In this document: positions 1-64,000 of the stretch, piece by piece
Numbering within the stretch: position 1 is the stretch's first letter
How the letters are laid out: each line of letters begins with the position of its first letter
Origin: a virus
Taxonomy: Duplodnaviria > Caudoviricetes
Virus record (IMG/VR): IMGVR_UViG_3300037067_006336
Coordinates: 32,001 to 96,000 of that record
Length of the DNA stretch: 64,000 nucleotides
Strand: one strand, 5' to 3'
Notes under the pieces: generated by a model
Database searches by the model: none
What the model saw: the letters and a program-made list of their open reading frames with translations, nothing else
What the model was told of the DNA's origin: nothing
Program-made: the position numbers and the translations under genes

Positions 1-405
1 TTTAGGGCGTATGTCAAGGTAGTGGTAACGTGGAACTAGGAACTTGATACCAAGTGGAACGTTCAATGGCACGAATAAACGGATAGAATATATGTCCTTG
101 TATGGTGAAGTCTTATAATAAAGTTCATATAAATTATTGGATAAAAAATTCTTGTCAAAATCATACCAATTACCACGTATCGTTGATACGGGTAATGTTC
201 CTCTGATTCCCCTCCACTTATCTAAACCTTCCACCTGCAAACACTTGTTAAGCCTAACCAGTTCAATAAGGAACGCTTCGTTAATTTCAGGCATGTAAAC
301 ATCAAAACCAGCATCAGCCACCCCATTCCCATCACTTACCGGGTTAACCGGGTCTTTCACGTCAAGGTACGTGCTGAATTGAATTGTTTTAAACTTGTTT
401 TCCAT
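1..405 (-). CDS. dut: dUTPase, 3' end truncated by the window edge
   Basis: Not in the ORF track. Manual translation from ATG at 405 gives MENKFKTIQF...ADAGFDVY (motif 1)...VPLGIKF...LDIRPK (start of motif 2), running off the window. Confidence 0.7.
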   Translation of the reverse strand, partial: MENKFKTIQFSTYLDVKDPVNPVSDGNGVADAGFDVYMPEINEAFLIELVRLNKCLQVEGLDKWRGIRGTLPVSTIRGNWYDFDKNFLSNNLYELYYKTSPYKDIYSIRLFVPLNVPLGIKFLVPRYHYLDIRPK

Positions 406-418
406 CTTGATTATCTTT

Positions 419-1957
419 TTAATGGGAACTTGTAGTTATCCCCCTTCGTTTCTTCTCGTCATCTATTTTCTTCTGCATGTTAAGGTACACGTCGGCGGCC
501 GCATCCTTGAAAATCTTGCGTTCACCTATCAACCTCTTCTCGATACGAACGTACAATGTTTCCTTGCTAACATCGTATATTCTACCTGTGGGTGTCAACG
601 CACAACCTTGACTCCTGTATTCTTCCCACTTCTTCTTATCATTGTTAGTAAGAGGGAAACCATCATGGTTAACCTGAATTGAGTCAACCTTACCGTCAGG
701 GCTGAGCCCCCCTGTTATGATACCGTTGGGGTACAGGGAATTCATGTCAACACCTATCGCGGAACCTGTTTCCTTCTTGGTGGGGTCTTTCACGTAACCC
801 CCCGGGTAAGGACGGTACTGGTTCCCGGTGTGTTCCGAGTCAAGCAACACGGTGTTCTCCATCATTAGCTGGTTGTAAACCAGTGCCTCGGATATCGCGT
901 TCTGTGTTACCATCTCGTACGCCATCGTGTTATAGTAAGACTGGAACAAGTCAACGTTAAGTAGTGATGTTTTCTTGTGAAGTAACATGACGAGGATAGT
1001 GTCTGTAAGTGCATACGCGATGTACCTCAGGTAATCGGAGTTGTATAATGTCCTCAAGTTGCCCTGGTACGATACCTTGTGCAAACCTAGTACTTCCTCT
1101 GCAACACCGTCAAGAGAGTAGTTACCCAGGCTAGAGTAAACCTGTGAACCCTTGAACAACATCATGTAATCACTGAAAATCCTGTGAGATGGTATCTTGT
1201 ATTCTATGCTGGTATTATCATTTATGTCTACCTTCTTATCCTGTAGTCTTTGCCTTGGTGATGCCTTGGCGAATGACAACCCTATCCTTGCCATCCTGTT
1301 ACACAGGTAACGCACGTCGTAATCGTATATGTTCCACCCTATATTCGTGTGGAAGTACTTGTTTACGTTCTCGCAGAATGATGATAACAGTTCGTATTCC
1401 GTCTCGAAGAACTTTACCTCGTAATTGTACTCGTGTTTCTCGTAGTAATCGCCGAGCTGTTCACGTAATATGTTGTTGATGTAACCCCTGTCAATATCAT
1501 TGATGCCGTTCAAGGTGTTGTACTTCGGGTGGTTCATGGTGAACACAACGGAATTCAATTCCTGGTCGGTAACCGTTATGGTGGTTACCGGGTTGAAAGC
1601 ATCTTCTTGAGATGAGTAACCGTGTTCATCAGTGGGGAGTACCTCGATATCAAATGATAACGGGTTAGGGAAATTCAATTTCTTTATTGCAAGATCAAGG
1701 GCAGCATCGTAATTCTTCAGGTCACGGTCAATGAAGTAATTCATGTTGTGATTCTTGAAGTAATGTGCTTTCTCCTTCATCACGTTACTACCCTTGAATG
1801 ATTTCAAACCGGGGATGACCAGGGGATGATACTCGTCACATTCAACCAGACGGTAAAAATCATCACCTATATTAACGTTTCCTACTTCGATCTGCCCTTC
1901 ATCGTTGATGAACGATATATCAATATTATCTCTTTTCTGGGAGTAATAAACTATCAT
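419..1957 (-). CDS. Family B DNA polymerase, N-terminal subunit (3'-5' exonuclease + motif A); split polymerase
   Basis: ExoI SFDIEV, ExoII GWNIYDYDVRYL, ExoIII YALTD, YPGGYV and motif A DMNSLYP are present. The protein ends after the first fingers helix (ERKIFK), with no KxxxNSxYG or YGDTDS. Confidence 0.9.
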   Translation of the reverse strand: MIVYYSQKRDNIDISFINDEGQIEVGNVNIGDDFYRLVECDEYHPLVIPGLKSFKGSNVMKEKAHYFKNHNMNYFIDRDLKNYDAALDLAIKKLNFPNPLSFDIEVLPTDEHGYSSQEDAFNPVTTITVTDQELNSVVFTMNHPKYNTLNGINDIDRGYINNILREQLGDYYEKHEYNYEVKFFETEYELLSSFCENVNKYFHTNIGWNIYDYDVRYLCNRMARIGLSFAKASPRQRLQDKKVDINDNTSIEYKIPSHRIFSDYMMLFKGSQVYSSLGNYSLDGVAEEVLGLHKVSYQGNLRTLYNSDYLRYIAYALTDTILVMLLHKKTSLLNVDLFQSYYNTMAYEMVTQNAISEALVYNQLMMENTVLLDSEHTGNQYRPYPGGYVKDPTKKETGSAIGVDMNSLYPNGIITGGLSPDGKVDSIQVNHDGFPLTNNDKKKWEEYRSQGCALTPTGRIYDVSKETLYVRIEKRLIGERKIFKDAAADVYLNMQKKIDDEKKRRGITTSSH

Positions 1958-1977
1958 GGTAAATTATCTGTGGTAAT

Positions 1978-2295
1978 TTAATTCCATATCATCTCATGAA
2001 ACATTTTATCAGTTTTTTCGATATATGTCTTGAAACCATCCTGCATGATGTAATTCTGGTCATCAGCTTCTAGTTTCTTCATGATATCATTCAACTGGTT
2101 GTTTAATCTTATGCATGTTCCTTTTATTGCTTTTGCATGTTCCTGGTCAGTCATGTTATTCTTGTCATTAACTGCCTCATTGAGACGTTTTAACATGCAA
2201 CCCATGATATCACGTATCATGTGAGATAGTTTTTCACTCGAGTCAACTGGTTCACTGGATGAAATTATCATCCTCACTTCATCTTCAAGGAACAT
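1978..2295 (-). CDS. hypothetical protein
   Basis: 105-aa ORF co-oriented and tightly packed with its neighbours. Confidence 0.6.
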   Translation of the reverse strand: MFLEDEVRMIISSSEPVDSSEKLSHMIRDIMGCMLKRLNEAVNDKNNMTDQEHAKAIKGTCIRLNNQLNDIMKKLEADDQNYIMQDGFKTYIEKTDKMFHEMIWN

Positions 2296-2296
2296 A

Positions 2297-2470
2297 TTAC
2301 TTGCTTTCTTGTTTATCCTGTACTTGGGTGTTATTCCCCTTGATAACAGATACTTGTTGATCCCTCAATGCAGATTTACACGAGTCGTCATCATGAACGT
2401 GATGATTCATATCCTCCATGAGGTTCACTAACCCTGTCGATCCTTGATCTTGTATTTCCTTGTGGCACAT
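2297..2470 (-). CDS. small hypothetical protein (57 aa)
   Basis: Manual translation MCHKEIQDQG...QESK*; fills the gap and stops 1 nt before the next ATG. Confidence 0.4.
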   Translation of the reverse strand: MCHKEIQDQGSTGLVNLMEDMNHHVHDDDSCKSALRDQQVSVIKGNNTQVQDKQESK

Positions 2471-2517
2471 ATCATGTATTTTAAAAAAGAATATTATGAT
2501 ATATCCTGTAAATGTCG

Positions 2518-3195
2518 TTATTTAACCATGATGTAACCACTACGAGGGGTACTTGATACGATGCCGTTCTCGATGAAAGTTATCTTGTAAGCCTTGAAAT
2601 CACCGCTGTCACCAGTAGCGTACCTCTCCAGGCGGGCATGTACCAGCTTCTCATTGGCGAACTCAGCGTAACCATCCGTACCTATAACCGGGTTATTGTC
2701 ACCATCGAGAACCATGTCCCCTGTTATGACTTGTATGTTTGGTGCCTTGATGTCGGTAACGATTGTGAACTGAACGGAGTTGGTGAACGTGAAACGGTAG
2801 TAAAAATCATTACCCGATATACACGTCCAGTAAAGGGATGTCAGCGTTGACGGGGGGGTTGATACCGGCACTTCCATGTTTGCCACGTATATCCTGTTAC
2901 CGCTGTAAACCGTGTCATCCTTGTGGTAAACCTGGTTGTCATCGTACCTGGATAACGACACTCTCATGTTCTGTTTCGACCAGTGCGACAAGTTACTTCC
3001 ATCACCGCTAGACAGGTAGTAAAAACACTTGTCATCCGATACCCAAACCAGCTTGTTAACGTAGTTGTAATTAGTGTTGAAAGTTAGCAGATCAGCCGTG
3101 GTTGACACCACGCTACCCTTCACAAGCGGGCCTTTGAACATCAACTCTAGTTGGGCTAACTGTGGTTGAACCTTGTTTATCACCTGGTCTGACAT
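2518..3195 (-). CDS. putative virion structural protein with a carbohydrate-binding-like (CBM5/12-type) module
   Basis: Segment YDDNQVYHKDDTVYSGNRIYVA...YW resembles a chitin-binding-type motif; TAAATA box 28 nt upstream. Confidence 0.5.
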   Translation of the reverse strand: MSDQVINKVQPQLAQLELMFKGPLVKGSVVSTTADLLTFNTNYNYVNKLVWVSDDKCFYYLSSGDGSNLSHWSKQNMRVSLSRYDDNQVYHKDDTVYSGNRIYVANMEVPVSTPPSTLTSLYWTCISGNDFYYRFTFTNSVQFTIVTDIKAPNIQVITGDMVLDGDNNPVIGTDGYAEFANEKLVHARLERYATGDSGDFKAYKITFIENGIVSSTPRSGYIMVK

Positions 3196-3239
3196 GATTT
3201 ATCCTTTCTTGTTCGTGTTCCATATTTACCCAGGGTAAT

Positions 3240-3279
3240 AAAAAGGAGGGGAGTTACCGGAAACGGTAACTCCCCTCCC
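3240..3279 (-). terminator. intrinsic terminator
   Basis: On the - strand, GGAGGGGAGTTACCG-TTTC-CGGTAACTCCCCTCC followed by TTTTT, directly after the stop at 3300. Confidence 0.85.
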
Positions 3280-3299
3280 CCAAATATCCTGTAAACATG

Positions 3300-4820
3300 T
3301 TACAGTATGTTCATGATGTCTTGTATCGCGCCTGCTTTAGACAGGTCGTTACCACCGATATTTTGTTGTATGCCGGCTGGGACTTGTTGCAACACCTGGG
3401 GGGCAACTTTCTGCATTGACGTTTGAACGGCGAACTGCATTGGTATTTCCTGTGATAGTTGTTGCACCACGTTCTGTTTAACTGCTTCCACTTGAGCGGG
3501 GGTAAGGTTCAACATGGCTAACCCGGTATCGAGTGCTTCCTTGACGTTCTCACCTGCCTCGATAGAAGCCATGATCTCGGAGGTTAACTCGTTTAACGTG
3601 ATTCCTCTCGATTGTAACGTTTTAGCCGTTACCTTTCCAGAATAAAGTGAAAGACCAGCTTTCAATTCCTTCAACTTAGCGTTATTATGTGATATCATTG
3701 ACTGGATCGAGCGTTTCTTGGCGGGATCATAAGAACCGCTGGCAAGCAATTCCATGTATTTCACGTTTGATTTGACAAGTTCAGAGATGCGTGTCTCGAT
3801 CTCTGCTTTCCTCGTTACCATAACGTCTTCTGGGGTGGCGTAAGGTTTCAAGATGTAATCACTGATCACTGGATCACCCACCTTGGCTAGTAATGATGTG
3901 GCGAGTTCGATGTCACCATCGTTGTACATGTCTGCTGCCGTAGCAACGACTTTCTTCAGGTTAGGTGGCAAGGCGGCAATCTTGGCTTTCGCGTCAGAAT
4001 TCACGTTACCAAGGTCAGACTCGTACTTCTCCATGGCGGCTATAACATCATCGATGTTACCTGCTCCTGTCAACCCGAACTGTTTACCCAGGTTGGCTAT
4101 CTGGCGGATTTCAGCCTCGGTATTGAATTTCGATTGCTGTAACCCGGCACGTTTCTGCTCGATGCTCGCTATCTGGGCATTTGCCGCAGATATCAACTTG
4201 GCTTTTTTAGCTTTCAACTCGGCCTTGATCTTCTCTGGCGTGCGTTTGTCCTCTTTAGCTTTGTTTAGTTTCTCTTTCTTGGCTGCCGTCATCAATGCAC
4301 CCGTGCGGACTGCTGACTCACCTGTACACATCAGGATGAACATAGCCCCGGGTATGGCGTAACGTTTCGATGCTGCTTTCTCGAACGTTGTCACGATGGA
4401 TTGTCCGGAAATAACATTAGTTACTGTTTCATCTAACGTGTCCCCGAAATTGTTAACGTCCTTGTCAGGCATCACCACAAGAGCCACGATTGAATCGTCA
4501 TTGTTGAACGATGCCTTGTCAGCATCGTTCAACCCGCCGACGAACTCCTCGATCTTCTCTGCACCATCGTTGAACAAGTACCCGTATGACTTGAAACCTA
4601 TGAGCTTGAAGTTGGGTGCTTTCTTGGCACCGGCAGCACCCTTGCTTGCAGATTTCAACAAGTAAACGTGGTTCATCACCTTGGCGATGACATCCGGTCG
4701 TTTCAAGATAGTCTGCAACACGGTTGCATCAAGACCGTGACTGCCGAGAATAGCCCTCGGGTTTTCCTTTACCTGTTCCAGGGTGTTAGCCAGGAACTCC
4801 TCTTTAGTTATTTTTCCCAT
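3300..4820 (-). CDS. hypothetical Ala/Lys-rich coiled-coil protein (~506 aa), probably highly expressed
   Basis: Likely start is ATG 4820 (MGKITKEE) after an A-rich leader. The gene has its own promoter box, structured leader and terminator. Confidence 0.75.
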   Translation of the reverse strand: MGKITKEEFLANTLEQVKENPRAILGSHGLDATVLQTILKRPDVIAKVMNHVYLLKSASKGAAGAKKAPNFKLIGFKSYGYLFNDGAEKIEEFVGGLNDADKASFNNDDSIVALVVMPDKDVNNFGDTLDETVTNVISGQSIVTTFEKAASKRYAIPGAMFILMCTGESAVRTGALMTAAKKEKLNKAKEDKRTPEKIKAELKAKKAKLISAANAQIASIEQKRAGLQQSKFNTEAEIRQIANLGKQFGLTGAGNIDDVIAAMEKYESDLGNVNSDAKAKIAALPPNLKKVVATAADMYNDGDIELATSLLAKVGDPVISDYILKPYATPEDVMVTRKAEIETRISELVKSNVKYMELLASGSYDPAKKRSIQSMISHNNAKLKELKAGLSLYSGKVTAKTLQSRGITLNELTSEIMASIEAGENVKEALDTGLAMLNLTPAQVEAVKQNVVQQLSQEIPMQFAVQTSMQKVAPQVLQQVPAGIQQNIGGNDLSKAGAIQDIMNIL

Positions 4821-4845
4821 TGTTAGTAAAATTAAATTGTTGATT

Positions 4846-4976
4846 AACCAAACCCCGGTTCCCGTGGCGTTGGCGCTTTTCACCGATCTCTCGGCTCGTT
4901 CCCAAGGTTACTAGCGTGTCGCGACCAACACCACCAACCCGCGGGAACCGTACACGCGGCCCGTTCCAACCGGTTA
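4846..4976 (-). ncRNA. candidate structured cis-regulatory RNA (5' leader)
   Basis: GC-rich intergenic segment. Nested stems GGUUCCCG/CGGGAACC and UGGUGUUGGUCGC/GCGCCAACGCCA, a CCGA-GAGA-UCGG GNRA hairpin, and alternative pairings. Confidence 0.55.
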
Positions 4977-4991
4977 TTTTAAACTTGAATA

Positions 4992-4997
4992 TATTTA
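4992..4997 (-). promoter_or_regulatory. late-promoter-like TAAATA box
   Basis: GTAAATA on the - strand just upstream of the structured leader. The same box occurs at 3223, 8097, 9516, 10543, 14060, 25694, 30283 (-) and 43079, 48157, 50911, 52111, 52483, 55338 (+). Confidence 0.6.
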
Positions 4998-5009
4998 CGG
5001 TGTTACCGT

Positions 5010-7712
5010 TTACCTTATACTGTTCCCGTTACCGTCGGCTACCATGACCTTCAACCTTCCTGCAAGCTTGCTGTTTATGGCTTGCAACTGCTCAACAAGA
5101 GATGTGAATTCCCCTTGTTGCGGGGCTTGTGCAGGCGTATTATTGGCTATTTTAGCAGGTGACGTACCGCTTGATAAAACGGGGGTGTAAGATGTTTCAC
5201 CCTGCTTTCCCTCCTCCTTCTCGATAGCCTTCGTGTTACCGTTCATAGCGTCGATCAACTGGCGTAACTTGTCTATCAACTCCTGCAAGTTTTTGTTGCT
5301 TTCCTTGTCCGCCATTAGTTTTAACGACCTCTCGAGTGCCATCATCTTGTTCAGGTCTATGGTGTTAACAGCCCCAGCTACCATCCTCATGTTGGTGGCC
5401 ATCAAGGTCATGTTGGCATGTATTATCGCCCACCTTCCTGGGTCAGCCATCTTGTCAAGGAACGAACCTATACCATCACCCGCCTGGGTCTGGGAGAAGT
5501 TAACCCTTGATAGTTTCTCCAGCACTGATGCAACAGGTAACAGCAAGGCAGCCTTGGCAGCCACCTTCGTGAGTTGTACGAAACCTAGTGAATCTATACC
5601 CTCTATCACTTTCGTTATCGATGTAACAAGGTTGTTAGCCCCGGCAGGGTCATACTTCATGGTGCTTATCTTGTTAACGGATGTTGCCACCCCTTGTATT
5701 ATCTTCATCACGACCCATGTCAGTGTTGCCCCGGGTATGGCCAGTACGGCTATGGGTAACATGGTTGCCATGGTGGGTATCAACAACCACAGGCACGGTA
5801 TCAAACCACCTGTATCATAAGGACCCATTGCTGTTATACCTGCCATGATACCTGCCACGGCTAGTGTCAATAACATTGTTGATAGTATCAGTGCGGATGC
5901 GACAAGTGCTAATACCGCCGGTGCAGCCAGGAGAGCGAGTGTCACGAACGTGATCGACAATGCCCCGAGGAACGTCATCAAGTTACCCATGTTTATCTCT
6001 AATCCTGATATCATCGAGAATGCCTTTGATACCAGTATCAATCCTAAACCGGTTAACACGAGAGCCCCTGATATCATGAGCAGTGTCATCGCTCCTATTT
6101 TTGCCATCGCCGCTATTGGTGGTGCTCCTAGAACAGTGGCTATCAATGCCATACCCACTATGACTGCCCCAAGCATGGCTAGGTCACCCCACGTGATACC
6201 AGCCTTCTTGAACAACCACAACGCTCCGACCATCACGATCATAGACACGGATAACTTTATAAGGTCGTTACCTATCTTCCCGCTACCACCTACCTTCGAC
6301 GCGAACGTCATCACCAGTACTACCCCGGCTATGAATGCTAGCATCTTGAAGACAGAATCCCACGGGATGTATGCCATTGCCAGCATGGCTAGGGTTAGTA
6401 TGCCTATACCGAGGGCGAAACCTGGTAACCCCTTGGTAGCCCCTGATCCACCCCCGAACTTGTCGAGTAGTATCATCATCCCGGCTACAGCACCCATGAA
6501 AACGACCATCTTGAAGACGGTTTCCCACTGGATGTATGCCATCGCTAGCATCGCGAGCGTGAGTATGCCTATACCGAGGGCAAAACCTGGTAAACCTTTC
6601 GTCATCCCCTTGCCACCGGTGAATTTATCGAGTAGTATCATTATACCGGCCACTGCAGCCATGAACACCACCATCTTCATGACGGATTCCCATTGAACCA
6701 CGTTCATGACAACCAGCGCCAGGGTTAGTATACCTATACCACCGGCAAATGAAACCATGCCTTTCGGGAGGTCGTTCTTTTTCTTCCCTGCCAGGAACAT
6801 GTACATCATCCCGAGGAACACACCCATTTTCAACAGTGATCCCCACTCCACGAAGGACATTGCTACCAGTGATAAGGTGAGTATACCTATGCCACCAGCG
6901 AATTCAAGCATATTGTCAGGTAATGTTTTCTTGTCCAGTACTTTAGCCATACCCCATGTGAATCCTACCACTAGTGCCAGTGATAACGCTAGCGTGGGGA
7001 TCATGGCAGCTAACCCCATCACGACAAGTGCGCCAGCAAGCATGAGCATGCTGATGGATATAGACCTCATGGGTTTATCGATCTTCTCGATGTTCTTGAC
7101 GAGTGAATCCATTGCGGTGGTGAACGGTTTTACTTTCTTCTCGTCTATCTCCAGTAACTTGTGAAGTACCCTGGTTAATGTTTCTATCTTCCTGAAGAAG
7201 GGTTTCTTCAATTTAGAATCAAGATCCATCACTGCCTTGGATATACCGAGTATATCGAGTACCTTCATCTTGTCCTTACCACCGGAATCACCTTTGGCAG
7301 CACCTTCTTTCCCTGACTTATCGAACATACCGGCGTTAACCTTTATATCGATAAGTTTCGGTATGTCTAACCCTATCTTATCATTGCCTTTTTTATTCTC
7401 CATTATACCCATCATCCTGGCATCGTTCTCGTACTGGTGTGAGAACCATGATGCCAGTATGGTTGAAATCCTGTCTAGTGTCACCTGTGACTTGGACTTC
7501 GCAACTATCAATGAATTGAAACCAGCCGTTATGATGGTTGTCATGGGCTTGGCTAGTATGTCTGATTCCTTCCTGGCGTAGTACTTCAAAGAGTTGAGTA
7601 TCTTGTTTCCAGCATCAGTACCGGCCGCTATGTTGGCAAGCATGACTTCAACTGGAGCTAGACCCATCTCGATCTGCGTGGATGGCGAGTTCTTTTCCCT
7701 GGTTTGCTTCAT
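5010..7712 (-). CDS. tail tape measure protein
   Basis: 900 aa, helical, with ~55-aa hydrophobic repeats (FALGIGILTLAM..W..V.KM); lies downstream of tube and gp26-like genes. Confidence 0.75.
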   Translation of the reverse strand: MKQTREKNSPSTQIEMGLAPVEVMLANIAAGTDAGNKILNSLKYYARKESDILAKPMTTIITAGFNSLIVAKSKSQVTLDRISTILASWFSHQYENDARMMGIMENKKGNDKIGLDIPKLIDIKVNAGMFDKSGKEGAAKGDSGGKDKMKVLDILGISKAVMDLDSKLKKPFFRKIETLTRVLHKLLEIDEKKVKPFTTAMDSLVKNIEKIDKPMRSISISMLMLAGALVVMGLAAMIPTLALSLALVVGFTWGMAKVLDKKTLPDNMLEFAGGIGILTLSLVAMSFVEWGSLLKMGVFLGMMYMFLAGKKKNDLPKGMVSFAGGIGILTLALVVMNVVQWESVMKMVVFMAAVAGIMILLDKFTGGKGMTKGLPGFALGIGILTLAMLAMAYIQWETVFKMVVFMGAVAGMMILLDKFGGGSGATKGLPGFALGIGILTLAMLAMAYIPWDSVFKMLAFIAGVVLVMTFASKVGGSGKIGNDLIKLSVSMIVMVGALWLFKKAGITWGDLAMLGAVIVGMALIATVLGAPPIAAMAKIGAMTLLMISGALVLTGLGLILVSKAFSMISGLEINMGNLMTFLGALSITFVTLALLAAPAVLALVASALILSTMLLTLAVAGIMAGITAMGPYDTGGLIPCLWLLIPTMATMLPIAVLAIPGATLTWVVMKIIQGVATSVNKISTMKYDPAGANNLVTSITKVIEGIDSLGFVQLTKVAAKAALLLPVASVLEKLSRVNFSQTQAGDGIGSFLDKMADPGRWAIIHANMTLMATNMRMVAGAVNTIDLNKMMALERSLKLMADKESNKNLQELIDKLRQLIDAMNGNTKAIEKEEGKQGETSYTPVLSSGTSPAKIANNTPAQAPQQGEFTSLVEQLQAINSKLAGRLKVMVADGNGNSIR

Positions 7713-7724
7713 GTTGTTATTTCA

Positions 7725-8036
7725 TCAAACCTTTAGTAACGTTGTTGACAGGTTGTTTATAATCCCCTTGGTGACGGTTGATATCTCGGATAGGTCCAGT
7801 AACGTGTACTTCTTACCGGCGGAGTATGCCGTGTACTCCATGGTTACAGGGTTGTACGTTACCATGATGATCTTCTGGGCGGTTCCCCGCTTTCCGCTCA
7901 CCATCACGGTCACGGTACCCACCTCGTCTGATTCCGTGTTTATCAATATACTTACACCACGTTTTACCTGGCTTCTAGTAACCTTGTCAAGCGCTAGCCT
8001 CAAGGTCGTGTTACTGGTTATGTTCTCTATGATCAT
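7725..8036 (-). CDS. hypothetical protein
   Basis: 103-aa ORF in the tail operon. Confidence 0.65.
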   Translation of the reverse strand: MIIENITSNTTLRLALDKVTRSQVKRGVSILINTESDEVGTVTVMVSGKRGTAQKIIMVTYNPVTMEYTAYSAGKKYTLLDLSEISTVTKGIINNLSTTLLKV

Positions 8037-8122
8037 GACTGGTTCTTAGCTGGTTCAAAGGCGAATGGTATATCGAATAAGTGATATCTCGCCACGTATT
8101 TACACGATCGGTGAACCGTCGT

Positions 8123-8446
8123 TTAAAATTTAACCCTCGGTGCATTACCAACCCTGGCTTGTCTCATCATGCTGTTGGCGTGATTTTTAGATGCGGCCAT
8201 CATGTCATCCGCTGACTGGTTGTTACCTCCACCGTTCTGCTTGGCTCCCTCCTCCGTTATCTTCATGTAGTGTTCTTTCATCCTCGACAACCTCCAGAAC
8301 TCGATATTCTCCAGTTCCGGTATGCTGTTGTTAGATTTCATTGACAGGTACATCAACTCCTTGTCGTACTCTTCAAGGTTGATGGTTGAATTCATGTAGA
8401 AGTAACGGTAGAACTCTATGTCGATACCGAGTGCTACTTCTATCAT
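8123..8446 (-). CDS. T4 gp51-like baseplate hub/tail assembly chaperone
   Basis: ELMYLSMKSNNSIPELENIEFWR resembles the gp51-type pattern; sits between the gp26-like gene and the tape measure. Confidence 0.5.
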   Translation of the reverse strand: MIEVALGIDIEFYRYFYMNSTINLEEYDKELMYLSMKSNNSIPELENIEFWRLSRMKEHYMKITEEGAKQNGGGNNQSADDMMAASKNHANSMMRQARVGNAPRVKF

Positions 8447-8477
8447 GTCATTAACTACGTCCCTTGGTGTACATGTA

Positions 8478-9473
8478 TCAAGCAGTAAAAGATTTTTTAG
8501 TAGTGGTGATGAAGAACTTGTCCCAACCAGGAAATTTCACGCGGCTTTCCCCCTCGGTACCGCATCCATCAACGTGACATTTATACGTTATTGTTTCATG
8601 ATTATCAAGTTTCAACCCCGATATAATCGTGAGGTAAGCATCATATAACTTGTCGTTATCCTTTATCTTGTTGAACTTTACAGCTATTTCCTTGACTGTT
8701 TCATCTCCGGTCTCGTAAAGGAATGATGCAACTGTCAGGAACTTCTTGTCGAATATGGCGTTCATGATGATCTTGTCCTTTATTTCCTTGTCGGTACCCA
8801 TGTTGTTCTTCGCGTTGATGATGTAGGTCATCAAGCGTGACTCTATATCAAGGGTTGGCACGTGTACGGTTATTACCTCTCCCCCGATATCCTGGAACCA
8901 TGACGAATCGAACGTGAATACCCTTCCGTCGTATGCAGAAACAAGATCATCACTCATCATGTTAAACCTTAGCGAATACGGGGTTAACATGACTTCTTGT
9001 TGCTCGTGACACGTAGGGCACATCTCGATGTTCTTTAATTTATTACCATCACCCGTGATGTACAAATCACGCAATAGTAACATGAAGAACGTCTTATGAC
9101 CAGGATTTATCTGTGATGATGATATTACCCTGTTGTTATCCAGGTCAACTATCTTTATACATTTACGTATAAGATCCCCTATGGCGATCACCATCCCAAG
9201 GTGGTCATCAGGGTGTATCGTGGACAGGTTGGCCACCTCGTTGGCAAGAGGTTTCCTTGCGGCGAACTTCCACGATACGGGGTAACACCTTGTGTCGAAC
9301 GGGAAACGTAGCAATGGCGTGTAAGCATCAAGTATGTTAGCGTGTTCTTGTTCCCTCGTTTGTACCCTGGCTTGTTGGTCATTAATGGTTTGATCTATTG
9401 GTTTCAACCCGTTCTTGGCCTCGTTCTCAAGCTCCTCTAACTTGTCTAGTTTCGATTTCTTATCGTTTGACAT
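8478..9473 (-). CDS. T4 gp26-like baseplate hub assembly protein
   Basis: Two Cys pairs (CPTC, C..DGC), C-terminal FPGWDKFF, and position next to the tail tube gene. Confidence 0.65.
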   Translation of the reverse strand: MSNDKKSKLDKLEELENEAKNGLKPIDQTINDQQARVQTREQEHANILDAYTPLLRFPFDTRCYPVSWKFAARKPLANEVANLSTIHPDDHLGMVIAIGDLIRKCIKIVDLDNNRVISSSQINPGHKTFFMLLLRDLYITGDGNKLKNIEMCPTCHEQQEVMLTPYSLRFNMMSDDLVSAYDGRVFTFDSSWFQDIGGEVITVHVPTLDIESRLMTYIINAKNNMGTDKEIKDKIIMNAIFDKKFLTVASFLYETGDETVKEIAVKFNKIKDNDKLYDAYLTIISGLKLDNHETITYKCHVDGCGTEGESRVKFPGWDKFFITTTKKSFTA

Positions 9474-9518
9474 GATCTGTATTATTAATGATGATGATGT
9501 GAAAATATATTATGTTAT

Positions 9519-9917
9519 TTACACCTGTGCATCCCCTGCCTTGTTGAATAGTTCCCTGAAGTATTCTACCTCGCTAGCCTGTATCCTCTCCTCCCTATCT
9601 GCTTTCTCCTCTGCTTTCAACAACGCGAGTTGATCCGGTGTCAACCTTTCCATCCTGGAAGTATCTACCTTGAAATCCTTGAAAATCCTGGAGTAATCAA
9701 TTGACCCTGTTCCAGGTTGCCTAAGGTACATCCCCGGGGTGTTGTTCTTGTCGTATATGTTAACCTTACCTGTCTCCAGGATGGTTAGAACCTTGACTAT
9801 TTCATCACCGTAAGTTGTTACATGCAGGTGATGCAACGGCACGGGAACGGGAGAAACTACCTTATCGACCCTTTCTCCCGTTCCCGTGTTCTTGTTCCTG
9901 TCACGTTTTACCAGCAT
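9519..9917 (-). CDS. hypothetical protein
   Basis: 132-aa ORF in the tail operon. Confidence 0.6.
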   Translation of the reverse strand: MLVKRDRNKNTGTGERVDKVVSPVPVPLHHLHVTTYGDEIVKVLTILETGKVNIYDKNNTPGMYLRQPGTGSIDYSRIFKDFKVDTSRMERLTPDQLALLKAEEKADREERIQASEVEYFRELFNKAGDAQV

Positions 9918-9920
9918 TGT

Positions 9921-10508
9921 TTACGAGGATAACCTTGGATCGTTGGTCACGTCTGAAACCCATGAAGAATCGAACGTGCATGTCAACTCCTGCATGTCAT
10001 GCGAGCTGTAATCAGCCGGTTGGTCGTTTATGTCCGACATGGGGAACAACTGGTGGGCCATCCTGCGCCAAAATATCGTGTTGTCACGATTATACTTCTC
10101 GACAACCAGGGCAGCGTCAGCGTAATCTTTCTTCAACGTTTTCTCCCCTGTTAGCGGGTTATGTTTGAACCTTGACCATTTCAACAACGCGTTCAATACG
10201 AATGCCCTGGAGTTATCGTCAAGGAAGTTGAAGAACTGGACCTCGATATCGTAGAAGGTTTCCTTCTCGTTTGAATCGTAACGGAACTTGACTGTCTTGA
10301 AACCCGCCTCTATAGTGTTGGCAGCTTTCTCGACGAACAAGCCGTTAACCGATTTAACGTACTCCCTCAGGAACGAGTAATCACCGAGGGCATCTTTCAA
10401 GTTACCCATCAACACGAAATGGGCGTTGAAGTTACTCGCCACTACCGGTTCGTCCTTGCGAACGGCAGAGGTGGAGTTTGTGGCGTGTGGCAAATATGAA
10501 CTAGGCAT
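9921..10508 (-). CDS. tail tube protein (gp19-like)
   Basis: 195 aa with a W..F.HNPLTG..LKKDY...VEKYNR..FP..ELTCTF..W tube-like pattern; close to the sheath gene. Confidence 0.75.
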   Translation of the reverse strand: MPSSYLPHATNSTSAVRKDEPVVASNFNAHFVLMGNLKDALGDYSFLREYVKSVNGLFVEKAANTIEAGFKTVKFRYDSNEKETFYDIEVQFFNFLDDNSRAFVLNALLKWSRFKHNPLTGEKTLKKDYADAALVVEKYNRDNTIFWRRMAHQLFPMSDINDQPADYSSHDMQELTCTFDSSWVSDVTNDPRLSS

Positions 10509-10555
10509 GGTTTCCTTTGTTTTTCAATGTTATTTTCTATGTTATTTACACCTGG

Positions 10556-11710
10556 TCAACAAGACCCCTTGTATTTGTTTACCTTCTTCATCTCCAGTAG
10601 TGTTTTCTCGGCACCACTGATGACTTCCTTGGCCTTCGTCACGTGCAGGTTCAAGAGTTTCCGTATCGCTATGTTGGTGTTGAAAGCCTGGTCACAAGAT
10701 TTCATGATATGGATCAAGTCATTCATCGAACGAACATCAACATTATCGATGTAACACTCCACCTTGTTGAAATCAACCACGGGCATCATGTCAGTATCCT
10801 GGTAGCATACTTTAGATGCAGCCCTAGATGAATGCAACTTACCGACAAGCTTCTCATACGTATCGATATACTCGTTGTAAACTTCCCTGTTCATGAACGA
10901 CATGATATCCTTCTTGGAATCGATGTACGTCCTTATCAAGACGGCACAATCGAACACAAGTGTTTGTATGTCCGGTATTAATGTCTTCAACACGTCATGA
11001 TGGCGGTACATTGTCTCGATACCTGAACCCCTCATGACTTTCCGCAATAATTTCAAGTGGAATTCATCATCAACCGAGTACGTGTTGGACTTCAATGACA
11101 TTGATTCGGCCTCTTGTTCCATGTACTGCTTGATGGTGGCGTAAGCGTTATCAAGGTGGTAATTGCTACCCCAGCGCTTGTTGTTCTTAGATAACACGTT
11201 AGCTAGCGATGAATACAATGCTGATTTCTCCTTGCACAACTCGATCTCCTCGTTACGTGAATTAGATGAAACGAAAGGCAGACGTTTGAAATTAACTGCG
11301 TCAGGTGTTACAAGGCCTGAAGACTCGAACATCTTTGTCATCGAGTGACCGCTTAACACCGCTAGTGTTGACACGCAACCAAGTACATCCATGGTACCGG
11401 CATTCTCGAACAACGAGGTTAGTTTGGATAACTCGTTGACGTATTTCACCGGGCTTAATTTCATGGCATCCGATTGTAATGCCTTCGATAGATATTCTAC
11501 TTGCTTGTAGAAATCCGTTTTCTTGAAGCTATCATCAGCGAACATCATCTCGTTCATCGACTCGTAAACTTTCGTAAGGTTACCACCGTGTACCAGGGCT
11601 TGTTTCCTGAACATACTTTCCACTTGTTCCCGTGGTAACCCTGAACGGGAGGTCATCTCGTTGATGACCTCGTCCGCCGGGTTCATGGTGTTTATATCTG
11701 ATAGTTTCAT
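10556..11710 (-). CDS. hypothetical protein
   Basis: 384-aa ORF between sheath and tube genes. Confidence 0.7.
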   Translation of the reverse strand: MKLSDINTMNPADEVINEMTSRSGLPREQVESMFRKQALVHGGNLTKVYESMNEMMFADDSFKKTDFYKQVEYLSKALQSDAMKLSPVKYVNELSKLTSLFENAGTMDVLGCVSTLAVLSGHSMTKMFESSGLVTPDAVNFKRLPFVSSNSRNEEIELCKEKSALYSSLANVLSKNNKRWGSNYHLDNAYATIKQYMEQEAESMSLKSNTYSVDDEFHLKLLRKVMRGSGIETMYRHHDVLKTLIPDIQTLVFDCAVLIRTYIDSKKDIMSFMNREVYNEYIDTYEKLVGKLHSSRAASKVCYQDTDMMPVVDFNKVECYIDNVDVRSMNDLIHIMKSCDQAFNTNIAIRKLLNLHVTKAKEVISGAEKTLLEMKKVNKYKGSC

Positions 11711-11713
11711 ATG

Positions 11714-14029
11714 TTAGTCGATTTTCAAGTCGAATATGATTTTCTCCAGCGAGTTCGATGGAGTATACTCTATATGTACTACTTTCATCTTCGCGTTGGC
11801 GATTTCCTTCGTGTTGTTGTTGGCATCGCACTGGACGACGAAATTAGCTTTGATTGCCCCGGCGAGTGTCAACGCTTGTATGAAGTTCTTTGATTGCGTT
11901 TCAAGCCTGAGGTAATCATCGTAGTTATCTGTCTTGAATGAATCCTTCTTACCCAGCGTGTACAGGTTCTCCTTGATGTAAGCGAGTAATTCTGAATTCT
12001 GTATCTGAGATTGTTTCGATGTTGCTTTCTGGGATGTAAGGTTGGAGAATATCGTATAAGCACCATCAAGTTCAATGATAGCGTTGTACCTGAACTTCTC
12101 CGTGTACTCCCGCTCGTCGTCACTTATCAATGTTTCCAGTGCCACGATACCATCGATGTAACCTGTCTCGTTAGCAATTATATCATACGCGTATTTCTTC
12201 CCGTAGAACAGGTTAGATACAAGACCCGCGACAGGTCGTGTCGTTGACGTGTTAATCACGTTCCCGGGACCGAACGAGAACGCCATCGAGGAACCGGTGA
12301 TGAACTTGGTCAATAACTTGCTAGAGTAAGTCTTGTTGCCACCTTCAGGCAGGTAAGACCAATCGAAGGTGTACCTTGCCCCGGGCATCTGTTTGAACAT
12401 CGGGTTGGTTGAATCAACCATGTCCTCGTAAAATGGCTCGTTGTAAATCACCCTCAAGAACCTGTTAGAAATGTCCAGGGTGTTAACCAACGTGCCGTAC
12501 TGGTGCTTGTAACCTGGTTCAACGAATGATTTGAAAGCATCAACGATGTAACGTAACCCTTTCGTGTTCTTTATACCCTTGATTATACCAGGGTTGTTCA
12601 TCATGTCCAGTATGTCGTTCTGCCTTGACGCGCTACCGTTGGTGAACTGCGCGATCCTAGGCTTGTAACTAGTTATGTTGAAAGGTTTCACGCTGCATGA
12701 ATCAACCCAGTACACTACCCTGGTTACAGTGGTGTTAGTGCTGGTGTAAAGCAGTTGACCGGAACACGTGATCTTCACCTTGGTGTAAGTATCGGTTGAA
12801 ACTCCTATGATGGCAGCCTCGTCCAGTACCTCTATGCCTGTTACCTCCACTATCGTGTCATTAACCCCCCGGAACTTGTCACCTACTCGTATCCCCTGCT
12901 CGAACGATCCCTCGAACTGGGTCTCGTTAACCTTCACGCACTTGTAAGATACCAGGTTGATACTGGGGGATGGTGAGACATTCTCGGCTTTAGCCGTGAG
13001 AGGGTACACCGTGGTGGCGGTTGTAAGCGCGGTCGGTGTAACGTGTGATAACATGTAATCAGACGTGGCAACAATTCTTGCTCCAGCTCCATCGAAATAG
13101 GTTTTCCCGTTCATGTCGATTAGCGTTGTATCAACTGATTCAAACAAGTCATCGTTGATGAAACAAATCATACCTGATTTAATGTAATCAGAGTTCATGA
13201 TAACGTCTATGGATAGATCACTGTCCGTTTCTGATTTAAGGTTAGGTATGATCGAACCGGTGTACTTCTTGATGAAACCTGCTTCCGCAACTTCGGTTAG
13301 CGCGTCCAGGTCATCCAGGGAAACGTTACCGTCCTCGTCGAAGTACTGCCCGTAATACTGGTTCGTAGAAACAGTTGCCGGGTTGAACGTGTTAGCGAAC
13401 ACGTACACATCAACGAACGTGTCCTTCACGATCATGTTCGGGTCAATTACCGGGTACTCGTCAATCTCTAGGACGGTCCCTGATATCGTTGCATCACCCT
13501 CACCCGTTAAATTGGTTATTGACCTAGCCTTGGTGACGATGACCGATGTGTCGAATATCCCTACCGAACCGAATGTAAGGAACGCGTCAGACGTTAGTAA
13601 TGACGGTATGTTTTTCGGTTTAGGAGACCAGAAACTATCTATGTTGAACAGTGCCGTGTAAGGGCAACTATCGAGTGATTCATCGTTTATGTTGGGGTTC
13701 AGCCCTAGCACGGTACTGATATCACTATCCTCGAAAGCCCTCAAGTTTATGACAGCTAGCGGTCCACCCTGCAAGGCATCAACACACGTGGAAATCGAGA
13801 AGTTGCCACGTTTCTCCATCAACCTCGTGCCCTTTCCGAATATAGAGTAGAAACCAGCGGTATCACCCTTGGCGAATTTCAACAGGACGTTGACAGGTCC
13901 CTTGTCGACGTTTATGAATATCAACCTCATCTTGTTCTCGCTCTCGATAGGTGCTACCTGCGAGGCATCTGTCACGATGAAGTACACACCGGCAGCCTTA
14001 GATGCTACCTGCAAGAATTTTATTTCCAT
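11714..14029 (-). CDS. contractile tail sheath protein
   Basis: N-terminal AGVYF..D.S and KGPVN; C-terminal FVVQCDANNNT...IEYTP..LEKIIF typical of sheaths. Confidence 0.88.
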   Translation of the reverse strand: MEIKFLQVASKAAGVYFIVTDASQVAPIESENKMRLIFINVDKGPVNVLLKFAKGDTAGFYSIFGKGTRLMEKRGNFSISTCVDALQGGPLAVINLRAFEDSDISTVLGLNPNINDESLDSCPYTALFNIDSFWSPKPKNIPSLLTSDAFLTFGSVGIFDTSVIVTKARSITNLTGEGDATISGTVLEIDEYPVIDPNMIVKDTFVDVYVFANTFNPATVSTNQYYGQYFDEDGNVSLDDLDALTEVAEAGFIKKYTGSIIPNLKSETDSDLSIDVIMNSDYIKSGMICFINDDLFESVDTTLIDMNGKTYFDGAGARIVATSDYMLSHVTPTALTTATTVYPLTAKAENVSPSPSINLVSYKCVKVNETQFEGSFEQGIRVGDKFRGVNDTIVEVTGIEVLDEAAIIGVSTDTYTKVKITCSGQLLYTSTNTTVTRVVYWVDSCSVKPFNITSYKPRIAQFTNGSASRQNDILDMMNNPGIIKGIKNTKGLRYIVDAFKSFVEPGYKHQYGTLVNTLDISNRFLRVIYNEPFYEDMVDSTNPMFKQMPGARYTFDWSYLPEGGNKTYSSKLLTKFITGSSMAFSFGPGNVINTSTTRPVAGLVSNLFYGKKYAYDIIANETGYIDGIVALETLISDDEREYTEKFRYNAIIELDGAYTIFSNLTSQKATSKQSQIQNSELLAYIKENLYTLGKKDSFKTDNYDDYLRLETQSKNFIQALTLAGAIKANFVVQCDANNNTKEIANAKMKVVHIEYTPSNSLEKIIFDLKID

Positions 14030-14059
14030 GTTTTTGACTTTTAAGCATTTTCATCAATG

Positions 14060-14067
14060 TATTTATA
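14060..14067 (-). promoter_or_regulatory. T4-type late promoter TATAAATA
   Basis: Exact T4 late consensus about 30 nt upstream of the sheath start. Confidence 0.65.
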
Positions 14068-14839
14068 CGCTATCGTTTTTGCCCCTGGCAGCCTTTTCGG
14101 CCGCCCGTTTCTCCAGTATGGTTTTCAAGAATTCCTTACCGCTGCGGTACGTTCCCCCGGTATCACCGGTTATCTCCGATGTATCGGGTAACTCCCCGCC
14201 ATTGCCGTTCAATTCCTGGTCACACAGTATGTCGGTCTTCATCTTCTTCAGTGTCGATGGAATGTTCCTGTATGTTTCTTTCAACTCGCGCACCAGCTTG
14301 AAATGCTGTGACACGAGGTTATTATAGGTTTGTATTATCGCGTAATCCTCGCCCATCGTGGCATTTATACGTTCTAATATGTTGTTTAATACCATCTTGT
14401 TCATCTCCTCGAGTTGCAGTAGGTCGCTCAAGTGTCTCATCTGCAATGCCCCGATCTGCCGGATGTACGTTTCCTGGGGTTTTGATAACTCCCCACCCTT
14501 CATCGACAGTATGAAGGTAACTATCTTGGACACGATGCTCTTTGCTTGTTTCGTGTACCTCTCCTCGATCTTACCAACCTCTATCTTGGAGAATTCAGCA
14601 ACAACTAGCGAGGTGTTCCTGTCCCTTGTCTCGTAAGGTGTGAGCGCCAGCACTTCGTTGAATGACTCTACATCATCGATGTCATCGAACGGGTTTAACT
14701 CGTCGTCATCCTTCATAACCTCCGCGTCCTGGGAATCCATCCCGGGATGACTGCCCTTGTCCTCGAAATTCCTCTCCAGGTTATCCCAGTCGTCAGGGTT
14801 ATCGTTTCCCTTGTTCTTATCTTTTTTATTATCACCCAT
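14063..14839 (-). CDS. hypothetical protein, possibly terminase small subunit-like
   Basis: Acidic N-terminus, helical core, and C-terminal TYRSGKEFLK loosely resembling the T4 gp16 layout; weak. Confidence 0.4.
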   Translation of the reverse strand: MGDNKKDKNKGNDNPDDWDNLERNFEDKGSHPGMDSQDAEVMKDDDELNPFDDIDDVESFNEVLALTPYETRDRNTSLVVAEFSKIEVGKIEERYTKQAKSIVSKIVTFILSMKGGELSKPQETYIRQIGALQMRHLSDLLQLEEMNKMVLNNILERINATMGEDYAIIQTYNNLVSQHFKLVRELKETYRNIPSTLKKMKTDILCDQELNGNGGELPDTSEITGDTGGTYRSGKEFLKTILEKRAAEKAARGKNDSV

Positions 14840-14844
14840 GATTA

Positions 14845-16665
14845 TCAGAATTGTTTCATCTCGAGGAACGGGTTAACGTTATCCTCCAGTATCATCTTGT
14901 TGTTTATTTCCAGCCTTATCGTACCGGAGTAGAACGACCCGCCGTACAACCCTACCTTGTTGATGTTAAGTGGTGTCGTACTGGCACCATCGAACACGTG
15001 TATATCGTTGAACGCTAGAGTCCTGTTGTGATTCTCTATGTTGAACACGTTAACCGAAACCTGTTTCAAGACAAGATCGTAACCTATCACCACCTGGTAG
15101 AACTTCATCAGTTCGAACTTGAGGTTAACCTTGAAAGTGTTGCTGTTGGAATCAGCCACGCTATTGTTGGTGAACTCCATGTAAGAACGGTTCATCTTCA
15201 CCGAGTAAACAACGTCCTCGTTATCTACCACCAGGTCGAAAAGTTCCCCCGCGAAGTTCATCACGGGTATGTAGTTGAAAGATAACGCTAGGTTCTTGTC
15301 AAGCACGGTGCTGAACTTGTTCTTAGAGGTGTAATCATCCATGTTGTAGAACAGTGCTACCGTTCTCTTCACCACCCTGGTGTTATCGTACATCATGACG
15401 GGGAACGAGTTAATGTCGGGGTTGACCGATACTATCTTCAACCTCCTGTCGTAGAATTCCCTTTGTGCCTCTGTTTCCTTTAATGACACGTGGAAGTTAG
15501 AATCGATGTTCTTGTTCGTGTAGGACTGGTTAGATTCACGTTTCTCGGTTGATGTAAGACTCGTTAATTTTCCTGGTGTGAGTATGGTGGATGCCTTGAC
15601 GGCATCCAGGTCACCAAGCAACGAGCTGTCAACACCTTCCATCTCCCCTGTTAAATCAACATCATCATCCTCTATCCCATCTTGCATGAACTGCAACCCT
15701 GGTTCATTGAATACATCCGATAGACCAGGTACCCCCTGGTATGCTGAAAGTAACCTGGAATCCATGGTAACGCTCTGGTCATCTTCCCATTTGGCAAGGA
15801 ATACCTCCCACCATGCCACTTGTCCCATGAACTTGCGCACAGGGTTAGCACCTGTTACCCGGTACAACCTGGATAGGAACGGTACCCAGACGTAATCTTT
15901 CTCCACCGGTATCACGTCACCGAAGGCTATCTTGAAACGCTCTATGACGACGTGTAGTATGATGTCATCGGGCAAAGCCAGGTCCCAGTCAGAGTAAACT
16001 AGCTTGTCCTGGGGCACATCCCCGTCGGGGAACTGCACCATCAATTTCTTTATGTTAGTGACCTTCCTACCGTTATTAACGGAGAAGGTGTTGTTGGTTT
16101 CCGACGCGGTAGTCTTGAAGTAAACACACGGGAAACCACGCGAGCTGCTAGCGGCGAAACACCTTTCCTTCCAATCTCTCACACTAACATCAATCCCGTC
16201 GAACACGTTCCACCTGGGGAAACGATCCACGTACCTTTCAAGCATGATGAAACCAACTACATCCTTGTCATTGATATCAATCACTGTTGAATCATACGTG
16301 ATGGAATCGATGTTAACGTAATCCAGGTTGAAGTTATCCATGCTAACATCAAGCGATTTAACCGCATTCAACCCTGTACCGGCCCTCGATTTGAAACGAA
16401 CCATTATGGAGATGTACACGGGTAACACTACCTCTGGTGGAATCGAGAAGTTACCACGGGTAACGTGGTCAGCGTAATTAGTAGCATCGATTGAATACGA
16501 GTACAATAACTCGAACGAATCATGCTCGAACGTTCCCGAATCAACATCAACACCAGCACTAACAGTTACGGTAAGTGACGATATGTCGAATGTAACGAAC
16601 GGTTCTATCAATAGAACCATAGTGTTAGACGTTATTGATAGCGGTCTTGTATCGTTGGATATCAT
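14845..16665 (-). CDS. neck/head-closure protein (gp14-like) with extra domains
   Basis: GFPCVYFK...F..AFG..P.EKDY.W.P...RLY.V pattern resembles gp14-type neck proteins. Confidence 0.5.
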   Translation of the reverse strand: MISNDTRPLSITSNTMVLLIEPFVTFDISSLTVTVSAGVDVDSGTFEHDSFELLYSYSIDATNYADHVTRGNFSIPPEVVLPVYISIMVRFKSRAGTGLNAVKSLDVSMDNFNLDYVNIDSITYDSTVIDINDKDVVGFIMLERYVDRFPRWNVFDGIDVSVRDWKERCFAASSSRGFPCVYFKTTASETNNTFSVNNGRKVTNIKKLMVQFPDGDVPQDKLVYSDWDLALPDDIILHVVIERFKIAFGDVIPVEKDYVWVPFLSRLYRVTGANPVRKFMGQVAWWEVFLAKWEDDQSVTMDSRLLSAYQGVPGLSDVFNEPGLQFMQDGIEDDDVDLTGEMEGVDSSLLGDLDAVKASTILTPGKLTSLTSTEKRESNQSYTNKNIDSNFHVSLKETEAQREFYDRRLKIVSVNPDINSFPVMMYDNTRVVKRTVALFYNMDDYTSKNKFSTVLDKNLALSFNYIPVMNFAGELFDLVVDNEDVVYSVKMNRSYMEFTNNSVADSNSNTFKVNLKFELMKFYQVVIGYDLVLKQVSVNVFNIENHNRTLAFNDIHVFDGASTTPLNINKVGLYGGSFYSGTIRLEINNKMILEDNVNPFLEMKQF

Positions 16666-18809
16666 ACCATGAATGTCTTGTCGAAAAATATCATAAGGTT
16701 ACTACCTATCGAGTAATTTTGTGCCCACCTTATGTTCATGTTGACATCTATGTAAAATAATAACCTGTCACTGGTGCCTGTTGGAACGATTGAAATACCT
16801 TCCAGGTAAAATAATGCCCTTGGCTGGTTCGCGACGGGGCTGCTCAACATGTCGTTAACAGGGGACCCGTGTATTATTCTTTCCTGGGAAACACTGTTAC
16901 CCCTGTTGTAACCTGCCCCGTGATCCACGATAGATGATATTAACAAGTCCCCGTATGCATTGGTGTTGACACCTGATCCCCACACGGAATATGAAGGTGA
17001 AATGAAACCGTTGATATTCAGGAAACCTGACCCTACCCTGCATGTCAACTTGCACTCTACGGGAGGGAAACCAGGAGAGGGGGGGTCGTACAACGTGATG
17101 TTAGTCTGGATGTAATGCGGTGTCCCCGGGTTGCTGTACACCGGCAAATCCCACAGCGTGAAAGGCAATGAAAATTCATCGTTACTCGGGGACGACGTGA
17201 TGAATACCGGGTAAAGTTCCCTTGTTGTGGGTCCGTAAAAATTAGTCGCTAGTTGTTCATCACTGACAGTTACCATACTGAAGTAATAGTTAACTCCCTG
17301 TGAACCCATGTAATTGAATATGCTCCCTGTTTGAGACAAGGCATGCTTGTACGATGTACCCTTGTAAAGTATGATACCATCGCTAAGGTAACCGCTCTGG
17401 TTTGTCGTTACACCCGGCACTTCCCTGGTTGGTTTCACGCCTTGTAGTATGATCGCGTGTTTATCGTTACCGACCTGGTACTGGTCATCCCCTACACCCG
17501 TGGTTTCGTTAGCCCTTGTCACTAGCGTGTCACGAACCATCATGTTGGACCTGTCCATCAACACTTTCAACTGTTTCTCGGTGGTAAGGTTATCATCGTT
17601 AGTGGTTGTTGACGGTACGCTGAATCTCACGACGGGGTTGAAACCGTTAGACAGGTCTATGGTGGATACGGCGCTGTTCCTCGTTGGGTCAATGTAACCT
17701 GACGCGTTGAACCACGCTAGCTTGGATACCATCGAGGCCATGTGTACCTTGTTTACATCAAGCTCGTAAACCTGGAATAATTTAGAGTAAACCATCCTGT
17801 CATAACCCAGTAACAACCTGGAGTACTCGCTGTCAAGCTTACCCTGGTGGCTCTTCAATACAAGGAACCCGTTACCATCCTTGTAAATTGACGCGAAGTT
17901 ACGCAGGCCAACGTTCACATCATTCATCATACCTGACTTGTGACCTATCATGATACCGTTACCGTAGGTGTCCTGCATCAATACCTGTGATGGTATGTTA
18001 CCTTCCCCAGGAGCGTACGAGTTATTGAGTGACCCGCTGTTCAAAGGGTCCACGGTTTTGATCAACAGGCTTATGTAAGCCTTGACCGACCCGGTTATCA
18101 CCGTACCCATCCCGCTTACCGGGAACAACGTGTCGGATAACCCGAAGTACTTGTGACCCGTGATGACATCCCTGTTACTAGGATCGCTACCTACGAAACC
18201 AACGTACTTCGGACAGTAAGTATCCGATTGTAAGACATTGGTTGTTATACCAGAGCTACCAAGGTCCGGTGTCCTCTTCGCTATCGAGGCATACTGCTCG
18301 TAAATGTTGATCAGTGATGTTATGGTCACGTTGTTATCAACATAGAACTTCACCCTAGATTCTATCTTGGAATCCAGGTTAGCAAGTGTGTTCGTCTGCT
18401 CGTTGAACGATAACCCGGTTGCTGATATGCTGTTAGTACCAAGGTCGAAAGAACACATCGCCGAGTTAGTCAGGACAATGACATCGTTATCGACGAGTTC
18501 ATCCACGCCTAACGCCAGTAACAATTTCTGTTTCTCTATGAAGATTGACAGCTTGTTGTTGATGAAAGAAACGTTAACCTGGTTCGATGATGTTACCTCT
18601 CCCTTGAACGTGGTGTCAAGAACGAAGTTGGAGAAGTTCACGAAGATGAAAACCGATCCCCTTGTCCCCCTTAACCCCACCCCGTCAGCACCGTTTGATC
18701 CGGGTATACCCTTGTACAAGGGTGAATTCTCGATGGTGGCGAAGTTACGGTTCAACACCTCCAGGAGTTGATCCATGCTCTCGTATGTTACCTTGCTTAA
18801 CGTGCTCAT
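16662..18809 (-). CDS. virion structural/fibre-like protein
   Basis: LNRNF..I N-terminus and a short collagen-like GIPGSNGADG..GTRG segment; beta-rich. Confidence 0.6.
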   Translation of the reverse strand: MSTLSKVTYESMDQLLEVLNRNFATIENSPLYKGIPGSNGADGVGLRGTRGSVFIFVNFSNFVLDTTFKGEVTSSNQVNVSFINNKLSIFIEKQKLLLALGVDELVDNDVIVLTNSAMCSFDLGTNSISATGLSFNEQTNTLANLDSKIESRVKFYVDNNVTITSLINIYEQYASIAKRTPDLGSSGITTNVLQSDTYCPKYVGFVGSDPSNRDVITGHKYFGLSDTLFPVSGMGTVITGSVKAYISLLIKTVDPLNSGSLNNSYAPGEGNIPSQVLMQDTYGNGIMIGHKSGMMNDVNVGLRNFASIYKDGNGFLVLKSHQGKLDSEYSRLLLGYDRMVYSKLFQVYELDVNKVHMASMVSKLAWFNASGYIDPTRNSAVSTIDLSNGFNPVVRFSVPSTTTNDDNLTTEKQLKVLMDRSNMMVRDTLVTRANETTGVGDDQYQVGNDKHAIILQGVKPTREVPGVTTNQSGYLSDGIILYKGTSYKHALSQTGSIFNYMGSQGVNYYFSMVTVSDEQLATNFYGPTTRELYPVFITSSPSNDEFSLPFTLWDLPVYSNPGTPHYIQTNITLYDPPSPGFPPVECKLTCRVGSGFLNINGFISPSYSVWGSGVNTNAYGDLLISSIVDHGAGYNRGNSVSQERIIHGSPVNDMLSSPVANQPRALFYLEGISIVPTGTSDRLLFYIDVNMNIRWAQNYSIGSNLMIFFDKTFMV

Positions 18810-18815
18810 TTATTT

Positions 18816-21800
18816 TTAAATTTTCCTGGTGAATCTAAGCATCAAGGCATCACCGGTATTGAAACCCGTGACCTTGAACTTGTAATTTGTGGCATCCGAT
18901 ACCTCGAAACGTAACCTTGTTGACCCGTCAAGCAGTATCTCGGCGAGATTGTAAAACTTGTCGAGCAAGTAAGACGCGTAAGCCATGTTTATATACCTTG
19001 TGACGTTCTTGTCAATGGTTGATATGTAGGCACTGTTGTCGTTGTTTATGATGAAAGCACTCGTGTCTCGTGACAGGTAACCACCGAGTATCTCCCTGGC
19101 GTCAATGATGTTGTCATCGGGGGTAAGGTTTATCATGATGTCAGCATCCGCCGTGAATAGCGATGATACCACGTTCCCCTGTACCTCTTCCCATGAACCC
19201 GTGGCGTTCACACCTTCCGTGATGTAATCAAGATCGTATAATGTCTTTATGTTGTTATCACCCTGTATGTTCATGATGCTACTCACCATGCCGTAAGGGT
19301 GGTAAGCAGCGCTCAACCGGTACACGTTCAACAATTTACCGAACCACACGCACGTGTTGACATCACATGGAACAGGCACCAGACCGACGTAACGTGTTTC
19401 ATCCCCTTCGACATTTATACCGGTGCTACCGGCGTACTCGATCATGCTGGTTAGTTTCATGTTCCCCAGTATCTTCCTTACCTGCAACACTGATAGGAAC
19501 TTGAACTTCAACTCCGACCTGAATAAATCCCTGAAGATATTCCATACCTGGTTACGGTCGAACAACGTGATGTATGTTTCAGGAGTGTAAAGGTCATCCC
19601 CCGATAAGTCGAACTCCGCTATGACCTCTTCATCCGTCATGTCCCCGAGGGACACGTTCGAAGGGAACCGGAATACCTCCCTGGTGATGGTGTTAGGGGC
19701 ATTGTTATTCATGGTCACCACCTTCCTCACGTGGAAGTACTGTTCCACCAGGCTCAAAGACGGGCTTGTAGGGGATAAAAGCATATCGTACAACGTGTTA
19801 GACGGGTCATCAGCTAAACGACACTTCTTGATGTAATTACCGAAAACTCCTTGCCCGGCATCCGATACTTCCACCACGTTCGATGCAGGGGTAGTGAACT
19901 GAACCATGGATAAAGGATCCTGCATGTAAACGGTCCCACCATCGTAAAGGTCTATAACGATATCCTCGCACCACAAGAAATCACTGGTAAGTGCCACGAT
20001 ACCCTTGACGGTAACTTTCACGCTTATCCTGTTTCCAGAGTAAACGTAGAAGGTCGAGTCACCTGTTGCAGGGAACACGTTTAGTAGGTCGTGTTCATCA
20101 AGTAACAGGTCACCGCGTGTCAAGGCAACGTACCATTTGCCGTTGAAGAAATACTTCCAATCCCTTACAACCACATCGTTGAAATAAACGTAACTAGATA
20201 CCGGTAACTTCCAGAACTCTTTACATAAAGACAAGCTACATGTCTTAAGGTCGGCAACGTACTCGTTTGATTCCGAGAACGACTCGTTAGATGCTAGGAA
20301 GAAAGACGGGTCGATGACAGAAGCGTTATTAACATCACCCCCGCGTATCAGATCAGTGAAGTTAACGTACTTGCGTACCTCCACGTAAAGTTTTCTCGCG
20401 TTATCATCAACAACGGCAACGTATGTTACCTCCTCGTGTGCAGGGTTGTCAGGTACCAGGTAAACGGCGAACCTGTAACCGTCGAACTCGCTTGACAACC
20501 GGTACTTTACACCCAGGAACACCGTCTCGCAGTAATCACCGGTGAACCTTATGTCGGATGTTATGAGTGGTTCGTTATCGAAGTACCTGAATGCCCTGTC
20601 ATCACCAGCCACGTAAGAAGGTGCTTTCCCCTTGATTAAAAACCAGTTGAACGCCAGGTCATCATCCCCGTCCCCGGTACTGGTACAGGCGTTAGATACC
20701 CAGAATACCTTGTCAAGGTTCAACAGGTTAGGGGTTATGCAGGATGTCATGCCTGATGATAGGAGAAGTGAACCGATTATATCAGTATCCTTTACATCAA
20801 CCGTTGTATCAAGGGTATCACCTGGTTTCATGAACGGGTTGTTGGCCATTACCTTCATCTTGTTGAATGATGCAAGAACGTCCTGGTTCATCGATGGGAA
20901 AGCATCCATTAATGATGTCACGTAACTGTCCTGGTTGTATGGTTCGAAACCTGTCAACCTTATGTTTGTCTTTAGGTACTCGACAGGTTCAAGCATGACG
21001 GTGTATTCCATCAAGTCCTGGTAAACCTCGCATTCCGTGATACCGTCGAACACCACGGGTGGTTCAACCCTCACGATAGTCTTACCGTCGAACATGAACT
21101 TGTCGGTTATGTCGTGATACACGCCGTTAACCCTTATGGTATTAACGTTGTCAAGTAGCGTGGGTTGCCCCATTAACCACGTGTCGTTAGATGTTATTCC
21201 CCTGAATTGCCTGTAGTTGGATGAACCTGTAACCCTGTCTAGCACATTGTAATACCACGGGATCAGCATGGAATACTCCTCGTTGAGCGTGTCATCCATG
21301 TTTGATGTAACCTTGACAACCACCTGGCTACCTGATTGCACGCACGAGAAATCGAACATCGAGTTACATCCGGACGTTGCGTTGGTGCAGATGGTTCTCC
21401 ACGTCTCGAGAAGTGATGCCGGTTTTATGTCCGCATCTTTAACCACGTACTCCAGGAACAAGTTACCTGATGGATCCAGTATCTTTAGTGACTCGTTGGC
21501 CTCGGCCCTGTTAACCATGAAACGGTACTGGGGTTCACTTGTCGATACCTCGTTGATGCTACCGGTACCGGTTATATCGATGTATTCATCCAGCGTGTAT
21601 TCTTCACCATTAAACAACTGGTCCCACTCGATCCTCCCGGTGAACGGCTTCAACTTCAAGTTGATGTAACCATCAACGATGTTACCCCCGGTTACCGTGT
21701 AGGATGACAGGAAACCGTGGAAATTATTGAAATGAACATTGGAATTAGAGTACTCGAACTCGAACTCGAAGTTAATCAAACGAGGGTAGAACATGTTGTT

Positions 21801-22454
21801 ATTGGCGTACTCCTCGAGTATTATTTCGCCGGAATCCTTCAATGAATTAGAAACCCCCTGGATCTTCAACATGTCAAGCTTCCTGGTACAAGGTGAGTAT
21901 TTTTCATGTGAATACCCGTGCAGATCGATGATCGAATCCTCGTAGTTCATGTACACTGGGTAATCTAGCTCTCGTGTTGAATCTACCTCATCTAGTATGG
22001 CTTTCAACCCTATCTTATCCAGGTCGTGAACCATCAACACCCTGCTTCCACCGACTATCACGTTCCAGTCAATAACCGGTTCGTTGGGTGCAAGTAGCAT
22101 CACGAAGAAATCAGGGTACCTTGACGGATCCTTCGTTGAACCCATGTAGTAAGGCAGGTGGTACGATTTAACCCCTGATTGCTGGTAAGCCCCTAGGGAT
22201 GTCCTGGACGGGTCAACCCCGTTATTCCTGGCCGACGAAAGGAATATCGATACCTGTTGCAAGAACGACAAGCTCTTGTCGTATGATACCCTCCTGTTGT
22301 TGTAATCATCCAGGAACATGTTCCCATCCTTGTCGATGACTACCTTGTACTCCCCTGATAACCTTGTCTCGGCTGATGCCATGCACCCCCTTGATGTATC
22401 GAAATAACTTGTTCCGTTCAGGTTGGACGGGTTTGATAGAACGGGTGTACTCAT
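18816..22454 (-). CDS. large virion structural protein (baseplate/tail-associated?)
   Basis: 1212-aa acidic ORF in the structural module. Confidence 0.65.
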   Translation of the reverse strand: MSTPVLSNPSNLNGTSYFDTSRGCMASAETRLSGEYKVVIDKDGNMFLDDYNNRRVSYDKSLSFLQQVSIFLSSARNNGVDPSRTSLGAYQQSGVKSYHLPYYMGSTKDPSRYPDFFVMLLAPNEPVIDWNVIVGGSRVLMVHDLDKIGLKAILDEVDSTRELDYPVYMNYEDSIIDLHGYSHEKYSPCTRKLDMLKIQGVSNSLKDSGEIILEEYANNNMFYPRLINFEFEFEYSNSNVHFNNFHGFLSSYTVTGGNIVDGYINLKLKPFTGRIEWDQLFNGEEYTLDEYIDITGTGSINEVSTSEPQYRFMVNRAEANESLKILDPSGNLFLEYVVKDADIKPASLLETWRTICTNATSGCNSMFDFSCVQSGSQVVVKVTSNMDDTLNEEYSMLIPWYYNVLDRVTGSSNYRQFRGITSNDTWLMGQPTLLDNVNTIRVNGVYHDITDKFMFDGKTIVRVEPPVVFDGITECEVYQDLMEYTVMLEPVEYLKTNIRLTGFEPYNQDSYVTSLMDAFPSMNQDVLASFNKMKVMANNPFMKPGDTLDTTVDVKDTDIIGSLLLSSGMTSCITPNLLNLDKVFWVSNACTSTGDGDDDLAFNWFLIKGKAPSYVAGDDRAFRYFDNEPLITSDIRFTGDYCETVFLGVKYRLSSEFDGYRFAVYLVPDNPAHEEVTYVAVVDDNARKLYVEVRKYVNFTDLIRGGDVNNASVIDPSFFLASNESFSESNEYVADLKTCSLSLCKEFWKLPVSSYVYFNDVVVRDWKYFFNGKWYVALTRGDLLLDEHDLLNVFPATGDSTFYVYSGNRISVKVTVKGIVALTSDFLWCEDIVIDLYDGGTVYMQDPLSMVQFTTPASNVVEVSDAGQGVFGNYIKKCRLADDPSNTLYDMLLSPTSPSLSLVEQYFHVRKVVTMNNNAPNTITREVFRFPSNVSLGDMTDEEVIAEFDLSGDDLYTPETYITLFDRNQVWNIFRDLFRSELKFKFLSVLQVRKILGNMKLTSMIEYAGSTGINVEGDETRYVGLVPVPCDVNTCVWFGKLLNVYRLSAAYHPYGMVSSIMNIQGDNNIKTLYDLDYITEGVNATGSWEEVQGNVVSSLFTADADIMINLTPDDNIIDAREILGGYLSRDTSAFIINNDNSAYISTIDKNVTRYINMAYASYLLDKFYNLAEILLDGSTRLRFEVSDATNYKFKVTGFNTGDALMLRFTRKI

Positions 22455-22492
22455 GTATTTTTATGTTGGTGGCTTCGTTGCTGTTTTCAATA

Positions 22493-25400
22493 CTATCCCT
22501 GGGTGAAAGAAGAGGTAACACTGGATATATTCAAGCTATCCTTGACATTAACCTTGGATTTCAACCTGGAGTAAACTTTCAGGTCAAACCTGAATAAATC
22601 GTTATCAACCAGCAGGTCTATACCGATCTTCTTACCGTACTCGAGTGATTGTGTCGTGTCGTAACCGAACTCACCATTGATGTTACCTAGCCTGTCAGTC
22701 ATCCGGTACTCGTAAACAACCGGTATCAACAACTCGGAGTTAGCCGGGACGACCAGTACCGAGGTAGTCGTGTTACCTGACACCACCAGTTTCCCTATGT
22801 TCTGCAACACGGGGTAAAGGAACGCGCCGCACGTGGTCTTGCCAACCGAGTAGAAATCATTGTCATCGAACCCGCACACGGCGTATAACGTGTTGATGTC
22901 AACCTCGTTCTGTACCGTTGGTGCTTTCAACACCGGGGTATAAGCCCTAAGCCTGTTGAATTCTAGTGTCATAGGATCAGACACGGAGTTTAACAATGAC
23001 GGGTTGTAAAGAGGGTGTTCGGTCGTGTAAGCTATGAAGTTAGTGGTGTACTGGGGGTTTAGTGCCCCTAGTTTCTTTATCTCCACGTTGTTCACAACAT
23101 CAATGTACACGAGGTTCTTGTTAACCGCGGAATTGTTTATATCTACAGGCGTCACGGACTCTAGTGTTGTCGCTGGTATCACCAACCGGTAAGCGTCGCC
23201 CTGCTGCCCTGTCAGGTCAACGTTCCTGAAGTACGTTACCAGTCTCGATTGTTGCCTGAACGTTGATGATGAAACGTTCGACACCGGGACGTTGTAATAC
23301 AACGGGGCGTTGGTAGAGTCGAAATCGGCACCGGGAACCAGTGACCTTACCTCTACAGGGGTACTGTTGTTGTTCCTTACCTTGATGTAACATTGTTTCC
23401 TCACGATGGTGCCCCATTTAGACGTGGTGCTGACAGGTGCAACGTCCACGTAGTTACCGGCGAACAACTCGATGGTGGTGTTGTTCGTGACGCTGAACGT
23501 CTCGTTGTTGAAGTCAACTAGTTCGACGTTTACCCTGGCCTTAGAATCCTTGTTCTCGACGGTTGTCAACCTTGATATGATGTTCTTTATACACTCGTCA
23601 AGCGGTATGTTCTTGCGTTCTGACGTGAACTGACCGGAAGCTATCCTGCTGGCGATGTGGTCGAATTCCCTCTCGTTCTCGATGAACGCACCTGAAACGT
23701 GCTTGTCCAGTCCTAGCTCGCGTAGCAACGCGTTGAACTCGGCTTTCTGCAAATCGCTGGTGTTCTGTTCAACGGAGTACGACAGGTTGTTAGTCCTGAG
23801 GTTGTTGGGGAAATCCACCCTTAAAGGTTCGGACCATTGACCCTTCAGGGGTGCCAGCGGCATACCTGCCTCGGATACAGCCCTCACGCGTATCTCCATA
23901 GACTCGTTCTCGTTGATGCTTATGCTGCAATTATTGATGTTGACATCTTCCGAGCTATCCAGTATGTTCGTTTCCCATGTTAACGTGCCGTTGCTGTTCA
24001 TCACCTTGTTCAACGTCCTGGTAGGTATGTCCGACCAAGGGGAAACGGTAACGGTAACATCGTTACCTTCATCATCTTCCATCTTGTATGAAAGGGCATC
24101 AACGGTATCGATGTCTTTAGCAAGGTAACGAGCCTGCACGTCGTATTTTATTATGTTCTGTTTCTGGGTCAATGTCGATGTCTTCGGCTTAGCCACGGGC
24201 CAGTAACCTATGACCCTGTACTTCGGGGTGGTATTCTTCAACCCCGACTTTGTAGCGTTGGAATCTATCTCCCTTGACACGCTCAGCAGGTTAGTCTTCA
24301 ACGAGTTCAACTTAGCGGTCAGTGTTTGAACCTGTGACCTCTTGTATTCTTTCTCCGTCGCGTTCTTGTAATTACCCTTCGCCACGTCGGAGTTGTAGGT
24401 GTTTATCTGTTTCTGCGTGAAATCAACATCATCCTGTACCTTCTGCTTCTGCTTGTTGAGTTGCTCGATGTCCGTGTTAACCTTGGAGTCTGTCACGTGC
24501 TTGTTGATCTGTACCACCTTGAAGTTGGAGGCTTTCAACACCACCTTGTCAGGTATCACCCCCAGTGATGCTGGTATGCTTGTCTCGAATATCAAGGAAG
24601 AAAGGTACGAGCTGTAGTTAGTGACGTAACTTGAGAAGAACTCGTCGAGCGTGTACGACACGTTATCCTGTATTACCTTGTAAGTGCTGGTGTCAAGCTT
24701 GATTCCGGTACTGGGGTAAGATATGCTCTTCAAGGATTCCGTAGATAGGAACACCACGACCTGTTGTGTTGGGAACACGGGTACGTTCACGATGCTCGTC
24801 GTGTCTGAAACAGCATCAAGAACCTCGTTGAAGCATAACTTGTCTATTCCCACGTTTAACGTCTCGGAACCTGACACCCTCGTGACCGATACTGTTCTAC
24901 TTACCTTGTCAACACTTGTTACCTGCCATTTCGATGCACCGGTAGTCGTGACTAGGAAATCACCATCCTTCAAGGACACGCTAGAACCGTTGATGTACAA
25001 ACCAGAATACGTCAGCTTGTCAAGTATTAAACTGTAAACGTTATTTGATGTCTTCGATACTGTCAAGCTCTCTATGTTGAACTTCCCGAAGTACTTGACT
25101 TGTTGCCTGGTGGTGTTTAACTCCCTCCTGGTGTTAACGTACGTTAGTTTACCGGTCGAGGCCAGGTACTCTATCTCTAGCTGGGTTGGTGATGCTGATA
25201 GTGTATCCCACCCTGTCTTGATGTCATATACCTCGCATATGATACCCGAGGATAACTTGGAATCAACCGTTACCGGTAACTTCACCATCGGGTACACCAG
25301 GTCATTGATTAATGATACCTTGTCAACTACACACGAGTTACCATCGTACGTGAAATTAGACAGGTACTCAGCGTTCATGAAAGACGTTCGAGTTACCTGG

Positions 25401-25669
25401 GACATCGATCCATCAGAGTTAAGGACGTACGATATGTTATCCTCGTTCAACAGCGACTTGAAGTTACTATCGATCCTGGTTAACTCCTGGAGTATGTTCT
25501 GGAAAGAATTGACGGTAACGGTGGACGTTGTACCGTCGGGATTCCTCTGGGTGGTGGTAACGTTGGAATTAGAGGTGGTGGTTGCATCCTTGAAAGCCCC
25601 GAGGAGATTGTAGATGTTCTCGTACAACCTCTCCATGTTATCAACCATTTTCTCGATACTTGTCCTCAT
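22493..25669 (-). CDS. large virion structural protein with internal coiled coil
   Basis: 1058 aa, S/T/N-rich, central coiled coil; TAAATA box upstream. Confidence 0.65.
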   Translation of the reverse strand: MRTSIEKMVDNMERLYENIYNLLGAFKDATTTSNSNVTTTQRNPDGTTSTVTVNSFQNILQELTRIDSNFKSLLNEDNISYVLNSDGSMSQVTRTSFMNAEYLSNFTYDGNSCVVDKVSLINDLVYPMVKLPVTVDSKLSSGIICEVYDIKTGWDTLSASPTQLEIEYLASTGKLTYVNTRRELNTTRQQVKYFGKFNIESLTVSKTSNNVYSLILDKLTYSGLYINGSSVSLKDGDFLVTTTGASKWQVTSVDKVSRTVSVTRVSGSETLNVGIDKLCFNEVLDAVSDTTSIVNVPVFPTQQVVVFLSTESLKSISYPSTGIKLDTSTYKVIQDNVSYTLDEFFSSYVTNYSSYLSSLIFETSIPASLGVIPDKVVLKASNFKVVQINKHVTDSKVNTDIEQLNKQKQKVQDDVDFTQKQINTYNSDVAKGNYKNATEKEYKRSQVQTLTAKLNSLKTNLLSVSREIDSNATKSGLKNTTPKYRVIGYWPVAKPKTSTLTQKQNIIKYDVQARYLAKDIDTVDALSYKMEDDEGNDVTVTVSPWSDIPTRTLNKVMNSNGTLTWETNILDSSEDVNINNCSISINENESMEIRVRAVSEAGMPLAPLKGQWSEPLRVDFPNNLRTNNLSYSVEQNTSDLQKAEFNALLRELGLDKHVSGAFIENEREFDHIASRIASGQFTSERKNIPLDECIKNIISRLTTVENKDSKARVNVELVDFNNETFSVTNNTTIELFAGNYVDVAPVSTTSKWGTIVRKQCYIKVRNNNSTPVEVRSLVPGADFDSTNAPLYYNVPVSNVSSSTFRQQSRLVTYFRNVDLTGQQGDAYRLVIPATTLESVTPVDINNSAVNKNLVYIDVVNNVEIKKLGALNPQYTTNFIAYTTEHPLYNPSLLNSVSDPMTLEFNRLRAYTPVLKAPTVQNEVDINTLYAVCGFDDNDFYSVGKTTCGAFLYPVLQNIGKLVVSGNTTTSVLVVPANSELLIPVVYEYRMTDRLGNINGEFGYDTTQSLEYGKKIGIDLLVDNDLFRFDLKVYSRLKSKVNVKDSLNISSVTSSFTQG

Positions 25670-25709
25670 GGTGCTATTGAAATTTATTAATATTATTTAC
25701 TGGGGTGGG

Positions 25710-26513
25710 TTATTCATGGCGGAACATTATGATATCCCCTATCCCGCTGGAGTTCTTGATCATATCTTCCACCTTCTCTTGATCCTCGATGTTATTGAAC
25801 ACCTGCTCGATGTTCAACTGCACGTTTCCTGGTAAATCGGCAGTGAAAGCCCCTGGAACCCTTCGTTCCTCGCTCTTCATGACCGCCAGAACGTGCCGGA
25901 AGTAAAGGTCGTCGTTGTACAGGTACTGGATGTCAACGTTAGCGAGAGTCTCGAGCACCATGTCGTACGATGGTTCCTCGAACAGTTGCAATACTTTTTC
26001 CAACCTGGAGTACTTGAAAGCTACCGGGGTACCGTATATCGATTGGAAGTTGGTTTCCTCCACCATCTTCGCTGCCGCCTCCATGATGTACAAGCTGTTG
26101 TTTATACCCAGGATCGATTGACCGTAAGGAGCTGACCTCTGCAATAACTGTATGTTGTTTATCAACTCCTGGGATGTCGCCGGGTTGTTCTTGTCAACCT
26201 GGTAGATCTCCTGCACGACGTTTATGTTCGACGGCATCTTCACCCACCTTCCCATCCTGGTGTTGGGTTGCTCGGAATCCCAGAAGTTAGCGACTGATTC
26301 TTTCGTCAGCCTGAAGAACTTCCTGGTCGTGGAACCATGGTAGTACCGGTAGAAGAAACGGGCACTCTCTATCATTACCTGGACGATCATCCTCTTGTCA
26401 GGCTTGAAGGGTAACCTCCCGAAAGATGTTAACCTGTTGGTTAACCTGTTAACGAACTGTATGTCGGCGGCGGATAAATCAACCTGCACGTCGTTGTCCA
26501 CGATGACTGACAT
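25710..26513 (-). CDS. neck protein / head-tail adaptor (gp13-like)
   Basis: SARFFYRYY, DDLYFRHVLA..K, F.ADLPGNVQLN match the gp13-type pattern; ATG 26513 is the likely start. Confidence 0.7.
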   Translation of the reverse strand: MSVIVDNDVQVDLSAADIQFVNRLTNRLTSFGRLPFKPDKRMIVQVMIESARFFYRYYHGSTTRKFFRLTKESVANFWDSEQPNTRMGRWVKMPSNINVVQEIYQVDKNNPATSQELINNIQLLQRSAPYGQSILGINNSLYIMEAAAKMVEETNFQSIYGTPVAFKYSRLEKVLQLFEEPSYDMVLETLANVDIQYLYNDDLYFRHVLAVMKSEERRVPGAFTADLPGNVQLNIEQVFNNIEDQEKVEDMIKNSSGIGDIIMFRHE

Positions 26514-26762
26514 TATTATCACTTTTTAAATTACTATTACCGGGAACACCCCGTTACTTATGTACCCGTACGATTAAAAAAGATATGGTAAAAATACATA
26601 TGTTACCTGGAAATATCATTTCAATGCCCCATTGATATGCTTTTATCAATCCAACCTTGATTATTTATTAAAAAATAAAGGGTATTCTCGTTATTCCAGG
26701 ATATACAAGGTGTGGGGATGTTAAATCCATCTAAAGATAATTTTGAACTAAAAATTAAAATC

Positions 26763-27578
26763 ATGAAAAAATACATACTTGCAACATCTTTAAACTCGGG
26801 GTTTGCCGAGGATGGAGAAGATTTGTTATCTAGCGATGAACAAACTGAAATGTTTAATGAAATCGTGTATCAATCACTCGAAAAGAGTAACTTAAACTGG
26901 AATAAATACTCCAATCTTATTGATACAGTTGCAAAGAAAATTGTCACAAGGTTAAATGGGAAAACACGTAATAAAAATGGAATTTATCATACTTGTAAAT
27001 GTTTTAACGACAAGACAAAAACAATAAAAAGAAATGTTCCTGATAGGTTGAACATATCAGGGTGTAAATCTCGTGAAATATTTACCCTGGCGAAACAGGG
27101 TTACTGTCCAAAAGCTGATTTACATCTAAATAATAAACTAACGCTTGATAACTATATCAAAATAAATAAATTCATTGATTCTGAAGTAAAAATTAACCAG
27201 TCAATTACTGGTTTAACTATTAATGATCTTAAAAAGGCTTTAAATGAAAGAGGTTATTTAATTGAATCAAATACGTGTTCAGGTAGTGGGTCGCAGTACG
27301 TATGGTTATCGAAAATCGGTTCTGATGAACTTGAATTCGGTGTACGTATATCGGACCATTCACTTAATGATAATAACTATCTTGGTGCAGGGGTAGTGAA
27401 TTTTTACGAGGTGGTTCCAAACGATAGTTTTATTGAAGACACACTTACCTTAATTACAGAATACGAAAAACTTAAATCTGAATATGGTAACGTGTATAGC
27501 GGGTGGGTATGGTCTGAAAGATCAATATATGATATGAATTCCATACAAGATGAACCGGAGTTTTATTTTAAATTATGA
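26763..27578 (+). CDS. AT-rich accessory hypothetical protein
   Basis: Opposite strand to its neighbours, distinct AAA/TTT-rich codon use; C-terminal SGSQY...VRISDH motif. Confidence 0.7.
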   Translation: MKKYILATSLNSGFAEDGEDLLSSDEQTEMFNEIVYQSLEKSNLNWNKYSNLIDTVAKKIVTRLNGKTRNKNGIYHTCKCFNDKTKTIKRNVPDRLNISGCKSREIFTLAKQGYCPKADLHLNNKLTLDNYIKINKFIDSEVKINQSITGLTINDLKKALNERGYLIESNTCSGSGSQYVWLSKIGSDELEFGVRISDHSLNDNNYLGAGVVNFYEVVPNDSFIEDTLTLITEYEKLKSEYGNVYSGWVWSERSIYDMNSIQDEPEFYFKL

Positions 27579-27682
27579 AAATAAAGGAAATAAAAGCAAC
27601 ATTATTGAAACAAAGTTAACAGTAATGACGTAAAAGATAATATAATTACCAGGAAAGTTAAATTAAAGAAAGGGAAATTACC

Positions 27683-27868
27683 ATGAAAACAATGATAGTA
27701 ACATCGAGAATCTTAATGTCTGCCGCTCGTGCCTTGAAGAATTGTTGGTTAGACATATCCGATACCATTCTAGGACTCGTGGTGATACTGATGGTATCCA
27801 CGTTCATCATGTCGTGGTGTGTTGACGGGTTTGACCGTTACGTGAGCAATTTCTTGTCAAGTTTTTAA
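27683..27868 (+). CDS. small membrane protein
   Basis: 61 aa with one hydrophobic segment; followed by a terminator. Confidence 0.5.
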   Translation: MKTMIVTSRILMSAARALKNCWLDISDTILGLVVILMVSTFIMSWCVDGFDRYVSNFLSSF

Positions 27869-27893
27869 CACGGGAATGTATGATTGGTAAACA

Positions 27894-27938
27894 GGGAAAA
27901 GGGCGTTGGTTCAATACACAAACGCCCTTTTCCCGTTT
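27894..27938. terminator. bidirectional terminator between convergent genes
   Basis: GGGAAAAGGGCGTT ... AACGCCCTTTTCCC 14-bp stem. Confidence 0.8.
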
Positions 27939-27949
27939 AAAATACCGTG

Positions 27950-28549
27950 TTAAACGTGGGAGGCTTGTATTCCCCTATCCTTGCAGAATCCAGCAACGTC
28001 GAAGTTAGGACAGGTCTTCTTGGATAGACGGTTGTGACCTATGACGATCAAACCAGGGACCACTTGTAACTGCATCCGTATGTACGATTCCAGCTCGTCT
28101 AGTTGATGAGGGGTGTAAAGGTCAGATGCTTTCAACCCCTTGCCATCCTTTACCTTCCCGTCCCTGGACCAACCACCTGCCAGGACGATATGCCTTGATT
28201 CAGAGTTGTACCCCTCGGCACCGTTCGTTACTTCCCTTGAATCTATGACGTTGTCGAACGTGTAAGGCACAAGGTTGAATAGTTGGCCGTTCCTGTTTAT
28301 CATGTCGGAGTAACCAACCTGTGACCACCCGCGCCCGGATACCTTGGATGCCTTGATTGATGTCCCTGAAGGTAGTAACATGTATTCCGACTCAAGTTTC
28401 GTGACGGGTACCTGTTTACCCTTGTAAATGATACTACCATCCCCTTTAGTCCTTGGTCCCGTGTGCCATTTCACGATGTCATCCATGGTAACCTGCATGT
28501 CGTAAGGCGTGTCGGTGCAATGCACGACGAGGTACTTCATCTTTCCCAT
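27950..28549 (-). CDS. endolysin, N-acetylmuramoyl-L-alanine amidase (amidase_2 / T7 lysozyme-like)
   Basis: HCTDT, GWSQVGY, GHN and KTCPNFDV zinc-amidase motifs. Confidence 0.9.
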   Translation of the reverse strand: MGKMKYLVVHCTDTPYDMQVTMDDIVKWHTGPRTKGDGSIIYKGKQVPVTKLESEYMLLPSGTSIKASKVSGRGWSQVGYSDMINRNGQLFNLVPYTFDNVIDSREVTNGAEGYNSESRHIVLAGGWSRDGKVKDGKGLKASDLYTPHQLDELESYIRMQLQVVPGLIVIGHNRLSKKTCPNFDVAGFCKDRGIQASHV

Positions 28550-28553
28550 TTTA

Positions 28554-28886
28554 TTATATTTTAGATTCTACCTTGTTAACTACATCATCCGCTATCTTTT
28601 CCTTGTTGTCCAGGAACTTCCTTATGACGGTTGACCCTATCAAACCCATGACTATGACCATTACCGCCGATAGCTTGGTATCTATACCGAACCCGTACGT
28701 TATCGCTATGCCGAGAGCGATTGATATCATGGAGTACAAGAAATCCTGGATGTAGTACTTCTTGTCTTTCAACTCCCGGTTCTTCATGATGTAATCGGCC
28801 AGTAACCGTATAACTGATGTTGATAACCCCAGGATGTACACCAGCCAGTACTCCTGTATCGATGCTTGTAATGTCGTTGTCCCCAT
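28554..28886 (-). CDS. putative holin
   Basis: 110 aa, about 3 TM segments, charged C-terminus, immediately upstream of the amidase. Confidence 0.65.
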   Translation of the reverse strand: MGTTTLQASIQEYWLVYILGLSTSVIRLLADYIMKNRELKDKKYYIQDFLYSMISIALGIAITYGFGIDTKLSAVMVIVMGLIGSTVIRKFLDNKEKIADDVVNKVESKI

Positions 28887-28887
28887 A

Positions 28888-29484
28888 TTACATGTTATTT
28901 ATGTTATTAAACGTTACTTTACGCATTACCAGTAGCATCATGAACACGTTAGCTATCACCAGACTAACCACCGGGTCGTACAACGTGTTCAACATGATGA
29001 AACCACCAAGTACCGAACCCACTAGTATCCTTGGGTAATAATGTTTCAACTTCCCGACGTGGAACCTGGACCTCACGAAATCGTTGAACCCGACACCAGT
29101 CGAGTCCAGGTATGACAGGCAAACGTCCATGAACCTACCGTACCTATTAAGCTCGAACAGCATGTAGTAAGATGAAAGCGAGCATACCACAAGGGAGTAC
29201 CTGCTATCGAAACCGTTCATGTACTCGTGTATTATCAAGCACTGTAACGCCATGAGGAGCATTACCCTAAACGGGAATAGTGCAAGAACCCTTGGTATGG
29301 CGTTGAAAGCCTTGTAACCCTTCTCGTTTGTCATGGTTACAACGTTACCGATGTACTCCCCTATGGTGAAGAATACCTTGCTTGCCGTGAATAACAAGTA
29401 CGCGCTGGACAGGATGTTCATGAATATACAGAACGTCTCAAGGTTCAGGTATGTCATGCTAGTTGTCATCTTGATCCCCATCAT
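28888..29484 (-). CDS. multi-pass membrane protein (lysis cassette)
   Basis: About 5 hydrophobic segments. Confidence 0.6.
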   Translation of the reverse strand: MMGIKMTTSMTYLNLETFCIFMNILSSAYLLFTASKVFFTIGEYIGNVVTMTNEKGYKAFNAIPRVLALFPFRVMLLMALQCLIIHEYMNGFDSRYSLVVCSLSSYYMLFELNRYGRFMDVCLSYLDSTGVGFNDFVRSRFHVGKLKHYYPRILVGSVLGGFIMLNTLYDPVVSLVIANVFMMLLVMRKVTFNNINNM

Positions 29485-29818
29485 CTTTCAGTTCATTAGA
29501 TAAATCTACACCGGTGTATTTCTTCAATACCTTGCCTACTATGATGTTGAAATTGTTGCCGACAACGTTGAACAACCTCGCGATGTGCTCGCTGCTGACA
29601 GCTACGAACAACCCTACCAGGAACGATAGTATGTTGCTTATGCCGCATATCTCCAGCATCAACATAACGCCACCGGTGAACACCACCATGGTAACCAGGT
29701 ATAATACCTTCCCCCTCCTCGATAACTTGTAACCGTTGGCTATCCGCCTCAAGTATTGCAAGTACCCAACCGCCAGCAGTATCACACTAAATACCAGGAA
29801 CTCACTCTTGCGTGTCAT
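29459..29818 (-). CDS. holin-like membrane protein
   Basis: 119 aa, about 3 TM segments, layout similar to 28554..28886. Confidence 0.55.
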   Translation of the reverse strand: MTRKSEFLVFSVILLAVGYLQYLRRIANGYKLSRRGKVLYLVTMVVFTGGVMLMLEICGISNILSFLVGLFVAVSSEHIARLFNVVGNNFNIIVGKVLKKYTGVDLSNELKDDGDQDDN

Positions 29819-29872
29819 GTCTTGTCAAATTTTATGATTTATATACACGCTAGAACGAATCCCTGTTATTTG

Positions 29873-30247
29873 TCAGGCTTTCACCTTCGCCTGGTTAGCC
29901 AGGTAAACGAGGTGTTTGAACCTGGATACAACTTCATCGAACTTGGCGTTCAACGAGCTGAATGATGCGAACTCTGACTGGCATAACTCGGTTATGGAAA
30001 CCAGTTCCTCGCACATGACAACTATGTCGTTACCGGTGATGAATGACGCGGCGATACTGTTGGCCTCGATGTCACCGAACGTGACGATGCATTCCTCTGC
30101 TATCTCGTCCTGCGAGCTACTCAATGCCCATTGGGAATCACCCAGGAAATTGTGCTCCGCGGTATCTTTCGAGTTCCAGTGCATTTCCTTGAAACGGGTG
30201 ATGTAACCTTCCACATCCCGTAACCACTTGTGAATTGTTGAATCCAT
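29873..30247 (-). CDS. ferritin/Dps-like protein
   Basis: KEMHWN...EH..L......DEIAE matches the Dps-type HWN/H/DxxAE pattern. Confidence 0.7.
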   Translation of the reverse strand: MDSTIHKWLRDVEGYITRFKEMHWNSKDTAEHNFLGDSQWALSSSQDEIAEECIVTFGDIEANSIAASFITGNDIVVMCEELVSITELCQSEFASFSSLNAKFDEVVSRFKHLVYLANQAKVKA

Positions 30248-30285
30248 GATTAATTGTTTTTAAATGTTAAAACCTGTAAACCTAT

Positions 30286-30687
30286 TTACGATTGTTGTTT
30301 CATGATACTCATGTTCCATGTACCTGTATCCATGGAGTACTTGTTAACGTGTTCACCGTTATCATCGAGTATGTTCACACTCACTAGTTCTGCCAGTGAC
30401 ATCGTTACCATGTGTTTAACCTTTGAACCGTTATCATCATGATGTTCGATTACCCTGAAAGCAACGAACACGTTAACCGTTGTATCGATGAGGTCTATGC
30501 CTTGACCATCCCCGATGTTACCTTGTAACCACTTGATCATGTCAACCTCGATAACCCTGATCGATATATCATCACTTGTATCGAATGGAGTTAATATTAT
30601 ATCGGTTGCATCGAACCCTGGTATACCGGTACAAACCTCGTTTATTAATTCCCTTAACGTTCCTGTCTTGATTACTGTTGCTTCCAT
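30286..30687 (-). CDS. hypothetical protein
   Basis: 133-aa ORF flanking the repeat array. Confidence 0.55.
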   Translation of the reverse strand: MEATVIKTGTLRELINEVCTGIPGFDATDIILTPFDTSDDISIRVIEVDMIKWLQGNIGDGQGIDLIDTTVNVFVAFRVIEHHDDNGSKVKHMVTMSLAELVSVNILDDNGEHVNKYSMDTGTWNMSIMKQQS

Positions 30688-30719
30688 GATGTCTTGAATA
30701 CTGTGTTTTACATGTTGTC

Positions 30720-31670
30720 TTGATTAACATGATATCATATATGTTTGATTGATCATGATGTACTTGGTGAATATATGTTTGATATCACATGTATGCTTAT
30801 ATATTCATGATGTATATTATGTGTTTATCATGATCGATGTATTGTGTATGTTAAATGTATCATGAAGTACTTGATATGTTGGTATGTATATGTTTGATAT
30901 CACATGTATGCTTATATGTTCATGATGTATATTATGTGTTTATCGATGTATTGTGTATGTTAAATGTATCATGAAGTACTTGATATGTTGGTATGTATAT
31001 GTTTGATATCACATGTATGCTTATATGTTCATGATGTACTTGATATGTATATTATCCCATGTTCGATGTAATATGTATGTTGAATGTATCATGATGTACT
31101 TGATAGTAGGTTTACAATGATCAATGTAATGTATGTTGAATGTATCATGAGGTAATTGGATATATGTTTATCATGTTATGAATATCATATGTATTTGATA
31201 GATCATGTTGTATAGTGTATGTTTGATATGATCGATGTAATGTGTATGTTGGTCGGATCATGATGTACGCAATGTGTGTTTGATGTATCATGTCATGCTT
31301 GATATGTATATGTTCGATATCACATGTGTACTTGTATGTTCATGATGTATGGTGTATATGTTTATCATGATACAAATAACATATGTATGCTTATCGATTC
31401 ATGATGTACTTGATATGTATATGTTGACAGATCATGATGTAATAAAAGTTATATGCTAATAGGTTAATGATGTACATGGTGAGTGATATTTTATTACATC
31501 ATGGTATACTTGTTATGTATATACTGTACATGATACCATAAGTGTATATGTTCGATACAATGTCTATGTTGAATGTATCATGATGTACTTGATAATAGGT
31601 TTATCATGTTGTATGTTCATGATGTACTTGAAATGTATATGATCGAATGTTTAATGATATACTTATTCGT
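30720..31670. repeat. non-coding degenerate repeat array (TCATGATGTA units); candidate origin or protein-binding array
   Basis: About 14 copies of TCATGA(T/A/G)GTA. An exact 97-bp duplication at 30833-30929 / 30942-31038 (period 109). Strong T/G skew on the + strand; no ORF of 60 aa or more. Confidence 0.9.
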
Positions 31671-31673
31671 ATG

Positions 31674-32393
31674 TTATACATGTTTACTCGATAGCTTCAT
31701 TAACATCAATTCCTGCTTGACATGACTGTAGTAACACTTGCAAGCTAACGCGAATGAATCGATGACATCATTAACCTTCGATGTCTCGACAACCGGTAAT
31801 AGTTTTTTACCATCCCACATCTTGACGAATATATCACACATGTCATCCTTGCTAGAACCTCCATGAGATGAGAAGAAGTACTTGAGCTCTGATGCTGTTG
31901 GAGTGTCTAACCTAATGATGATATCGTTGGACAAACAGTACTCGATTATCTTGGACCTAACGAGTGCTTGTAATGATATCAAACCCCCAACGATCTTCAA
32001 TGATGCCTTTCCACCGTATGCCGGCATGATGTAATTCTCGATACCAACGATCATCATCGATGGTTTACACCTTGTAACCTTGTCAAGTATTATGTTCATG
32101 ATCTTCTTGGTTGCTATCATTGATTTCAACGTGATATCACATTGATCAAGGTTGTTCATGTTACCCAATGACATGTGTAACTTGGTTGACGTTATGTTAG
32201 ATGGTAACCTGTAAACAGTATCATTGATATTTATCACATGCTCTGGTGAGTAATCCCGGTTGTCCTTCCTTGATTGATCATCGAACATCACCCGGTGGAA
32301 CTCGACCGATGTAACATCATGATCATGTACCACCATGAACGTTATACCCGTGCGTGAGAAGCTTAAATCAATCCCGATTATCAATGCATCCAT
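31674..32393 (-). CDS. RuvC-like Holliday junction resolvase/nuclease
   Basis: IIGIDLSFSRTG, GIENY, PTASELK..., and DVIDSFALA carry the RNase H-fold acidic residues. Confidence 0.8.
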   Translation of the reverse strand: MDALIIGIDLSFSRTGITFMVVHDHDVTSVEFHRVMFDDQSRKDNRDYSPEHVININDTVYRLPSNITSTKLHMSLGNMNNLDQCDITLKSMIATKKIMNIILDKVTRCKPSMMIVGIENYIMPAYGGKASLKIVGGLISLQALVRSKIIEYCLSNDIIIRLDTPTASELKYFFSSHGGSSKDDMCDIFVKMWDGKKLLPVVETSKVNDVIDSFALACKCYYSHVKQELMLMKLSSKHV

Positions 32394-32405
32394 GGATCAT
32401 GAAAA

Positions 32406-32888
32406 TTATACCTTCCTTACATGATGGTTCAAACGGTACGGGTTACCATCCCTAGATACGAATGACACGCTGCTAACCATCATGAAATCTTTCCTATTTA
32501 CGGGTGGTATGAAAAGGGTACCGTGCATGCATATACCGCAGTACACGACCTCGATTATATCATCTATCACGTCGTGTAAATCCTTGAATATGTTGTAACC
32601 ACCCACCATCATGATGTTAGCGTGTGATGCCAACACTGTCTTGTTGAACGATGACACGTGACAAACACCACCGACGGTAACAGGGCATTGAACATCACCC
32701 ACCATTGTGATGTCACATGATGTTCTGAGGTTTTCCATCAGGCAAGAATAAGGGGGTGATAGTAGTACCATGTTTCCCCTGCATACCCTTGTTAAGAGGG
32801 ATAACATGATGTCACTTGAACATGGCAACGGTAATCCCCTGGATAATACCGAACCAGGTTCGTCCCGTGTTATTACCATCCTTACCAT
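32406..32888 (-). CDS. degenerate dihydrofolate reductase-like protein
   Basis: 160 aa. GLPLP..SD, GNMVLL, IMMVGGYNIF, TLFIPP and the C-terminal YR...VRK follow DHFR order, but LPW and MGRKT are lost. Confidence 0.55.
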   Translation of the reverse strand: MVRMVITRDEPGSVLSRGLPLPCSSDIMLSLLTRVCRGNMVLLSPPYSCLMENLRTSCDITMVGDVQCPVTVGGVCHVSSFNKTVLASHANIMMVGGYNIFKDLHDVIDDIIEVVYCGICMHGTLFIPPVNRKDFMMVSSVSFVSRDGNPYRLNHHVRKV

Positions 32889-32889
32889 G

Positions 32890-35241
32890 TCACGTGTTGA
32901 ATTTGAAACTACTGAATATAGATTGCTTGGTGATGTTGTATTCTTTCCCGTTAACCTTGAACATGCACGTCACATCGAAACATGTTTTCCTGTTTACCCT
33001 GTACTTCAGTGCGTAATCGGTGGTGTCATGAAGTATCTCCCGGGTGAATGAATCCTGGACAACCCATCGTATGTCGGTTTCCTTCACCACGTACCTGTCA
33101 TCGATTGTGCAGGCGAACACGTCACCGATCATGAGGTATGCCATGTTGATACCCCCGTTACTTTCTACATCCGACAGGTGCGACATGACGCTACGCACGC
33201 ACGTGTATGTTTTTATGCCGTCCTCTCCCGTGACATCAACCGTGTAAGGACCAGGGGACACGTATGTCGCCAAGGGGTTACCCGTCAACGGGAAATCGAA
33301 GTTAACGGGTGTCTTGGATCTTGATAACCCTTCCATCTCGTATATGCTTTCCGTGTCACCTGTGTTTACATCAAGTAACATGATGTTGTAAAGGTTCTTG
33401 TCTAGTGTCACGCCTGTTTCAGTTGGCATTATCATGTAGTAATCCGTCACGGTGTTGTCCCCGTTATCTATCTCCATGATGGTAATGAATATGAAATCGT
33501 TCGGTTGTTCGTGATCACCGTACTCCATGTAAGGTACGTTGGAGAACTCGCACGTGTTAACATCGAACACTTCCATGACTAGTTCCTTTCCCATCTGGAC
33601 AGGGAAGGCGATGATATCAATGTAAGGGTTAACAAGACATGTTGGTATGCTTGAAGTTATATCGATGGTAGGCGTGTACTTGTTGAAATCCACCAGCATG
33701 TACCTGTCGTTCCTTGTAAGGTAACGGTACATTGTTGATGGATCGCTAGAGAAGTACTGCTTCAGGTCATCAGGTACCGATGTTAACGGTAACACGTACT
33801 CCTTGTAAGAGTTGTCGGGCATTGTTGATAACTTCCCCGGTGAATCCATATCTTGCGTGGTTGTCGTGTTTTCACTCACGATGAAGCTGCTGAAGGCCAT
33901 GAAATCAATCCTGGCTACATCGTTCGACACGGTGAAATCGTAGAAGTACTTGTCCATGGCGTTAAACTTGTCCCACGTGTACACGGTAAGGTTGTAGTTA
34001 CCTGTCCTGTTGATGACAACCAACCTGGATATATCGCTGGAAACGTACACCTTGTCGACCGTGTACTTGATTCCAGTACCAATATTGGTTAATACCATCA
34101 TCACGTACGCTTCTTTCACGGTAATCGATACGTGTAGACACGAGCCGAAATCCCGGCGTAACAAGGTCATGTCGCCGGTGTAATTAACATCGTCAAACAC
34201 TTCCGATACCACGTCATACATGCTAGGATCATTCAATACCGGGGTGTCGTCATCGAACGTTACCTTTATTTCAGACAGGTAAACACCCGGTAATTGTTGC
34301 AGGCAGTTCTTTACAAGTATCACTTCCTCGTCTGACTTGTTGAATGCTGACACGTTGATACTGGTGTAACGTCTTAGTAACGCCACATCATTCTCGTGAA
34401 CCTTTGACATGGACATGGTTATGCCACGGAATTTAGCGATGTTGGAACCGTACTCGAGACCGAACAACCTGATTAACTGTTCCTCGCACGTGAAGTATTC
34501 GTTAGCGACTGATATGGCGTTAATCAATACCCTCTTGAAGTCGTCCAGGTCGTTTATAGATGTAAGACATACCGGCATGTTGTTCTCGTCAAGCCCCCCG
34601 TCATCGAAGTTCTCGTACCACACGTGGTAGTATCCGTTCTTGACATCTCTAGCCTTGTCAGGTTTCAACGTTATCGTTCCATCACTCTTCATGAACTCCT
34701 CGAGTATGCTCATCCTATCATCCTTGAAACCTATGAACTCGAAGAAGTACTCGATGGATCTTATGGTACCTTTAACCTTCAACATGCGCTTGTAATCGAG
34801 CAGGAGTCTCTTTATCAAGTCTGACTTGTCGAAATCAACCGGTATACAAGACTCTATTGTATCGTATGATGGTAGACCTGCATTGATCAACATGTCCTTG
34901 TAATGCTCGTTACCCCTTGATTCACTCATGATATTATCAAGCACTAACGTCATCGAGTAAGAAACAATACTACTACCGTTCGATACCCTCATGGTAATAC
35001 TAGTGTTATCGACCGGTATGTAAACAGTGTACCCGTTATTACCTGTCATGGATTGACCGCTTGTTATCAATGGTTGGTTGTTATTGATAACCACGGAGTA
35101 CAATGTTGCATCACCCGATATGATATCAATAGTTACAGGCATGTAAGAGTAAACATACGTGCAGTTTGACTTGACAACACTTGATGTCTTGATAACTTCC
35201 TTGTTCGACCCGTACAGGATCACTGGTAATATCATGCTCAT
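32890..35241 (-). CDS. baseplate wedge protein (gp7/P2 gpI-like)
   Basis: LLDYKRMLKVKGTIRSIEYFFEFIG motif typical of wedge proteins. Confidence 0.6.
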   Translation of the reverse strand: MSMILPVILYGSNKEVIKTSSVVKSNCTYVYSYMPVTIDIISGDATLYSVVINNNQPLITSGQSMTGNNGYTVYIPVDNTSITMRVSNGSSIVSYSMTLVLDNIMSESRGNEHYKDMLINAGLPSYDTIESCIPVDFDKSDLIKRLLLDYKRMLKVKGTIRSIEYFFEFIGFKDDRMSILEEFMKSDGTITLKPDKARDVKNGYYHVWYENFDDGGLDENNMPVCLTSINDLDDFKRVLINAISVANEYFTCEEQLIRLFGLEYGSNIAKFRGITMSMSKVHENDVALLRRYTSINVSAFNKSDEEVILVKNCLQQLPGVYLSEIKVTFDDDTPVLNDPSMYDVVSEVFDDVNYTGDMTLLRRDFGSCLHVSITVKEAYVMMVLTNIGTGIKYTVDKVYVSSDISRLVVINRTGNYNLTVYTWDKFNAMDKYFYDFTVSNDVARIDFMAFSSFIVSENTTTTQDMDSPGKLSTMPDNSYKEYVLPLTSVPDDLKQYFSSDPSTMYRYLTRNDRYMLVDFNKYTPTIDITSSIPTCLVNPYIDIIAFPVQMGKELVMEVFDVNTCEFSNVPYMEYGDHEQPNDFIFITIMEIDNGDNTVTDYYMIMPTETGVTLDKNLYNIMLLDVNTGDTESIYEMEGLSRSKTPVNFDFPLTGNPLATYVSPGPYTVDVTGEDGIKTYTCVRSVMSHLSDVESNGGINMAYLMIGDVFACTIDDRYVVKETDIRWVVQDSFTREILHDTTDYALKYRVNRKTCFDVTCMFKVNGKEYNITKQSIFSSFKFNT

Positions 35242-35245
35242 GTTC

Positions 35246-35968
35246 TTACTCGATGTAAACTTTCTTTGACTGTATCTTCTTGGATGCTTCCACCACCATG
35301 GTGTTCTCCTGTGATAGGGCGGATATTATGTCGGGCATCATGGATGTTATAACCGCCCCGATGGAGGCGGTGAACGGGTTCGGTGTCGCCGCGGACGCTA
35401 TCGCCGTGAACAACGTTATGAACTTGTTGGTGATGTTGGAGTCATGCTTTAACATGTCTTGCATCTGCTTGACACTCTTGTCCCCGAGTAGTGATGCCTC
35501 GCTTGCCTCGTCACCGATATCGATCCTGTCCTTTGTCATGACGATGGAGTTGTTGGCGACGAATAATGATAGCTTGTCCACCTCTACCTGCACCTTTCCA
35601 TCCTTGTTACTGAACTCGATTCCCTTGGATTTGACGTACGTCAAACTAACGTCACCACGCTTGTAAACCTCAAGGTAAGTATCGTAATCACCATCGCTTA
35701 TGCTTGATGAACTCAAACCTACCTTCCTGCCGTAGAAGCATGTCGACAGGTTATTGTTGAACACCATGACGGGGACTACATCATCTTTCACCGGGATGTA
35801 CTCGAGACCGTTCCATGGGTAGTACCACGGGAGCAGGTCAACCGGTATCTCGTCGGTCATCGCGGCCACGGAAACCTTTACCCTCCATACTTTATCCGGG
35901 TCTGTCACGTCAACCACCTTGCCGAAGAAGATGTTGATGTTACCGTTACATTCAGGATAGTTCATCAT
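35246..35968 (-). CDS. baseplate hub/spike protein (gp5/gpV OB-fold)
   Basis: FFGKVVDVTDPDKVWRVKV...LPW...P..DD.V.V.F is the gp5 OB-fold signature; LLGD in the C-terminal part. Confidence 0.8.
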   Translation of the reverse strand: MMNYPECNGNINIFFGKVVDVTDPDKVWRVKVSVAAMTDEIPVDLLPWYYPWNGLEYIPVKDDVVPVMVFNNNLSTCFYGRKVGLSSSSISDGDYDTYLEVYKRGDVSLTYVKSKGIEFSNKDGKVQVEVDKLSLFVANNSIVMTKDRIDIGDEASEASLLGDKSVKQMQDMLKHDSNITNKFITLFTAIASAATPNPFTASIGAVITSMMPDIISALSQENTMVVEASKKIQSKKVYIE

Positions 35969-35969
35969 T

Positions 35970-37466
35970 TTAAAACCCCCTCCTGCTGTATATGATGTTA
36001 GGTGTGTTCACGTTGGACTGGTTTCTCGATTGACCCTGCCTTATACCCTTCTCTACCTCCGGCATGTTGTAAGCCGTGTTGAACGGTTGCCCGGTTGACG
36101 GGTTAATTTTCGGTTGCTGTTCCAGTAAACCCGTGGGGTTCTTTGTCCCGGTTGGTACCCAGTTGTCGTAAGCCTGCATGAAGTTATCGGAGAACCCCTT
36201 GAAAACCATGTTGTTTATCTTCGCTATATTGTCGTAAACGTACTTGTTCTCTATGTTCTGTATGCCAAGGTCAACGGTGTTCTCGAGCATTTTAACGGCG
36301 TAATCAGGGTCGGTGAACTTCATCAACGAGCTGCCGATAATGCTGTTCTCGCCTATTAAACCGTTCAGGTACTTGGCGGGTTTACGTGCCAGCTTGTTCA
36401 GTTCCCTCACCCCCGCCTTGGCTATGGAATCACCGAGCTTGGGGAGGTAACTCTTCACGTTACCCGCCGCCGTGTTGAGTACCTTGGCGAACGAGTTCTG
36501 CTTGCTGGTGCTGGACAGGTCGTTCGATACCTTGTCTTGTGCCGCTGCCAGCGCGAGCACCTTGACCAGGTCGAACTCGCCGAACAGGTTGTTGAACACG
36601 CCCTTGTAAGACGCGAACCTGAAGTTGAAAACGAAGTTGGTTCTCGTGAAATCTCCCCCCGGCTCGTTGGAAACCCTCTCGAAGAATGATTTACCCGATT
36701 CTTCCACGTTGAACGACGCATCACCCATGATGAACATGTGGTGGTTGAAGTCGTAGGTGTCCGAGTTCTCCACGAAGAACCCCTTTGACAGTTTCTTCAG
36801 CGTGGGGAACATCTTCGTCTCGTAGTCATCGTTGGTGAGACCGTTGTTCTCCAGCACGTCGTACAAGGCCATGTTGTAGTAACCGGAAGAGTATACCAGT
36901 ACCATCATATCTAACCTCCTCAAGTTAGCAGGTATAACCTCTACACCCCTAACGTTACAATCGAAACATATGTGGCGGTACATCGTTACCAGGGATTGAC
37001 ACATCATGTCGGCCGTTTCACGCAGCTCGAAGGATACTTTCGAATCCTCTTCCTTGAAAGACTCGTGTGGTTTCTTGGTAGCTATCTCGTCGAGCCCGGT
37101 GGAGTTGAGGAAGAGGAAGTCGTACTCCCTAACCAGTATCTTGAACAGCTCGATCCATTGCTTCAACATGTTGTAACGGTCTTCCTCGCCTATCCTCTTC
37201 AGGTAGGCTAGTGCCGAGTTGACGTTCGCCTCAGCCGACACCAGGCCGTAGGGTTTATCCCAGTCCACCATTACCTTGAAGTTGAGCGTGAGTGGATCGG
37301 CGAACCTGGCCATCAACGCGCGCATCTCCGGTGTCTCGAAGTATTCCGTCGTGCCGGCGCCCGTCTCGTACTGCTGTCTGTTGTTCGGGGTTATGCCGTT
37401 GATGGTAGTGGTCCCTCCACCAGCCAGGAATGATGTAGCCTTGTTAACCAGGTCGTTGAGTGCCAT
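35970..37466 (-). CDS. putative baseplate/tail-tube-related structural protein
   Basis: 498 aa, upstream of the gp5-like gene; tube-like ELRETADM...YRH segment. Confidence 0.5.
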   Translation of the reverse strand: MALNDLVNKATSFLAGGGTTTINGITPNNRQQYETGAGTTEYFETPEMRALMARFADPLTLNFKVMVDWDKPYGLVSAEANVNSALAYLKRIGEEDRYNMLKQWIELFKILVREYDFLFLNSTGLDEIATKKPHESFKEEDSKVSFELRETADMMCQSLVTMYRHICFDCNVRGVEVIPANLRRLDMMVLVYSSGYYNMALYDVLENNGLTNDDYETKMFPTLKKLSKGFFVENSDTYDFNHHMFIMGDASFNVEESGKSFFERVSNEPGGDFTRTNFVFNFRFASYKGVFNNLFGEFDLVKVLALAAAQDKVSNDLSSTSKQNSFAKVLNTAAGNVKSYLPKLGDSIAKAGVRELNKLARKPAKYLNGLIGENSIIGSSLMKFTDPDYAVKMLENTVDLGIQNIENKYVYDNIAKINNMVFKGFSDNFMQAYDNWVPTGTKNPTGLLEQQPKINPSTGQPFNTAYNMPEVEKGIRQGQSRNQSNVNTPNIIYSRRGF

Positions 37467-37531
37467 GATGATTTCCAGGGGGAAGGGTGTTCAATCCCCC
37501 TCCCGTATATACCCGTAAAGATGTCAATCAT

Positions 37532-38467
37532 ATGAACCTGCCAGTTATAAACCAGTTGAACGGTGACCGTTCCACGTACATCACCTTCTCTAAAGCCAAC
37601 CTGGACCATGATGCTTCAGACATCAAGGGAACACCCTACTACATGACGAGGATGGTGGCCATCGAGTTACCAGACTGGGATTACGCTAACTTTGACATTG
37701 ATCTGAGTTCGGTGGGTGTAGTGTCAACAAACCCTAACGTGAAGTTCTCCAAGGCTATCCAGTACTACATGGAGAACATAACGCGACAGGCCATAGGGTT
37801 AGGGCAGGTAACGGTAGAGGAGGTAACCGAACTGGCTTTCTGGAAGATGCTGGAGAAGATGGGGATGGATCAATCCTCCAGGGAAAGTTGCGTAAAGGTT
37901 GTGAACCGGGTGGCCACGTCTAACTTCGTTTCATCCGAGAACAACAACGGGTGGGGGGAGGTAGTGGCACAGGTACCCAACATGTGCCAGTTACTCACAC
38001 CCGCGTGGAGAACGGTAGCTAACATCGATGACATAGTTCAATGCACGGATGCCGACACGGCACTGTACGACAACGGTAACAAGGAATTCCTGTTCGGTGC
38101 AGGTAACGCCAGGGTCCTTGATTTCGGTAACATGATACTCGAGGACACGGTGCAACAGGAGATAAGATTCAACTGCATACTCATGTTCTACACGGATGGT
38201 AGCGGGGTGGAGAAACTGCACGGCATCAATTTCATGTACCCTTACGAATCGCACTTAACGTACTGGTCATTACCCACGTTCACGCAGGTTACCAACGAGT
38301 CTAACACGATAGGTTACCAGTTCAAGTTCTTCGTGAAGACGTGTAACAACCAGGCTTCACAACTCGTGGTAGAGCAACTAGAACAACACACGCACTGGGA
38401 CACGTTCATGGAAACCCTGTCCAAGTTGAACTCGTTCCTGGAGTTGAAGATGAAGGAAACAAACTAG
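37532..38467 (+). CDS. virion structural protein (baseplate region)
   Basis: First gene of the + strand arm; likely start ATG 37532 (MNLPVI). Confidence 0.6.
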   Translation: MNLPVINQLNGDRSTYITFSKANLDHDASDIKGTPYYMTRMVAIELPDWDYANFDIDLSSVGVVSTNPNVKFSKAIQYYMENITRQAIGLGQVTVEEVTELAFWKMLEKMGMDQSSRESCVKVVNRVATSNFVSSENNNGWGEVVAQVPNMCQLLTPAWRTVANIDDIVQCTDADTALYDNGNKEFLFGAGNARVLDFGNMILEDTVQQEIRFNCILMFYTDGSGVEKLHGINFMYPYESHLTYWSLPTFTQVTNESNTIGYQFKFFVKTCNNQASQLVVEQLEQHTHWDTFMETLSKLNSFLELKMKETN

Positions 38468-38468
38468 G

Positions 38469-38864
38469 ATGGATGAGATAGAATACATGGATTTGAACCT
38501 GCACGGTACGGGGATGATGGATAACGCGTTGATCGACCCGTTATCCCTGTACCTGCAAGAACTAGAGCTTGCGTTGAAGATACTACCAGGCGAGGTGTGG
38601 GGGGTAACTGATTCCGTGAACTTGAAGCGTTACCTGTTCAACAGGTACGTCACGATGACGTATATCCGTAACGAGATACTGGGGTTCATCAAGGTCAACT
38701 GCCAACATTCCACGGATTTCCAGACATCTGTAAACGTGGAGACGCTCGCTAACCCCACGGGTGGTGACATGGTGTACATAGTGATGACGGTTCACGTGCC
38801 AGGGGAAGGTGGCACGAACTTCGACGTGGTGCAGAAGTTCCTAGTAGGTGCTAACAGCTTGTAA
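38469..38864 (+). CDS. baseplate wedge protein (gp25-like)
   Basis: 131 aa, L...PGEV.G....NL.RYLF...IR.EI; directly upstream of the gp6-like gene. Confidence 0.65.
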   Translation: MDEIEYMDLNLHGTGMMDNALIDPLSLYLQELELALKILPGEVWGVTDSVNLKRYLFNRYVTMTYIRNEILGFIKVNCQHSTDFQTSVNVETLANPTGGDMVYIVMTVHVPGEGGTNFDVVQKFLVGANSL

Positions 38865-38872
38865 ATTTAAAT

Positions 38873-40384
38873 ATGACAACAGTTAAGAACATATTGAAAG
38901 ATTACCTCAGCGAGAGGGTACCGAGGAAAGTAACCAACGTCTTGTGGGAGATGTTCAACGGTTTCGAGGCTGCTTACGAGTTGATCGAGTACCGGTTGAA
39001 CGTTTCGAAACGAGAGAGGAACATAATCACGGCACAGAACTTGTCCAGTTTGAGGTCACATGCCGCGTCGAATGGTTTCGAGCCAACATTGATGATACCG
39101 GCGAGCGGGTTACTACAGGTAGAGGTTAACCCGAAGTTGTTCAAGAGGGCAGGATACCCGTTGTACATCACCCCTTACTCCACGTTCACTGACAAGATAT
39201 CGAAAAGGAAATATTACTACTCTAGTGACAAGACATTATCACTATCGAGTGGTTCCATGTTGATACCGGTAATCGAGGGAGAAGTAAAGACAGTAACATT
39301 CGATTCAACAGCAGATCATGTCAACAGGTTCTACTTGCTTGATCATAACATATCGAACGGTTCAGTAACACTAGAGGTTAACGGAACAAGATACCTCGAG
39401 GTTAAATCGTTCCCGGATAACAACGGTGTTAATAGTAACAAGCAATTCATGATCAAGTTCGGCAATGATATATCAAGACCTATCGTGATATACGCAACTG
39501 GTATCGATTACAAGCAGAAGGTTAATATATCATACAGGGTATGTAACGGTGAACTTGGTAACATCACCGGTCAACACGAGTTCGAGACTCAAGATATCAT
39601 CGATAACCTTGGTTCGATGGTTGAGGCTGGTGATGATGAGTTAACCATTGTTAATGTTAATGGTTTCGACCTTGGATCGAACGGTACCGACGAGAATATG
39701 TTACGTGCATCGATAGGTTTTAACCACGGTGTATCATTATTATTCGATAACCTTTCATACACTGCATTCATCGGTAAGTACTCGACACTGGTTTTACAAG
39801 GTATATCGAACCCTGATGATAACAAGCAGATAAATAACATAAGGGTATTCAAGAAGCAATCGATCAATACAAGCTCAACTAATCCAATCGACTTCATAAA
39901 CCAGTACAAGGATATCATATCGAACAACCGCTATGTGTTATCGAGTGTTGACAAGGTTAACCTGTCTAACACCATATCGAAGAATGAATACACGCTTACA
40001 TCACATAACCTGGTTGACCCTGTTACATGCAAGTTCGCGTTCCAGTTGTTGATGCCTGATGAGGCTACCATGGAAAAGCATTCACTGGCTGTCATGAAGT
40101 TGTTGTACGCGGGGTTCTCGACGTTCCTTCACAAGCGTGATCACGTTGTAAACATAGATTCCTTGATGAGTACATACATGCAGGATAACGACGTGAAGTT
40201 CGAGTACACCGTGTTCAACTCTATCGATGAATCAAGGAAACTAGATGGGAAGGTAGACGTGGTGACATCGTACATCGTGTCCCATGATTCTTACCTTCCT
40301 GTTATCAAGGGAGATTTCAACATATGTGATGCTGGTTTCAACGCTTACAAGCTGTTCTTCGACGTTAACGCCGTCGTGAAGTAA
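38873..40384 (+). CDS. baseplate wedge protein (gp6/baseplate J-like)
   Basis: E.NI.TAQ..SSLR..A...G.EP....ASG, IKFGN, YRVCNG..GN, G...E. Confidence 0.8.
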   Translation: MTTVKNILKDYLSERVPRKVTNVLWEMFNGFEAAYELIEYRLNVSKRERNIITAQNLSSLRSHAASNGFEPTLMIPASGLLQVEVNPKLFKRAGYPLYITPYSTFTDKISKRKYYYSSDKTLSLSSGSMLIPVIEGEVKTVTFDSTADHVNRFYLLDHNISNGSVTLEVNGTRYLEVKSFPDNNGVNSNKQFMIKFGNDISRPIVIYATGIDYKQKVNISYRVCNGELGNITGQHEFETQDIIDNLGSMVEAGDDELTIVNVNGFDLGSNGTDENMLRASIGFNHGVSLLFDNLSYTAFIGKYSTLVLQGISNPDDNKQINNIRVFKKQSINTSSTNPIDFINQYKDIISNNRYVLSSVDKVNLSNTISKNEYTLTSHNLVDPVTCKFAFQLLMPDEATMEKHSLAVMKLLYAGFSTFLHKRDHVVNIDSLMSTYMQDNDVKFEYTVFNSIDESRKLDGKVDVVTSYIVSHDSYLPVIKGDFNICDAGFNAYKLFFDVNAVVK

Positions 40385-40394
40385 ATTAAAGGAA

Positions 40395-40697
40395 ATGGAA
40401 ATATTCGACAACATCGAGATGAACGGTAACACGATCGGTAACGTTAGGGTGAATAATCCTACCGATCCTAAGCACCCCGTTAACTTGGAGTACTCGGCGA
40501 TGTTCGTGCCGAGGGAACTAGATTTCAACAACCAGGTATCGTTGAACGTGACACATGATCTTGGTAGGAACCCGGTGTCGTTGAAGGTCATACTACCTGA
40601 CGGATCCGAGCTTGAATGCTCCATGAACAACATATCTAACACCATGTTCTCCGTGCATTTCAACTCGTATATAACGGGTAAACTAGTATATTATTAA
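40395..40697 (+). CDS. small fibre-associated protein
   Basis: MNGNTIGNV..PTDP.HPVN..Y followed by VTHDLGRNP module. Confidence 0.6.
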   Translation: MEIFDNIEMNGNTIGNVRVNNPTDPKHPVNLEYSAMFVPRELDFNNQVSLNVTHDLGRNPVSLKVILPDGSELECSMNNISNTMFSVHFNSYITGKLVYY

Positions 40698-40721
40698 GAT
40701 AAAACATAAAACATTTCAAGC

Positions 40722-41798
40722 ATGACAGATAAGAAGTTCGGGGTACACGTTAACATGCTCGGTAACGAGATGAGGAACGTCTCACTGGAGAAATTACCAT
40801 CACACCCGGAGAACGTTGTTGACCCTGGTGACGGTTCGATCATCAAGCTACACGTTTACGAGGGGAGGATATACTACAACACCACCGATGATACCGTGTA
40901 CATCAGGACCGCGAACGCCTGGGTAGGGTTCGGTACTGGTAGTGGTAACGCCTTGATAACGGAGGACATACCTAATTTATTAGGGGCTGATCTCGGTGGT
41001 ATTACAACCACGGGTAAGCTCGATACGGGGTTAACCGTCACGCAGGCTTTCAAGAAGTTACTCACGAAGATTTTTAATCCCACGCTGGTACAACCATCGG
41101 TATCACTGGCATCATCTGTAACAGGCACGGTTGAGGTAGGTACTATCATAACCACGTTGAACCTGACGGCCACCTTCAACCAGGGGCAGATAATCGGTGC
41201 GTTAGTCGGTGATACATGGAACCCGTCCGCCGTTCAAACGTACTCCGGTACGGCATCGAACTACACGATAGACGGTGTTGATCTTGACATGGTAAACGTC
41301 CTGTCCAAACCATCTTACGTTGTCCAACCAGGTGCTAACAATTGGAACTGTGTTGTTGATCACGTGGCTGGAACCAACCAGCCCCAGAATAGCGACGGTA
41401 CGTTCTTACCTGTTTGCCCGGCTGGTTCGAGGCCAGCGACAACATCATTGAACGGTGGAAGGTACCATTACGTGGCGGTAGATACTACCGTTGTAGCGTA
41501 CACCACCAGCGGGGCTATACGGGCGTTGAGCAACAAGAACTTCACCCGTCAAACAACAATCAACGTCCCCACAAACACGCGCCAGGTATCTATCATGTTC
41601 CCCGCGTCTGAAGGATCGTTGACGAGGGCTATAAACAGCAGCACGGGTTACGATGACGCTGGTTCTTTCGTGTTATCCAGCGTGGTTGTTGAAGGTGCTA
41701 GCGCGGGGTACTCGGTGGCTTACAATGTATACACGTTCACGTTCGTCGGACCATGGGACGGGGCGGCGTTCACATACGCCTTGACTTTCAGCGCGTGA
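40722..41798 (+). CDS. tail fibre/appendage protein
   Basis: Shared N-module (GNEMRNVSLEKL...GRIYYNT...W); T/S/G-rich Ig-like body. Confidence 0.65.
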   Translation: MTDKKFGVHVNMLGNEMRNVSLEKLPSHPENVVDPGDGSIIKLHVYEGRIYYNTTDDTVYIRTANAWVGFGTGSGNALITEDIPNLLGADLGGITTTGKLDTGLTVTQAFKKLLTKIFNPTLVQPSVSLASSVTGTVEVGTIITTLNLTATFNQGQIIGALVGDTWNPSAVQTYSGTASNYTIDGVDLDMVNVLSKPSYVVQPGANNWNCVVDHVAGTNQPQNSDGTFLPVCPAGSRPATTSLNGGRYHYVAVDTTVVAYTTSGAIRALSNKNFTRQTTINVPTNTRQVSIMFPASEGSLTRAINSSTGYDDAGSFVLSSVVVEGASAGYSVAYNVYTFTFVGPWDGAAFTYALTFSA

Positions 41799-41838
41799 CC
41801 AGTTTAGATTTTTAACAGGAAACAAAACATAACAGGAA

Positions 41839-43077
41839 ATGGCAACAGGAAAAGCAGCGATAGGGGTCCAGTTACAGCGGTTATTCGCCGGGCCGATAGA
41901 GATTGACGCGGTGTTTCAAACCACACTTGCGAGGACTAATTACCTTGCGAACGGGCGTTGTTACCCGGGGCATATATGCACGTCTAACGACCCGGTAGAC
42001 CTGGGTAAACTGTTCATCGTGAACGCTGATAAAAGCGATTACTTCGTGATATCCGGGTCATCAACCAAGTCCCTTTCCCAGGTGCTTACCGATGGTAACC
42101 AGGCCAACATGACCATAGACATGGCGTCACATTCCATCATCAACCTTCAAGATGTAAACGATCCTACATCAGCCGTGTCCAAGGCATACGTGGACGCGAG
42201 GCTGGAGGGTATAAAGGGACAGATGTCGGTTGATTATGTCACCACCGGTGATCTCGGGGGAACATATGATAACGGCACGCTAGGTGTTGGTGCTACCATC
42301 ACCGCCCCCCTGGCATCTACTTCATTCCTCGATGGGTTGACGCACGAGCTGGGTGATTCGGTACTGGTAATCGATAATATAAACAAGAACGAGAACGGTT
42401 TATACGATATAACATCACTAACAACCAACCTGGTTTTAACCAGGAGCACTAAATTCGACGAGGCTACCACGGAAGTATTCTCGAATTACTTGTTCTTCGT
42501 GAAGGAAGGTGCAACGTTCAGCGGTTGCGGTTTCTTCATGACTACTGGTGCAACCGTTGTGATGGGAACTTCAGAACTAGTTTTCAACCAGTACTCGAGA
42601 CCCGCTGTTTACCAGCCTGGGTACGGGTTGTCCCTTGTAGGTAACATATTCTCGTTCAAGGCTTCAGATGCATCAGGTACCGGCCTCGAGGTTGACCCCT
42701 CGTACTCGTACAAGATGCGAGTGAAACCCGATACTACGTCAGGGGCATCGGTGGTACAAGTAAAAGTATCCGCCAACGGTACCGGGGTAGGGATAGATAA
42801 CGATACCATCAAGAAGGATGTTAACGGTGACATGTACGTTAACGGGTACGCCGCAAAGGTTAACAAGGTTGAGCTTGATAACGTGGTGATAGCGATAGGC
42901 ACGAGTACTCTCGACCATAACTTGAACAAGGCAGAGTTAACCGAGGTGATCGTGTACGATACATCGAATGCCGGGAAAGAGAAAATACAACTAGAGTGGA
43001 AACCAAAGGGAATGAACCAGGTAGAGGTTTACTCCAACATAACTTTCCCCGTGGCTAAAGTCATAGTGGCTGGCTAG
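41839..43077 (+). CDS. tail fibre protein
   Basis: IINL.D..DPTSAVSKAYVD, SV...TT, GDSVLV...ENGLY...LTR fibre module; C-terminal HNLN module. Confidence 0.7.
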   Translation: MATGKAAIGVQLQRLFAGPIEIDAVFQTTLARTNYLANGRCYPGHICTSNDPVDLGKLFIVNADKSDYFVISGSSTKSLSQVLTDGNQANMTIDMASHSIINLQDVNDPTSAVSKAYVDARLEGIKGQMSVDYVTTGDLGGTYDNGTLGVGATITAPLASTSFLDGLTHELGDSVLVIDNINKNENGLYDITSLTTNLVLTRSTKFDEATTEVFSNYLFFVKEGATFSGCGFFMTTGATVVMGTSELVFNQYSRPAVYQPGYGLSLVGNIFSFKASDASGTGLEVDPSYSYKMRVKPDTTSGASVVQVKVSANGTGVGIDNDTIKKDVNGDMYVNGYAAKVNKVELDNVVIAIGTSTLDHNLNKAELTEVIVYDTSNAGKEKIQLEWKPKGMNQVEVYSNITFPVAKVIVAG

Positions 43078-43108
43078 GTAAATAACACAACCAGGAAAAG
43101 ATAAAGAT

Positions 43109-45040
43109 ATGACCGATTTCACCAGGAAACACGGAACGCACCAGGATTATTCCGGGCAGGAATTGCGGAACTTCTCCCTGGAGAAACTCGATTCCCACCC
43201 GGTTATCGCGTTCAGGGGCAGGTCGTATTACAACACCGTGGATGAATGTCCTTACTTCCATGACGGGACTAACTGGATCAAGTTGAGACAGGCAAAGGGT
43301 GGATGGTACTCGGTTGATAACATAGACCAGCGTGATTCCATACCGGTATCGCTCAGGGAGTTCGGTATGTCGATAACATACAAACATGAAGGTTTACTAG
43401 TTACTGCAGTGTTCAATTCATCAGATACGGGTGATGTATCATGGACTAACCCTTCGAACTGGAAGATGATCCAGTATGATACCGTGCAGATGGTTAACCT
43501 AACGGCGTCTAACGAGGCCGAGTTGATAGCAGCGTTGTACATGATATCCACGAGGAGGAACCAGGGTTACGGCAAGGGAGGGGAAATAATATTCACCAGT
43601 TCGATAACCTTGACGAATCTATGGGATTCGGTAGAGAATAACAACGGGGTGTACGATGCCGGTGGGGTGAAGGTAAACCTAAACGGGTACACCTTGTACC
43701 AGTCGGGAAAGACCCTTAAATTACAGGGTCAATCAATATACTTTTACAACGGCACACTATGTGGTAATAACATTGCTTACTCAGATGTTAATTACGATCA
43801 TATAGAAGGTATACACCTATTGTCGGATGCCGATGATGTAGGTTCTGGATCGACATTATTATTCAACGTGAAGTTCGACCAGGTTATATTTCTCAACTAC
43901 ATAGGAGTACAGGTAACCGCCACTAGCGTTGTTGGTAGCAATACTCTCACCAACATAACGGATATATCACTCATAGAGGTTAACGATTACCTGTTGTTAT
44001 CAACGTTTGACGGGTGGTGCAAGGTTCTATCAAGGGATGCGGTTAACAATTCAGCCGTGCTTGATAAAACATGCACCGGTAAATCATTGCCCGTCATGAA
44101 GGCCGATGTTACCACCGGTAGTGATATCCTGACAAATGTTGTCAATTCTTTCGCCTTCAATAACGGTGACACCTTACTTGTGGATGGTTTCCCGGGTGAA
44201 GTTACGGTGGTATCCAAGATAGATGACAACACGGTACAGGTATCTGCACAAGCATTGACCACCATAGAATCATCAATATTCAGGTTGAAGAAGACGTACA
44301 ATGTCACGTCGATATCTTCCAACAGGGTATATGCCGGTAAACACAATATAAGGGGGGCGATATCAACATCGAACTCCAACGCGGGGACCATAGGTTTTAA
44401 CCTTTGTTACTTCATGTCATGGACAGGTCATGAATCTGGTGGTTACGAGCCATCCATCGATGTTTGCCCGTTCACTATCGACTCCCCGGGTAGCATTACT
44501 GTTTACAATCATTTCAACGGTGTTCACCAGTCGGGGATATACTCATCATATTTAAGGGTTGGATTAAAGACTTCCATCAAACATGATGCCAGCTTGTCGT
44601 TCTTCGTTGACCCTAACCAGACCAGGAAGAATGCTGATGGTTCCGACGGTGTATTCGTGGATAACCCCTTGTACAGGATTTTTAATAGCAACAAGATAGC
44701 CGCGTTTAACACCAGGTTCAACGCGCAGGTAGAATCCTACATGGAGGAAACCTCTACTGATGTAGGGGGAAGGTACATCCTCATCACCGGGAATGACGGC
44801 ATACCGAGGAAGTTACAACTAAGCAAGATAATGCCTTCCACGGCTGATCACGTTACCGTGTTCGTGGATAGTACCTCGGTAACGGTGGAACACGGTCTGT
44901 CGAAGAGACCCCACGTCACGGTTTACTTGTTGGATGGCAGGGAGGTGGAGGGAGAGGTGTTACTTGACGTGGATAACCCGCTCGACAAGCTGGTATTCAA
45001 CAGTAATATAAGTATATCAGGGTACCTTAGGTGCTCGTGA
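43109..45040 (+). CDS. tail fibre/appendage protein
   Basis: Shared N-module, RDSIP..LR.GM, internal duplicated GS..LTN domain, C-terminal HGLSKRP module. Confidence 0.65.
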   Translation: MTDFTRKHGTHQDYSGQELRNFSLEKLDSHPVIAFRGRSYYNTVDECPYFHDGTNWIKLRQAKGGWYSVDNIDQRDSIPVSLREFGMSITYKHEGLLVTAVFNSSDTGDVSWTNPSNWKMIQYDTVQMVNLTASNEAELIAALYMISTRRNQGYGKGGEIIFTSSITLTNLWDSVENNNGVYDAGGVKVNLNGYTLYQSGKTLKLQGQSIYFYNGTLCGNNIAYSDVNYDHIEGIHLLSDADDVGSGSTLLFNVKFDQVIFLNYIGVQVTATSVVGSNTLTNITDISLIEVNDYLLLSTFDGWCKVLSRDAVNNSAVLDKTCTGKSLPVMKADVTTGSDILTNVVNSFAFNNGDTLLVDGFPGEVTVVSKIDDNTVQVSAQALTTIESSIFRLKKTYNVTSISSNRVYAGKHNIRGAISTSNSNAGTIGFNLCYFMSWTGHESGGYEPSIDVCPFTIDSPGSITVYNHFNGVHQSGIYSSYLRVGLKTSIKHDASLSFFVDPNQTRKNADGSDGVFVDNPLYRIFNSNKIAAFNTRFNAQVESYMEETSTDVGGRYILITGNDGIPRKLQLSKIMPSTADHVTVFVDSTSVTVEHGLSKRPHVTVYLLDGREVEGEVLLDVDNPLDKLVFNSNISISGYLRCS

Positions 45041-45062
45041 ACAACGATAAAGAAAAGAAGAA

Positions 45063-46565
45063 ATGGCCAAGAAAGATTTCGTGGTAGGAGTGGACCTGAA
45101 CAGGCAGCACTTGTTGAACGCCGTCATGATGGAACTAGAGGCAGACCCGGAGGATTTGCAAGCCTTGTATTACTTCAACACGGTTTCCAGGAAGATACGT
45201 TACCACGACGGGAACGTGTGGAAGGATGTCATCGGGGGAACCGTGACACGATCTTACATCATAGATAGATCGATAGCGGGGGGTACAAGTGCTGAAATAT
45301 TACCTGGTAACAGGTATGAAACAGGTTCATGCATGGTATTTGCCTGTGGTGTATGCCAGCATAACATCACGGAGTCTGTCGCACGTGACAAGGTGACACT
45401 TGACCACGTCCCACCGGCGGGGACAGAATTAACCATGCAATACATCCCTGATATGACATTGTTCGCCGGTGCCATAACAGGTTACACTACCGAGGTAGCA
45501 CCAGGTACGATGTTAACCCTTCAATCCCATGCCTTCGGGGGTGTTGGTACGAAGGTTGTTACCTGGTATGTTGGTGGTGTGGTTGCTGGCACCGGGACTA
45601 CACTGGAATTTACACCGACAAGTAGCGTGGATGTTCACTATGAAGTAACGGACGAAGAACTTATTTATGCCGAATCACAAGTTATTAATGTGGTAGTACG
45701 ACAAACAATTTATTTGTTGGATAATGTTTACCCGAGTGGTATTAATATTTCTGATATGTATGATAATCGCACCACGACTTATGACATTGCCGTTAAATCA
45801 AATGGTGATATACTGGTTGCGGCTGGTTATAAGGTTTATACCTTTAATGGTTCATCGTGGGATTCAGGAGTTAACTATGGTAATGCTCAAATTACCAGTA
45901 TGATAATACTTGATGATGATACCATGATGATTGGTGATTTTTATGGCAAGGTTCACGCGATTAGTGGAACAAATATTACACAAACGATAGAGTTGGGCGG
46001 TTTCGAAAATCCGGTAATTTCCATTATCGCGTTACCAAATGGGGTTAAGTTTGCTTTGATTGAAAGTGGTAAAGTATTCAGATTCGACGGTACTTCATGG
46101 GATTCTGGAGTTCAATTAGCAGATTCACGTGCCTCTTGCATGTATTTGCTGAAGAATGGAAATATATTGGTGGGATATAATACCGGGACTATTTTTAAAT
46201 TTAACGGAGCTATATGGGATTCAGGCACATATATATGTAGTGAAGCTATACAAAGCATATGTGAATTATCGGATGGAAGATTAATGACTGCGGTGTATAA
46301 TTCCATCTACACGTATAATGGAACAACATGGGATTCAGGAGTATCTATAATCTCGGGAAGCTGTTCAACCATTATTGAATTACCTGATGGAAGTGTGTTA
46401 GCCGTTTACGATTTAGGGTTATTCAAATACGATGGGATAACATGGGAATATAATGCGCCTACATTTTTGCGCAAATTCCACACCTTAACCAATGGTGATG
46501 TCATTGCAAGTGCAGATTCTGATGATGTCAATGGACTATGTATTGTTACACACGGTAATGTATAA
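45063..46565 (+). CDS. fibre/receptor-binding protein with beta-propeller repeats
   Basis: Shared N-module; about 5 repeats of (F/Y)(N/D)G..WDSG. Confidence 0.65.
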   Translation: MAKKDFVVGVDLNRQHLLNAVMMELEADPEDLQALYYFNTVSRKIRYHDGNVWKDVIGGTVTRSYIIDRSIAGGTSAEILPGNRYETGSCMVFACGVCQHNITESVARDKVTLDHVPPAGTELTMQYIPDMTLFAGAITGYTTEVAPGTMLTLQSHAFGGVGTKVVTWYVGGVVAGTGTTLEFTPTSSVDVHYEVTDEELIYAESQVINVVVRQTIYLLDNVYPSGINISDMYDNRTTTYDIAVKSNGDILVAAGYKVYTFNGSSWDSGVNYGNAQITSMIILDDDTMMIGDFYGKVHAISGTNITQTIELGGFENPVISIIALPNGVKFALIESGKVFRFDGTSWDSGVQLADSRASCMYLLKNGNILVGYNTGTIFKFNGAIWDSGTYICSEAIQSICELSDGRLMTAVYNSIYTYNGTTWDSGVSIISGSCSTIIELPDGSVLAVYDLGLFKYDGITWEYNAPTFLRKFHTLTNGDVIASADSDDVNGLCIVTHGNV

Positions 46566-46638
46566 CCAACCATATATACAGACATCCTAATCAACGGTAA
46601 TATATCAGAATCATTTAATATTTTAACATTCCTGGAAA

Positions 46639-48159
46639 ATGACAAGTAAAGTTAAGAAACCATACCTGGATATCACGGATTCTGTAGAAACAGAAGATAT
46701 AAAGGACGGTGCAGTAACATCCCAGAAACTAGCAGAAACATACGTTGTTAACGAGGGCATCGTGTCATCATTAGTAGGTATCACAGGTTCTGGTCTTGTA
46801 AAGAAGGTTGGTGACGAATTAGAAATAGACACCAGGGTATTATCTATCGCTGGACACGAGCATTCACCTTCAATATTCTCCAGGGTACTCGATAGTACGT
46901 CAACCCCCTTAACGAAGGCAAACATAAGGTGCGTGGTCATGTCCGATGATGGTACGCATGTCTATGTTGTTGGTAGGTCACCTTCCGGTAGCATATTGAA
47001 CGTGAGTCATGATGCAGGGGTTACGTTCGAAAGCATAACCGGCCAACACACGGTGGATAATGCACAACTAGATCATGTTTCATGTTCCATCGATGGATCG
47101 GTGGTTGTTATAATCGATCAGTACTACACGCAGAACGCTTACGTGTCGTTTGATTCCGGGGTAACTTTTAACCTGGTAACCATTAATACAGGTTACTTGA
47201 ACGGTTGGAAGACTTCGTGTTTCGATGATTACGGTAACATGTACATGGCCGGTAGCCAGGGGTTAGCATACTGCCAGTACGGTAGTACTAACTTCTTCAT
47301 AACTGCATTTCCAGGTGAATCTCTTTGGAATGTGGCCGTCTCACCATCAGGAGTACACGTGGTAACATCACTTTCTGATAACAGTGGTTCTTACGTTATG
47401 AACACCTTTAATAGTAATTCGGTGTTATGTCCTGAAATAAAATCTTCAAGCGGTAATATAAAAGTTAATAACAGTGGTGTTATATTCTTCAATAACAATA
47501 ATGGTGCCGTAGGCATAAGTACGGATGGTGGCAGGACAACAACCTTGATACCACTTGTCGTATCGGGGGATATTTTTGTTTTCAATGATATGGCTAACGC
47601 GCTTATAACAGATTCCACGAGTGGTTCTTTATATGAATCGATAGACCTGGGTGCCACCATATCGTTTCCACCAATATACACTAATAATTCTTTCAACGGG
47701 TTAACCTTTGTAACATCCAACAGGGACGGTTCACATGTTTACCTAATAGACGAGATGTTCCCATCAACCCTCGTGCATCTTGTATTCCGGCATGTCACCA
47801 ATATACCGATAACGTTCGAGAAGGGTATAATACTAGCTGAAACAGATGAAATTTTAATACCCCCTGCAGGTTACCAGGGGTTAAACGTTAACACGTCTGG
47901 AAAGGCAACATTAACAAATTCCACGGGGGAAACCCAGGTAATAGGTAATTCATTGACCAGGGTTTTCACCGGTGTATCAATTGTTGCCGATGATTCCAAT
48001 GTCCTGACACACGATCTAAACACCATTAATGTCAATGTCACGGTAAGGGATGAATCCGATGATACCGAGGTGGAGGTGCCCTGGAAACCAGTATCGGTTA
48101 CACAGGTAAGGATTTCATCAACCGCTGCTTTCACGGCAACCGTCAAGTTACAAGCGTAA
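46639..48159 (+). CDS. fibre/receptor-binding protein with Asp-box (BNR) propeller
   Basis: IKDGAVTSQKL; Asp-boxes SHDAGVTF, SFDSGVTF, STDGGRT, SIDLGAT; C-terminal THDLNT module. Confidence 0.7.
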   Translation: MTSKVKKPYLDITDSVETEDIKDGAVTSQKLAETYVVNEGIVSSLVGITGSGLVKKVGDELEIDTRVLSIAGHEHSPSIFSRVLDSTSTPLTKANIRCVVMSDDGTHVYVVGRSPSGSILNVSHDAGVTFESITGQHTVDNAQLDHVSCSIDGSVVVIIDQYYTQNAYVSFDSGVTFNLVTINTGYLNGWKTSCFDDYGNMYMAGSQGLAYCQYGSTNFFITAFPGESLWNVAVSPSGVHVVTSLSDNSGSYVMNTFNSNSVLCPEIKSSSGNIKVNNSGVIFFNNNNGAVGISTDGGRTTTLIPLVVSGDIFVFNDMANALITDSTSGSLYESIDLGATISFPPIYTNNSFNGLTFVTSNRDGSHVYLIDEMFPSTLVHLVFRHVTNIPITFEKGIILAETDEILIPPAGYQGLNVNTSGKATLTNSTGETQVIGNSLTRVFTGVSIVADDSNVLTHDLNTINVNVTVRDESDDTEVEVPWKPVSVTQVRISSTAAFTATVKLQA

Positions 48160-48179
48160 ATAAATAAACAAGCACAACG

Positions 48180-48755
48180 ATGGCATTATTTTCCAAGAAG
48201 ATATTCGCTAATTTTGATTTCATGAACGTGTCCAGGTTGATGAACGTACCTGTTCCTTCCGCGGATGGTGATGCCGTTAACCGGAAGTTCTTGGGTGATA
48301 ATTACGTACCTGTAAACGGTCTAGTTAATGATATCAACATGAACTTGAAATCATTGAAATACGGTTCCTTGAACTCCCCGGGGTTCAGTTACCAGGGAGT
48401 CTTGTTGATATTGAAGGCAGGTCAGAACATATCACAGGGTCAATTCCTGTACCCGTCATATAACAATGGTAACATTGTCCTACCATCATCTAATTCATCG
48501 GAAACAACTTCCCTTGGTGTTTTCGTAGCCACGGAAAGCAAACTGGTTAACGAGGATGTAACGGTAATGTTACCGGGGGGTATAATAAGGAACTCCTCGT
48601 ACTCTTTGACAGTAGGGTCAATAGTGTTCATAAATGCAAACGGTTACCCAACGACCACCAGGCCGGATACGGGAACAACCATACTACCCGTGGGCGTGGC
48701 ATTAACACAATATTCCTACATCTTCCACCTGGGTTTCATACCAATGGGGTTATGA
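48180..48755 (+). CDS. virion decoration/fibre-associated protein
   Basis: P.ADGDAVN.K; C-terminal AG..I..G..LY...G...L..G..F...G..T..P...VGVA cement-like domain. Confidence 0.55.
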   Translation: MALFSKKIFANFDFMNVSRLMNVPVPSADGDAVNRKFLGDNYVPVNGLVNDINMNLKSLKYGSLNSPGFSYQGVLLILKAGQNISQGQFLYPSYNNGNIVLPSSNSSETTSLGVFVATESKLVNEDVTVMLPGGIIRNSSYSLTVGSIVFINANGYPTTTRPDTGTTILPVGVALTQYSYIFHLGFIPMGL

Positions 48756-48791
48756 TGGTTGTAAAGGAAAATATTGATAAAAAGTATTTAA

Positions 48792-50921
48792 ATGGCAACG
48801 ATTACACTCATATCAACAGGCACGTGGGATGCAACCAATACTACCATATGGTCTCCTGCACAAGTACCCACATCAAGTGATGATGTTATAATTGCTAGTG
48901 GATTTACTGTTAATTGTGCTTCAACCGGGTGTGTATGCAATAATATAACATATTCTGGCGGTCAAACGAATTTTAGTCCAATTAATGTGTACGGAAATGT
49001 TGTAGTTAATACGTCATATGCGCCAAGAATAATTGATTATTCAAATTTGATTCTAAATACGGCATCTAGTACGGTATCTTGTATGGATGTCGTACCTGCA
49101 AAAATAACTTCTAATGCTGTTGGGGTATCAGCAACTTCAAACATTTACTTATCGGCATTAGTTATAAATGCCTCATGTTCTTTCGTAAGCGGTAATTATG
49201 ATTTATCAAGCTCACATTTTTGCAATGTAGCGGCATCTGGAATACTGTCTATGAACCAAGGGAAAACTTTGACGCTGAATATTTCTGAATCATCTGTTAC
49301 TGACAGCGCATTAAGCAGCATTTCCTTAATGACTGGAGTAAATGTTATATTATATATGAAAGGCAATAACCTTTCATACGATTGTACGATAGGTGATCTT
49401 ACATTAACTACAACATCAGGTGTAAATGATAACATGCGCAGGTCAGTAAATATCGGCGGGAATAGTTCAAGCCTTACTGTTAACGGTACCGGTAACAGGG
49501 CTGTTAACATCCAATTAAAAAAAGATATCATAATATCAGGCAATATATCAATATCTTCATCGGATAATTCCAGGGTGTACGTCAAATCGTCAATATATGG
49601 TATTAATAGAATATTAACCTGTAATGGAATAGTTAGTATCGATAATACTATATTCATGGATATTACAGGTTCTGGTAGTGCTAATTGGAATTTATCATCT
49701 TCTAGTGACGTAGGTGATGGAGGAAATAATTCAGGCATCACATTCTCATCTGGTGTTAATAAATATTGGGTGGCATCTTCTGGTGGCAACTGGAATGATA
49801 GAAATAGCTGGTCATTAACTAGCAACGGTACTCCAGGAGCAAATATACCTTTACCTCAAGATTCTGAGATGTACGATCAATACTCTATAACATCTACAGG
49901 TAGGACGATTTCATTTAATGCTTTAAACCCTATACATGGCAATATAGTTAATGAAGGCTTGCTGAATTCACCAATCCTTCATTTAAATGGGCATCAATAT
50001 TTCCGTGAAGACGTAGACGTAAGTGGATTCGGATCAATGATCCATAATAACTATACCGTTTATTTCAGTAAGCTATTGAAAGGTCTGATGATATTTAAAG
50101 CAAATGATAATATTATTTTTTACAGCATTCAAACAATAGGGTCAAGGGTGTACAATTATGCCTTACAAATTGACTCGAATATAAATATGTCAGGAACTAT
50201 TTACGCCTCTGATTATTTAAGTATAAATATACAATCTTACAAGGTAAGGGCAAATGAGCTATATCATCTAAGATCAGTAATGGGAAATGGTGTTATAGAA
50301 ATCAATTCTTACATGTATCATGCTCCACACATGTATGTTGGCAATAATAATACATGGACGCTTAAATTATCAGGATCAACAATCACTGTGGATGTTATAT
50401 CCATCCCTACAACTAGTACGAATATACTAGGAAATCTTATAATAGACTGTAGCGCATCCTGCACATTTATTAATTTGAATACACAAAATCAGTCAAATAT
50501 ACTTAAATTCAACAACATAATATTCCAACAACCAGGGAAACCTTTTACATTTTATGGAGAGGGTGGAACTTACGGAAATCTAAGGATATCAGCTGAATCG
50601 GTAACCAATAACTCACCAGATGACAATCCTGTATCAATTACTGCAAGTAATGGGCAAGGTAAGTTCGATATAGGGACGGTAAGCCGTGATAACTCGCTGG
50701 TACTTGACCTTGGATACGCCAACTTGAATAATATTACATGCCCCACCAAGAACAGTTTGTATGCCATGGGTACGCATGTTAACACCAGTAACGTGTACAA
50801 CCATGAACCAAGGTTGTTGAAATTTAAGAAACCTTTCAATTCAAGGAGGTACCAGTTAGCTGGTAATATCGCTGGGTATACTTTCAATACCATAAAGAAA
50901 GTGCTGGGTGTAAATAACTAG
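48792..50921 (+). CDS. AT-rich adhesin-like beta-helical protein (putative receptor-binding)
   Basis: N/S/I-rich; twice G.W....W....P...D (GTWDATNTTIWSPAQVPTSSDD; GGNWNDRNSWSLTSNG.PGA.IP.PQD). Confidence 0.6.
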   Translation: MATITLISTGTWDATNTTIWSPAQVPTSSDDVIIASGFTVNCASTGCVCNNITYSGGQTNFSPINVYGNVVVNTSYAPRIIDYSNLILNTASSTVSCMDVVPAKITSNAVGVSATSNIYLSALVINASCSFVSGNYDLSSSHFCNVAASGILSMNQGKTLTLNISESSVTDSALSSISLMTGVNVILYMKGNNLSYDCTIGDLTLTTTSGVNDNMRRSVNIGGNSSSLTVNGTGNRAVNIQLKKDIIISGNISISSSDNSRVYVKSSIYGINRILTCNGIVSIDNTIFMDITGSGSANWNLSSSSDVGDGGNNSGITFSSGVNKYWVASSGGNWNDRNSWSLTSNGTPGANIPLPQDSEMYDQYSITSTGRTISFNALNPIHGNIVNEGLLNSPILHLNGHQYFREDVDVSGFGSMIHNNYTVYFSKLLKGLMIFKANDNIIFYSIQTIGSRVYNYALQIDSNINMSGTIYASDYLSINIQSYKVRANELYHLRSVMGNGVIEINSYMYHAPHMYVGNNNTWTLKLSGSTITVDVISIPTTSTNILGNLIIDCSASCTFINLNTQNQSNILKFNNIIFQQPGKPFTFYGEGGTYGNLRISAESVTNNSPDDNPVSITASNGQGKFDIGTVSRDNSLVLDLGYANLNNITCPTKNSLYAMGTHVNTSNVYNHEPRLLKFKKPFNSRRYQLAGNIAGYTFNTIKKVLGVNN

Positions 50922-50954
50922 TTTGACTGGTGGAAAATCTTCCCGTCAAATTTT
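50922..50954 (+). terminator. possible terminator after the fibre cluster
   Basis: TTTGAC...GTCAAA imperfect stem followed by TTTT. Confidence 0.35.
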
Positions 50955-50969
50955 AACAATAACATTGAT

Positions 50970-51608
50970 ATGCATAAGTTACGTTGTCCCTTACATATGC
51001 TCACCGGACTGGTGGTTGAATCTGGTGCTGCCGTTTACCACAAGTTGTACGATAACTACAACAAGTGCCAGCAGATGATAATATCCATGGATTACTACAA
51101 GGACGAGACATGTATACCCCTTGACGTTATGGGCAGGGAGGGAAAGGAGAAATTGAAGGACGTGTTCGTGGAGAATTGTCCTTACAATATATTCGAGACG
51201 GTGCGTTACATGACTCTTGATGAAATAAGGTTCAAGAACCTTAACAAGATAGGTCACGACCATGTTCATGATTTACTATCCAGTATATTCGGGTACTGGA
51301 ACGTCGAGGACCTGGAGTACGGTTTATACATGGAATCTTCATACGGGGAAATACTCGATTTCAACCAGGAGGTTAAGATGTTCGACATACCATTTGGTTA
51401 CCATGTTTTAAGGATACTTGTAACCAATGATACGCTGGATAATGTAATGGTTAACGTGGGAAGTGGTAGTTTGTTGACCGACGTGATACAGGAACACGTT
51501 TTAGCACCAGGGGAAAGTATAGATGAGAGGATAGAGATAACGGGTATGGTATCGATGTACATCAATCACCCATTGTCATGGAAGGCCAAATTTGACATGA
51601 AGATATAA
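50970..51608 (+). CDS. hypothetical protein
   Basis: 212-aa ORF. Confidence 0.65.
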   Translation: MHKLRCPLHMLTGLVVESGAAVYHKLYDNYNKCQQMIISMDYYKDETCIPLDVMGREGKEKLKDVFVENCPYNIFETVRYMTLDEIRFKNLNKIGHDHVHDLLSSIFGYWNVEDLEYGLYMESSYGEILDFNQEVKMFDIPFGYHVLRILVTNDTLDNVMVNVGSGSLLTDVIQEHVLAPGESIDERIEITGMVSMYINHPLSWKAKFDMKI

Positions 51609-51612
51609 CCAT

Positions 51613-51858
51613 ATGACAGCTTCAAAAAGATACAACACGGTGCCACAATTACCGGTTTTACCCGGGGTTACACAAGCATCGGTTCCACCGGTATCACACA
51701 TTTCGATATATTCCAGGGATTCTAAATTTTATTTTCTTGGTGCTGATGGATCTGAGGTGATGCTGGATTTCCCCGAGGTTGTTGACATAACGGTACTACA
51801 GGCGAAGTTCGGTAACCATACCCCCGGGAGATACCTACTTGCTGGTGGTAACTGGTAA
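51613..51858 (+). CDS. hypothetical protein
   Basis: 81-aa ORF; IYSRDSKFYFLGADGSE resembles fibre-type modules. Confidence 0.55.
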   Translation: MTASKRYNTVPQLPVLPGVTQASVPPVSHISIYSRDSKFYFLGADGSEVMLDFPEVVDITVLQAKFGNHTPGRYLLAGGNW

Positions 51859-51868
51859 CGCGTCAAAC

Positions 51869-52093
51869 ATGGAAGGAGCGAATAATATTGCCAAGGGGTT
51901 ATTGAGTACACCGGCGGCCGAGATAAGCTCGTACCGTGATGGTGATTGTCATGTCCTGGTAGATGCTATTACATCGATGACAGGGGTAACATGGATGGAT
52001 TCCGTGATACCATCCAGCAGTACCAGTATACGGGAGTACATGGTAACCAAGCTAGGGGATTATATCATCGGTACTACCGAGGTTGGGTTGTGA
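51869..52093 (+). CDS. hypothetical protein
   Basis: Likely start ATG 51869. Confidence 0.5.
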   Translation: MEGANNIAKGLLSTPAAEISSYRDGDCHVLVDAITSMTGVTWMDSVIPSSSTSIREYMVTKLGDYIIGTTEVGL

Positions 52094-52134
52094 TGTTAGG
52101 CAGGATATGTTAAATAATATTAAATTAAATAAAC

Positions 52135-52428
52135 ATGGTAAGGGCATTGATGAATATACTTGGTTACGTCAGGGTCACCAGTATAATAGGGGGTAAAACA
52201 TTACTATTGTACTCCCCAGACACCAGGATTAAAATGAAGGCTAATAACCGTGTAGGTCGTATAGCATCAGTTGTTATCGAGAACACTGCCGATTCACCCG
52301 TGGTAAGGTACCAGGTGGAATACTGGGATGAAGGAACTAATAATTTCGTTAACAACACTGTTTACGAGTGCGAGATGATAGTGTTGGATAATAAGGTATC
52401 ATCATCAAGGAAAATAGGTTTCCAGTAA
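52135..52428 (+). CDS. hypothetical protein
   Basis: 97 aa, C-terminal RKIGF; TAAATA box upstream. Confidence 0.6.
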   Translation: MVRALMNILGYVRVTSIIGGKTLLLYSPDTRIKMKANNRVGRIASVVIENTADSPVVRYQVEYWDEGTNNFVNNTVYECEMIVLDNKVSSSRKIGFQ

Positions 52429-52480
52429 CGACCTTATCATGATGTCAGTTATCAATACCCCATTGTCAAGAATCACAGGA

Positions 52481-52488
52481 TATAAATA
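52481..52488 (+). promoter_or_regulatory. T4-type late promoter TATAAATA upstream of SSB
   Basis: Exact consensus, followed by an unstructured leader with AATCAATTTCAA repeated. Confidence 0.55.
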
Positions 52489-52538
52489 ATTCAATTAATC
52501 CATAATCAATTTCAATTAATATCTAATCAATTTCAACC

Positions 52539-53702
52539 ATGAGTTCTAAAGATTTGTTAAAGCAGTCCTTGTTAACGTCACAAGTTGTTGACGATGGCAA
52601 GAAAATCGCCGTGAAAGCGGATGACATCCAACAAGGTTCAAGTATCGACTGGGACAAGATTTACTTCGAGCCACAGCCAGGTAACACGTACCTTGTCAAG
52701 TTGCTCCCGGTAGCGGAGGCAGAGTTACCCACGACTACTAACATAGAGAACAGGCGTTCTTACAAGAAATTACCCGATCCAGAAAGAAGGGGTAAGAACT
52801 TGATGTACATCTCATCCAACGTTAGTAACACTTGTGCAGCACTTGAGACGTTCTTTAGCTTGAACGACCTGAAGAAATCAGGGGATGTTCTAGCGGAGAA
52901 GAAAATCAAGACATACATGAGTAGTTCTACGGAAAATTGCGTCAAGATTCAAGTACTTGATTCTCCTAAACGCGAGGAAATAGGCATCATCCGGTTAATG
53001 AAATTCCAGGCTGGTGGACAGAATGCAACCTTTACAAACATGATCGACGCGAAGTTAAACCCTAGCGAGGCCAAGAAGAAAAATGGTGATATTAGAGAGG
53101 ACTTGTTCAATATCTTCGGTTCATCAATCCTTTGTATCGAGTGCAAGAAGGCAGTTATCGACGGTGAGGAGGTACGGGATTTCACGGCATCATCATGGCT
53201 TGATAAGGCTAACCAGGTAAAGGGTGCAATAGGTATCACCAAGGACGGTAAAACACACCAGTTCAGTACTGCTGACCTCGTTAAAGGTGAATTGAAACCA
53301 GAGGTTATGCCATTCTTCGAGGCATTCTTCGAACAGTTGACCGACCCTGCTATCAGCATGTTCCGGTTCTTCTGTTACAAACCTATTGATCATCCTTCAA
53401 ACGATGAGGAAACCGTGAAATACCTCACGAAGAATCACGAGAAAGTTGCAAGGGTATGCAAGATCATACTTGATGCCAAAAATATCGAGGAAATCGCAAC
53501 ATCTTGCAAGTCTGACGCTAGCCCTGATGCTAGAAGCGAGAAGCAAGTCAAGAACGAGTCAGGTAAGAACGTGATTACCGACAATGTCCCAGACGAGTTG
53601 AAAGGATCTATCGTGGACAGTACCACTAATACCAAGGAAACATCCAAGAAAGATGATTCAGTTGCAGGTTCAGACCCGGCAGCCGATATCCTGAATTCTT
53701 AA
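52539..53702 (+). CDS. single-stranded DNA-binding protein (gp32-like)
   Basis: IYFEP..GNTYLVKLLP, C...ETFF, IQVLD.P, G.IRLMKF, EDLFNIFG, DFTASSW; flexible tail; terminator downstream. Confidence 0.7.
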   Translation: MSSKDLLKQSLLTSQVVDDGKKIAVKADDIQQGSSIDWDKIYFEPQPGNTYLVKLLPVAEAELPTTTNIENRRSYKKLPDPERRGKNLMYISSNVSNTCAALETFFSLNDLKKSGDVLAEKKIKTYMSSSTENCVKIQVLDSPKREEIGIIRLMKFQAGGQNATFTNMIDAKLNPSEAKKKNGDIREDLFNIFGSSILCIECKKAVIDGEEVRDFTASSWLDKANQVKGAIGITKDGKTHQFSTADLVKGELKPEVMPFFEAFFEQLTDPAISMFRFFCYKPIDHPSNDEETVKYLTKNHEKVARVCKIILDAKNIEEIATSCKSDASPDARSEKQVKNESGKNVITDNVPDELKGSIVDSTTNTKETSKKDDSVAGSDPAADILNS

Positions 53703-53705
53703 ATA

Positions 53706-53741
53706 GGGGGAGGGGACGTGATACTACGTCCCTTTCCCTTT
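53706..53741 (+). terminator. intrinsic terminator
   Basis: GGGAGGGGACGT-GATACT-ACGTCCCTTTCCC-TTT. Confidence 0.7.
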
Positions 53742-53762
53742 AAATAAAAATACGAAAACATC

Positions 53763-55325
53763 ATGAAATTCACGTTCGCCCAGGGTAAGGTAAAGGGGAG
53801 GGATTTCGTCGGTATATCCGGTATGAAGACAAGGGAAGACTTCGAGATGCACGACATCATCAAGAAAACCCTGTCAAGGACAGAGTACATGCCGTTCGTA
53901 CAGGGGTTCAACAAGAACGTTCACGAGTCGTACATGTTTTACCAGGATACCGTGTTCCCGTTACAGTTCTGGCAGGATGTAAAAGATAACCTGGTTAAAT
54001 TAGGTCACAAGGTAAATTTCGAGAACGAGAACGATTATCTAGCTAATTTCAATGATATTTCAAGGGAAGATTTCAACGAGTGGTTACAATCTAAACGATT
54101 CCCTGAAGATATAGACACCGTTTCAGAAGAATACAAGTTCCAGAGGGACTCGGTGTATAAAATACTGGTGGAGAAAACAGGTCACGCCAACATCTCGATG
54201 AGTGGTGGCAAGACATTCATAATATACTTGTTCACACGTTACCTGAAGGATCACTATATGTTACCACCAGGAAAACAAGTACTGCTGGTACTTCCTGACA
54301 AGGGGCTCGTGAAACAAACTAAAAACGAGTTCGACAAGTTTGACACGTTTGAAACGGGAGATAAGATAAAGGTGTCAAGCGTGTTCTCCGGTTCCAAACA
54401 AGTAAGTGGTGCCGATATAGTTGCAGGGACGTTCCAATCGCTCGGGAACTACGAGGAGGATTTCTTCGACAACATCCACGCGATGATATGTGACGAGATG
54501 CACCGGGCGAAGATGTTCACCATACGCAACGAGATTTATTCCAAGATAAGGAACGCTGGTTATTTCTTCGGGTTGACTGGAACAGTACCGAGGTATAATA
54601 CCATAGATTACCTGCATACAACCGCGATGTTCGGGAGAGAACTAGTCAAGGTAACAACCCGGCAGTTGATAGATATGAAACTAGCCACACCGGTTAATGT
54701 CAGGATACTATCATTGCAGTATGATGAGGATAGCAAGTTGTTCTCCAGGAGATTGAAGGAAAAAGGACTAACCGGCAACTTGAAATACATAGAGGAATGT
54801 GGTTTCTTCAGGTCAAATGAATCAAGGATACGAGTTATAGCTAAGCTCATGAATTCAGAAGAGTTCAAGTACAACACATTGATAGTGGCGAACTCGGTAT
54901 CATACCTTTACAGGATAAAAGAAATACTGGATGAATATTGCCCGTTATGGACCATAAAGATAATACACGGGTCACACGAAGAATACGGTGAGGTGAAAAA
55001 CAGGTTGGATATAATAGAGGAAATGAAGGTAAATGACGGTCATTTCTGCATAGTTGCCACTACACAAACGATGGGAACAGGTGTATCGATAAAGAACCTG
55101 GAGAATATTTACATGCCTGATGGTGGTAAATCAGAGAACAATGTCAGGCAGGTATTCGGAAGAGGTATGCGTTTATTACCACGCAAGAAAGATTGTAACC
55201 TGTTCGATTTCCGGGATGAGATACCCGGGTCATCGTTCTTGCAACACTCGATAGAACGAGAGAAGATTTACAAGGAACAAGACATACCTTACAAGCACTT
55301 GAAGGTTGATCTCTCAAGGTTTTAA
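53763..55325 (+). CDS. uvsW: SF2 DNA helicase (UvsW-like)
   Basis: SGGKT, GTFQSL, DEMH, GLTGT, GTGVSIKNL, QVFGRGMR. Confidence 0.85.
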   Translation: MKFTFAQGKVKGRDFVGISGMKTREDFEMHDIIKKTLSRTEYMPFVQGFNKNVHESYMFYQDTVFPLQFWQDVKDNLVKLGHKVNFENENDYLANFNDISREDFNEWLQSKRFPEDIDTVSEEYKFQRDSVYKILVEKTGHANISMSGGKTFIIYLFTRYLKDHYMLPPGKQVLLVLPDKGLVKQTKNEFDKFDTFETGDKIKVSSVFSGSKQVSGADIVAGTFQSLGNYEEDFFDNIHAMICDEMHRAKMFTIRNEIYSKIRNAGYFFGLTGTVPRYNTIDYLHTTAMFGRELVKVTTRQLIDMKLATPVNVRILSLQYDEDSKLFSRRLKEKGLTGNLKYIEECGFFRSNESRIRVIAKLMNSEEFKYNTLIVANSVSYLYRIKEILDEYCPLWTIKIIHGSHEEYGEVKNRLDIIEEMKVNDGHFCIVATTQTMGTGVSIKNLENIYMPDGGKSENNVRQVFGRGMRLLPRKKDCNLFDFRDEIPGSSFLQHSIEREKIYKEQDIPYKHLKVDLSRF

Positions 55326-55360
55326 AACGATATTAAGTAAATAAATTTAAATAATCCTTT

Positions 55361-55843
55361 ATGGATGATAACCAGCAAACATCAGAACACGTTGTTGAAA
55401 CAGGGATGGTAGATGGCATTTACGTGAAGTTATCAAGCCAGGAGAACTCATCTAATTTCGACGTTAATACATTGTTATTATCGGCACATGAATCAGTGAA
55501 ACGAAACGTTCACGGGGTTTTGAAAAGCGTTGAAACCAAGGTACTGCTTAATGATGTCACCACGCTTAACAACGTGCTTGTTGCATCTTACAAGGATTTC
55601 AAGCATAAGACAGGTTTCAACAACCTGGCTATCGTTTTCACCGCGTATTGTGATTATTTCGGGACAGATTACCACGATACTTACACCCGGTTGCACGATA
55701 AGATGAAGGAAGAGATAAAACGTACATCGGTCACCGTACTGGGACATGATGTCATGGATAACATGAACCGGCTTCACGGGGAAAAGAAAGAAATACCCAC
55801 GCTAGCGGAATTACTCAAGATAAAGAGGGAAAAACACAAGTAA
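55361..55843 (+). CDS. hypothetical protein
   Basis: 160-aa ORF. Confidence 0.65.
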   Translation: MDDNQQTSEHVVETGMVDGIYVKLSSQENSSNFDVNTLLLSAHESVKRNVHGVLKSVETKVLLNDVTTLNNVLVASYKDFKHKTGFNNLAIVFTAYCDYFGTDYHDTYTRLHDKMKEEIKRTSVTVLGHDVMDNMNRLHGEKKEIPTLAELLKIKREKHK

Positions 55844-55846
55844 GGC

Positions 55847-56545
55847 ATGATACAACCTGGCATAAAGTACGATTTCAAGCAATTGCTAACAGCATTGACA
55901 GCAATAGTGGCGGACATGGAGTTGAAGTTACAATCAATCATGGTCGATCTACCGGTATTCGTCCTGCAAACAGGTGACACATCGTACTGGATGACCAAGA
56001 AATTCGAGAAGATCGAGATTAGTGATGCTTCCAGGGAGATATACAACAAGACACCCAGGTTTATCATAACCGTGGGTGATTTCGACATAGCACTTGACCA
56101 GTTATCGAGCAAGTACAACAAGCTTACATACAAGTACTCTAACAGTGTTTACATGACAAGTTTCAGGCGTATGCCGTTCACGGTGATACTACAAACATCG
56201 TTAGTTTGCCCCAACTTCATAGATTACCTGGAGAACATGATGGTGCTGAACTCCCTGTTTTACTCCAGGGAGAATTACCTGACGTACGAGTTCGGGGGTA
56301 GCACGTATGATACCTCGTACAACTACCAGAACCCGGGGAAATCCGAACCGGACATGAACGCCGGTAGCACCAGGAACTTCACGATCAACACGTCTTTCGA
56401 GTGCAAGGTTCACGTGTCCACACCCAGGGTTGAAACCATTAAACTACTCGATACAAGCGGTGACTCGGTTGTGTTTGATGTAACGGAAAAAGACGGGGAA
56501 GATAACTCGCTAGATATGACGTACCAGGTTGATTCCAGCTTGTAA
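55847..56545 (+). CDS. tail terminator/sheath stabiliser (gp15-like)
   Basis: TPRFII....D......L, RMPF.V...., D.LE....L..FY, then a TSFE strand, matching the gp15-type order. Confidence 0.55.
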   Translation: MIQPGIKYDFKQLLTALTAIVADMELKLQSIMVDLPVFVLQTGDTSYWMTKKFEKIEISDASREIYNKTPRFIITVGDFDIALDQLSSKYNKLTYKYSNSVYMTSFRRMPFTVILQTSLVCPNFIDYLENMMVLNSLFYSRENYLTYEFGGSTYDTSYNYQNPGKSEPDMNAGSTRNFTINTSFECKVHVSTPRVETIKLLDTSGDSVVFDVTEKDGEDNSLDMTYQVDSSL

Positions 56546-56563
56546 AACAGATATTATTAAATC

Positions 56564-57136
56564 ATGATACATAATTACATGTCAAATGTTTACGCGTACC
56601 TTGAACGATTCAGGGACGTGCGTTTCTTCACGAAGAAAAAAGCCATCATTCATTTCTTTTTATCACCTTGGTTCGTTTTACTGGAGTCAGTTGTTTACCG
56701 TTACTACTGGAAGAATCTAATAATAACCGAGCTGTTAACGTCGGACCCCATAGTTGAATTCTTGGACAAGAACGAGTTCGAGTACAAGGGTAACAAGTTA
56801 ATCAAGATAGACCTGTTATCATCGAACGAGTTTTACAACAGGACGAAATTAAGGGAGGCAGAGGATATAATATGGAAGGATTTCAAGGATGCATTGATGA
56901 ACCTCCTACCAGGTAACGTTTCATTCAACGTGGAGGATTACATCACCTTGCTCGTTACATGTGATACCAGGAGTATAAGAAGCGGAAACGAGATAGCATC
57001 ATCAAAGATTTACACGGTCGAGATATACTTCTGCCGTTTACCATTCTACAAGGAGACCATGAAGAAGTTTAAATCATGGGTATTGATGGTGACCATCATG
57101 ATAGGAATACTCCTAGTTGCAGGATATATTTTTTAA
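56564..57136 (+). CDS. membrane protein
   Basis: N- and C-terminal hydrophobic segments. Confidence 0.6.
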   Translation: MIHNYMSNVYAYLERFRDVRFFTKKKAIIHFFLSPWFVLLESVVYRYYWKNLIITELLTSDPIVEFLDKNEFEYKGNKLIKIDLLSSNEFYNRTKLREAEDIIWKDFKDALMNLLPGNVSFNVEDYITLLVTCDTRSIRSGNEIASSKIYTVEIYFCRLPFYKETMKKFKSWVLMVTIMIGILLVAGYIF

Positions 57137-57158
57137 CCAATCATAATTTAATATAATC

Positions 57159-58718
57159 ATGGAAAACATCGAGAAAAAATCTCTCGTGGACCTAGTTCAG
57201 GAAATATCCCACGAGTACCTTGAGGAACCTGGAAAGGTCACTGAAATACTGGGGATGACCAGGGCTGAAAACGACAGTACGCCTTTGAGTGTTGAGGCTT
57301 ACAAGGCAATAGGAGCGTTAACATACCTGATAGGGAAGGATTTCACCTCGTCTCCCTACCCCACGGAAAAGGTGTTGACAAGGTGGCGTGAACGTTTCAA
57401 CGGCATAAATAAACAGGTATTTGATAACGTACTTTCATACATCATGACAGGTGTCATCACGGACACCAGGTTACGGGACGCCAAGGAATCGATGCATTGT
57501 CAACTTGACAAGACATGGGTTATTACCCCTGTTATCATGAACGAGTTACGTAGACATGTTGCAACCATATTCCGGGACTCTGAACTAGCCTCTAATTACG
57601 CGGTTCCGGTTAAGGAAATAATGCAGTTGAAGGAGTACACGTATTCAGACATATTGAAGATCAACTCGTTATTCATGAATAACATCGAGTTCAAGAGTAA
57701 CGCCATGAAATCTTACATCAAGCTTTACAGTGCAAAAGACTGGACAGATGCCTTGAACAAGGGGGTTAAACTTGCTGATGAGCGCAAGTTATCAGTGTTA
57801 TTACAAGACGCGATACTAACCTTCCAGTACCACGTTACCCGTTACCAGGAGTTTTACAAGATCACCGGGGTAGGTGAAATAATTAACAACATGTTCGACA
57901 TCGTGTTTGATGCTAACCTGCCTCTTGATGAACTAAACGTTCTTGAAGGAAAATTGAAGGAACTATACGACGTGCATGTTTCAAGTAACCCGGAACCCGT
58001 GGTAATGAAAGTTAACAAGGAAGATTCCATCACGGAAAAGATAGATAGTTCCAGGGAAGATAACCCATCTGGGTTCATTTACCTCACTATTGCCGATGCC
58101 AATGATCTTTCAACAGGTGAGTTGAACACCCCTGAATGCCTTAGATCAGCACTAGGTAACCTGCTAGGTGACGCTGCTTACACATCTAACCTGTACGAGT
58201 ACGTGGTAAGGAACACGAACAGCAACAAGTTCGGTGACATAAAATCAATCAGCGGCAACATGAACATGGATGACTTCAAGGAAACCTTGAATAACATCAT
58301 GGAGGAACGCAAGAAAATCTACCAGGATAATATCAAGTTCATTTGTAACAAGATAGACCCTGCAATAGAGAACAGGTTGAAAACATTGCTGACAAGCGTT
58401 ATAACCGATGCTATAACCAGTACCCCCGAACAGAAATCGGTAATAGCATCGTACCTTACCGGGATGCAGGTACAAACCTACCTTCATGTTCACCAGTTGA
58501 TAGCGGTTATCGAGAACTGTCGCACGTCCAACTACCAGTCGTACGCTGCCCTGTACGATTACCTTAATACCAATGATACAATGAAGAGGGTCTCAGAAAT
58601 TGCGGTTGAATCTAACAACATGTCCACAGGGATATCCTTGATATCTGCTATCTTGAAATTCATCGAGAAGGCCGAAGCACCAGTTGTGGTTGAAGATGTT
58701 GCAATAACTAATGAATAA
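57159..58718 (+). CDS. hypothetical protein
   Basis: 519-aa helical ORF. Confidence 0.7.
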   Translation: MENIEKKSLVDLVQEISHEYLEEPGKVTEILGMTRAENDSTPLSVEAYKAIGALTYLIGKDFTSSPYPTEKVLTRWRERFNGINKQVFDNVLSYIMTGVITDTRLRDAKESMHCQLDKTWVITPVIMNELRRHVATIFRDSELASNYAVPVKEIMQLKEYTYSDILKINSLFMNNIEFKSNAMKSYIKLYSAKDWTDALNKGVKLADERKLSVLLQDAILTFQYHVTRYQEFYKITGVGEIINNMFDIVFDANLPLDELNVLEGKLKELYDVHVSSNPEPVVMKVNKEDSITEKIDSSREDNPSGFIYLTIADANDLSTGELNTPECLRSALGNLLGDAAYTSNLYEYVVRNTNSNKFGDIKSISGNMNMDDFKETLNNIMEERKKIYQDNIKFICNKIDPAIENRLKTLLTSVITDAITSTPEQKSVIASYLTGMQVQTYLHVHQLIAVIENCRTSNYQSYAALYDYLNTNDTMKRVSEIAVESNNMSTGISLISAILKFIEKAEAPVVVEDVAITNE

Positions 58719-58723
58719 TTAAT

Positions 58724-58752
58724 GGGGGAGGTGGTTTTAAACCCCTCCCCTT
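58724..58752 (+). terminator. intergenic hairpin (terminator-like)
   Basis: GGGGAGG...CCTCCCC stem with a poor U-tract. Confidence 0.45.
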
Positions 58753-58767
58753 CCAAAAACTAGGAAA

Positions 58768-59559
58768 ATGAGAAACTGGATAAAGAAATTCAACTCGACG
58801 GTCAGGTTCATAGTATCGATAATAGCATCCCGTGAATTCGCCTTGATATACTGTTTGCTTGGGACGTTCACGCAGATAGCGCACACGTACTTCCTGGCAG
58901 AATCGATATCATCATTCGTCGGGTTCTTCAAGGTGTTCCAGGCTACCTTACTATCAACATTCATATCATCATCTTTATTGTACTTCGTATCGATAGCTGA
59001 TAACAACGAGACAAGGGAATCAAGGAATATCAGGATAGCAGTTAATGTTTTCATGTACATCGAGATACTTATAAATCTGTATTACTACACGAGACACTTG
59101 ATAATAGATGCTCCCGAGATGAGGGTATTTGATTTCATATTCGCTTCCGTTATATCAACGTTGATACCTGTTACCATCAAGTTGTACGCTTCTCATATAC
59201 GGGCTAAAGAATGGTTTGATGATATGATGAGGGAGGAAAATGACGCCGAGGTAAAACAAGTTGAAAACGTCACAGGTAATGATGCAACCATACTCGTGGA
59301 GCAATTAAACATGTTGCGAGAATCCCTCCTGGAAGAAGTAAGGATGGAGGTAAAAAATGAGGTTGTGAAAATGAAGTCACCTGACCCCAGCATTGAAGAT
59401 ATAAACATGAAACTAGGGGAATTCGAGAAGAACATCGATAAAACCGTATCAGATGTTTTCAAGGAGAAGGAGAAGTTGTTTCTAGGACAGTTCGAGAACA
59501 AGTTGAAACTCATGATGAACACCACACAGGGAAGGGCATTAAACGGTATGAACCAATGA
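58768..59559 (+). CDS. membrane protein (about 4 TM) with C-terminal coiled coil
   Basis: Hydrophobic N-half, charged helical C-half. Confidence 0.65.
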   Translation: MRNWIKKFNSTVRFIVSIIASREFALIYCLLGTFTQIAHTYFLAESISSFVGFFKVFQATLLSTFISSSLLYFVSIADNNETRESRNIRIAVNVFMYIEILINLYYYTRHLIIDAPEMRVFDFIFASVISTLIPVTIKLYASHIRAKEWFDDMMREENDAEVKQVENVTGNDATILVEQLNMLRESLLEEVRMEVKNEVVKMKSPDPSIEDINMKLGEFEKNIDKTVSDVFKEKEKLFLGQFENKLKLMMNTTQGRALNGMNQ

Positions 59560-59574
59560 TAATAACAATTAGTA

Positions 59575-60528
59575 ATGGAAAGTAAAAACGAAAACCAGCT
59601 TTTAATAAACCAGTATTTCCCCCGCGAGTGGGATGATTTGATACTACCGGTAAACACGTTGAAGAAACTAGAATCCGTGCGTGGAACCAGGGGTTACAGG
59701 TTATTGTTGTTCTCATCACCCGGGACGGGGAAGACAACGACATCCCGTTTACTAACCAAGGGGCATGATACCTTATACCTGTCTGGCTCAAACGATTATA
59801 ACATAACCACGCACCGGGAGAAGGTGGTGGCGTTCGCTTCCGGACACTCCGTTTCAGGGAAACAGAAGACAGTTGTGATAGATGAGGCAGAGAACATCAA
59901 GGATGCCTTGCAAGATGCCTTCAAGATAATATTCGACTCGGCTAAATCAACCAATTTCATATTCATAACCAACGAGGTAGAGAAGATAAACACGGCGTTG
60001 AAATCAAGGTTCTCAACCATAGATTACGATTTCACCGGGAGTGAACTAGAGGAACAGAAGAAAAAATACACTAATTTCTTCATAAAGGTTTGTGACGAGA
60101 ATAATATAAGGTTCGATAACAAGGGTGCCAAGCTAATTATCGAGAACCATTTCCCCGATATCCGTCACATGCTGGTAATGTTACAAGATTTCCTTGATTA
60201 CGGCTACGACGTAACCGTGGAGAACTTCAAGAAACTTAACGATAGTGGTAAACAAAATATCGAGTTGTACAACTTGGTAGAGAATTGCGTGAAGATATCA
60301 CCAAAGGAATTCTTCGAGACACTGGTAAAATTCAAGGGGAAGGAACGAGAATGTCTCATGTCTCTTGGTGAACCTTACTTCGAGTACCTTAATTCCAAGG
60401 GTATGTACGACAAGACCATTGATGCGTGTGAAATTGTTTCTAAATGCTCCTACGAGTACACGTTCACGATAAACAAGTTCGCGTCTTTTTATGCATGTTG
60501 TGTCGCGTTGTCAACATTGTTTCGTTAA
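59575..60528 (+). CDS. sliding-clamp loader AAA+ subunit (gp44/RFC-like)
   Basis: YFP..WDDLIL, SPGTGKTT, VVIDEAE, FIFITN, LKSRF, FPDIR. Confidence 0.9.
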   Translation: MESKNENQLLINQYFPREWDDLILPVNTLKKLESVRGTRGYRLLLFSSPGTGKTTTSRLLTKGHDTLYLSGSNDYNITTHREKVVAFASGHSVSGKQKTVVIDEAENIKDALQDAFKIIFDSAKSTNFIFITNEVEKINTALKSRFSTIDYDFTGSELEEQKKKYTNFFIKVCDENNIRFDNKGAKLIIENHFPDIRHMLVMLQDFLDYGYDVTVENFKKLNDSGKQNIELYNLVENCVKISPKEFFETLVKFKGKERECLMSLGEPYFEYLNSKGMYDKTIDACEIVSKCSYEYTFTINKFASFYACCVALSTLFR

Positions 60529-60539
60529 ATTGGAACGTC

Positions 60540-61097
60540 ATGATAACATTCTTCTTACCGTTGAAACCATCAAGCGTTAGACCGAAGAGGTCAGTTATCC
60601 TAACACATATAAGGTCGGTTATAGGGCGTGATTTCGACCATGTTATACACCCGGTGGATATGTTCATCGATAACGACGTACTTGGGACGGTGTCAGGGAA
60701 AGACGTGTGCATCTTCCACCCGCTGGTGGCGCATGATAACCTTGACACGATAAAATTACTCAAGAACAAGGTGGTAGTGTTGGAGAAGCCGACGATACTT
60801 GTCCAGAAAGAATCCAGGCAATTCAACCCGTTCAACGAGAACAAGGCACTTATACATGACATGATGGTATTATACATCAACCCGGGCATGTTAGATATTA
60901 CCAACGATGAATACAAGATAGTTGCTAACCGGGAGAATTTTATACTTTCAAATGATGACTTTCGTAATTACGTCGAGAGCAGGGGAGTTGTAACGGTTAA
61001 CGGGGGGATTGTTGAACCCGGCAGGATAAATGAATTTTCCCTGGCATCTGCCAGGGCTAACTTACCAAATATAATATCAGATGATAGAAGAAAATAA
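60540..61097 (+). CDS. hypothetical protein
   Basis: Likely start ATG 60540 (MITFFLP). Confidence 0.6.
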   Translation: MITFFLPLKPSSVRPKRSVILTHIRSVIGRDFDHVIHPVDMFIDNDVLGTVSGKDVCIFHPLVAHDNLDTIKLLKNKVVVLEKPTILVQKESRQFNPFNENKALIHDMMVLYINPGMLDITNDEYKIVANRENFILSNDDFRNYVESRGVVTVNGGIVEPGRINEFSLASARANLPNIISDDRRK

Positions 61098-61764
61098 TAA
61101 CTGGGAGCGTAAGATTGACATGTTCACGTGGGGTCTATCAGGTTCAGGCAAGGATACTATCTGTAACGCGTTAAAAAAACGCGGTGTCTTAACGTTGAGG
61201 ATAGCACGTACGATCAAACAGGTTATATGCGAGAAGTATGACATCACGATGGAAGAACTCGATCATTTGAAGAGGTTCAACCCTGCTTTCAGGGAATTAC
61301 ACCGTGATGTACAGGTTTACCTGGAAACGCTTGATAAGTCGGTATCAGGTGAAGATGTTGTTGCCGAGGGACCGATGAACCGGTTAAAACAGTTGGTAAA
61401 CTACACCGCTTTCGATTACGACATGTTACCAGCATCCACGCTCATGTCTTTCCCCAGGGTCATAGTTGATGTCAGGAAGATCGACGAGGTGAGGATGTTG
61501 TTGAAATCAGGTTTCCATGGCATCTTCCTTACCCGTATACCAACCGAGCACGTGATACAAGGGCACCCGACAGAGGTTTACCTTCCATTACATGAAGTCA
61601 TGATGGAGTTCGAATCCCAGTACCCTTATCAAATACACCTGATTGACAACAGAGTAACTAGTGAACCAATACCCTTCACCTGTATGCCGGAAATTACTTG
61701 CATAGATTCAAGTGCAAACAAGTTGATCAATGCAGCTTTCAATGTTATTAATAATATCAAGTAA
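61081..61764 (+). CDS. deoxynucleoside monophosphate kinase-like (gp1-type)
   Basis: GLSGSGKDT, IA..IKQ, VIVDVR..DE, HPTE. Confidence 0.75.
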   Translation: MIEENNNWERKIDMFTWGLSGSGKDTICNALKKRGVLTLRIARTIKQVICEKYDITMEELDHLKRFNPAFRELHRDVQVYLETLDKSVSGEDVVAEGPMNRLKQLVNYTAFDYDMLPASTLMSFPRVIVDVRKIDEVRMLLKSGFHGIFLTRIPTEHVIQGHPTEVYLPLHEVMMEFESQYPYQIHLIDNRVTSEPIPFTCMPEITCIDSSANKLINAAFNVINNIK

Positions 61765-61777
61765 ACATATCCAAACC

Positions 61778-62986
61778 ATGCCTAACATCCTGATAATAGA
61801 CGGTGATTTCTTCGCCAACCGGGTCATCGGTCGTCTCAATTCTAAATCAAAGGTCAACTCGCTATCTAACTCCATGGAGGTCTCCAACTTCAATGCCGAG
61901 TTGTGGAACGTGTTGATATCTGACATAGAGGCTTTCTCCCCTTACATAACTAACGTTGTTTTCGTGGCGGATAACTCCACGTGGCGTAAATCCGTTATAC
62001 CTTTCAACCCATATCACGTCAAGGAAGGTTCAAGAGTAGGATACAAGGAAACACGTGAAGACAAGAAAAATAACCTACCTTACGATTACACGACGTTCAA
62101 GAACGTGTATCATTCTTTCTTAACCGAGTTATCGAATAGTGGGATGGTTCCGGTTATAGACATCAAGGGTCTCGAGGGTGATGATAACATCATGCTGGTT
62201 GCCGACAAGATGAAAGGGAAGGGTAACTGCATCATATTCGGTTCGGATATCGACGTGTCACAAGTTGTCAAGGATAACGTGTTTTACTACCGTCACATCG
62301 TATCCAAGGATGCACCTGAAGGGGAGTTCATGGTATCCAGGAACACGTACGATATCATGTTCAACCAGGATATAAAATCACGTTTGCTAGGTGGTTCTAA
62401 CCTGTCATACATTAACTCGTTGATGTCATTCAGCTTTGATGACAAGAAACCTGTAAGGAGGGAAAAGGATACCGGCATAAGGGTAGCTGAACCATTCAAG
62501 ACAGCATTGATAAAGGTTATCACGGGTGACAAGAAAGACAATATATTCCCTCTTCTAGGATGGGATGCCAGCACGGGTACACGCAAGTTCGGTGTTACCG
62601 AGAACCATCTATCAAAGGTGTTGAAACTACACGGTCTCGAGTTAACAGAGGAAGTTTGCATATCTTTGTTGAAAGACAAGGAGATGATGGAGAACCTGCT
62701 AGTGGGTTTGAGATCGGAAACCGGTCAGGTGGATAATGTAAAGATGGATTCATTGTTCAACCATTTCAAGCACAACATGAGGATGAAGTTCTTGAATGTC
62801 TCGTTCACCCCGCAGGATATAAGGGATGAGTTCGACAAGTGCTGGGAAACAATATCCCCGGTATTACTTTACAACGAGTTGGAAACTGGAAAACTGACAT
62901 CGTTCAGGAAGAAACAAAGTGACCCTGGAAAACAGGTGATAAGCGGTAACGTTCCGGATGAATTGAAGAATTTAACAATATCATAA
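61778..62986 (+). CDS. 5'-3' exonuclease / RNase H (T4 Rnh, FEN-like)
   Basis: LIIDGD, YKETR, LEGDD, GSDID, GDKKDNI; likely start ATG 61778. Confidence 0.88.
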   Translation: MPNILIIDGDFFANRVIGRLNSKSKVNSLSNSMEVSNFNAELWNVLISDIEAFSPYITNVVFVADNSTWRKSVIPFNPYHVKEGSRVGYKETREDKKNNLPYDYTTFKNVYHSFLTELSNSGMVPVIDIKGLEGDDNIMLVADKMKGKGNCIIFGSDIDVSQVVKDNVFYYRHIVSKDAPEGEFMVSRNTYDIMFNQDIKSRLLGGSNLSYINSLMSFSFDDKKPVRREKDTGIRVAEPFKTALIKVITGDKKDNIFPLLGWDASTGTRKFGVTENHLSKVLKLHGLELTEEVCISLLKDKEMMENLLVGLRSETGQVDNVKMDSLFNHFKHNMRMKFLNVSFTPQDIRDEFDKCWETISPVLLYNELETGKLTSFRKKQSDPGKQVISGNVPDELKNLTIS

Positions 62987-62987
62987 A

Positions 62988-63473
62988 ATGGAAACAATAA
63001 AGAAAACATTAAACGAGTTACTTGTAGAAACGAAGTTCAGTATTATTGATAACTTCGATGACTTCAAACATAAGGTGTTCACACCTACCAGTACCGTGCC
63101 ATTTGTAACGGATAAATCTAGGGGATTCATCGTGTTAATGGATGAAGAAGATTTCAACAACACGTACCTACTTGACCTGTTCGTTAACTTGCCAATCGAT
63201 GATAACATCGACAAGTACGTCATCTTCAACAGGGAAACCAGGGACAAGGTTCTCCGTGACGTGTTATTGTTCGGGATGACTGACGACGATATGATCGGAG
63301 AATTGGGTGATAAGTTCCGACTTAGGCCGTGCGTGTTGTTGCATGCCCCAGGGAGTGATGATGTAGACATACTGGCAGAACCAATGATGTCAACCATAGA
63401 CAGGGATATGGTAAGGTTGTCTCTTGGAAAGTTGTTACCGGTGAAATATGATTCCAATGATAACTGCAACTGA
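62988..63473 (+). CDS. hypothetical protein
   Basis: 161-aa ORF. Confidence 0.6.
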   Translation: METIKKTLNELLVETKFSIIDNFDDFKHKVFTPTSTVPFVTDKSRGFIVLMDEEDFNNTYLLDLFVNLPIDDNIDKYVIFNRETRDKVLRDVLLFGMTDDDMIGELGDKFRLRPCVLLHAPGSDDVDILAEPMMSTIDRDMVRLSLGKLLPVKYDSNDNCN

Positions 63474-63966
63474 CAAGTACGGTGATAACCCGCACGAGGA
63501 ATTCAACAAGTTCCAGGATGATTTCTTCAGGTCGTTCGACCGTTTCAGTTCTTACACTCGTTTCGAGATCAAGAGGAACGGGTACAAGTTATTCAACAAC
63601 ATAGCGAAGGGTTACCCGGCCCTAGTATCAAAGGTAGGGTCAACGGGGGGGTTCGGTTGGAAAGCAGTAGAATCACCACAAGTACTGCAAGCCTTGCAAA
63701 GGTTATTACACGACAGGGGCAGGTTACCTGGTTACATCTTCTTCAAGGGTAACAAGGAAGCCGAGGAGAAAGTAAAGGTCAAGAAAACGTCTGATGGTTT
63801 AATATTCGACACGGAGACTAAAATGCAGGTGATGAACAAGCTAATGATCGATGACAAGACATACGAGTACATCAGGTTCACACCGGTAGTACAGGATCTC
63901 GGTAAGATGTTCGCCGGGGATTGGATCAACAACGAGAACATGAAGAAAACGCGAAAGAAACAATGA
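63448..63966 (+). CDS. hypothetical protein, possibly clamp-loader small subunit (gp62-like)
   Basis: Size, replication context, and a RLPGYIFFK.. basic patch followed by a helical C-terminus; weak. Confidence 0.4.
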   Translation: MIPMITATDKYGDNPHEEFNKFQDDFFRSFDRFSSYTRFEIKRNGYKLFNNIAKGYPALVSKVGSTGGFGWKAVESPQVLQALQRLLHDRGRLPGYIFFKGNKEAEEKVKVKKTSDGLIFDTETKMQVMNKLMIDDKTYEYIRFTPVVQDLGKMFAGDWINNENMKKTRKKQ

Positions 63967-64000
63967 TAACGATACACTGGGATTTCACCGATGGTACTGA
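63963..64000 (+). CDS. partial ORF running off the window (MITIHWDFTDGT...)
   Basis: ATGA overlap with the previous stop. Confidence 0.45.
   Translation, partial: MITIHWDFTDGT

Follow-up and report, generated by a model that had tools for sequence, protein, structure and literature searches.

Folded leaders that serve a single gene are a known means for phages to tune the output of late proteins. In the T4-type phages the control of a gene by its own product through the leader is well established, the examples being the pseudoknot of gene 32 and the operators of gp43 and RegA. To our knowledge, very few gene-specific folded leaders have been described for phages of the Bacteroidota, bacteria in which translation starts without a Shine-Dalgarno sequence and in which the rules of its control are poorly known. 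The autogenous control of gene 32 is summarised in a survey of IMG/VR (PMC10690425), which also reports 8,495 unnamed candidate phage RNAs, many of them upstream of particular genes.

The element analysed here heads the gene of a 506-aa protein in an uncultured phage. Like the T4-type autogenous operators, it is a folded 5' leader of one phage gene, is situated just before the start codon and is proposed to set the amount of protein. It has no similarity to them in sequence or fold, the element being a three-way junction whereas the operators are pseudoknots or hairpins. The operators are bound by the product of the gene, whereas for the element such binding is only proposed, and the hosts of the element lack initiation based on the Shine-Dalgarno sequence. 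The dimerisation initiation site of retroviruses, the DIS kissing loop of HIV-1, resembles the element in having a self-complementary word of 6-8 nt at a hairpin tip in a 5' leader, and this word varies among lineages yet stays palindromic. The HIV-1 site, however, belongs to a packaged genome that dimerises, whereas the element belongs to a phage mRNA that may dimerise, and four members of the family have a CGCG core only. The hammerhead and the int-alpA motif (RF02996), small RNAs common in phages, likewise have three helices that meet at a junction whose purines are conserved, but the junction strands of the element, GUAC(NN), (U)AA and GAGAA, differ from theirs in length and sequence, and no covariance-model match was obtained. 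Finally, the GP20-a and GP20-b motifs (RF02991, RF03003) and the candidates of PMC10690425 share with the element that they are candidate cis-regulatory RNAs, were found comparatively, covary and always lie upstream of one phage gene family. GP20-a and GP20-b differ from the element in gene family and fold, and the element has no Rfam match.

The element comes from an IMG/VR virus record of 162,117 bp, estimated to be 73% complete. The stretch of 64,000 nucleotides that was analysed, called the window below, comprises bases 32001-96000 of the record. Among its genes are those of a tail sheath protein and a split family-B DNA polymerase, and many others code for large proteins to which no function is assigned. 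A polymerase gene at window 419-1957 ends after motif A, and a stretch of 986 nt at 30688-31673, with 28% GC, is free of ORFs. The nearest cultured relatives of a 1058-aa protein of PHROG-29329 (28-32% identity) belong to jumbo myoviruses: the Tenacibaculum phages PTm1, PTm5 and pT24, phages of Chryseobacterium, Flavobacterium and Prevotella, and the Sphingomonas phage PAU. The genes of the 162-kb phage lack a Shine-Dalgarno sequence, and a host among the Bacteroidota therefore fits.

Table 1. Features of the 506-aa gene and its leader, in window coordinates
Feature	Position	Strand	Remarks
GTAAATA box of the next gene	3223-3229		follows the terminator of the 506-aa gene
Intrinsic terminator closing the gene unit	3240-3280	-	G+C-rich stem of 16-17 bp, 3-nt loop, TTTTT; very strong
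506-aa gene	3300-4820	-	monocistronic; N-terminal alpha/beta domain, then long helices
A/U-rich linker to the start codon	4821-4854	-	no Shine-Dalgarno sequence
Whole folded element of this copy	4855-4973	-	three-way junction with extended P1
Core matched end to end by model R3	4867-4963	-	17.1 bits; model positions 1-101 of 101
Outer P1	4968-4973 with 4855-4860	-
P1, inner 5' strand GCGU	4954-4957	-	pairs with 4873-4876 (GCGC)
Junction J1/2, GUACG	4949-4953	-
P2 arm	4898-4948	-	base GUUCCC/GGGAAC (b/b' of the earlier note) and two more helical segments
Self-complementary word GUCGCGAC, P2 tip	4918-4925	-	same word in L020
P3 hairpin CCGA-GAGA-UCGG	4883-4894	-	stem identical to that of L006; (G)CCGA-GAGA-UCGG(U) in the R3 alignment
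Junction J3/1, GAAAA	4877-4881	-	GAGAA in most members; one base off consensus
GTAAATA box, then ATTCAAG	4992-4998	-	resembles T4 late promoters; putative promoter

The features of the locus are collected in Table 1. The gene is a self-contained unit of putative promoter, leader, ORF and terminator, the promoter being recognised by its motif. The ATG at 4820 is taken as the true start, since the homologs align from residue 4-6 of the protein that begins there; the GTG at 4883 chosen by the gene caller lies inside the element and is ruled out by the same alignments. An exhaustive search of a representative library found 75 relatives of the 506-aa protein, the best with 37% identity, and there was no family match in Pfam or PHROGs. 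The AF2 model of the protein has a mean pLDDT of 82. The search for a function in Pfam, PHROGs, a PDB sequence profile, Foldseek (PDB and BFVD) and the ESM Atlas returned coiled-coil noise only, and comparison with the structures of PDB and BFVD revealed no recognisable RNA-binding fold. In a phage GenBank collection neither blastn with 5 kb nor tblastn with the protein gave a match, and among IMG/VR and 5.8 billion protein clusters the only close relative was the protein itself. The prokaryote genomes contained no relative of the gene, and hence no clue to a prophage or host came from them.

Homologous loci (L-numbers) were gathered via contig look-ups and locus scans of the relatives of the 506-aa protein. 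Nearly all of them have a long leader, of 108-538 nt, compared with a median spacer of 38 nt in the genome studied here, and synteny is kept, with a homologous protein of 890-1400 aa usually encoded upstream. The spacers of the homologs are AT-rich like the genomes that contain them, so that at first sight they seem unrelated to the element in the window. The parts of the element nevertheless follow a common order: a TAAATA-type box, often with ATTCAA after it, P1, GUAY, a long P2 arm with a CGCG-centred word at its tip, 2-3 nt (usually AA), the P3 hairpin, GAGAA and the 3' strand of P1. The element has a length of about 90-120 nt. Conserved are the helices P1, P2 and P3, the unpaired junction strands GUAC, AA and GAGAA (about 11 unpaired nucleotides), the self-complementary tip of P2 and the distance to the start codon. 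GUAY stands directly after P1 in 15 of the 16 members. A hairpin is present at the position of P3 in every member, with differing sequences (CCGA-UAAU-UCGG in L006), and from base 5 of the 3' strand of P1 to the AUG the distance is 35-51 nt in all 14 members measured. When the junction strands alone were held open, RNAfold predicted the P2 arm, the 2-3 nt and P3 in 13 of 14 leaders; in L007, L011, L003, L019, L017 and L010 the unconstrained MFE structure is the complete three-way junction.

The element has been remodelled or lost in some lineages. In the group of L004 and L005 it is absent, and the spacer at L004:3893-4000, of 108 nt and 12% GC, is without the junction. The distant homolog L008 (26% identity) has, at L008:2790-3003, a leader that is larger, branches differently and contains a palindrome of 10 nt.

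When all leaders are aligned by plain MAFFT, their middle is misaligned, and the alignment was therefore grown through covariance models. R1, built from four AT-rich seeds, picked up L009, L011 and L006. R2, built from seven sequences, picked up L017, L020 and L018. R3 was built from ten sequences with the window excluded, and its best three non-seed matches were L003, L019 and window 4867-4963 on the minus strand. Afterwards R3 also found L021 and L023, each directly upstream of the gene and each adding one more P1 and one more tip word to those of the family; on L024 it gave a wrong-strand noise match only.

The pairing in P1 was examined by a test that needs no alignment, in which the 5 nt before GUAY are paired with the 5 nt after GAGAA. 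Cognate strands had 4.23 of 5 positions paired and swapped strands 2.22, and none of 100,000 permutations was as high (13 non-redundant leaders). At least eight different sequences of P1 occur in the family. Among the variants are GAUUC/GAAUC, GUUUC/GAAAC, ACUCC/GGAGU, CUAAC/GUUAG, AUAAU/GUUAU, CGAAU/AUUCG and AUGAC/GUCAU, with GCGU/GCGC in the window. The helices had been proposed by the author before any model was built, and the alignments used for the covariation tables were fitted to the models and are biased towards them; with this bias, 90.4% of cells are paired in alignment A8 (10 sequences) against 62.8% in shuffles, and 90.8% in A9, whose 13 sequences include the window, against 57.5%. 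For A9 the covariation score is 0.739 against 0.212, a value that none of 500 shuffles reached; 20 of the 22 pairs changed on both sides, among them every pair of P2. When the partners are slid by 1-3 columns, pairing falls to 36-51%. Neither the permutation test nor the free folding by RNAfold is subject to the bias of model fitting.

About 31 of the 226 paired cells in A9 (about 14%) are G-U pairs. On the other strand these would be A-C mismatches, and the pairing therefore belongs to the RNA of the gene's strand. The element is very probably a real conserved RNA fold. Comparison of the leaders establishes its conservation, the compensatory changes, the specificity for the sense strand and the membership of the window copy.

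As to that membership, window 4867-4963(-) is the best R3 match on both strands of the 64 kb, the next best scoring 13.5 bits, and 20 of the 21 pair cells are filled in its alignment. E is 0.003 on the leader 4821-5009 alone and 1 over the 64 kb. So modest a score is convincing only together with the location: the copy stands between a TAAATA-type box and the 506-aa gene, with its junction within the 35-51 nt from the ATG, and was detected by R3 at the expected place and on the expected strand. In the whole record R3 gave only a noise match of 15.4 bits and missed the element, probably through the search filters. The junction strand J2/3 of the copy is GA(G).

In composition the copy in the window stands apart, with a GC of 0.62 against 0.44 for its genome; the remaining members match the GC of their own genomes. 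No other stretch of 120 nt in the 162,117-bp record, where the mean is 43% (sd 6.7), is as rich in GC as window 4853-4972(-) with its 65%, and the intergenic region 4821-5009 has the highest GC among all long intergenic regions. The element is present in a single copy in the genome, and an exact 21-mer of it found no match in IMG/VR. A mobile GC-rich insert was considered and rejected because of the single genome copy and the homologous AT-rich counterparts. The leader also contains a direct repeat of 21 nt, 76% identical, with a spacing of 65 nt. A frame of 74 codons without stop, at 4804-5028(-), extends across the entire spacer, runs in a different frame into the end of the 900-aa gene and has no ATG; its richness in Arg and Gly stems from the GC content, and it is probably non-coding.

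The T4-type late promoter consists of a box similar to TATAAATA, situated some 6-8 nt before the start, and needs the late sigma factor of the phage. GTAAATA is enriched 12.6-fold upstream of genes in the present genome (16 upstream regions) and usually lies 20-66 nt from the ATG; at the 506-aa gene the distance is about 172 nt, within a spacer (4821-5009) of 189 nt against the genome median of 38 nt. The same box, with ATTCAA or ATCAAG, precedes the element in L002, L009, L012 and L023. From these motifs we infer the start site of the leader and the co-transcription of the element with the gene. The word AGGATAT(G) is likewise enriched upstream of genes, in 17 upstream regions (8.6-8.8-fold), for example ahead of window 52135-52428 and 52539-53702, and may mark another promoter class distinct from GTAAATA.

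The earlier note, made from the sequence of the window alone, had proposed a structured leader, unusually long after its TAAATA box and unusually rich in GC, with a word that occurs twice, before a transcriptionally insulated gene. The length, the GC maximum and the repeat are as given above, the terminator at 3240-3280 together with the gene's own GTAAATA box agrees with insulation, and the structured leader is upheld by a fold that is conserved across the homologs of 3300..4820 and covaries upstream of them. The same note had drawn a switch, in which a segment b had two mutually exclusive partners: b' in a pseudoknot completed by a/a', and b'' in a long nested stem with c/c'. All its segments (a, b, c, a', b', the GAGA hairpin, c' and b'') lie on the minus strand where it had placed them. 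The GNRA hairpin CCGA[GAGA]UCGG proved to be the conserved P3, and b/b' the conserved base of P2, but the a/a' half of the pseudoknot is paired in 56% of cells against 54% in shuffles, 203 of 500 being as high. Similarly, the long stem of c/c' and b/b'' is the RNAfold MFE structure in this copy only, and c/c' is paired in 46% of cells against 44% (156 of 500 as high). The choice of b between two partners is thus real in this sequence but is not conserved in the family, and in place of the switch as drawn the conserved fold is the three-way junction. Neither a/a' nor c/c' is kept in the relatives, so that the competition for b characterises this GC-rich copy, where it accompanies the extended GC-rich P1 of the lineage.

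Enforcing the family-type fold on the window copy gives -50.5 kcal/mol against an MFE of -54.4 kcal/mol (RNAfold), the alternative long stem being better by 3.9 kcal/mol. The MFE of 193 nt of the leader is -62.8 kcal/mol (z -2.06; 4 of 200 shuffles equally stable), and the -54.4 kcal/mol, for 126 nt, corresponds to z -1.84 (10 of 200). The folding energy is therefore unexceptional for the composition, and the case cannot rest on thermodynamics.

The reading that we prefer, with a probability of roughly 0.55 for the whole of it, is that the stretch is a cis-regulatory 5' leader RNA of a late gene. The late mRNA of the 506-aa gene would be monocistronic and would have the stretch as its 5' untranslated leader, folded into the three-way junction of an RNA family that heads the homologous gene in a clade of large uncultured myoviruses of the Bacteroidota type. 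The element would act in cis and post-transcriptionally, on the translation and/or the stability of one message. The likeliest route would be the recognition of the conserved junction by a protein, possibly the gene's own product, and the apical loop might provide a second contact, through loop-loop pairing of two leaders or with a dimeric partner. Peculiar to the copy of this lineage, and outside the mechanism of the family, would then be its extreme GC content, its extended P1 and its competing long stem. The cis-acting reading is suggested by three observations taken together: a scan of 4821-5009 for intrinsic terminators found none between the element and the ATG, the distance from junction to ATG is held at 35-51 nt, and there is one element per genome, always before this gene. 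The long stem of this copy is followed by GGGGUUUGG; the real terminator at 3240-3280 has TTTTT. In the linker, an A/U-rich word of the type UUAACAA(A)UUAAAUU occurs about 15-25 nt before the ATG in the window (4821-4854) and in L002, L017, L021 and L023, and the AT-rich members L002, L011, L012 and L014 have a linker palindrome of 10-14 nt around UGUACA.

The tip of the P2 arm bears on what else the leader might do. A perfect palindrome of 6-8 nt was found in the middle of the arm in 10 of the first 14 members, to which L021 and L023 add two; the tip words are GUCGCGAC, UCGCGA, AACGCGUU, AACCGGUU, CUUGCAAG and GUAGCUAC, and their central four bases (CGCG, CCGG, UGCA or AGCU) are always self-complementary. 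Each of the five different 8-nt palindromes has a P of 0.03-0.10 in a region of 22 nt, those of 6 nt are unremarkable (P about 0.3), and four AT-rich members have only the 4-nt palindrome CGCG at the tip. Pairing within the hairpin cannot explain self-complementary central bases, which points to loop-loop pairing of two RNAs or to a symmetric partner. We hypothesise that the tip is a contact of one of these two kinds. Going beyond the preferred cis-acting reading, one may tentatively suppose, as a distinctly less probable outcome, a self-pairing leader whose kissing P2 tips would make expression of the late gene dependent on transcript concentration, or a junction that is an aptamer or a new small ribozyme. 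In the self-pairing case the unit might be the message or, alternatively, a processed fragment of the leader.

The same palindromes could be read in favour of a small RNA that is made from the TAAATA promoter, stands alone or assembles with itself, and whose kissing P2 tips would yield dimers or multimers acting in trans or as a scaffold. Five unrelated palindromic words at the same structural place, and central bases that in every variant are self-complementary in a manner unexplained by one hairpin, speak for such an RNA. No terminator follows the element, however, its distance to the ATG is constrained (35-51 nt), it always precedes one gene family, on the strand of the gene, and six-nt palindromes are common by chance; we consider this RNA unlikely.

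Quite unlikely, too, is a riboswitch, in which the junction would bind a small molecule and, in the present copy, the long stem of c/c' and b/b'' would be the ligand-free state. The roughly 11 conserved unpaired nucleotides inside a covarying three-way junction are typical of aptamers, and the window copy does have two folds within 3.9 kcal/mol. Yet the alternative pairing is not conserved in the relatives, and the members share neither a terminator nor a platform that masks the start site, the linker being open in both folds. The gene, moreover, is a late phage gene without a metabolic link, and no riboswitch in Rfam matched even at E<=5-10.

At the 5' end of a message, a compact three-way junction whose junction purines are invariant would also suit a self-cleaving ribozyme or a processing signal that trims this end, which we regard as improbable: with a J2/3 of only 2-3 nt the hammerhead core (CUGANGA ... 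GAAA) is absent, no Rfam ribozyme matched, and a conserved context of a cleavage site was not identified. An element of the DNA, either one bound by a dimeric DNA-binding protein, such as an operator or cruciform, or a functionless GC-rich insert that arose by chance, would account for a palindrome central in an inverted repeat just downstream of the promoter and for a folding energy of this copy not above chance, but it is improbable for a structure whose helices change freely in sequence with the pairing kept, which has about 14% of G-U pairs that are legal in sense-strand RNA only, which is kept in phages with no more than 37% identity in the protein, and which occurs once in the genome.

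For the cis-acting leader that we favour, the family offers a compact, covarying and clearly bounded element with natural AT-rich and GC-rich versions for probing, mutation and reporter fusion. The palindromic loop is a direct and cheap handle on RNA-RNA dimerisation in the mRNA of a bacterial virus. The element also marks a widespread late gene without assigned function as tightly controlled, and in this way provides a lead to the function. Should the self-pairing leader, the aptamer or the ribozyme prove true, a new class of functional RNA specific to large Bacteroidota phages would have been found.

Elements of this kind are known, whereas the present family, with its palindromic tip, appears to be new to the literature. 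In Rfam 15 no match reached the gathering score in the window, in accord with the earlier note, which had recognised no known consensus. At E<=10 the only match near the element was a 10.7-bit MS2 hairpin on the other strand, and the elements of 14 related loci gave no match even at E<=5. The leader family thus appears uncatalogued, and it may overlap with the 8,495 unnamed IMG/VR candidates of PMC10690425. ARAGORN found no tRNA or tmRNA in the window, where lowered cut-offs gave sub-threshold calls only. Outside the window, at G000:C1:146550-146928, in a 543-nt spacer between divergent genes, ARAGORN reported a tmRNA-like gene, permuted and with an unusual tag peptide, a call that may be spurious.

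What the first reader, a model, noticed from the sequence alone, without database searches (positions are those of the whole stretch)
53562..62968. Shared peptide motif GKxVIxxNVPDELK in the tails of SSB and the 5'-3' exonuclease
Seen: SSB has KQVKNESGKNVITDNVPDELKG (53562-53603) and the exonuclease C-terminus has KQSDPGKQVISGNVPDELKN (62927-62968). That is 11 of 14 identical residues in two unrelated folds. The DNA differs at most synonymous positions (ggt/gga, aag/aaa, att/ata, aat/aac, gtc/gtt, cca/ccg, gac/gat, gag/gaa), so conservation is at the protein level. Known: T4 uses a common short hydrophobic tail motif for clamp binding, and this motif does not resemble it or a PIP box. Inference: a new replisome docking motif for a common partner (clamp, helicase, or the SSB itself).
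Basis: partly seen in the sequence, partly recalled or inferred. Interest (0 to 1): 0.75.

Follow-up and report, generated by a model that had tools for sequence, protein, structure and literature searches.

The report
Shared docking peptide: phage SSB and exonuclease
In a group of large uncultured phages, the DNA-coating protein (SSB) and the primer-removing flap exonuclease carry the same short conserved peptide in their floppy tails. It probably lets both plug into one site of the DNA-copying machinery, but that site was not identified.

Summary
GKNVITDNVPDELK (53562-53603) and GKQVISGNVPDELK (62927-62968) share 11 of 14 residues. Only 2 of the 11 identical residues use the same codon.

- **Chance:** such a match between unrelated proteins is expected 0.02 times per shuffled proteome.
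- **The two proteins:** one has the fold of T4 gp32 (SSB), the other that of T4 RNase H (a flap endonuclease). The motif lies in low-confidence tail regions of both models.
- **Conservation:** the motif, roughly [ND]-[IV]-L-x-x-S-[IVL]-P-[DE]-E-L-x-G-S-[VI], is kept across both families at 30-47% identity. A matrix built from SSB tails alone finds 35 of 56 exonuclease tails, and the reverse finds 33 of 42. It finds none of 120 polymerase tails.
- **Carriers:** no other ORF carries it in this genome or in the related loci.
- **Co-variation:** the two copies vary together within genomes (10 pairs, p about 7e-4).
- **Second motif:** in some relatives the exonuclease also ends in the SSB's other tail motif (xDDILNx*), which resembles the T4 gp32 tip.

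The best reading is that the exonuclease tail mimics the SSB tail. It is not the T4-type clamp motif, which this clade's polymerase carries instead. The partner is unknown because the complex predictor was unavailable. The scan has noted similar SSB/exonuclease peptides in SP6-like phages. This is a new variant of a known principle (T7, T4).

The parts
52539..53702 (+). gp32-type single-stranded-DNA-binding protein (387 aa): conserved N-terminal peptide, OB-fold core to about residue 322, disordered tail 326-387
   Evidence: No Pfam or PHROG hit. AF2 model has pLDDT 75. Foldseek finds T4 gp32 core 1gpc (E 1.2e-9, TM 0.70 by target) and RB69 gp32 2a1k. 20 orthologues at 38-47% identity.
53562..53615 (+). 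Motif A in the SSB tail: GKNVITDNVPDELKGSIV (residues 342-359)
   Evidence: P351 and E353 are invariant, and S349 and L354 nearly invariant, in an otherwise variable tail. The motif is kept in the 50%-cluster representatives closest to the profile (P0202-P0221) and not recognisable in the tails of the more distant gp32 homologues I read. pLDDT is 26-39 here.
53679..53699 (+). Motif B, the C-terminal tip of the SSB: AADILNS* (family consensus xEVDDILNs*)
   Evidence: Conserved at the extreme C-terminus of all orthologues and, as DDxLxxL-type tips, in distant gp32 homologues. T4 gp32 ends ...DLDDLLNDL*.
61730..62986 (+). T4 RNase H-type 5'-3' exonuclease / flap endonuclease (418 aa; the real start is probably M17 at 61778)
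   Evidence: PF02739 E 2.3e-10 and phrog_107 E 3.5e-17. AF2 pLDDT 89.6. Foldseek finds T4 RNase H 3h8j (E 5.9e-10, TM 0.71 by target). Acidic residues D81, D151, D152, D173, D175 are invariant. The database gene call is 402 aa.
62927..62983 (+). Motif A in the exonuclease C-terminal tail: GKQVISGNVPDELKNLTIS* (residues 400-418)
   Evidence: The tail after about residue 385 has pLDDT 50-69, with short helices 399-407 and 410-413 either side of P409. The motif is present in most of 56 orthologue tails.
53763..55325 (+). UvsW-like SF2 helicase, directly or closely downstream of the SSB gene in every related locus that holds the SSB and extends past it. Candidate reader of the tails; context only.
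   Evidence: PF04851, PF00270, PF00271; phrog_16 E 4e-55. Synteny. T4 UvsW binds the gp32 acidic tail (Perumal et al. 2013, as summarised in PMC5314882).
59575..60528 (+). gp44-type clamp-loader subunit (context: implies a sliding clamp, which was not found)
   Evidence: phrog_168 E 2.9e-43. No match to the gp45 families PF02916 or PF09116 in the record, which is 73% complete.
419..1957 (-). N-terminal half of a split family-B DNA polymerase. The C-half lies outside the window at genome 28349-29617(-). Its tail ...ETDAMNFLNGIKPLNVISRSRK* lacks motif A.
   Evidence: PF03104 E 1e-13, phrog_2062 and phrog_1918. Tails of 120 C-half orthologues end ...DIEHFLLGVKQWNF*, and 0 of 120 score for motif A.

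Best explanation
Motif A is a clade-specific short linear interaction motif of about 16 residues. It probably forms a helix, a proline kink and a second helix, and it is amphipathic and acidic. It sits in the disordered C-terminal tails of two functionally linked replication proteins: the gp32-type SSB and the T4 RNase H-type flap endonuclease.

The exonuclease tail is a mimic of the SSB tail. In some lineages it reproduces the whole SSB tail layout: motif A, a linker, then the C-terminal tip xDDILNx*. So whatever surface reads the SSB tail also binds the exonuclease.

The likely result is recruitment of the exonuclease to SSB-coated lagging-strand gaps, and mutually exclusive binding (hand-off) with SSB during primer removal.

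- **Shown:** the motif, its tail location, its conservation, its restriction to these two proteins, and its co-variation.
- **Inferred:** that it binds a protein, and which one.

My ranking of readers is: SSB core about 0.3, a helicase such as the adjacent UvsW-like enzyme about 0.25, polymerase, clamp or clamp loader about 0.15, another protein about 0.15.
For: - **Real and non-random:** 11/14 identity against 0.02 such pairs expected in shuffled proteomes. Codons differ at 9 of 11 identical residues.
- **Different folds:** gp32 core and T4 RNase H.
- **Tail location:** pLDDT 26-39 in the SSB and 50-69 in the exonuclease.
- **Island of conservation:** P351 and E353 are invariant in a variable SSB tail. 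P409 is invariant in the exonuclease set, which I had pre-selected for motif carriers.
- **Cross-validated:** a matrix built only from SSB tails detects 35/56 exonuclease tails above the 99.9th background percentile. The exonuclease-only matrix detects 33/42 SSB tails. Polymerase tails score 0/120.
- **Only two carriers:** a profile of the motif hits only SSB and exonuclease among all six-frame ORFs of the genome and of the 24 related loci scanned.
- **Co-variation:** same-genome SSB/exonuclease motif identity is 0.347 against 0.268 for permuted pairs (10 genomes, p = 6.7e-4). Examples are VI..NVP in both copies here and SGTNVLA in both copies in L001.
- **Whole-tail mimicry:** SSB P0021 and exonuclease P0064 lie on one contig and both have motif A, a linker, then a ...D(S/D)IL(N/G)G tip. 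L002 and L035, from one 208-kb contig, show the same.
- **Precedents:** T4 gp32 residues 248-270, in the equivalent tail position, bind Dda as a helix (PMC11551737). The T4 gp32 tail binds UvsW. T4 RNase H binds the gp32 core (PMC3012046).
Against: - No binding was tested and no partner was identified.
- The co-variation signal rests mainly on three of the ten genomes (G000, L001, L029). In L006, L009 and L036 the own-genome pair is no better than foreign pairs.
- About a third of exonuclease orthologues have weak or proline-less versions, such as NVLEQSLENLL*.
- A hub site would usually have more than two clients.
- The genome record is only 73% complete, so further carriers could be missing.
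Confidence: 0.65

Rival explanations
1. Self-directed version. Motif A of the SSB docks on the SSB core, its own or a neighbour's in the filament, to regulate DNA binding. The exonuclease copy binds that same core site, so the exonuclease inserts at or caps SSB filaments. No third protein is involved.
For: Exactly two carriers, one of them the SSB itself. T4 RNase H binds the gp32 core and is stimulated by gp32 (PMC3012046). The acidic, hydrophobic character fits tails that fold back on SSB cores; the T7 gp2.5 and E. coli SSB examples are from my own knowledge. The SSB N-terminal cooperativity-type peptide of this genome (SKDLLKQSLL) loosely resembles motif A.
Against: The AF2 model of the full-length SSB does not dock the tail on the core; pLDDT is 26-39 there, though the alignment is shallow. 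The N-terminus resemblance is weak across orthologues: the mean score is only about 1.4 sd above background and 30% exceed the 95th percentile. In T4 the contact is made by the folded C-domain of RNase H, not by a tail.
Confidence: 0.3
2. Helicase reader. Motif A docks on a RecA-like domain of a phage helicase, either the UvsW-like enzyme encoded next to the SSB or the 1381-aa helicase-like protein. This couples strand displacement to SSB loading and flap cleavage.
For: The positionally equivalent helix of T4 gp32 binds the 2A domain of Dda through hydrophobic contacts. T4 UvsW needs the gp32 acidic tail. SSB and UvsW are adjacent or near-adjacent in all related loci that hold the SSB and extend past it.
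Against: There is no precedent for a FEN tail binding UvsW or Dda. No Dda homologue was detected: PF13604 gave only a 14.5-bit match. The whole replication module is syntenic, so adjacency is weak evidence. Motif A does not match the V-x3-L-x2-F pattern of T4.
Confidence: 0.25
3. Clamp-binding motif. Motif A is this clade's PIP-type peptide for the sliding clamp, as in FEN-1 C-termini.
For: Eukaryotic and archaeal FEN-1 carry a C-terminal PIP box, and T4 RNase H binds gp45 by a terminal peptide. A clamp loader is encoded at 59575-60528.
Against: The clade's polymerase tail carries a different, T4-like motif (...DIEHFLLGVKQWNF*, against T4 gp43 ...SLDFLFG*), and 0 of 120 polymerase tails score for motif A. 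Motif A fits neither Qxx[ILM]xxFF nor (S/T)LDFL(F/L). In the SSB it lies 36 residues from the end. No clamp gene was found. If any tail element is clamp-directed, motif B is the better candidate.
Confidence: 0.1
4. The shared peptide is not a docking site for a replisome protein. It could be another kind of signal, such as targeting to a replication compartment or membrane anchor, a degron, or a modification site.
For: A conserved four-helix membrane protein sits inside the replication module at 58768-59559. A weak TubZ-like hit lies next to the polymerase. Both hint at spatial organisation.
Against: Only two proteins carry it. A localisation or turnover signal would be expected on more replication proteins. 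The SSB-tail position matches the known protein-recruiting domain of gp32.
Confidence: 0.08
5. Chance resemblance, or a recent copy of DNA between the two genes, with no function.
For: One exact shared 7-mer is not rare in a proteome of this size: about 3.4 are expected.
Against: Only 0.02 pairs with at least 11/14 identity are expected by chance. Synonymous differences at 9 of 11 identical residues argue against a recent copy. The motif is conserved in both families at 30-47% overall identity.
Confidence: 0.02

Closest known systems
Bacteriophage T7 acidic C-terminal tails of gp2.5 (SSB) and gp4 (helicase-primase) that dock on gp5 polymerase/thioredoxin
   Same: An SSB and a second replisome protein of unrelated fold carry similar flexible tail peptides that address one surface. 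The gp4 tails bind basic patches on gp5 (PMC12593628). That the gp2.5 tail uses the same partner is from my own knowledge.
   Different: Here the second protein is the flap exonuclease, not the helicase. The motif is a defined 16-residue pattern with an invariant proline rather than an acidic run ending in Phe. In the SSB it is internal to the tail. The partner is unknown.
T4 gp32 C-terminal (A) domain: the helix 250-264 that binds Dda, and the acidic tail needed by UvsW, gp59, gp43 and gp61
   Same: Same SSB family by fold. Same tail layout: a conserved hydrophobic-acidic segment soon after the core, a low-complexity linker, then a DDxLxxL-type tip.
   Different: Motif A has a different sequence pattern and is restricted to one clade of gp32 homologues. 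I found no report of T4 RNase H carrying a copy of the gp32 tail. This SSB also lacks the gp32 zinc ligands: there is no invariant Cys or His in A1.
T4-type clamp-binding peptides shared by gp43, gp33, gp55 and the N-terminus of RNase H; PIP box of FEN-1
   Same: One short terminal peptide shared by unrelated replication proteins, including the FEN-family nuclease.
   Different: Motif A does not match these patterns and is absent from the clade's polymerase tail, which has its own T4-like motif.
Bacterial SSB C-terminal tip (SSB-Ct, ...DDDIPF)
   Same: A conserved peptide at the end of a disordered SSB tail acts as a hub for many partners, and it can also fold back on the SSB core (own knowledge).
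   Different: Different SSB family, different sequence, and in bacteria the partners do not themselves carry the peptide.

Membership tests
T4 gp32-type SSB | OB-fold core superposable on gp32 (1gpc) | tested here: met
   Foldseek E 1.2e-9, probability 1.00, TM 0.70 by target; RB69 gp32 is also found. There is no sequence-level hit in Pfam, PHROGs or PDB.
T4 gp32-type SSB | Structural zinc site (His64, Cys77, Cys87, Cys90 in T4) | tested here: not met
   No invariant or nearly invariant Cys or His among 20 orthologues.
T4 gp32-type SSB | Disordered acidic C-terminal domain ending in a conserved DDxLxxL-type tip | tested here: met
   The tail 326-387 has pLDDT below 50. The tip AADILNS* has family consensus EVDDILNS*; T4 has DLDDLLNDL*; distant homologues share it.
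T4 RNase H / FEN 5'-3' exonuclease (PF02739) | N-terminal resolvase-like nuclease domain, FEN fold and conserved metal-binding aspartates | tested here: met
   PF02739 scores 40.9 bits against a cut-off of 34.3. Foldseek finds T4 RNase H 3h8j at E 5.9e-10. D81, D151, D152, D173 and D175 are invariant.
T4-type clamp-binding motif / PIP box | Terminal (S/T)LDFL(F/L) or Qxx[ILM]xx[FY][FY] peptide, shared with the replicative polymerase tail | tested here: not met
   Motif A fits neither pattern. Polymerase C-half tails end DIEHFLLGVKQWNF* and 0 of 120 score for motif A.
T7-type shared acidic tails (gp2.5 / gp4) | Acidic run ending in an aromatic residue at the extreme C-terminus | tested here: not met
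   Motif A lies 36 residues from the SSB end and has no terminal aromatic residue.
T7-type shared acidic tails (gp2.5 / gp4) | The same tail peptide on the SSB and on a second replisome protein, both docking on one partner | tested here: inconclusive
   Sharing and co-variation are shown.
T4 gp32 Dda-binding helix (residues 248-270) | Amphipathic helix with V-x3-L-x2-F contacts that binds an SF1B helicase | tested here: inconclusive
   The position in the tail is equivalent and short helices are predicted. The pattern differs, and no Dda homologue was found in the 73%-complete record.

The most novel reading that the evidence does not exclude
Flap exonucleases of several unrelated phage groups have independently copied the tail peptide(s) of their own SSB. 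This clade did so at the C-terminus, with motif A and in some lineages motif B. Earlier notes of this scan report that SP6-like phages did so at the N-terminus. SSB-tail mimicry would then be a general, undescribed way of handing the lagging-strand gap from SSB to the primer-removing nuclease. Here motif A would define a new reader site, either on the SSB core or on a helicase.
Probability: 0.35. Interest if true: 0.65.

Novelty: new variant of a known kind. Interest (0 to 1): 0.5.

Why it matters
How the primer-removing nuclease finds its place on SSB-coated lagging strands is only partly understood, even in T4. There, contacts between RNase H and gp32 and between RNase H and the clamp are known, but parts of the structural evidence are unpublished.

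A conserved, co-varying peptide shared by the SSB and the nuclease gives a defined handle of about 16 residues. It also shows that the gp32 tail is modular: an ancestral tip plus clade-specific motifs.

Tried and rejected
- **Complex prediction:** I sent complex prediction a job with SSB core, UvsW-like helicase and exonuclease tail.
- **Search for the sliding clamp:** The 263-aa gene upstream of the clamp loader is a conserved four-helix membrane protein, not a clamp. The 232-aa gene shows no similarity to T4 gp45 by profile comparison (probability 0.2%), and its Atlas model resembles T4 gp15-type tail proteins. PF02916 and PF09116 found nothing. The 519-aa conserved protein stayed unexplained.
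- **Other replisome proteins:** No DnaB-, RecA- or Dda-type proteins were found in the record.
- **N-terminus idea:** The idea that motif A mimics the SSB N-terminal cooperativity peptide has only weak support.
- **Searches for close relatives:** Single-protein scans of IMG/VR found no close relatives. The SSB has no tblastn match in the phage collection. An alignment-based scan then gave 13 loci.
- **Other motif B-like ends in this genome:** the 163-aa protein at genome 11236-11727(-) and the 527-aa protein at window 3300-4883(-). I did not follow them up and they may be chance.
- **Recent gene conversion:** rejected on codon usage.
Full report
**Observation**

The ORF at 52539-53702(+) has 387 residues and contains GKNVITDNVPDELK at residues 342-355 (window 53562-53603). 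The ORF at 61730-62986(+) has 418 residues and contains GKQVISGNVPDELK at residues 400-413 (window 62927-62968), nine residues before its stop. Eleven of the 14 residues are identical.

NVPDEL occurs only twice in the six frames of the 162,117-bp genome. Six pairs of gene products have a 14-residue window with at least 11 identities. I take the other five to be paralogue pairs. One hundred shuffled proteomes gave a mean of 0.02 such pairs. A shared exact 7-mer alone would not be significant, since about 3.4 are expected.

**Identity of the two proteins**

The 387-aa protein has no Pfam, PHROG or PDB sequence match.
- Its AF2 model (20-sequence alignment, pLDDT 75) matches the T4 gp32 core (1gpc, E 1.2e-9, TM 0.70 by target) and RB69 gp32.
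- Residues 326-387 are disordered in the model.
- The gp32 zinc ligands are not conserved.

The 418-aa protein matches PF02739 and phrog_107.
- Its AF2 model (pLDDT 89.6) matches T4 RNase H (3h8j, E 5.9e-10).
- It is well folded to about residue 385.
- Residues 386-418 have pLDDT 50-69, with short helices either side of P409.

So the labels "SSB" and "5'-3' exonuclease" both hold, and the motif lies in flexible tails of both.

**Conservation**

Twenty SSB orthologues at 38-47% identity keep the motif as an island in a variable tail. P351 and E353 are invariant; S349 and L354 are nearly so. The consensus is kNiLaeSxPDELkGSv. A profile search of 1.84 billion cluster representatives shows the motif in the representatives closest to the profile (P0202-P0221). 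It is not recognisable in the tails of the more distant gp32 homologues I read, which keep only the C-terminal tip.

Most of the 56 exonuclease orthologues (29-42% identity) end in variants such as GTNVLADSIPEL*, TNILSQSLPDLPDELKGF and SIINESIPDELL. A minority have proline-less forms such as NVLEQSLENLL*.

Cross-validation gave these results against the 99.9th background percentile:

| Matrix built from | Tails scored | Detected |
|---|---|---|
| SSB tails only | exonuclease orthologues | 35 of 56 |
| exonuclease tails only | SSB orthologues | 33 of 42 |
| SSB tails only | polymerase C-half orthologues | 0 of 120 |

A profile HMM of the motif hits only the SSB and the exonuclease among all six-frame ORFs of this genome and of the 24 related loci scanned.

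**Co-variation**

I compared the SSB and exonuclease motifs in ten genomes where both tails were recovered. Same-genome identity is 0.347 against 0.268 for permuted pairings (p = 6.7e-4). With the first six pairs alone it was p = 0.03.

The signal comes mainly from this genome (VI..NVP in both copies), from L001 (SGTNVLA in both) and from L029. In L006, L009 and L036 the own-genome pair is no better than foreign pairs. In L001 the codons also differ at 6 of 9 identical residues. This fits co-evolution with a common surface, or old short-patch exchange kept by selection.

**A second shared motif**

All SSB orthologues end in xEVDDILNs* (AADILNS* here). This resembles the T4 gp32 tip DLDDLLNDL* and the tips of distant gp32 homologues.

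Several exonuclease lineages have motif A, a 15-25-residue linker and then the same tip. An example is SFIDDILNA* in L002. Another is P0064, which lies on the same contig as SSB P0021. The exonuclease tail therefore copies the architecture of the SSB tail, not just one peptide.

**What it is not**

The polymerase is a split family-B enzyme. The N-half is at window 419-1957(-) and the C-half at genome 28349-29617(-). Its orthologues end in ...DIEHFLLGVKQWNF*, which resembles the T4 clamp-binding ends of gp43 (SLDFLFG*) and gp33 (TLDFLL*).

Motif A is absent from these tails and fits no PIP pattern. A clamp-binding role for motif A is therefore unlikely. Motif B is closer to the polymerase motif.

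No clamp gene could be found. The gene in front of the clamp loader encodes a membrane protein. The record is 73% complete.

**Mechanism**

Three T4 precedents frame the options:
- The segment of T4 gp32 in the equivalent tail position (residues 248-270) forms a helix that binds the Dda helicase (PMC11551737).
- The T4 gp32 acidic tail is needed for UvsW.
- T4 RNase H binds the gp32 core and is made processive by it (PMC3012046).

My best-supported reading is that motif A is a docking peptide, and that the exonuclease mimics the SSB tail so that both address the same reader. This would recruit the nuclease to SSB-covered gaps and make binding mutually exclusive. That it binds a protein at all is inference.

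I rank the candidates as follows:
- **SSB core:** there are only two carriers, and T4 offers a precedent.
- **A helicase:** a UvsW-like gene sits directly or closely downstream of the SSB gene in every related locus that holds the SSB and extends past it.
- **Polymerase, clamp or clamp loader.**

The one tool that could test binding was unavailable.

**Comparison and novelty**

Shared tail peptides that organise a phage replisome are known in two systems: the acidic tails of T7 gp2.5 and gp4, and the T4 clamp-binding ends. The gp32 tail is also a known recruitment domain.

Three things appear new:
- this specific motif;
- its restriction to a clade of large uncultured phages, whose nearest cultured relatives (Tenacibaculum phages PTm1 and pT24, Sphingomonas phage PAU) share only 22-27% identity in the exonuclease;
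- the finding that the flap exonuclease copies the SSB tail.

Earlier notes of this scan report analogous peptides shared by SSB and exonuclease at the N-termini of SP6-like phage proteins. I did not re-test those notes. If they hold, this is a recurring solution. I class the finding as a new variant of a known kind, of moderate interest.

Noticed in passing
window 58768-59559 (+): A conserved 263-aa protein sits inside the replication module, between a 519-aa unknown and the gp44-type clamp loader. Its conserved, hydrophobic N-terminal half looks like about four membrane helices, followed by a variable charged region and a conserved FLxQFENK segment. It occupies the place where T4 has the clamp gene. 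It might anchor replication to the membrane.
   Followed up: partly
window 419-1957 (-) and genome 28349-29617 (-): The family-B DNA polymerase is split into two genes about 2.8 kb apart, with four small ORFs (222, 152, 186 and 312 aa) between them. All 120 listed C-half orthologues are also stand-alone proteins of 406-471 aa; only proteins of 232-739 aa were searched.
   Followed up: partly
genome 26913-28331 (-), outside the window: A 472-aa protein just downstream of the polymerase C-half has a weak TubZ-like C-terminal domain match (PF22453, E 0.0012, below cut-off). It is possibly a phage tubulin.
   Followed up: no
T4 locus L005 and L023; window 53679-53699: The C-terminal tip of T4 gp32 (TDLDDLLNDL*) resembles the T4 clamp-binding ends (gp43 SLDFLFG*, gp33 TLDFLL*) and the clamp-binding N-terminus of RNase H (MDLEMMLDED). 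Likewise, this clade's SSB tip (EVDDILNS*) resembles its polymerase tail (DIEHFLLG). The gp32-family tip may be a clamp-type motif.
   Followed up: partly
window 55847-56545 (+): A conserved 232-aa gene in the middle of the replication module has an Atlas model that resembles T4 gp15-type tail-sheath stabiliser proteins (TM 0.65). That is an odd location for a tail gene.
   Followed up: no
window 57159-58718 (+): A 519-aa protein is conserved in every related locus between the SSB/UvsW genes and the clamp loader. It has no Pfam, PHROG or Atlas match, and its Atlas model is poor (pLDDT 0.40).
   Followed up: partly
genome 113559-117704 (+), outside the window: A 1381-aa protein has weak SF2 and P-loop helicase matches around residues 677-824. 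It may be the replicative helicase or a primase-helicase, since no DnaB-type helicase was found.
   Followed up: no
genome 11236-11727 (-) and window 3300-4883 (-): Two further proteins end in motif B-like peptides: QDIDEILNHE* (163 aa) and AIQDIMNIL* (527 aa, late-gene region). They may be chance matches.
   Followed up: no
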